Below, piece by piece: positions 1 through 33,625 of a stretch of DNA of 33,625 bases. This DNA comes from Dehalococcoides mccartyi (GTDB taxonomy: Bacteria; Chloroflexota; Dehalococcoidia; UBA2979): contig CAMDAY010000003.1 of assembly GCA_945888895.1 (NCBI GenBank), positions 1 through 33,625 of the forward strand. Reading direction: 5' to 3'. Position 1 is the stretch's first letter. Each line of letters starts with the position of its first letter. The translations under genes were made by a program, and so were the position numbers. The notes below the pieces were generated by a model. That model did no database searches. It saw nothing but the letters and a program-made list of their open reading frames with translations, and was not told where the DNA came from.

Positions 1-339
1 CTGATCGCGCACTCCACGAGCCTCGCGGTGCTGCTCACCGGCTCCGTGATCCACGGGCTGGCGTGGGGCGGTCGAGGCCCCCAGATGGCGGCAATCCGCG
101 CGGAGTACTTCGGGCGCGCGTCGTTCAGCAAGATCATGGGCGTCTCGAACGCGATCATCATCATCGGCACGATCACCGGTCCATTCATCGCCGGCATCAT
201 GTACGACACCACCGGCAGCTACCGCCTCGGCTTCGACATCCTCGCGCTGATGTCCGGCGCCGGCTCGATCTTCTTCGTGCTAGCGAAGCGACCGAAGCTC
301 CCCGTCCGCACACGCCCCGGCGACGTCACCGAGGCCTAG
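1..339 (+). CDS. MFS transporter, C-terminal part (truncated by window edge)
   Basis: Frame is open from base 1. Hydrophobic helices and a ..RAEYFGRASFSKIMG..GPFIAG..DTTGSY motif typical of OFA/MCT-like MFS proteins. Near-identical to the C-terminus of the next gene. Confidence 0.85.
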   Translation: MIAHSTSLAVLLTGSVIHGLAWGGRGPQMAAIRAEYFGRASFSKIMGVSNAIIIIGTITGPFIAGIMYDTTGSYRLGFDILALMSGAGSIFFVLAKRPKLPVRTRPGDVTEA

Positions 340-385
340 CCACCCGCGTTCGCCGCAGCCGCGATCCAGTGCCAGACTGGTCGGC

Positions 386-1693
386 ATGGCCCTCGACGCT
401 CCGCCGACGATCCCCGCGCCCTCCCCGAAACGCGGCCCGCGCATCTTCCTCGGGTGGTGGATCGTCGCCGCTGCCTCCTTCGTGCAGGCGTTTCAGACGG
501 GGCTGCTCCAGCAGGCGTACGGCAACTACGTCGTCGAGCTCGGCAGGGAGTTCGGCTGGTCGAAGGCGCTGCTGTCGTGGGGCGCGACGGAGCAGCAGGC
601 TGTCTACGGCGCCACCGGGCCGGGCATCGGCTGGCTCCTCGACCGGTTCGGCCCGCGCGCGGTGATCCGTGTCGGCATGGTGATCACCGGCGCGAGCTTC
701 TTCCTCTTCGCCCGCGTCGATTCCCCCGTGACGTTCTTCCTCGCGCTGTTCGTGATGTCGATCGGCGGCAACATGATCGGCTACATCCCCACGACGTTCG
801 TCGTGATCCACTGGTTCGAGCGCGGTCGGTCGAGGGCGCTCAGTCTCGCCGCCTCGGGCACCTCGTTCGGCGGGATGGCAGTCTTCTTCGTCGCGCTGTT
901 GATCGAGCGATACGGCTGGCGCACGACCGCCGACATCACCGGCGTCATCTTCATCCTCGCGGCGGTGCCGCTGACGATGGTGATGCACCACCACCCCCAG
1001 GACGTGGGCGAGCAGTTGGACGGCGGCGCCCCACCGCTCCGCGACGGCGCACCGGCCGAGGCTCCCGCACCGTCCATCGACTTCACACTCGCCGAGGCAC
1101 TGCGACACCCGGTGTTCTGGTGGATCTCGTTCGGGCACGGTTCGGCGCTGTTCGTGGTGTCCGCGATCAACGTCCACCTGGTCTCGAACCTGACGAAGGA
1201 GCACGGGTACTCCCTCTCACACGCCTCGGCGATCATGGTCCTCGTCACCGCGATGTACGGCATCGGCACGGTGACGGGCGGGTTCATCGGCGGGCGCGGC
1301 AACCGCCAGTCGGTGACGATGCTCTGCATGTTCATGCACATGGCGGGCATGCTGCTGCTGGCGCACGCCGTGAACGACGCGATGATCATCGCGTTCGCGC
1401 TGCTGCACGGCTACGCCTGGGGCTGGCGAGGTCCACAGATGGCGGCGCTGCGCGCGGACTACTTCGGCCGCGCGTCGTTCGGGAAGATCATGGGCGTCTC
1501 GAACATCATCATCATCATCGGGACGATGTTCGGCCCGCTGATCGCCGGCTACGCCTTCGACCTCACGGGCAGCTACCGCATCGGATTCGACATCCTCGCG
1601 GCGCTCGCGGGCCTCGGCTCGGTCTTCTTCTACCTGTCGAAGCCGCCCGAGCCACCAGCCCGCTACCGCGAGCAGTCCGCCGCGAGCGCGTAG
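386..1693 (+). CDS. MFS transporter (OFA/monocarboxylate-porter-like)
   Basis: 435 aa, about 12 hydrophobic segments, motif A GWLLDRFGPR, N-terminal GWWIV typical of this MFS group. Confidence 0.9.
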   Translation: MALDAPPTIPAPSPKRGPRIFLGWWIVAAASFVQAFQTGLLQQAYGNYVVELGREFGWSKALLSWGATEQQAVYGATGPGIGWLLDRFGPRAVIRVGMVITGASFFLFARVDSPVTFFLALFVMSIGGNMIGYIPTTFVVIHWFERGRSRALSLAASGTSFGGMAVFFVALLIERYGWRTTADITGVIFILAAVPLTMVMHHHPQDVGEQLDGGAPPLRDGAPAEAPAPSIDFTLAEALRHPVFWWISFGHGSALFVVSAINVHLVSNLTKEHGYSLSHASAIMVLVTAMYGIGTVTGGFIGGRGNRQSVTMLCMFMHMAGMLLLAHAVNDAMIIAFALLHGYAWGWRGPQMAALRADYFGRASFGKIMGVSNIIIIIGTMFGPLIAGYAFDLTGSYRIGFDILAALAGLGSVFFYLSKPPEPPARYREQSAASA

Positions 1694-1741
1694 CGATCCG
1701 TCGGGGTTCGCGCACTGATCATTGGCGTGTCCGCCGGGAGT

Positions 1742-1762
1742 GTGAGGGGCGCAGCCCCTCAC
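1742..1762. terminator. 9-bp GC hairpin between convergent MFS and cysS genes
   Basis: GTGAGGGGC-gca-GCCCCTCAC perfect inverted repeat. No long U tract. Confidence 0.45.
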
Positions 1763-1797
1763 GTCTGGTTTCTCCCCCCGCCCCCGGCAACAAGTCA

Positions 1798-3192
1798 CTA
1801 CCGCTTCAGGCTCCAGCGCGCGCCCTGCGGGGTGTCCTCGATCACGATGCCGCGCGCGTCGAGCTCTGCGCGGATCTCGTCGGCGCGCTTGAAGTCGCGC
1901 GCGGCGCGCGCGGCGGTGCGTTCGAGGAGCAGCGCGTCGATCTCGGCAGCGTCCTCGCGTGGCGCATCGCTGCCGCCCTGCTCCAGCGACAGGCCGAGGA
2001 CACCCGCCAGTTCGCCGAGCGTTGCCTGCATCGCGCGGATGTCGTCACCGTTGCGGCTCGCGTCGATCGCGCGGTTGATCTCCGTCGCGAGGCGGAACAG
2101 CACGGCCAGCGCGTGCGAGGTGTCGAGGTCGTCCTCGAGCGCGTCGATGAAGTCGGACTCACGCGCGCCCTCGGGCGGCTCGAAGCGCGCTCCGGTCGCG
2201 TCATCGGGGACGTCGCGCGTCGCGGCACGCGCGAGGCGCTCCACGCCGGCGCCGGCAGCCGCCATCGCCTCGTCGGTGAGGTTCGTTTGCGAGCGGTAGT
2301 GGGAGGAGAGCACGTACAACCGGATCGCGTCCGGCGACCAGCGGTCGAGGGCCTCCCCGACGCTGACGACGTTGCCGATCGACTTCGACATCTTCTCGCC
2401 GTCGCGCTGCACCATGCCGTTGTGCATCCACAGGCTGGCGAACACGGGCGACGTGCGCGCGGCCGCCTCCGCCTGCGCGATCTCGTTCTCATGGTGCGGG
2501 AAGATCAGATCGAGGCCCCCGCCGTGGATGTCAAAGCGCTCGCCGAGGTACCGCCTCGACATCGCGGAGCACTCGATGTGCCAGCCGGGGCGGCCCTTGC
2601 CCCACGGGGAATCCCACGCGGGCTCGCCGGGCTTCACCGACTTCCACAGCGCGAAGTCCAGGGGGAACTCCTTCTCGTCGCCGGGCTCGAAGCGCGTGCC
2701 GGTGCGGAGGTCCTCGATGTTGCGATGGCTGAGTTTGCCGTAGTCGCTCTTCGCGCGCACGCGGAAATACACGTCGCCGGAGGCCGTCACGTAGCCGAAG
2801 CCGTTCGCGACGATCTCCTCGGTCATGCCGACGATGTTCTCGATCTCGAGGCTCACGCGCGGGCGCACATCCGGCTTCAACAACCCGAGGCGCTCCTGCT
2901 CGTCCTCCCACTGCGCGATGTTCTGGTTCGCCAGCTCGAGGGGGTCGATGCCCATCGCCGCGCCACGGTCGATCAGCTTGTCGTCCACGTCCGTGTAGTT
3001 CGACACGAACGTGACCTCGAGGCCGCGCCAGCGCAGGTACCGCACGAGGACGTCGTAAACGATGAGCGACATCGCGTGGCCGACGTGCGCGGAGTCGTAG
3101 GGCGTGACGCCGCAGACGTAGATGCCGACCTTGCCGGGAGTGACCGGGACGAGCTCCTCGAGCGCGCCGGTCATGGTGTTCTGCAATCTCAC
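1798..3192 (-). CDS. cysS: Cysteine--tRNA ligase
   Basis: YVCGVTPY, HVGH (HIGH), GRPGWHIECSAM, DIHGGGLDLIFPHHENE and KMSKS motifs. Start placed at GTG 3192, overlapping the cysE stop (GTGA). Confidence 0.97.
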   Translation of the reverse strand: MRLQNTMTGALEELVPVTPGKVGIYVCGVTPYDSAHVGHAMSLIVYDVLVRYLRWRGLEVTFVSNYTDVDDKLIDRGAAMGIDPLELANQNIAQWEDEQERLGLLKPDVRPRVSLEIENIVGMTEEIVANGFGYVTASGDVYFRVRAKSDYGKLSHRNIEDLRTGTRFEPGDEKEFPLDFALWKSVKPGEPAWDSPWGKGRPGWHIECSAMSRRYLGERFDIHGGGLDLIFPHHENEIAQAEAAARTSPVFASLWMHNGMVQRDGEKMSKSIGNVVSVGEALDRWSPDAIRLYVLSSHYRSQTNLTDEAMAAAGAGVERLARAATRDVPDDATGARFEPPEGARESDFIDALEDDLDTSHALAVLFRLATEINRAIDASRNGDDIRAMQATLGELAGVLGLSLEQGGSDAPREDAAEIDALLLERTAARAARDFKRADEIRAELDARGIVIEDTPQGARWSLKR

Positions 3193-3902
3193 TCGGCCGT
3201 CACCGAACCCTGCATCGGCGTGGGCATCGGCGTGGAGATCGGCGTGGAGATCGGCGTGGAGATCGGCGTGGCGGCACGCGCGGCAGCCAACTGCCGTTCG
3301 AGGTCGCCGATGCGCCGCTCGAGCGCGTCGATGCGATCCCACTCCGGGTCGGGGAGGCGCTCGACGGTGTCGTTGCTGCGGTTGGTGTACGCGATCACGT
3401 GGCCGGGCACTCCTACGACCGTCGCCCCGGGGGGCACGCTGGAGACCACCACCGACCCGGCGCCGATCTTCGCGCCCGCGCCAATGGTGACCGCTCCGAT
3501 GATCTGTGCGCCCGCGCCTACGGTCACGTACTCCTCCAGCGTGGGGTGGCGCTTCTCGCGCCGCGTGGAGGTGCCGCCGAGGGTGACGCCCTGCAGCAGG
3601 TGGCAGTGGTCGTTGATGATCGTCGTCTCGCCGATCACGACGCCCATGCCATGGTCGATGAAGAAGTCGTGCCCGATCTGCGCGCGCGGGTGAATCTCGA
3701 TGCCCGTGAGCATCCGTCCGAGGTGCGACAGCACGCGCGCGACCAGCGGGTAGCCAACAGCGTCGATGCGGTGCGCGATGCGGTAGATCAGCAGCGCGTG
3801 GACGCCGGGGTACGTCAGCAGCACCTCGGTGGCCGAGCGGGCCGCCGGGTCGCGGCGCATCGCCGCGCCGATGTCCTCGTGAATGCGGGAGAGCCAGGTC
3901 AC
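3189..3902 (-). CDS. cysE: Serine O-acetyltransferase
   Basis: RDPAARS..YPGVHAL, TGIEIHPRAQIG..FIDHGMGVVIGET, KRHPTL and hexapeptide repeats. Start placed at GTG 3902 after GAGGA. Confidence 0.93.
   Translation of the reverse strand: MTWLSRIHEDIGAAMRRDPAARSATEVLLTYPGVHALLIYRIAHRIDAVGYPLVARVLSHLGRMLTGIEIHPRAQIGHDFFIDHGMGVVIGETTIINDHCHLLQGVTLGGTSTRREKRHPTLEEYVTVGAGAQIIGAVTIGAGAKIGAGSVVVSSVPPGATVVGVPGHVIAYTNRSNDTVERLPDPEWDRIDALERRIGDLERQLAAARAATPISTPISTPISTPMPTPMQGSVTAE
3214..3273. repeat. 5 x 12-bp tandem repeat (ATCGGCGTGGAG) encoding TPIS/TPMP repeats at the CysE C-terminus
   Basis: Three exact central units and two flanking variants, read directly from the sequence. Confidence 0.9.
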
Positions 3903-3948
3903 GCGGCAGTCCTCTGGCGCGACGGTCCGGGGAGGCCCGTCAGACTGC

Positions 3949-4434
3949 TTATGGTACATCCTCTTCGAGGAGCGCCACCGCCATCGCGGCGATCGCCAGC
4001 CCCGCGCCGATGTCCCCGACGCGCTCGTTGGTCGTCGCCTTCACGTTCACCCGCCCCGGCGGCAGCCCGAGCACGACCGCGATCGACTCGCGCATCGCCT
4101 CGATGTGCCCGCCCAGCCGAGGGCGCTCCGCGATGACGGTGGCGTCCACGTTCTCGATGCTGAACCCGCGTGCCACCACGAGGCGCTGGACGCGCTTGAG
4201 CAACTCCCGGCTGTCGATGCCGCGCGTGGCCGCCTCGCCCGGCGGGAAATGCCGCCCGATGTCGCCCTCGCCCGCCGCACCGAGCAGCGCGTCGATGATC
4301 GCGTGGATCAGCGCATCGCCATCCGAGTGCCCTTCGAGGGACGGCGCACCGGGCACCTCAACCCCGCCGAGGCGCAGCGTGCCCTCCGCGGGCTCGCGGA
4401 AACGGTGCAGGTCGTAGCCGGTTCCGACGCGCAT
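3949..4434 (-). CDS. ispF: 2-C-methyl-D-erythritol 2,4-cyclodiphosphate synthase
   Basis: MRVGTGYDLHRF, GHSDGDALIHAIIDALLGA, GDIGRHFP and VNVKATTNE motifs. Confidence 0.97.
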   Translation of the reverse strand: MRVGTGYDLHRFREPAEGTLRLGGVEVPGAPSLEGHSDGDALIHAIIDALLGAAGEGDIGRHFPPGEAATRGIDSRELLKRVQRLVVARGFSIENVDATVIAERPRLGGHIEAMRESIAVVLGLPPGRVNVKATTNERVGDIGAGLAIAAMAVALLEEDVP

Positions 4435-4440
4435 GTTGGT

Positions 4441-5160
4441 CTAGCCCTCTCGTTGCTCGATCAGCGCGCGCGCGACAGCGAGGTCGGCGGGCGTCGTCAC
4501 CTTGATGTTCGTCGCGTCACCCGGCACCACCACGACCGGCAGGCCCAGATGCTCCACCATCGCTGCATCGTCCGTCACGTCCGTCGTCACCTCGACATGC
4601 GCGAGGCGCAGCAGGTTGCCGCGAAACGCCTGCGGCGTCTGGATAGCGCGCAGCGGCCCGCGGTCGATGGTGCCACGCACCGCCTCGACCCCACTCGTGT
4701 CGTCGAGGGGCACGACGCGCTTCACGGTGTCCGCGATCGGCACACCGGGGATCGCCGCGCCATGCGCGCGCGCCGCCGCGAGCACGCGCGCCGCGAGGTC
4801 GCTCGTGACGAGCGCACGCGCCCCGTCGTGCACGATGACCCACGCCGCATCCGGCACGGCGGCGATCCCTGCCGCCACGGAGTCCTGCCGCCGCGCACCG
4901 CCCTCGACACACCGCACCTCGACGCCGCACCCGTCGAGCAGCGCCGCGAGCGCCGCATGTCGCTCCACCGGCGCCACGCACACAAGCACCGTCACGCCGG
5001 GCGTCGAGGCGATCGCACGCAACGTGTGCGCGATCAGCGGCGAGCCATGCAGGTCGACCCAGATCTTGTCGACCCCGCCCATGCGCGAAGACGTCCCCGC
5101 CGCGAGCACGATCGCCGCGACGTCCTCGGTGCTGTCGTTGGGTTGAGGTGATTCGTTCAT
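4441..5160 (-). CDS. ispD: 2-C-methyl-D-erythritol 4-phosphate cytidylyltransferase
   Basis: LAAGTSSRMGGVDK, GGARRQDSV, VHDGAR, QTPQAF, TDDA and NIKVTTPADL motifs. Start ATG 5160 with -10-like TACAAT 9 nt upstream; the longer ORF call runs through repeat DNA. Confidence 0.95.
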   Translation of the reverse strand: MNESPQPNDSTEDVAAIVLAAGTSSRMGGVDKIWVDLHGSPLIAHTLRAIASTPGVTVLVCVAPVERHAALAALLDGCGVEVRCVEGGARRQDSVAAGIAAVPDAAWVIVHDGARALVTSDLAARVLAAARAHGAAIPGVPIADTVKRVVPLDDTSGVEAVRGTIDRGPLRAIQTPQAFRGNLLRLAHVEVTTDVTDDAAMVEHLGLPVVVVPGDATNIKVTTPADLAVARALIEQREG

Positions 5161-5213
5161 CGCGCCCTCATTGTAGGTGGCGCACTGGTGAGAGCAGAGC
5201 CCGCGCGGAGCGC

Positions 5214-5345
5214 GCTCCGACCCCCTCCCCCTTGACGGGGGAGGGCCGGGGTGGGGGTGGACGGCGGTTGCGCCAGCCCCTCGCGGCGAACAAGGATCGC
5301 TCGGCGAAACCCCCTCTCTCACCCTCCCCCATAAAGGGGGAGGGG
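5214..5345. repeat. Pair of BoxC/REP-like G/C-skewed palindromic repeats (5214-5258 and 5311-5345, opposite orientation)
   Basis: CCCTCCCCC-loop-GGGGGAGGG hairpins with G-rich or C-rich tails; same family as copies at 7351, 17462, 17843, 17894, 19479 and 19532. Confidence 0.8.
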
Positions 5346-5365
5346 ACAGAAAGAATCAAGAAGAA

Positions 5366-6661
5366 TTACGGGTAGTACCCGCGCAACTCGAGCGCCTCGA
5401 CGACGCGCTCGATGCCGATGATGTTCGCCGCCTCGCGCATCGAGCAGCCCGGCCCCACCTTCGCCGCGCGCGTCGCGATGTCGCGGTACGCAGTCGTCAG
5501 CAGCCGCTGCAGTTCCTCGTTCACGCGTGCCTCGGTCCACTGGAGGTACTGGCGTGCCTGCACCCACTCGAAGTACGAGACGGTGACACCGCCGGCATTC
5601 GCGAGGATGTCCGGGATCACGACGATGCCGCGGTCCTCGAAGATCTGGTCGGCCTCTGCCGTCGTCGGCCCGTTCGCGCCCTCGATGATCAGCCTTGCGC
5701 GCACCTGGCCGGCGTTGTTCGCGGTCAGCACGGATTCGACCGCGGCAGGCACGAGGATATCGACATCCGCCGTGAGCACGTCCTCGGCTTCAACGATCTG
5801 CGCTGCGTCGCTCGCCTCGGCCCACTTACGCAGGTCGCCACCCTGGCCGACGTGCGAGTAGGCCGCGGTGACGTCGATCCCGTTCGGGTTGTAGAGGGCG
5901 GAGCGCACATCGGAGAGGTACAGCACCTTCGCGCCGGCCTCGTGGATCAGCCGCGCAGCAACGCTGCCGACATTCCCGAAGCCCTGCACGGACACGGTCT
6001 TCCCGGCCACGCCCCCCTGCGCCTGCAGGTGCTCCTGCAGCAAGAAATAGATGCCGCGCCCGGTCGCCTCGTTCCGTCCCGCCGAGCCGCCAAGCGAAAC
6101 CGGCTTGCCGGTCACCACGCCGGGGATCGTGTATCCGCGCGACATGGAGTACGTGTCCATCATCCACGCCATCGTCTGCGCGTTCGTGCCCATGTCCGGC
6201 GCAGGGATGTCCTTGTCCGGCCCGATGATGGGCTCCAGCTCCGTCGTGAAGCGCCGCGTGAGGTTCTGAAGCTCCTGCTGGCTGAGCTTCGTCGGATCGA
6301 CGATCACACCGCCCTTCGCGCCACCGAACGGGATGTTCACCACCGCGCACTTCCACGTCATCAGCATCGCCAGCGCGCGCACGTCGTCGAGGGTGACGTG
6401 CGGGGAGTAGCGGATGCCGCCCTTCGTGGGACCGCGAGCGGTGTCGTGCAGGACGCGATAGCCCTCGAAGATCTTGATCGACCCATCGTCCATCTGCACC
6501 GGGAACTGCGTCTGGAACACGGTCTTCCACGACGTCAGGTACGCGCGGTATCGGTCGCTCAGGTTGATCGTGTCAGCCGCCGCATGGAACTGCGCCAGCG
6601 TGCTCGCGAGGATCCCCTCGCCTGCTGCAGGGTGGGCGAGGGTCGGAGTGGTCGTGGTCAT
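5366..6661 (-). CDS. gdhA: Glutamate dehydrogenase (Glu/Leu/Phe/Val dehydrogenase family)
   Basis: GPTKGGIRY, MTWKCAV..PFGGAKGG, DIPAPDMGT, QGFGNVG, EGANGP and NAGGVTVSYFEW motifs. Start ATG 6661 after GGAAAGG. Confidence 0.93.
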   Translation of the reverse strand: MTTTTPTLAHPAAGEGILASTLAQFHAAADTINLSDRYRAYLTSWKTVFQTQFPVQMDDGSIKIFEGYRVLHDTARGPTKGGIRYSPHVTLDDVRALAMLMTWKCAVVNIPFGGAKGGVIVDPTKLSQQELQNLTRRFTTELEPIIGPDKDIPAPDMGTNAQTMAWMMDTYSMSRGYTIPGVVTGKPVSLGGSAGRNEATGRGIYFLLQEHLQAQGGVAGKTVSVQGFGNVGSVAARLIHEAGAKVLYLSDVRSALYNPNGIDVTAAYSHVGQGGDLRKWAEASDAAQIVEAEDVLTADVDILVPAAVESVLTANNAGQVRARLIIEGANGPTTAEADQIFEDRGIVVIPDILANAGGVTVSYFEWVQARQYLQWTEARVNEELQRLLTTAYRDIATRAAKVGPGCSMREAANIIGIERVVEALELRGYYP

Positions 6662-6762
6662 CGGCGGGCGCCTTTCCGTAGAGGGCCTATTGCCCTGCAT
6701 CGATGGTACCGCCGACTCACGCCCGATCTGTTACGTGGACGTGTAGGACTCGCGCCTTCGCG

Positions 6763-7302
6763 CTATGACGCGTCGAGGCCCTCGGTGCGAAGCATCGCCA
6801 GCACGGCGCGATCCGTCTCGAACGCGATCTCGTCGTCCGGCGGCAGCGCGTCCAGCGGGAAGAAGCGTGCCCCGACGGCATCGTCGCCCGCAGCCAGCGT
6901 GCCGCCGACACACCGCGCGAGGAACCACACCCCCACACTATGCCGCTCCGGGAAGAAGTTGGAGCGTACCTCGAGGACGCGGTCCAGCTCGACGTCGACG
7001 CCGGTCTCCTCGCGTATCTCGCGGATCAGTGCGTCGCGGAGGTCCTCGTCGTATTCGACGAAGCCGCCCGGCAGATCCCACAGCCCCGGTCGAAAACTCC
7101 CGCCCCGTCGAGTGAGGAGCACCGCGCCGTCCTCGACCACGATCGCCGCGACGCCGACGTTGGGGTTCTGGAAGAACACGAACCGGCAGGCCGGACAGAC
7201 GAGACGCTCACGCTCCCCGCGCACCTCGAGGCCCAGCGCCGCGCCGCACTTCGGACAGTGCGTGTATCGGTCGTTGCCGCTGGGATGGGGCGTCGGGGGC
7301 AT
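6763..7302 (-). CDS. Nudix hydrolase with N-terminal zinc ribbon
   Basis: CPKC..CPAC ribbon followed by the Nudix box GGFVEYDEDLRDALIREIREETG. Confidence 0.92.
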   Translation of the reverse strand: MPPTPHPSGNDRYTHCPKCGAALGLEVRGERERLVCPACRFVFFQNPNVGVAAIVVEDGAVLLTRRGGSFRPGLWDLPGGFVEYDEDLRDALIREIREETGVDVELDRVLEVRSNFFPERHSVGVWFLARCVGGTLAAGDDAVGARFFPLDALPPDDEIAFETDRAVLAMLRTEGLDAS

Positions 7303-7350
7303 ACGCCGGATGGTACGCGGCTGGCGTAGCCGTGGCTCGGCAGAACAGAA

Positions 7351-7388
7351 CCCTCACCCCAGCCCTCTCCCGTAAACGGGCGAGGGGG
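7351..7388. repeat. BoxC/REP-like repeat copy
   Basis: CCCTCACCCCAGCCCTCTCCCGTAAACGGGCGAGGGGG matches the family pattern. Confidence 0.8.
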
Positions 7389-7618
7389 CAAGAACCCGGA
7401 ACCTCGCTGTGAAACGGGTGAGCAGAGTGACCGGACTTCCGCCGAAGTGCGAAGCGCCCTCGGTCTCGGGGGAGCGCGAGGGCGAACGCCTTCGCCATCT
7501 ATCCCCCGTCCCCTGCGCAGGGGGCTCGGGGCTCGGGCTGGTCGCCCCACGCTGCCCCCTCGACGGCACGCGCGAGGAGCAAGGCGCGCCCCACTTCGAG
7601 GACACCCCGCAAACGTGC

Positions 7619-7644
7619 CGAGGGCCCCGTTGCCGGGGCCCTCG
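7619..7644 (-). terminator. Probable rpoC terminator
   Basis: 11-bp perfect stem CGAGGGCCCCG/CGGGGCCCTCG, 57 nt past the rpoC stop, followed on the minus strand by GCACGTTT. Confidence 0.6.
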
Positions 7645-7700
7645 TCGTCGGTGACGCAACGTCGGACGCCACGTTGCCGTCTGCGAATGAAGTGCCGGGG

Positions 7701-15802
<8,102 letters not shown>

Positions 15803-16081
15803 AGACGCTCCCATCATCAGTCCCGGTCGCGGGGTTCCGCGGGCCGGCGGGGCTCGCTGCAGTACAGCTCCTGGGTCAGGCCCAGGGCAGGGTGCGCATC
15901 GAGGTTGGACTTGGGGACTGTCTGAGAGTGTCTCCACGACCTGCGGCAACCTGCCCGCGGTCTTCTGAGCACACTCCCCAGGACATATCTCCGGGGACAT
16001 AGCAACACCCCGTTTGGCCGCTAGGCCGTCGGAGTCCCACAAGAGTTAGCCGTTATTTCGATTGCGCCCCACGCATCAATC

Positions 16082-16109
16082 AGTGTACCGCGCCCGAGCA
16101 GAATCTCAA
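16082..16109 (-). promoter_or_regulatory. Putative sigma70/sigmaA promoter for rpoBC
   Basis: Minus strand TTGAGA-N16-TACACT in a locally AT-richer stretch. Confidence 0.5.
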
Positions 16110-16157
16110 CAATACGTCCCTGCCGAAATTCGGTCAACGCCCGCCGATTCGGCGAGG

Positions 16158-17399
16158 TTACCGGGAGGGGGTACCTGTCGCCGTCCCGGTGGGGCTCCCC
16201 CCCGGGGTGCCCGAGGCTCCCGGCGTGCCGGTGACGGTCGCACCGGCGGGCGGCTGTTCCGTGGCCTTCTTCGCTCGGATCACCTCGGCGGCGGCGGGGT
16301 CGTACCGCCGGTTCGAGGCGGCCTCCCAGAGCGGCCACGCCTCCTTCGTCCGGTCGCCGATGTCCCGCAGGCCGAGGCTGGCGAGCAGGTCGTACGGAGG
16401 TGCGGTCGCGAAGGAGAGGTCGCGCTCGGCGAACCAGATGACCAGCGGCGACCCCATCACGTCAGCGTCCTCGAACAGCCGCTGAAGGAAGCGCCGCTGC
16501 TCCGCCGGCGTCGAGGAGTTCAGGTTGTCGCGCCCTGGCCCGGAGGCGTAGCCGACGGAGATGAAGGCGATCGGCAGCTTCGTCTGGTCCTTGATGGCGG
16601 TGTAATAGTTCGGCGGCACCTTGCGGGCGACGTTAAACGCGAACGACGCGAACGTGGTGATGCCGAGGAGGTCCATCTTCCCCTCGAAGTCCTTCAGGAG
16701 CTGCCAGCGCGGGGGGTGCGGGGGCAGGTCTGGGATCACCCCCAGGAGCTCCTCGTACTGGAACGAGGGGAACACGCGCGTCTCCGGCGATGCCGCCTTC
16801 ACGGCGTCGTACGCCTCTTTGTAGGCGGACACGAACGTCAGGTACGTCCCCGGGCTGCGCTCGAACGTGGCGTTCACCTCATTCCCCAGCACGAGGTACG
16901 CCGGCCGCAGGTTCTTAGCGACGAAGACGGCCTCCTGCACGAAGGCCTTGCGGAGATCCGCGTTGGAGAGGTCCTTGCCCGCGTAGGCCGGCGGCAGCTT
17001 CTGGAGCTTGTCACGCGCGATCGGGTCGAACAGGTCAAGGACGATCGCGACCTGCAGGTCGCGGCTCTTGGTCGCGTCCCGGATCGTGGTCAGCTCCTGC
17101 CGGGTCGCCTCGGACGGCGTGGCGCCCGGCACAAAGTCCGCCCAGACGGGCGCGCGCTGCACCAGGATCACCTCGCCGTAGTTCGCCGCGAGGTCGTAGG
17201 TCTGCCGCGTGCCCAGCTCCGTCAGCGCCCACGGCGTGTCCGAAAAGCCGAGACGGTAGGAGCGCGGGTCACCCGCCTCCGGCCTCGCGCGCTTCGGGAA
17301 GGATGAGCCCTCCTTCACCTCCGTACGGCAGCCGCCCGCCAGCAGCGCCACGAGTGTGAGCGCCAGCGCGAGGAGGGTGAACCGGCGTCGGAGGGGCAT
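16158..17399 (-). CDS. Lipoprotein with glycoside-hydrolase-like (clan GH-A TIM-barrel) domain
   Basis: Signal peptide MPLRRRF-hydrophobic-LAGGC (lipobox-like), LGNEVN acid/base motif, late VIWF strand and Pro/Thr/Gly-rich tail. Fold call is an inference from motifs. Confidence 0.65.
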   Translation of the reverse strand: MPLRRRFTLLALALTLVALLAGGCRTEVKEGSSFPKRARPEAGDPRSYRLGFSDTPWALTELGTRQTYDLAANYGEVILVQRAPVWADFVPGATPSEATRQELTTIRDATKSRDLQVAIVLDLFDPIARDKLQKLPPAYAGKDLSNADLRKAFVQEAVFVAKNLRPAYLVLGNEVNATFERSPGTYLTFVSAYKEAYDAVKAASPETRVFPSFQYEELLGVIPDLPPHPPRWQLLKDFEGKMDLLGITTFASFAFNVARKVPPNYYTAIKDQTKLPIAFISVGYASGPGRDNLNSSTPAEQRRFLQRLFEDADVMGSPLVIWFAERDLSFATAPPYDLLASLGLRDIGDRTKEAWPLWEAASNRRYDPAAAEVIRAKKATEQPPAGATVTGTPGASGTPGGSPTGTATGTPSR

Positions 17400-17461
17400 C
17401 CCCTTGATCGTGCGCGATTGGTGGGGGGCGGTCAACGCGCGGCCCCAGAAGCCTCGCCGGA

Positions 17462-17505
17462 ACCCCCCACCCCACCCCCCCCACAAGGGGGGAGGGGGTC
17501 AGAGC
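17462..17505. repeat. BoxC/REP-like repeat copy (inverted twin of 17894-17940)
   Basis: 17478-17505 is the exact 28-nt reverse complement of 17894-17921. Confidence 0.85.
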
Positions 17506-17604
17506 TCTCCGACCGACCGAGGGTTTCCCCCGTGAGCCACCTCGAGGCCCGTTCCGACGATTCTCGTACCCCGGCAACACGGGGACAGCGACGGGAGTCC
17601 CGAG

Positions 17605-17829
17605 ATGGCGTTCATGACTACCGACGACCTGCTCACAGAGCTCGGCGGTGCGACCTCGAGGTCCGACGCACGCGCGATGATCAGCCGTGCGGCGCGCATC
17701 GCCGGCGTGGCGACCGGTCGCCCGCTCCAGATGCGCGAGCTCCTCATGGTCTGCGAAGCCCTTGCGGCGGAGGGTGGAGCGATCCAGCAGATGGCCGAGT
17801 CCGTCGCCACACGCGCCCTCCGCGACTAG
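17605..17829 (+). CDS. Small helical hypothetical protein (74 aa)
   Basis: GGGAG before ATG, host-like GC3 codon usage, amphipathic helical sequence, fills the gap between repeats. Confidence 0.7.
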   Translation: MAFMTTDDLLTELGGATSRSDARAMISRAARIAGVATGRPLQMRELLMVCEALAAEGGAIQQMAESVATRALRD

Positions 17830-17842
17830 CGCCGCGCGCCGA

Positions 17843-17940
17843 CCCTCACCCTGCCCTCTCCCCTCGAAGGGGGCGAGGGTTTTGAGGTTCTGGGCTCTGA
17901 CCCCCTCCCCCCTTGTGGGGGAGGGCTGGGGTGGGGGGGG
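17843..17940. repeat. BoxC/REP-like doublet (inverted pair)
   Basis: C-tail copy, short spacer, G-tail copy. Same architecture and about 98-bp length as 19479-19576. Confidence 0.85.
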
Positions 17941-17959
17941 GCGGCGAGGCTTCTCGCGT

Positions 17960-18415
17960 CTACCGCGCCTCGTCCGAGAACACGGTGTCCCGCGCCACAT
18001 CACCCCACGAGAACAGCGCGGCGGCGAAGCGGATGCCGCCCGCGCGTTGGTTCAGCACGTCCAACGGGAGCTCGGCGAGGTACGCGCGCACACGATCCTC
18101 GACCCCCGCGTCCTCGTAGAACTCGACCGGGCGGAAGACGCCGAACGTCGTCGAGGCGATCGGCTGGCCACCCGGCTCGGCGCAGGCGATCGCCAACGCC
18201 ATCTGGTCGATGCCGTACGGTCGCCGCGTCTCTGCGATGCGCGCCCGGCACCACACGATGATCTGCTCCGCGAGCCGTTCGAGGTCGGCGATCGCCAGCG
18301 GGGCCGCGCCCAGCAGCCACTCCTCCTTGGAGAGCCCCGTGCCGCGACGGATCGAATCCTCGACGCGCGCGCGCAGGGGATCGGGACGGAAGCGGCGGAG
18401 CAGCGCGCTCAACAT
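17960..18415 (-). CDS. Hypothetical protein (151 aa)
   Basis: ATG 18415 preceded by AGGAAGGGGG, plausible codon usage, no recognised motif. Confidence 0.65.
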   Translation of the reverse strand: MLSALLRRFRPDPLRARVEDSIRRGTGLSKEEWLLGAAPLAIADLERLAEQIIVWCRARIAETRRPYGIDQMALAIACAEPGGQPIASTTFGVFRPVEFYEDAGVEDRVRAYLAELPLDVLNQRAGGIRFAAALFSWGDVARDTVFSDEAR

Positions 18416-18488
18416 CGGTTCCCCCTTCCTGCGCTCCACGCGCCAATACTCCGTGCCGCACCGATCTGGCGATCAGCGCGGTAGGCAC

Positions 18489-18575
18489 GAGACGGTTGCC
18501 CCGGTAGCGGGGAAACCCTTAGGCCAATCATCGGCGGCATCCGGTGACTCACCAGCGGCCGGGGCGTTGCGTTTC
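18489..18575 (+). ncRNA. Candidate structured RNA of unknown family
   Basis: Outer stems GAGACG/CGTTTC and GCCCCGG/CCGGGGC enclose GGG-GAAA-CCC, GCC-N7-GGC and GGTG-ACT-CACC hairpins. G-U pairs favour the + strand. Confidence 0.35.
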
Positions 18576-18618
18576 GGTAATGACGCTGACGAGTCCCTGT
18601 CGCCTGTAGACTGGGCGT

Positions 18619-19095
18619 GTGGACAGCACATACGAGGTCGACGTCGACGGGCTGATCCGCACGGTGCAGCGATCCGACCATGTGATCGTCCGCTTCTCCA
18701 CGCTCGCCCAACGCCTCTTCATCGACTTCCGCACGAGCAGCAGCGAGGGGCCGGGCATCTTCGTGCTTCCCGTTGCGAACACGATCCAGGAGCGTCTCGC
18801 CACGATCGCGGCGGCGCGGCCCAACTTCCCGCGACCGGAGAAGTTGTACGTCATGGCATGGCCGCTGCGCGTCGCGGGCCTCGAGCGGCTCGGCTTCGTC
18901 GAGGCCGCGCGCCGGCGCTTCGCCGCGATGGACGCGTTCGAGGCGGTGCGCAACCTGGACCGCGCGATCGGCGACCTCGAACGTGCCGAGGATCTCGAGC
19001 TGCGCAGCGCGATCACGGGCGAGGGGTACCGCACGATCTGGCCCGGCATCGCCGGCGGCTCGGACGTCCCGCCCGACCCGCCGGGCACCCCGTAG
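18619..19095 (+). CDS. Hypothetical protein (158 aa), probably leaderless
   Basis: TAGACT 6 nt before the GTG start, good codon usage, next gene begins 5 nt after the stop. Confidence 0.75.
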   Translation: MDSTYEVDVDGLIRTVQRSDHVIVRFSTLAQRLFIDFRTSSSEGPGIFVLPVANTIQERLATIAAARPNFPRPEKLYVMAWPLRVAGLERLGFVEAARRRFAAMDAFEAVRNLDRAIGDLERAEDLELRSAITGEGYRTIWPGIAGGSDVPPDPPGTP

Positions 19096-19100
19096 CGCGG

Positions 19101-19463
19101 ATGCGACCCGACCAGTTCGAACGCATCGTCCGCCGCGCCGTCCGCAGCCTGCCGCCGGAGTTCGCGCTGCACGTGAAGGACGTGGCGATCGTCGTGGAAC
19201 GCGAACCCTCCGACCACGACCGGCAGGAAGCGCACCTCGAACCGGACGATGATCTGTTCGGCCTCTACGTGGGCACACCGCTCACGGAGCGTGCCGACTA
19301 CCACATGGTGCTGCCGGACCGGATCCTGATCTTCCAGGGCCCGCACGAACGCCACTTCCGCGCCACAGAGCTGCAGGCGGAGATCCGCCGTACCGTTGCG
19401 CACGAGATCGCACACTTCTTCGGCATCGATGACGAGCGCCTCGATGCGCTAGGGCTGGGATAG
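19101..19463 (+). CDS. Zincin-like metallopeptidase (Zincin_1/DUF1025-type minimal zincin)
   Basis: LFGLYVGTPL, LPDRILIFQGP and TVAHEIAHFFGIDDERL (HExxH) motifs. Start ATG 19101. Confidence 0.9.
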   Translation: MRPDQFERIVRRAVRSLPPEFALHVKDVAIVVEREPSDHDRQEAHLEPDDDLFGLYVGTPLTERADYHMVLPDRILIFQGPHERHFRATELQAEIRRTVAHEIAHFFGIDDERLDALGLG

Positions 19464-19478
19464 GCGGAGGGGACAGGG

Positions 19479-19576
19479 CCCTCCCCCAACCCTCTCCCCA
19501 AACGGGGGAGAGGGTTCTGAATCTGAATCCGGCTCCGACCCCCTCCCCTCTTGCGGGTGAGGGTTGGGGTGGGGGG
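19479..19576. repeat. BoxC/REP-like doublet (inverted pair)
   Basis: CCCTCCCCCAACCCTCTCCCC..GGGGAGAGGG, spacer, then GCTCCGACCCCCTCCCC..GAGGGTTGGGGTGGGGGG. Confidence 0.85.
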
Positions 19577-19610
19577 TCTGCACCGCGCCACCTCGAACAG
19601 TCCGGACACA

Positions 19611-19638
19611 GGAGCGCCACCCGGGCGGGTGGCGCTCC
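19611..19638. terminator. 12-bp perfect hairpin between convergent zincin and HU genes
   Basis: GGAGCGCCACCC-gggc-GGGTGGCGCTCC. Confidence 0.5.
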
Positions 19639-19698
19639 AACGGATAGCGAACCCGACACCCGACGTTCCGAGGAACGCCGGGGCGGCGGGCCGGGTCG

Positions 19699-20007
<309 letters not shown>

Positions 20008-20063
20008 CTCGAACCTCCTGGGTGAGGACCCCTGCCACATGTAGAGAAGCGTCTATGCACGTC

Positions 20064-20092
20064 ATCATTTGCTTTGGCGCGCCTGATGTCAA
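20064..20092 (-). promoter_or_regulatory. Putative sigmaA promoter for hup
   Basis: Minus strand TTGACA-N17-AATGAT. Confidence 0.6.
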
Positions 20093-20238
20093 CCCTCTGC
20101 GACCCCGAATGCCAGATATTTACTGGCGATCCTCGGCGTAACGTGTCTCATACCGCTGATTTCCGGGCGATCGGCGCGTGAAGGTGGGCGAAACCCATGC
20201 TCCATCAGGTGATCCGGACGTCGAGATCACGCGGCGCC

Positions 20239-21399
20239 CTAGCGGGTCGCGCGGTACCTGTGGATGAGTCGTGTCGCGGCGGCCGTCGTGTACTGCGCAG
20301 GGTGCGCGATTGCGGCGGCGCGATCGGCGGGCGTGGGAGCGAGCGCCTCGGCGTCGAGGACGCCCGCAGGCAGTCCTTCGACGATCCCGGCAACCGCGAT
20401 GCACGGCGTGCCGGCGGTAGCCGCAAGGGCCGCGACGTGCGCCACGGACTTGCCGTAGCCCGTCTGACCGTCCATTGCGCCCTCGCCGGTGACCACCAGG
20501 TCTGCCGACTCGACTGCGGCGCGCAGGCCGATCGCGTCCGCGACGAGCGCCGCGCCGGACTCGATGCGACCTTGGCGACACGCCGCGAGGAGGCCCGTCG
20601 GGATGCCGCCGCCCGCGCCCGCGCCGGGCTGGCTCGCCACGTCGACATCGAGATCCACGCGGAGCCGCTCGGCCCAGCGGGCGAGGGCGGCGTTGAGGGC
20701 GGCCGCCTGCCAGTCCGTGACTCCCTTTTGCGCGCCGTAGACGGCGGTCGCGCCGGCCGCGCCGGCCGCGCCGAGCAGCGGGTTCAGCACGTCCACGGCG
20801 ATCCGCAGGTCGAGGTCGCGCACGGCATCCTCGAGGTCTGCCTCGACGCGCGCGAGGCTCACGAGGGCGAGGCCGCCACGCGGGACCGGCGCACCAGCGG
20901 GGTCGAACAGCCGCAGGCCGAGCACGCTCGCCGCGCCCGCACCGCCGTCGTTTGTGCCGGTGCCCCCGACGCCGACGATCACCTGACGTGCGCCGCTGGC
21001 GATCGCGTGGCGGATCTGCTCGCCGACGCCGGCGCTCGAAGCGCGCGCCGGGTCGCGCTGGTCGACGGGCGTCAGCAGCAGCCCGGCGGCGCTCGCTGCC
21101 TCGATCACCGCGAGCGTCGGCTCACCGGGGCGTTCGAGGAGCGCGTAGGTCGCCTCGACCGGATCGCCGAGCGGGCCGGTGACCACGTGCCGCACGAGGC
21201 GCGCGCCCGTGGCCTGCGCGACGATCGCGACCGTTCCCGGCCCGCCGTCCGCCATCGGCAGTTCGATGACCTCGGCATCCGGCAGCACTGCGCGTACGCC
21301 CGCGGCGATCGCGGAGGCAGCTTCGACCGGGTCGAGCGTGCCCTTGAACTCCTGCGGACAGACGAGGACGCGGCGGATGGGTCGCGACACCTCGGTCAA
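20239..21399 (-). CDS. glxK: Glycerate kinase (GlxK/GarK family)
   Basis: CPQEFKGTL, PMADGGPGT, GVGGTGTNDGGAG, VYGAQKG, GAGAGGG and LVVTGEG..QT.YGK motifs. Start is TTG 21399 (overlapping the upstream stop) or GTG 21390. Confidence 0.9.
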   Translation of the reverse strand: MTEVSRPIRRVLVCPQEFKGTLDPVEAASAIAAGVRAVLPDAEVIELPMADGGPGTVAIVAQATGARLVRHVVTGPLGDPVEATYALLERPGEPTLAVIEAASAAGLLLTPVDQRDPARASSAGVGEQIRHAIASGARQVIVGVGGTGTNDGGAGAASVLGLRLFDPAGAPVPRGGLALVSLARVEADLEDAVRDLDLRIAVDVLNPLLGAAGAAGATAVYGAQKGVTDWQAAALNAALARWAERLRVDLDVDVASQPGAGAGGGIPTGLLAACRQGRIESGAALVADAIGLRAAVESADLVVTGEGAMDGQTGYGKSVAHVAALAATAGTPCIAVAGIVEGLPAGVLDAEALAPTPADRAAAIAHPAQYTTAAATRLIHRYRATR

Positions 21400-21647
21400 T
21401 CGAGGCCCCAGCGCCAGCCGAAGGCGACCTGGAGCACGGCGCGGATCAACGTGGTCAGGATGAAGAGCAGCAGCACCAGCTCGATCCGGCGGAACAAGCG
21501 CTTCACCGCCTGGATTCGCCCCGACTGCTGAAGGCGGGCGTTCCCTTGCCGCATCAAGTCGGCCCCGCCGGGGAACATGCGGACGAACGCGGTCCACGCT
21601 GCCAGCGATAGTCCGAGGCTCACCACCCAGAGGATCAGAGTTCTCAC
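21396..21647 (-). CDS. Small membrane protein (83 aa, two predicted TM segments)
   Basis: GGGAGG SD and TAGGAT -10-like element upstream, two hydrophobic stretches, stop coupled to glxK start. Confidence 0.7.
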   Translation of the reverse strand: MRTLILWVVSLGLSLAAWTAFVRMFPGGADLMRQGNARLQQSGRIQAVKRLFRRIELVLLLFILTTLIRAVLQVAFGWRWGLD

Positions 21648-21681
21648 GCGATGCGCCTCCCGTCCTGCATCCTACCGATGG

Positions 21682-21737
21682 TTGACTAGCACAAGCGTTC
21701 TCTTATACACTCAAACCAACACTAGAACGCTTGTTCT
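21682..21737 (+). promoter_or_regulatory. SigmaA-type promoter with two LexA (SOS) boxes
   Basis: -35 TTGACT (21682-87) and -10 TATACA/TACACT (21704-11). AGCAC-AAGC-GTTCT (21688-21701) lies in the spacer and perfect AGAAC-GCTT-GTTCT (21724-37) lies downstream, matching the GAAC-N4-GTTC LexA box. Confidence 0.85.
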
Positions 21738-21750
21738 CATAAAGGCTCCC

Positions 21751-21927
21751 ATGACGACCGACACTGCGACCGCCATCTCTGACCCCGCGGCCGGGGTCGC
21801 CGTGCCTCGACGCCGCCGTCAATGGACCTACGCCGGCCCACGCTGCCCGCAGTGCGCCGGCCCGCTCGTCTTCGGCGAGGGCTGCAGCGTCTGCCCCGTA
21901 TGTGGTCATTCCTCCTGCACGATCTAG
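21751..21927 (+). CDS. 58-aa six-cysteine zinc-ribbon protein resembling the NrdJ C-terminal tail
   Basis: CPQCAGPLVFGEGCSVCPVCGHSSC; AAGG before ATG 21751; lies directly behind the promoter above. Confidence 0.75.
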   Translation: MTTDTATAISDPAAGVAVPRRRRQWTYAGPRCPQCAGPLVFGEGCSVCPVCGHSSCTI

Positions 21928-22060
21928 CGGCGGTGTCTCATTCGGGCGCCTGACGGGCGAATCCACAGGCTGACCGGCCCGCGTTTACTTATGCGCGTTC
22001 GACCCCCCTTGGATCGCTTCGTATACTTCGCCCCTATCGCCAAGAGCGCGGGGGGCGAGC

Positions 22061-22882
22061 ATGGTGGCTGGAACCGGTACTGATCTGCGCGCATTTACAC
22101 AGCGCGTCCGACGGCATGTGGTCGAGATGGTCTACGGGGCGCAGTCGGGCCACATCGGTGGCTCCATGTCGTCGACCGAGATTCTCGCGGTGCTCTATGG
22201 CCGCATCATGCGGCACGACCCGAAGCGCCCCGGCTGGGTGGAGCGTGACCGCTTCATCATGAGCAAGGGCCACTGCACCCCCGTGCAGTACGCCACCCTT
22301 GCCGAGAGCGGCTACTTCCCGGTGGACGAGCTCTCCACCTTCCGCAAGAAGGGCACGCGCCTCCAGGGCCACTCCGTCCTCGGCAAGCCCGAGGGGGTCG
22401 AGAACTCCGCGGGTGCGCTGGGCATGGGCCTGTCGTTCGGCCTCGGCATCCGGCTCGGCATGCGCCTCAGCAACATCGACGCGCACGTGTACGTGCTGAT
22501 GGGCGACGGCGAGCAGGACGAGGGACAGGTGTGGGAGGCCGCGATGGCCGCCTCCCACCACCGCGTCGACCGCCTGGTTGCGATCATCGACCGCAACGGC
22601 ATCCAGAACGACGACTTCACCGCGGCGACCATGCGCACCGAGCCGCTGGACGAGAAGTACCGCGCCTTCGGCTGGGAAGTCCGCGCCGGCATCGACGGGC
22701 ACAACCTCGAGGCCGTCGAAGAAGCCCTCGCGTGGGCGCGCGACGTGCGCGGCAAGCCGGCGCTGGTGATCTTCGACACCGTGAAGGGGAAGGGTGTCTC
22801 CTTCATGGAAAACAACCCGAACTTCCACGGTGCCGCCCCCAGCGCGGAGCAGTTCGCGCGCGCCATGGAGGAATTGGCCTGA
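22061..22882 (+). CDS. Transketolase, N-terminal (TPP-binding) subunit
   Basis: SGHIGGSMS, RDRFIMSKGH, LQGH, GDGEQDEGQVWEA..N and TVKGKG motifs. TATACT at 22022. Confidence 0.93.
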   Translation: MVAGTGTDLRAFTQRVRRHVVEMVYGAQSGHIGGSMSSTEILAVLYGRIMRHDPKRPGWVERDRFIMSKGHCTPVQYATLAESGYFPVDELSTFRKKGTRLQGHSVLGKPEGVENSAGALGMGLSFGLGIRLGMRLSNIDAHVYVLMGDGEQDEGQVWEAAMAASHHRVDRLVAIIDRNGIQNDDFTAATMRTEPLDEKYRAFGWEVRAGIDGHNLEAVEEALAWARDVRGKPALVIFDTVKGKGVSFMENNPNFHGAAPSAEQFARAMEELA

Positions 22883-23835
22883 TGACGACCACCAACCTGC
22901 CCGCCGCCGCCACGCGCGAGGCGCTCGGCCCCACGCTCGTGCGCCTGCAGCAGAACGGCGCCAACATCGTGGTCGTCGATGCCGACCTCGGGAAGTCGAC
23001 GTCCGCGCGCACCTTCCGCGACGCGTTCCCGGAGCGCTTCTTCACCTTCGGCGTCGCCGAGCAGAACATGATCTCCGCCGCCGGTGGCCTCGCGACGCTC
23101 GGTCACACCGTCATCGCATCGACGTTCGCGGTGTTCGCGGAGCACGCGTTCGATCAGCTCCGCATGTCGGTCGCACAGCCCAAGCTCAATGTGAAGGTCG
23201 TCGCCAGCCACGGCGGTGTCTCCACCGGCGAGGACGGCGCGTCCGCACAGTCCGTGGAGGACTACGCGCTGTTCTCCTCGCTCGTGAACTTCACCGTGTG
23301 CGTGCCGGCCGATGTCGTCGAAGCAGAGGCGATGGTCGCCGCAGCGGTCGCGACCCCCGGCCCGTGGTACATCCGCACCGGGCGCCCGAAGATCCCCGTC
23401 ATCTACACAGACGGCCCGCGCTTCCAGGTCGGCAAGGCCGACATGCTGCGCGAGGGCACGGACGTGACGATCGTCGCGTGCGGCCTCCTTGTCGAGCGCT
23501 CGCTCCGCGCGGCCGAGGCGCTCGAGGCCAGCGGCATCTCCGCACGTGTGCTGAACATGGGCACGATCCGGCCCCTCGACGTCGCGGCCCTCGAGGCTGC
23601 GGCGAAGGACACCGGCGCGATCGTCGTCGCGGAGGAGCACCTGACGCACTCCGGCCTCGGCGCGATGTGCGCGCAGGCGATCGCCGCGACCACGCAGCCC
23701 GTCCCGATGGAGTTTGTCGGTGTGCAGTCCCGCTACGGCGAGTCCGCGACGTGGGACGAGGTTCTGGAGATCATGGGCCTCACCGCGGACGGCGTCGAAG
23801 CCGCCGCGCGCAAGGTCGTCGCCCGCAAGCGCTAG
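22882..23835 (+). CDS. Transketolase, C-terminal (pyrimidine-binding) subunit
   Basis: ATREA, VDADLGKST, GVAEQNM, GEDGASAQ, YIRTGR and EEH..SGLG motifs. TGATG overlap with the N-terminal subunit. Confidence 0.93.
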   Translation: MTTTNLPAAATREALGPTLVRLQQNGANIVVVDADLGKSTSARTFRDAFPERFFTFGVAEQNMISAAGGLATLGHTVIASTFAVFAEHAFDQLRMSVAQPKLNVKVVASHGGVSTGEDGASAQSVEDYALFSSLVNFTVCVPADVVEAEAMVAAAVATPGPWYIRTGRPKIPVIYTDGPRFQVGKADMLREGTDVTIVACGLLVERSLRAAEALEASGISARVLNMGTIRPLDVAALEAAAKDTGAIVVAEEHLTHSGLGAMCAQAIAATTQPVPMEFVGVQSRYGESATWDEVLEIMGLTADGVEAAARKVVARKR

Positions 23836-23856
23836 GCGCGTTCACCTCGAACGTTG

Positions 23857-23901
23857 GTACACGACAACGCCCCGGCCTTTGGCCGGGGCGTTGTCGTGTA
23901 C
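23857..23901. terminator. 21-bp perfect inverted repeat between convergent tkt and HAD genes
   Basis: GTACACGACAACGCCCCGGCC-ttt-GGCCGGGGCGTTGTCGTGTAC. Confidence 0.75.
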
Positions 23902-23917
23902 GCCGGAGGGCTTCCGG

Positions 23918-24706
23918 CTACCTCAGTCCGAGGACATCCAGTAGCTCGCTGAGGCTTGCGATCTCGACGTCGGGGTGGTGCTCGTCATCGGCGGGCGTGC
24001 CGCCTCGGTTGATCCACGCCGACTGCCAGCCAGCCGCGCGCGCACCGGCGATGTCCTGCGATCGCATGTCGCCCACGTGCAGCGCACTCGCCGCGGCGAA
24101 GATGTCGAGGGGTGCCGACAGCGCGTGCGCGAAGATCGCAGGGTCGGGCTTCACGAGGCCGACCTCCTCGGACACGACCACGCGGTGGAACCACTTCTCA
24201 AGGTCATGCGTGTCGATCTTCATGCGCTGGTGCGTGGTATTGCCGTTCGTCAGCAACACCAGCGGATAGCGGCGCTGCACGGTCTCGAGGACATCGAGTG
24301 AGTCTTCGAACAGGCGCATCATCGCGGGCCACGTCGCCTCGTACTCCTCGTAGGCGGCGTCGGCTGCGGTGTGATCCGTGATGGCGTGACGGTCGAGGAG
24401 GATGCGCCAGCCGTCGCGCACGTAGTCCGGGCTCCACTCGCCGCGCACGCGTTCCCAGAGCTCAAGGAGGGTCGGCTGGAAGACGTGGTCGTGCACGTGC
24501 GCGGAGTCGCCCAGCGCGTGCAACGCCGGATAGCGCTCCGCCAGCCGCGCGAACGGCGCCGCGAACCCATCGCGCCAGGCGGTCCGTGAGTCGATCAGCG
24601 TGCCGTCGAGGTCGAACGACACCACCTCGATGCGCGCGACGTCGAGGCCACGTGGCACGAGCGCCGCGTGCGGCGCGTCGGGTGTGCTATCGGGCGTCGT
24701 CGTCAT
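23918..24706 (-). CDS. HAD-superfamily hydrolase (YjjG/YigB-like)
   Basis: FDLDGTL, LLTNG, KPDPAIF and HVGD...DIAGA motifs. Start is 24706 or 24718. Confidence 0.9.
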   Translation of the reverse strand: MTTTPDSTPDAPHAALVPRGLDVARIEVVSFDLDGTLIDSRTAWRDGFAAPFARLAERYPALHALGDSAHVHDHVFQPTLLELWERVRGEWSPDYVRDGWRILLDRHAITDHTAADAAYEEYEATWPAMMRLFEDSLDVLETVQRRYPLVLLTNGNTTHQRMKIDTHDLEKWFHRVVVSEEVGLVKPDPAIFAHALSAPLDIFAAASALHVGDMRSQDIAGARAAGWQSAWINRGGTPADDEHHPDVEIASLSELLDVLGLR

Positions 24707-25031
24707 CCTCGGGCTCATCGTCTTCGAGATCGTCGTCGTCGAAGTCCGCGGCCTCGTCCTCCGAGTAGGTGCCGAACTCCGTGCCGCGCCACACCGTCAC
24801 CACGAAGTCCTCGCGGTACTCGTCCGCCGTCGAGACGAGACGCGAGTCGATGTCCGCGATCAGGTCTTCGACCTCGCCCTCCGGGACGGACGTGTGCACG
24901 ACGAGCGTGCCGTACACCTTCGCGCCGGTGAAGTGCAGGTCGACGCGCCCGATCGCGCTGGTGTCGCTCTCGATGCGCCACTGCTCGGACTGCGGGGTGC
25001 GCGCGAGGCGCTCGAAGTGGTAGGCAGGCAT
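24687..25031 (-). CDS. Acidic hypothetical protein (114 aa)
   Basis: Co-oriented between proA and the HAD gene, good codon usage, Asp/Glu-rich tail. Confidence 0.75.
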   Translation of the reverse strand: MPAYHFERLARTPQSEQWRIESDTSAIGRVDLHFTGAKVYGTLVVHTSVPEGEVEDLIADIDSRLVSTADEYREDFVVTVWRGTEFGTYSEDEAADFDDDDLEDDEPEDDDDAR

Positions 25032-25082
25032 GGTTCGGCTCGCTTTGCTCGCGGAGGCGGGTGGGTGCAGTCGAGTCGTGCT

Positions 25083-26369
25083 CTAGCGGGTCTGCCCCGT
25101 GCCGAGAACGATCCACTTGTACGAGGTCAGTTCCTTCAGGCCCATCGGCCCCCGCGCGTGCATCTTCTGCGTGGAGATGCCGACCTCCACGCCGAGGCCG
25201 AACTGCGCTCCGTCGTTGAAGTATGTCGATGCGTTGACGAACACGGCGGCCGCGTCCACGTCACGCTGGAAGCGCTGCGACGAGGTCCACGAATCCGTGA
25301 TGATCGCCTCGGAGTGCCCGCTGCCGTGCGCCTCGATGTGCTCGATCGCACCGTCGAGGTCGTCGACGATGCGCAGGGAGCAGTCGAGCGACAGCCACTC
25401 GCGGTCGTAGTCCTCGGGCTGCACGGCGACGGCCTCGGCGCCACGCACCAGCGGCAGTGCGCGCTCGTCGGCGTGGACCGTCACGCCCTTCGCGCCGAGC
25501 GCCTCCGTCATCATCGGCACGAAGCGGCCCGCGACGGACGCGTGGACGAGCAGCGTGTCCATCGCGTTGCACACGGACGGGCGCACGGTCTTCGCGTTGA
25601 TCACGATGTTGCGCGCCATGTCGAGGTCGGCGTCCGCATCGACGAAGGTGTGGCACACGCCGATGCCGCCGGCGACGACGGGCATGGTCGCCTCCTCCTG
25701 CACGCGGCGGATCAGGTCCGCGCCACCTCGAGGCACCATGAGGTCAACGAGCGCGCCCGCGCCGAGCAGCGCGCCGACCTCCGCGCGGTCGGTGGAGTCG
25801 ATGAACTGTACGAGGCCCTCGGGCAGCCCGGCGGCGGTGCACTCGCGCGCGATGATCTCGGCGAACACGGCGGAGGTTGCGTGCGCGTCCGATCCGGAGC
25901 GCAGCACCACGGCGTTGCTCGACTTGATGCACACGGCGGCGATGTCCACGGTGACGTTGGGGCGCGACTCGTAGATCGTCGCGATCACGCCGAGCGGGAC
26001 GCGGATGCGGCCGATCTGAAGGCCGTTCGGGCGGGTCACCATCTCCTCGGTCACACCGATGGGGTCAGGCAGCGCGGCGACGGCGCGCGTGTCGTTCGCG
26101 ATCGCCTGCAGGCGCGCCTCGGTCAGCTCCATGCGGTCGATGAACGCCGCCATGATCCCGTTCGCGCGGCCGCGCTCGACCTCCGGCCCGTTGACCGCGA
26201 GGATGCGCGGCGTCTCCGTCGCGATGGCATCGGCGATGCGGCGCAGCGCGTCGTTCTTCTGCGTCGTGCTGACGGCGGACATCCGGCGGCTGGCCGCGCG
26301 GGCGAGCTTCGCCTTGCGGGTCGCCTCGGACTCGGCGGTGTCGGTGGCGCGGTCAATCGTCGTGGTCAT
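25083..26369 (-). CDS. proA: Gamma-glutamyl phosphate reductase
   Basis: RVPLGVIATIYESRPNVT, PRGG, PSVCNAMDTLLVH, GSGHSEAI and GISTQKMHARGPMGL motifs; GAGGA SD. Confidence 0.97.
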   Translation of the reverse strand: MTTTIDRATDTAESEATRKAKLARAASRRMSAVSTTQKNDALRRIADAIATETPRILAVNGPEVERGRANGIMAAFIDRMELTEARLQAIANDTRAVAALPDPIGVTEEMVTRPNGLQIGRIRVPLGVIATIYESRPNVTVDIAAVCIKSSNAVVLRSGSDAHATSAVFAEIIARECTAAGLPEGLVQFIDSTDRAEVGALLGAGALVDLMVPRGGADLIRRVQEEATMPVVAGGIGVCHTFVDADADLDMARNIVINAKTVRPSVCNAMDTLLVHASVAGRFVPMMTEALGAKGVTVHADERALPLVRGAEAVAVQPEDYDREWLSLDCSLRIVDDLDGAIEHIEAHGSGHSEAIITDSWTSSQRFQRDVDAAAVFVNASTYFNDGAQFGLGVEVGISTQKMHARGPMGLKELTSYKWIVLGTGQTR

Positions 26370-26474
26370 CGAACGTTCCTCTGCTTGAGTCCGGGAGTGG
26401 CTGAGGCGTCCCGCGACCTCCGGAGGGCCGGGCGGGGTATTCCCCGCATGAGGCCCGCAAGAGAGGTATCAAGA

Positions 26475-27647
26475 TTACACGAGGACGAGATTGTTCCGGT
26501 GAATCACCTCGGCGCCAAACTCGTAGCCGAGGATCTCGGCGATCTGGTCCGACTTCCTGCCGAGGATCTGAGCAACCTCGGTCGCCGAGTAGTTCGCCAT
26601 CCCGCTGGCCAGGTGGCGTCCCGCCGCAGTGACCACGTGCACCACGTCGCCTCGGACGAACGTGCCGTCGCAGGCGGTCACACCCGCCGGCAGGAGCGAG
26701 GAGCCCCCGCGCAGCAGCGCCCCCGCCGCGCCGTCGTCCACGACCACCGTCCCGCGCGCCTGGAGCCCGGACAGCAGGTACCGGCGACGGCTCTCGAGGC
26801 GGTCGCCCACCGGCAGGAAGTGGGTGCCGACCGGCTCGCCGGCCACGGCCCGCAGCACCACGTCACGCGCGCCGCCCTGCGCGATCACCACGTGCGCGCC
26901 GCCCTGCGTCGCGATGCGCGCGGCCTGCACCTTCGTCAGCATCCCGCCGGTGCCTCGCGCTCCGGCGCTGCCGCTGGCGGCGGCGAGGATCGTGTCGTCG
27001 ATGGCGACGACCTCCTCGATCAGGCGGGCGTCCGGGTCGCGATGCGGGTCGGCGGTGTACAGCCCGGCGATGTCCGAGAGGATCAGCAGCAGGTCGGCAT
27101 CCACGAGGTTCGCGACCTGCGCGGAGAGGTTGTCGTTGTCGCCGATCACCGTCAGCTCGCGCAGCTCTTCGACCGACACGACGTCGTTCTCGTTGACGAC
27201 CGGCACGACGCCGAGCTCGACGAGCTCGAGGAGCGTGTTGCGCGTGTTGAGGTAGCCGAGGCGGTCGGCCAGGTCGCGGCGTGTGAGCAGCGCCTGCGCG
27301 ATCGGCACGTTCTGCTGCTCGAACATCTGGTCCCACAGCGCCATCAGCCGCGACTGACCGATCGCGGCGAGCGCCTGCCTCGACTGGCCGTCGCGCGCGG
27401 CCAGCGCGCGGGCCTCGTGGTGCGCGCGCACGCGATGCCGCCCGGCAGCGACGGCGCCCGAGGTGACGACGATCGCCTGCACGCCCTTCGCCACGAGCGC
27501 CGCGATCTGCTCCGCGATGGCCGCGAGGGCGACCGTGTCGATCTGATCCGTACCCGACGTGAGCACGTTCGAGCCGATCTTCACCACAACGCGGCGGTAC
27601 GCGGTCTGCTGCGGCTGGAGGCGCTCTCCGCTGCTGTGTCCGATCAT
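26475..27647 (-). CDS. proB: Glutamate 5-kinase with PUA domain
   Basis: VVVKIGSNVL, VTSGAVAAG, PVVNENDVV, GDNDNLSA and GTGGMLTK motifs, plus a PUA domain ending IHRNNLV. Start ATG 27647 after GGGGAG. Confidence 0.96.
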   Translation of the reverse strand: MIGHSSGERLQPQQTAYRRVVVKIGSNVLTSGTDQIDTVALAAIAEQIAALVAKGVQAIVVTSGAVAAGRHRVRAHHEARALAARDGQSRQALAAIGQSRLMALWDQMFEQQNVPIAQALLTRRDLADRLGYLNTRNTLLELVELGVVPVVNENDVVSVEELRELTVIGDNDNLSAQVANLVDADLLLILSDIAGLYTADPHRDPDARLIEEVVAIDDTILAAASGSAGARGTGGMLTKVQAARIATQGGAHVVIAQGGARDVVLRAVAGEPVGTHFLPVGDRLESRRRYLLSGLQARGTVVVDDGAAGALLRGGSSLLPAGVTACDGTFVRGDVVHVVTAAGRHLASGMANYSATEVAQILGRKSDQIAEILGYEFGAEVIHRNNLVLV

Positions 27648-27725
27648 GGCGCGCTCCCCCCTCGGGAGCATTGGCGCGAAGGCGGCTACGATGGATGCAC
27701 GGGGGGCTCGCCGAGGAGGCCGACA

Positions 27726-28739
27726 CTGGCGCAGCCAGTCGAGATCGTGCGCCACTCCGTGCCCCACTGGCGAGTCCCGCTGGTGGTGCTCGGCCGTTCC
27801 GTGACCAACTTCATCGAGGACAGCGGCAACCAGATGGCCGCCGCGGTCTCGTACTACGCCCTCTTCTCGCTCTTCCCGCTCACCCTGCTGGCCGTCTCGA
27901 TCCTCGGCGTGCTGCTCCGCGACCCGGGCGTCCAGGACCAGGTGCTGCTCGGCATCATCGCGTTCCTGCCGATCCAGGATCAGAGTATCTCCAACTCGCT
28001 CCGCAACGTCGCGGACCTCGGCCCCACGCTCACCGTGGTCTCGGTCATCGGCTCGCTGTGGTCGGCTGGCGCGCTCTCGGCGGCGCTGCGCTCCTCGCTC
28101 AACGTGGTGTTCGAGGTGCACACCGGGCGGCCGTGGCTGCGCGCGAAGGCGGTGGACTACATGCTGCTGCCAGTGATCGGCCTCCCGCTGGTCGGCGGCA
28201 TCGCCCTCACCACCGCCTGGCGCATCGCGCAGGCCGAGTTCGGGCGGACGCTGGGGTTCATCGACAGCCCGATCTCGTTCTCGTTCTTCTGGAACGCCGG
28301 GGCGGTCGCGATCCCGTTCGTGCTGTCGTTCATCGCGTTCATGCTGACGTACTGGCTGCTCCCCAACACCCACCCGAAGTTCCGCTACCTCTGGCCCGGC
28401 GCGCTCTTCGCCGCCCTCGGGTTCGAGGCGCTGAAGGTGGGCTTCGCGGCCTACGTGGAGCACTTCGCGGCGTTCAACATCATCTACGGCTCGGTCGGGT
28501 CGGTGATCGTGCTGCTGTTCTGGGTCTACCTGACGGCGAACATCGTCATCTTCGGTGGCGAGATCGCCGCCGAGGTCCCCCACGTCCTCCACGGCGAAGC
28601 CCGCCACGGCACCAAGTCCGAGGGCAACTGGAAGCACTCCCTGCTCGCCATGCTCCGTGGCCTCGTCATGGCAGGCGAAGAGGAGACGGTCGACCCCACC
28701 CACCGCAAGCTCCCCCCGCACATCGGCGGCGGGAAGTAG
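27726..28739 (+). CDS. YihY/virulence factor BrkB family membrane protein
   Basis: MAAAVSYYALFSLFP, YWLLPN, WPGALFAA and IYGSVGSVIVLLFWVYL motifs. Start is uncertain: CTG 27726 behind GAGGAGG, or GTG 27747. Confidence 0.88.
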   Translation: MAQPVEIVRHSVPHWRVPLVVLGRSVTNFIEDSGNQMAAAVSYYALFSLFPLTLLAVSILGVLLRDPGVQDQVLLGIIAFLPIQDQSISNSLRNVADLGPTLTVVSVIGSLWSAGALSAALRSSLNVVFEVHTGRPWLRAKAVDYMLLPVIGLPLVGGIALTTAWRIAQAEFGRTLGFIDSPISFSFFWNAGAVAIPFVLSFIAFMLTYWLLPNTHPKFRYLWPGALFAALGFEALKVGFAAYVEHFAAFNIIYGSVGSVIVLLFWVYLTANIVIFGGEIAAEVPHVLHGEARHGTKSEGNWKHSLLAMLRGLVMAGEEETVDPTHRKLPPHIGGGK

Positions 28740-28788
28740 CGGCGAGCATGTTGCAGGCTCGGGCGCGGTGGCCGAGGATGAACGCGAC

Positions 28789-28833
28789 TTGAGATATTCA
28801 CCTTACAGGTGTACGATTCATCCTCGGGGTGAT
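28789..28833 (+). promoter_or_regulatory. higBA promoter with two related operator palindromes
   Basis: TTGAGA-N17-TACGAT. CACCT-tac-AGGTG lies in the spacer; the related TTCATC-N5-GGTGAT lies just downstream of the -10. Confidence 0.75.
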
Positions 28834-28835
28834 AC

Positions 28836-29129
28836 TTGGAAGTTGAGTTCCGCTCCCGGCGTCTGCGCCAACGGTATGAGCGATCCGCAGACGCGATCCG
28901 TGCGTGGGGCCCGGACGTCGGGCGCCGCTACGTGCAGCGAGTAGACGCGCTCGTTGCCGCGGATCGACTCCAGGATCTGTTCGAGGTTCGAGCGTTCGAT
29001 CTCCATCCGCTGACCGGGGACCGAGAGGGCCAACACGCCCTGAGACTCACCGGGCAAATGCGATTGATTCTGACAGTCGACGGTGACCGACGAGTCACCG
29101 TCGAGGAAGTGGTTGACTACCATGACTAG
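28836..29129 (+). CDS. higB: HigB-type toxin (RelE/ParE superfamily)
   Basis: TTG start, ..F..RRLRQRYE.., LHPLTGDREGQHALRLTGQMRLI..EEVVDYH; toxin-first gene order. Confidence 0.88.
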   Translation: MEVEFRSRRLRQRYERSADAIRAWGPDVGRRYVQRVDALVAADRLQDLFEVRAFDLHPLTGDREGQHALRLTGQMRLILTVDGDRRVTVEEVVDYHD

Positions 29130-29442
29130 CACGCGAACCGCTCGACCGGAGTCAGACCTGCTCATCCACCCCGGCGAGCTGCTCGCTGAAGAGCTCGAGA
29201 TACGCGGGCTGACTCAGCGGGAGTTGGCGACGGCCATGGAGCGTCCGGTTCAGGCGATCAACGAGATCGTGAAGGGCAAGAAGTCGATCACCGCTGAGAC
29301 CGCCGTCCAACTCGAGGATGCGCTCGGGATTCCCGCGCACCTCTGGCTGAACATGCAGAGCACGTTCGACCTGAGGCGTGCGCGCCAGGCTCGGCAGGCA
29401 CCCAACGACACGACGAAACGAGCCGCGCGGAAATCGGCCTGA
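29122..29442 (+). CDS. higA: HigA-type antitoxin (Xre HTH)
   Basis: IHPGELLAEELE..GLTQRELA..INEIVKGKKSITAETA..L..ALG....WLNMQ; ATG 29122 overlaps the toxin stop. Confidence 0.92.
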   Translation: MTSTRTARPESDLLIHPGELLAEELEIRGLTQRELATAMERPVQAINEIVKGKKSITAETAVQLEDALGIPAHLWLNMQSTFDLRRARQARQAPNDTTKRAARKSA

Positions 29443-29450
29443 CGTCCCCC

Positions 29451-32741
<3,291 letters not shown>

Positions 32742-32835
32742 CTGCACACTTCCTTCATCGGGCGAAGGCGGGGATACCCCGCCCGCCCGAACAGACCTGC
32801 GGGCACCGAGCCACGCAGTCCAGATCGCCGAGCAC

Positions 32836-33152
32836 AAAAAAGCGCTCGCCCACACACCACTTCTGGTGCGGGACGAGCGCTCGAAGATCGAACACCCGCG
32901 GTACCACCCGCGTTGCGTCGCGCCCCTGCTGTTGCAGGGTGCTCGACGCCGCTCACCGCGCGACGGAGGTTGCACCTCGATCGCGCTGCCCCTGGTAACG
33001 GTGGGCGCTCCGGCCGCGTCTACTCCCTCGATGGATCGAGGCTTCGGGCGGCAGCTCGGGAGTGATCTTCGTCTCGCGCGACCCGTACCCGACTTCCACC
33101 GTCTCGGGCTCGCTCTGCGGTCGCTGCGGGACTACTCGTCTCCGTCGTCGCT
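32836..33152 (-). ncRNA. T-box riboswitch with Ile (AUC) specifier and intrinsic terminator
   Basis: Minus strand shows AGUA box, GAGCGAG/GGUGGAA distal loops, GAAG-AUC-ACUCC specifier (33064-66), T-box CGGGUGGUACCGCG (about 32897-32910) and a terminator stem with UUUUUU (32836-41). Confidence 0.93.
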
Positions 33153-33180
33153 GTTGTCTGTGTCTGCTGTTGCTTCGGAC

Positions 33181-33210
33181 AGTCTAGGTCGCCCGCCGCC
33201 GGCCGATCAA
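33181..33210 (-). promoter_or_regulatory. Putative promoter for T-box/ileS
   Basis: Minus strand TTGATC-N18-TAGACT about 30 nt upstream of stem I. Confidence 0.55.
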
Positions 33211-33509
33211 TGCTGTGTCGGGGCGGGCCGTTCGAGGCGCTTCAGCGCCCACAGGTACCACCCCGAGTCGATGAGCACGAACGCCCAGCCGAGGTAGAAC
33301 GCCAGCGTGCGCGTCCCGGTGTCCTCGACGCTCGCCGCCGTGAACCACAGCGCCATCCCGATCAGCGTCAGCCCCTTGACTGGCCGACGAGGCCGCACGG
33401 GCGTCTCGGGACTGGCCCTGGCGAGCCGCCGCGACGTGATCAGGATGCTCACCCACAGCGCGACCAGGCTGACGATCAGCGCACCGTCGAGAATCGTCGA
33501 GGTGCCCAT
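33207..33509 (-). CDS. Small membrane protein (100 aa, about three TM segments)
   Basis: GGAGG SD before ATG 33509; three hydrophobic segments. Confidence 0.7.
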   Translation of the reverse strand: MGTSTILDGALIVSLVALWVSILITSRRLARASPETPVRPRRPVKGLTLIGMALWFTAASVEDTGTRTLAFYLGWAFVLIDSGWYLWALKRLERPAPTQH

Positions 33510-33556
33510 GGCCGATGCCTCCGCGCTGTTGCTGCTTGGCGCGCCCGCCCGGCGCG

Positions 33557-33625
33557 CTACGCGTCGTCGTCGATGTCGTCCGGGTCGGCGACGATCGCGC
33601 TGGCGACCGAGGTCACCTCGACGCG
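33557..33625 (-). CDS. C-terminal end of an unidentified gene (truncated by window edge)
   Basis: Open frame RVEVTSVASAIVADPDDIDDDA-TAG with typical GC3 usage. Confidence 0.5.
   Translation of the reverse strand, partial: RVEVTSVASAIVADPDDIDDDA

Follow-up and report, generated by a model that had tools for sequence, protein, structure and literature searches.

The window, the whole 33,625-nt stretch analyzed here, contains on its plus strand a gene for a 58-aa microprotein (21751–21927, stop codon included) that runs from an ATG at 21751 to a TAG at 21925–21927. Upstream, on the same strand, is a putative sigma-70-like promoter (21682–21711), in which a −35 element TTGACT (21682–21687), an 18-nt spacer and a −10 element TACACT (21706–21711) give nine of 12 matches. 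The earlier note had placed a promoter here, and its TTGACT at 21682 and the sigma-70-like spacing stand, with a minor correction of the −10 element to TACACT, or alternatively to TATACA with a 16-nt spacer. Promoter-like sites numbered two in a 650-nt region, against 0.1 expected from shuffles. The second of the two LexA-type boxes claimed in that note, AGAACGCTTGTTCT (box 2; 21724–21737, strand-less), sits in the 5′ leader with perfect palindromic arms; the first, AGCACAAGCGTTCT (box 1; 21688–21701, strand-less), fills the promoter spacer and is also present, but is imperfect, with one core mismatch. A putative ribosome-binding site, AAAGG (21741–21745, plus strand), lies 5 nt ahead of the ATG.

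The microprotein belongs to a conserved family. Stand-alone close homologues of 55–72 aa accounted for 29 of 31 candidates, and a pattern search of 185,579 species-representative genomes gave 76 matches, of which 64 were confirmed loci; the record titles of 59 of these name Dehalococcoid- or Chloroflexi/Chloroflexota-type MAGs. Small open frames were found at 62 of the 64 loci, the exceptions being a true NrdJ tail (L070) and a locus without an intact core (L071). As read from the ORF, the C-terminus is CPQC-AGPLVFG-EGC-SV-CPVCG-HSS-C-TI. In an alignment of 30 close members (A1), the six cysteines and the loop AGPLVFGEGC were invariant, so that the conservation of EGC and of the terminal Cys, on which the first reading depended, holds among close members. 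The invariant columns G29, C32, C35, C45, C48, C51 and C56, together with this loop, make up a zinc-finger tip (21835–21924, plus strand; predicted with pLDDT of about 85), and C45 and C56 were invariant in 63 locus cores as well. The tip is preceded by a basic patch, RRRR at residues 20–23 (21808–21819, plus strand; family consensus R-R-x-R-R), with R20 and R23 conserved in at least 90% of A1, and by a variable, T/A/P-rich stretch of 19 N-terminal residues (21751–21807, plus strand) that is predicted to be disordered (pLDDT below 50 for residues 1–19). Over the 25 codons of the Cys core in 63 loci, the mean pairwise difference was 0.135, 0.10 and 0.385 at codon positions 1, 2 and 3, respectively, a variation about three times higher at the third position than at the other two, and the differing codon pairs comprised 15690 synonymous versus 7816 non-synonymous changes. 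At the level of sequence, these data establish that the gene is real and its family conserved: the 58-aa ORF proposed earlier behind a promoter with LexA-type boxes is under protein-level selection.

The boxes match the organism's own LexA motif. AGAAC-N4-GTTCT with at most one mismatch occurs in the window only at boxes 1 and 2 (0.30 expected), and perfect 14-mers occur only three times genome-wide, as box 2, upstream of recA and upstream of an ImuB-like gene. By position weight matrix, in a ranking biased to the flanks of the microprotein family because the matrix was trained on that family's own boxes, box 2 (26.3 bits) was the top site of the 2.0-Mb genome, the recA site scored 24.3 bits, and box 1 (23.2 bits) was the third-best site. 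In this genome the motif also precedes recA, lexA (on contig C124) and uvrB (one mismatch each in the latter two), ruvB, and dinB-type and imuB-type genes, bearing out the earlier assignment of GAAC-N4-GTTC as LexA-type. Across the family, the expected stand-alone homologues with upstream boxes do exist: at least one LexA-type box was found within 300 nt upstream of the Cys core in all 58 evaluable loci, with a perfect core in 49 and at least two boxes in 47, whereas control 300-nt windows from the same loci gave 14, 1 and 1 of 910, respectively. The upstream partner corresponding to box 1 was present in 47 of the 58 related loci. A start-dependent count gave 55 of 61 loci versus 14 of 1996 controls; it is too low, because some starts were placed too far upstream, and the start-independent count was used instead. 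These counts, and the overlap of the operators with the promoter spacer and the leader, strongly support control of the microprotein gene by LexA, which would bind the two sites and release the gene upon damage.

It is very improbable that the boxes serve another regulator, such as NrdR, or are a chance or structural inverted repeat, with the gene lying outside the SOS regulon. The two boxes do form an 11-bp inverted repeat of one another, and NrdR, which recognizes paired boxes, is encoded in the genome. Against this, the conserved letters are those found ahead of recA, lexA, uvrB, ruvB and Y-family polymerase genes, the arms are kept over 58 loci while the N4 spacer and the flanks vary, and no such box precedes the long nrdJ, on which NrdR would be expected to act.

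The earlier note had likened the peptide to the Cys-rich tail of the class II ribonucleotide reductase (RNR) NrdJ, and the two proved to be homologous. The NCBIfam model NF006417 (B12-dependent RNR) aligned residues 25–56 of the microprotein to its positions 727–758 of 759 (E = 7.6e-7), a match far below the whole-protein cut-off, as a fragment would be expected to give; no Pfam family, PF12637 included, matched the microprotein over its cut-off. A tblastn search with the microprotein in its own genome found the tail of the NrdJ on contig C189 (E = 2e-5). Among 61 longer relatives at E ≤ 0.01, 58 carry PF02867 (class II RNR, NrdJ) and are aligned at the C-terminal zinc-finger tip; some NrdJ tails (P0071, P0080) even have PLVFGEGC. 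A1 was also compared by hhalign with 14 NrdJ tails drawn from this genome and its relatives (97.5%, E = 5.5e-12). In the microprotein, the six-Cys pattern C-x2-C-x9/10-C-x2-C-x2-C-x4/5-C lies at the very C-terminus, and the protein ends two residues later. Its spacing (x2, x9, x2, x2, x4) is that of the C189 NrdJ tail; S. nassauensis NrdJ has Cys 920/923/933/936/939/945 (x2, x9, x2, x2, x5; PMC5704485). Sequence comparison alone thus suffices to establish homology to the NrdJ tip. By analogy with NrdJ (Loderer et al. 2017, PMC5704485), C32, C35, C48 and C51 would bind zinc and C45 and C56 would be the redox pair. That report states that turnover with TCEP requires each of the six Cys in the NrdJ tip, that electrons pass between subunits, with the physiological reductant described there as not identified, and that a separately expressed cysteine-rich domain (CRD), barely soluble, failed to restore TCEP-dependent activity to the truncated enzyme (PMC5704485).

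The gene stands apart from any RNR gene, as had been claimed. In a profile search of the genome, PF02867 matched only contigs C67 and C189 and nothing on the microprotein contig, and tblastn with a short NrdJ found no match on that contig (C3). Since nothing nrdJ-like lies on the contig, there is no decayed nrdJ remnant upstream of the microprotein gene; with the family conserved in addition, a pseudogene remnant of nrdJ is ruled out. Upstream of the ORF are an in-frame stop and then a divergent gene, and the ORF is not the end of an RNR catalytic polypeptide. Its neighbors are a glycerate kinase and a split transketolase, with which alone synteny was seen. An obligatory operon with the transketolase is unlikely, because there is a separate promoter-like site at 21999–22027 and other relatives have different neighbors. 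An 83-aa minus-strand ORF (21396–21647) was considered as a conserved divergent SOS partner and ruled out, tblastn against L008–L071 being empty. An Rfam scan of the window found no family at the gathering score. In a search of sequencing runs, 20 rows held part of the stretch, five of them at least half of its words; the matching runs are labeled as lake or freshwater metagenomes, and five are recorded as RNA. Contigs of four RNA runs gave six pieces over 21300–22500, all from the transketolase gene only (from 22055 or 22074 onward); no piece covers the microprotein or its promoter, an absence that is uninformative, and the runs include no damage-treated sample.

We then compared the nrdJ genes of this genome and its relatives. 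Each of the two NrdJs in this genome still ends in a complete tip, which answers the tail-retention question raised at the outset: the microprotein is no simple split gene and supplies no missing part here, and the idea that it complements a NrdJ lacking its tail is ruled out for this genome. Among 16 unique loci of the short nrdJ paralogue, from the genomes of the microprotein family and two related clades, 15 have a LexA-type box 45–70 nt before the start (nine perfect, six with one core mismatch), whereas the long nrdJ has none. This observation is new and adds support for a link between the microprotein and RNR. The microprotein gene accompanies varied NrdJ repertoires. In G215, G185 and G256 the long NrdJ without a box was the only one detected, so the gene does not depend on the presence of a LexA-boxed short NrdJ, and in G005 no box was found before either nrdJ gene. 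One related clade has a short NrdJ with CxxC only in place of the full tip.

Structure prediction by AlphaFold2 on A1 gave a mean pLDDT of 66.9, with residues 30–58 at about 85, and predicts a small zinc ribbon with only short beta hairpins. Foldseek against the PDB returned 161 matches, all of them generic zinc ribbons and none with E < 0.9; many of these proteins bind nucleic acids. When the PDB was searched by sequence with A1, none of the 17 matches was meaningful (lowest E = 0.04), and matches in the ESM Atlas were confined to unnamed clusters, at 0.93. Co-folding with zinc used a short NrdJ (residues 1–720, own tip removed; 25-row alignment A2) from a relative whose genome is complete, together with the cognate 83-aa microprotein (41-row alignment A3); ipSAE was 0.03 and 0.02 (mark, 0.32), and with the partner's own fold uncertain this speaks neither for nor against binding.

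Such a fold could also serve an SOS protein unrelated to RNR. An ancestral NrdJ tip would have been turned into a small zinc ribbon that is sensitive to redox state and has a basic patch; it might bind DNA or RNA, partner RecA, LexA, a polymerase or a division protein, or function as a thiol or zinc switch. None of the aligned NrdJ tails shows anything like the R-R-x-R-R patch, and AGPLVFGEGC is much more conserved than the same loop in the NrdJ tails of the same genomes, hinting at a different, stricter partner. The varied NrdJ repertoires and the nucleic-acid binders among the Foldseek hits (non-significant, E ≥ 0.9) point the same way. Yet nearly all longer relatives found (58 of 61) are NrdJs, the microprotein keeps the pair of non-zinc Cys by which the RNR tip is defined, a link to RNR is more economical given the LexA-boxed nrdJ that occurs alongside, and the only syntenic neighbors, glycerate kinase and split transketolase, suggest no other partner. 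We regard this explanation as possible, if rather unlikely.

We prefer, at a probability of roughly 0.4, a reading in which DNA damage induces a redox tip that helps in trans to re-reduce NrdJ. The microprotein would reproduce, as a free protein, the final ~30 residues of NrdJ: a zinc knuckle of four Cys that holds a Cys pair, preceded by the basic patch and the disordered N-terminus. In undamaged cells, LexA on its two operators, in the promoter spacer and the leader, would keep the gene off; upon RecA-stimulated cleavage of LexA, the microprotein would be made alongside recA, uvrB, ruvB and the translesion polymerases and, in many relatives, simultaneously with a LexA-boxed spare NrdJ. The free tip would then act in trans on NrdJ re-reduction, most likely as an extra diffusible electron shuttle that reduces the active-site disulfide, and more dNTP would be available for repair and translesion synthesis. 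We infer LexA binding and induction, zinc binding, the redox role of C45/C56, the contact with NrdJ and the direction of the effect; the earlier proposal of a peptide that supplies, or competes with, the RNR tail in trans is partly supported. Counting against our reading, a free tip has no evident use in a genome whose two NrdJs both have complete ones. A tethered tail also has a large local-concentration advantage over a free tail, a point against a shuttle. Further points against it are the separately expressed CRD that failed to restore activity, the microprotein genomes with only a box-less long NrdJ, the missing boxes before the nrdJ genes of G005, and the basic patch, for which this reading offers no explanation.

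The distant homologues bear on how the tip might act. Both C45 and C56 were missing in six of the 28 representatives examined (38 in the set) and were never lost singly, as expected if the two work as a pair. These six keep the zinc Cys and the GEG loop, and since they have no putative redox pair, a binding role fits them better than a shuttle. They would thus be compatible with a pure binder, and with the opposite effect on NrdJ: a damage-induced tip competing with the NrdJ tail or its reductant for a docking site would retard both re-reduction and the making of dNTPs, serving as a checkpoint on replication or as a means of balancing the pools. The homology and the LexA evidence are shared by this reading and the shuttle, and two operators, including the best-scoring site of the genome, suggest the tight repression expected for a product that is harmful in normal growth. 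A precedent may be Sml1 of yeast, said to interfere with the C-terminal regeneration step of R1 (title of reference 27 in PMC5704485). The invariance of C45 and C56 in 30 members and 63 cores, however, would not be needed by a mere blocker, and co-induction of an inhibitor would be odd when the short nrdJ itself looks SOS-induced. SOS responses, moreover, generally raise repair capacity. A brake of this kind appears unlikely to us.

Extending the trans-acting redox tip to the lineage, we tentatively consider, as a rather doubtful proposal, a two-part SOS module for dNTP supply in the class Dehalococcoidia, in which a LexA-repressed spare class II reductase is joined by a LexA-repressed free tip that serves as a diffusible relay between the physiological reductant and the NrdJ active site, or gates this step. 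If true, an RNR tail acting in trans under SOS control would be described for the first time, DNA damage would directly retune reductase turnover, and a handle on tail reduction in vivo would be at hand. A conserved microprotein that is just the zinc-and-cysteine tip of NrdJ, placed behind strong LexA boxes in freshwater Chloroflexota, suggests an undescribed tuning of the supply of DNA building blocks during repair. If the link holds, bacterial DNA damage would reach dNTP supply by the copying of a piece of the enzyme, beyond transcriptional control alone. For work on RNR, where the tip is essential for class II turnover, the physiological donor has not been found and the isolated domain has been hard to handle (PMC5704485), a stand-alone tip of naturally soluble size would be a ready experimental object. 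For work on SOS, most lineage-specific small LexA targets have no known function, whereas here the sequence itself points to a target enzyme, and the same lineage appears to place a spare NrdJ under LexA. Should the RNR link fail, there is still a microprotein family with LexA boxes throughout, found in a widespread class of freshwater bacteria.

Several known systems resemble the microprotein in part. In the NrdJa+b type of RNR, found in Pseudomonas aeruginosa, nrdJb adjoins nrdJa. As described in two reports, NrdJb likewise has an RNR tail as its own gene, with the same zinc finger, and is a whole IscU-like plus zinc-finger domain that pairs with a tail-less NrdJa (PMC5704485, PMC9669993). 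By contrast, the microprotein is the tip only, has no IscU-like (TSCPD-type) body, with residues 1–19 predicted to be disordered, has no RNR gene nearby in a genome whose NrdJs keep their tails, and is under LexA-type control. The zinc-finger tip of the NrdJ CRD (Loderer et al. 2017, PMC5704485; Burnim et al. 2022, PMC9669993) has six Cys with the same spacing. Tip and microprotein have a common G-C / C-x-x-C-G-x-S-x-C signature and detectable homology, but the microprotein is a separate 58-aa product and not the end of a 600–1300-aa enzyme, lacks the IscU-like body (no PF12637 match; 58 aa is too short), and has a conserved basic patch and LexA-type operators of its own.

NrdH is a dedicated electron donor of RNR. 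Like NrdH-redoxin and the thioredoxins, the microprotein would, as a trans-acting redox tip, be a small Cys-pair protein feeding electrons to RNR, but it has no thioredoxin fold, a zinc ribbon being predicted, and is homologous to the acceptor tail and not to the donors; Pfam and NCBIfam found no thioredoxin or glutaredoxin family in it. Sml1, Spd1 and Hug1 are small, partly disordered RNR regulators of the yeast DNA-damage checkpoint. They have no sequence relation to the microprotein and act on a eukaryotic class I rather than a bacterial class II enzyme; Sml1 is destroyed upon damage, whereas the microprotein gene would be switched on. SulA, DinI, YneA and SidA are short, lineage-restricted SOS effectors under strong LexA operators. 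No similarity to them was found, and the microprotein has no membrane segment, its only homology being to an enzyme tail. The earlier statement that no such system has been described agrees with our literature searches, in which no paper was found on a stand-alone RNR tip or a LexA-controlled nrdJ in Chloroflexota. In Patescibacteria, ribonucleotide reductases have reportedly been placed in the LexA regulon.

The microprotein gene occupies positions 21751-21927 on the forward strand of the window, a single contig (C3) of an assembly of 2.0 Mb in 236 contigs with 69% G+C and an estimated completeness of 84%. It encodes 58 aa (MTTDTATAISDPAAGVAVPRRRRQWTYAGPRCPQCAGPLVFGEGCSVCPVCGHSSCTI), with AAAGG 5 nt ahead of its ATG, and is preceded by a sigma-70-like promoter match (TTGACT at 21682, an 18-nt spacer, and TACACT ending at 21711, forward strand). 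One LexA-type box (AGCACAAGCGTTCT, 21688-21701) occupies the promoter spacer, and a second (AGAACGCTTGTTCT, 21724-21737) lies within the leader; these are the sole matches across the 33.6-kb window, where 0.30 were expected. The ORF, promoter and paired boxes described in the earlier note were recovered with their coordinates and motifs, save for small details. A glycerate kinase gene (20239-21597, reverse strand) is divergent from the microprotein gene, and a split transketolase follows, its N and C halves encoded as separate genes (22061-22882 and 22900-23835, forward strand) with a promoter-like site of their own at 21999-22027; roughly half the related loci share this layout. Between the glycerate kinase and the microprotein promoter, an 83-aa hydrophobic ORF (21396-21647, reverse strand) had zero tblastn matches over 64 related loci and may not be a gene. 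The RNA contigs did not extend over the microprotein gene, which has no bearing on its expression either way.

A word-indexed search of proteins of 31-102 aa gave 31 candidates, including 29 homologues of 55-72 aa; the few bearing names are labelled as MAG proteins of Dehalococcoidia or Chloroflexota. In an exhaustive HMMER search, 1.84 billion cluster representatives yielded 38 proteins at E<=0.001, of which 35 have 38-142 aa and three are long and repetitive, with numerous weak stretches. By pattern scanning of one genome per species (185,579 species), 64 loci were confirmed from 76 candidates, 59 of them with record titles of Dehalococcoid- or Chloroflexi/Chloroflexota-type MAGs; at L070 the match is an NrdJ tail, from an enzyme of 761 aa, and L071 is without an intact core. 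In an alignment of 30 close members, G29, C32, P33, C35, AGPLVFGEGC, C48, P49, C51, G52, S54 and C56 are invariant and the basic residues R20 and R23 nearly so, and the N-terminal ~20 residues are free to vary. Mean pairwise differences at codon positions 1, 2 and 3 of 63 cores were 0.135, 0.10 and 0.385, and differing codon pairs were synonymous in 15690 cases and non-synonymous in 7816, indicating selection at the protein level. Within the class, the profile matched 235 of 301 sampled genomes (15 of 16 in the window's own family), mostly in NrdJ tails with open frames of 800-940 aa; at least 56 matches, counted by eye among 150 listed matches with 135 further matches beyond these, fell in open frames of <250 aa, from 55 genomes including one flagged as unpublished (G249). 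On sequence grounds, the microprotein gene is real and one of a conserved stand-alone family, for which the earlier note had proposed a search across Chloroflexota.

No Pfam family covers the microprotein, and its residues 25-56 align to the final 32 positions of the NCBIfam B12-dependent RNR model (E 7.6e-7). Among 8000 candidates, 61 proteins of >126 aa matched at E<=0.01, and 58 of these carry the RNR family PF02867. Of the remaining three, P0070 is a fragment from the C-terminus of an NrdJ, P0076 a stretch of 129 aa without annotation, and P0069 a 302-aa AraC-type regulator with cupin and HTH domains in frame with a complete microprotein sequence; the last may be a read-through gene call on a 1752-bp contig and not a true fusion. 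Profile-profile comparison of the 30-member alignment with 14 NrdJ tails from the own and related genomes gave 97.5% probability (E 5.5e-12), and the cysteine spacing, C-x2-C-x9-C-x2-C-x2-C-x4-C, is identical in the microprotein and the genome's own short NrdJ. The loop is also common to some NrdJ tails, such as that of a 762-aa enzyme (...CPDCGQPLVFGEGCNICPNCGWSKCH). AlphaFold2 predicted short hairpins for residues 30-58 (pLDDT ~85) and disorder for residues 1-19. By these comparisons, the microprotein copies the tip of NrdJ, comprising the finger alone, and the likeness to the Cys-rich tail suggested in the earlier note is borne out. In a study of Stackebrandtia nassauensis NrdJ (PMC5704485), the corresponding residues are C920, C923, C933, C936, C939 and C945; four are proposed zinc ligands and C933/C945 a proposed electron shuttle, turnover with TCEP needs all six, transfer between subunits is possible, and that study found no physiological reductant. 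According to Burnim et al. (PMC9669993), 71% of the dimeric enzymes of class II have the zinc finger, and NrdJb consists of an IscU-like domain plus zinc finger.

The window's genome encodes LexA and RecA and contains 27 perfect GAAC-N4-GTTC sites versus 16.6 expected from composition. Those in A+T-richer non-coding surroundings precede recA, ruvB and the genes for a DinB-type polymerase and an ImuB-like protein, and lexA and uvrB have boxes with one mismatch. The perfect 14-mer AGAAC-N4-GTTCT occurs only three times in the genome, at the microprotein gene, recA and the ImuB-like gene. When the genome was ranked with a weight matrix trained on 94 boxes of related loci, excluding the window but biased to the flanks of the microprotein family, box 2 came first (26.3 bits), recA second (24.3) and box 1 third (23.2). 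Boxes were counted within 300 nt before the Cys core, whatever start codon was chosen, at the 58 loci for which 200 nt or more lay upstream, leaving out L070, L071, and four with too little upstream sequence (L009, L024, L037 and L062), of which L037 still has one box. All 58 carried a LexA-type box, 49 with a perfect core and 47 with two or more boxes, against 14, 1 and 1, respectively, of 910 control 300-nt windows from the same loci; an upstream GAAC-N4-GTTC was the check proposed in the earlier note. The arms of the boxes persist among loci, and the N4 spacers and flanks vary. Upstream, the divergent gene codes for glycerate kinase at 33 of 64 loci, and a split transketolase follows the microprotein gene at about 27. 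Other loci have aldo-keto reductase, luciferase-like or radical-SAM genes as neighbours, indicating that the box-plus-gene unit travels independently. This phylogenetic conservation of the boxes is the decisive evidence for the predicted LexA control. We firmly infer that LexA would repress the microprotein gene through two operators, one within the promoter and the other in the leader, and that damage would lift the repression. Two further LexA-type boxes (AAGAACAATCGTTCGT and CAAACGTATGTTCTTA, 20 nt apart) lie in non-coding DNA of the same genome (C68:7949-7989; L087:1950-1990), flanked by the gene for ribosomal protein L9 and, on the opposite strand, a DUF1801 gene. A one-mismatch box (CGAACGCTCGTGCT, 19.3 bits) at C97:3331 (L121), flanked by greA and a gene for an HtrA-like protease, may be a regulon extension or chance.

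Whether the genome's nrdJ keeps its own tail had been raised in the earlier note. Both the long NrdJ (contig C67, ~1200 aa, tip CEECG...C..C..CG.....C) and the short NrdJ (contig C189, broken at the contig end, tip CPDCG...C..C..CG....C) do, and the microprotein therefore replaces no lost tail there. Five complete related genomes each encode a shorter NrdJ plus a long form (in G005, a 957-aa form instead). A LexA-type box stands 45-70 nt ahead of the start codon of the short nrdJ in 15 of 16 unique loci (13 of the window's own family, L091-L103, and three from other related genomes, L073, L080 and L081); nine match GAAC-N4-GTTC perfectly, six deviate at one core position, and L096 has no box. 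Beside the free tip, a class II reductase thus seems to belong to the SOS genes of the window's family. The promoter of this genome's own short copy is outside the count, the 5' end being unassembled, and no LexA-type box was found upstream of the long nrdJ. A contig end interrupts the short nrdJ both here (C189:3307-4056, L089) and in a same-genus genome (G295 C50:26-235, L109), with the 5' parts unassembled, and the short NrdJ here is without a ~150-residue barrel-to-tip domain present in relatives.

In one clade of seven genomes (G003, G004 and G315-G319; L073, L080 and L115-L119), the short NrdJ stops just past its initial C-x-x-C (...CP(A/E)C(G/R)L(P/A)xx-stop, e.g. ...CPACGLPAH-stop), the other four Cys being absent, and a convergent gene directly follows it in G003 and G004 (L073 and L080). 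The shortened tail is a stable form found in nature and no assembly error; the genomes of this clade still carry the six-Cys microprotein. G215, G185 and G256 have the microprotein, yet only a long NrdJ was seen with PF02867, and in G005, which also has it, no box was found before the nrdJ genes; these patterns argue against strict pairing of the microprotein with a boxed NrdJ. Such loose association with NrdJ types, the conserved basic patch, and a loop under much tighter constraint than that of NrdJ tails would suit an SOS role unrelated to RNR, which we consider possible but doubtful.

We tentatively favour, at a probability of roughly 0.4, a trans-acting redox tip that would assist re-reduction of the NrdJ active site, because the longer relatives are overwhelmingly NrdJs matched at their tips, and because the same lineage places an NrdJ under putative LexA control. 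A third reason is that C45 and C56, which a plain zinc ribbon could do without, do not vary among the close members. Among 28 distant representatives printed of the 38, they are lost together in six (P0041, P0046, P0047, P0048, P0057 and P0068, stand-alone homologues that retain all four zinc Cys as well as the G-E-G loop) and singly in none, as would be expected of a working pair. Variants without the pair, like the very tight operators, would also fit a competitor or brake on NrdJ, which draws on the same evidence as the redox tip; the invariance of the pair in the close family and the predicted co-induction of an NrdJ fit a brake less well, and we regard it as improbable.

A full-text literature search found no account of a stand-alone RNR tip or a LexA-controlled nrdJ in this phylum. 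Split-off RNR tails and small SOS effectors are kinds already known, and the microprotein would fall within one or other of them; there is a realistic prospect of its embodying a new principle of regulation. Its nearest known counterpart by motif and homology is the NrdJ zinc-finger tip, which, unlike the microprotein, is part of the RNR polypeptide. NrdJb, the split cysteine-rich subunit, is also near, but the microprotein is without an IscU-like body, an adjacent nrdJa or a tail-less partner. By both sequence-level tests its gene comes out as a predicted member of the LexA regulon. The microprotein may act like the dedicated redoxin NrdH or the tail-directed regulator Sml1, although it is related to neither.
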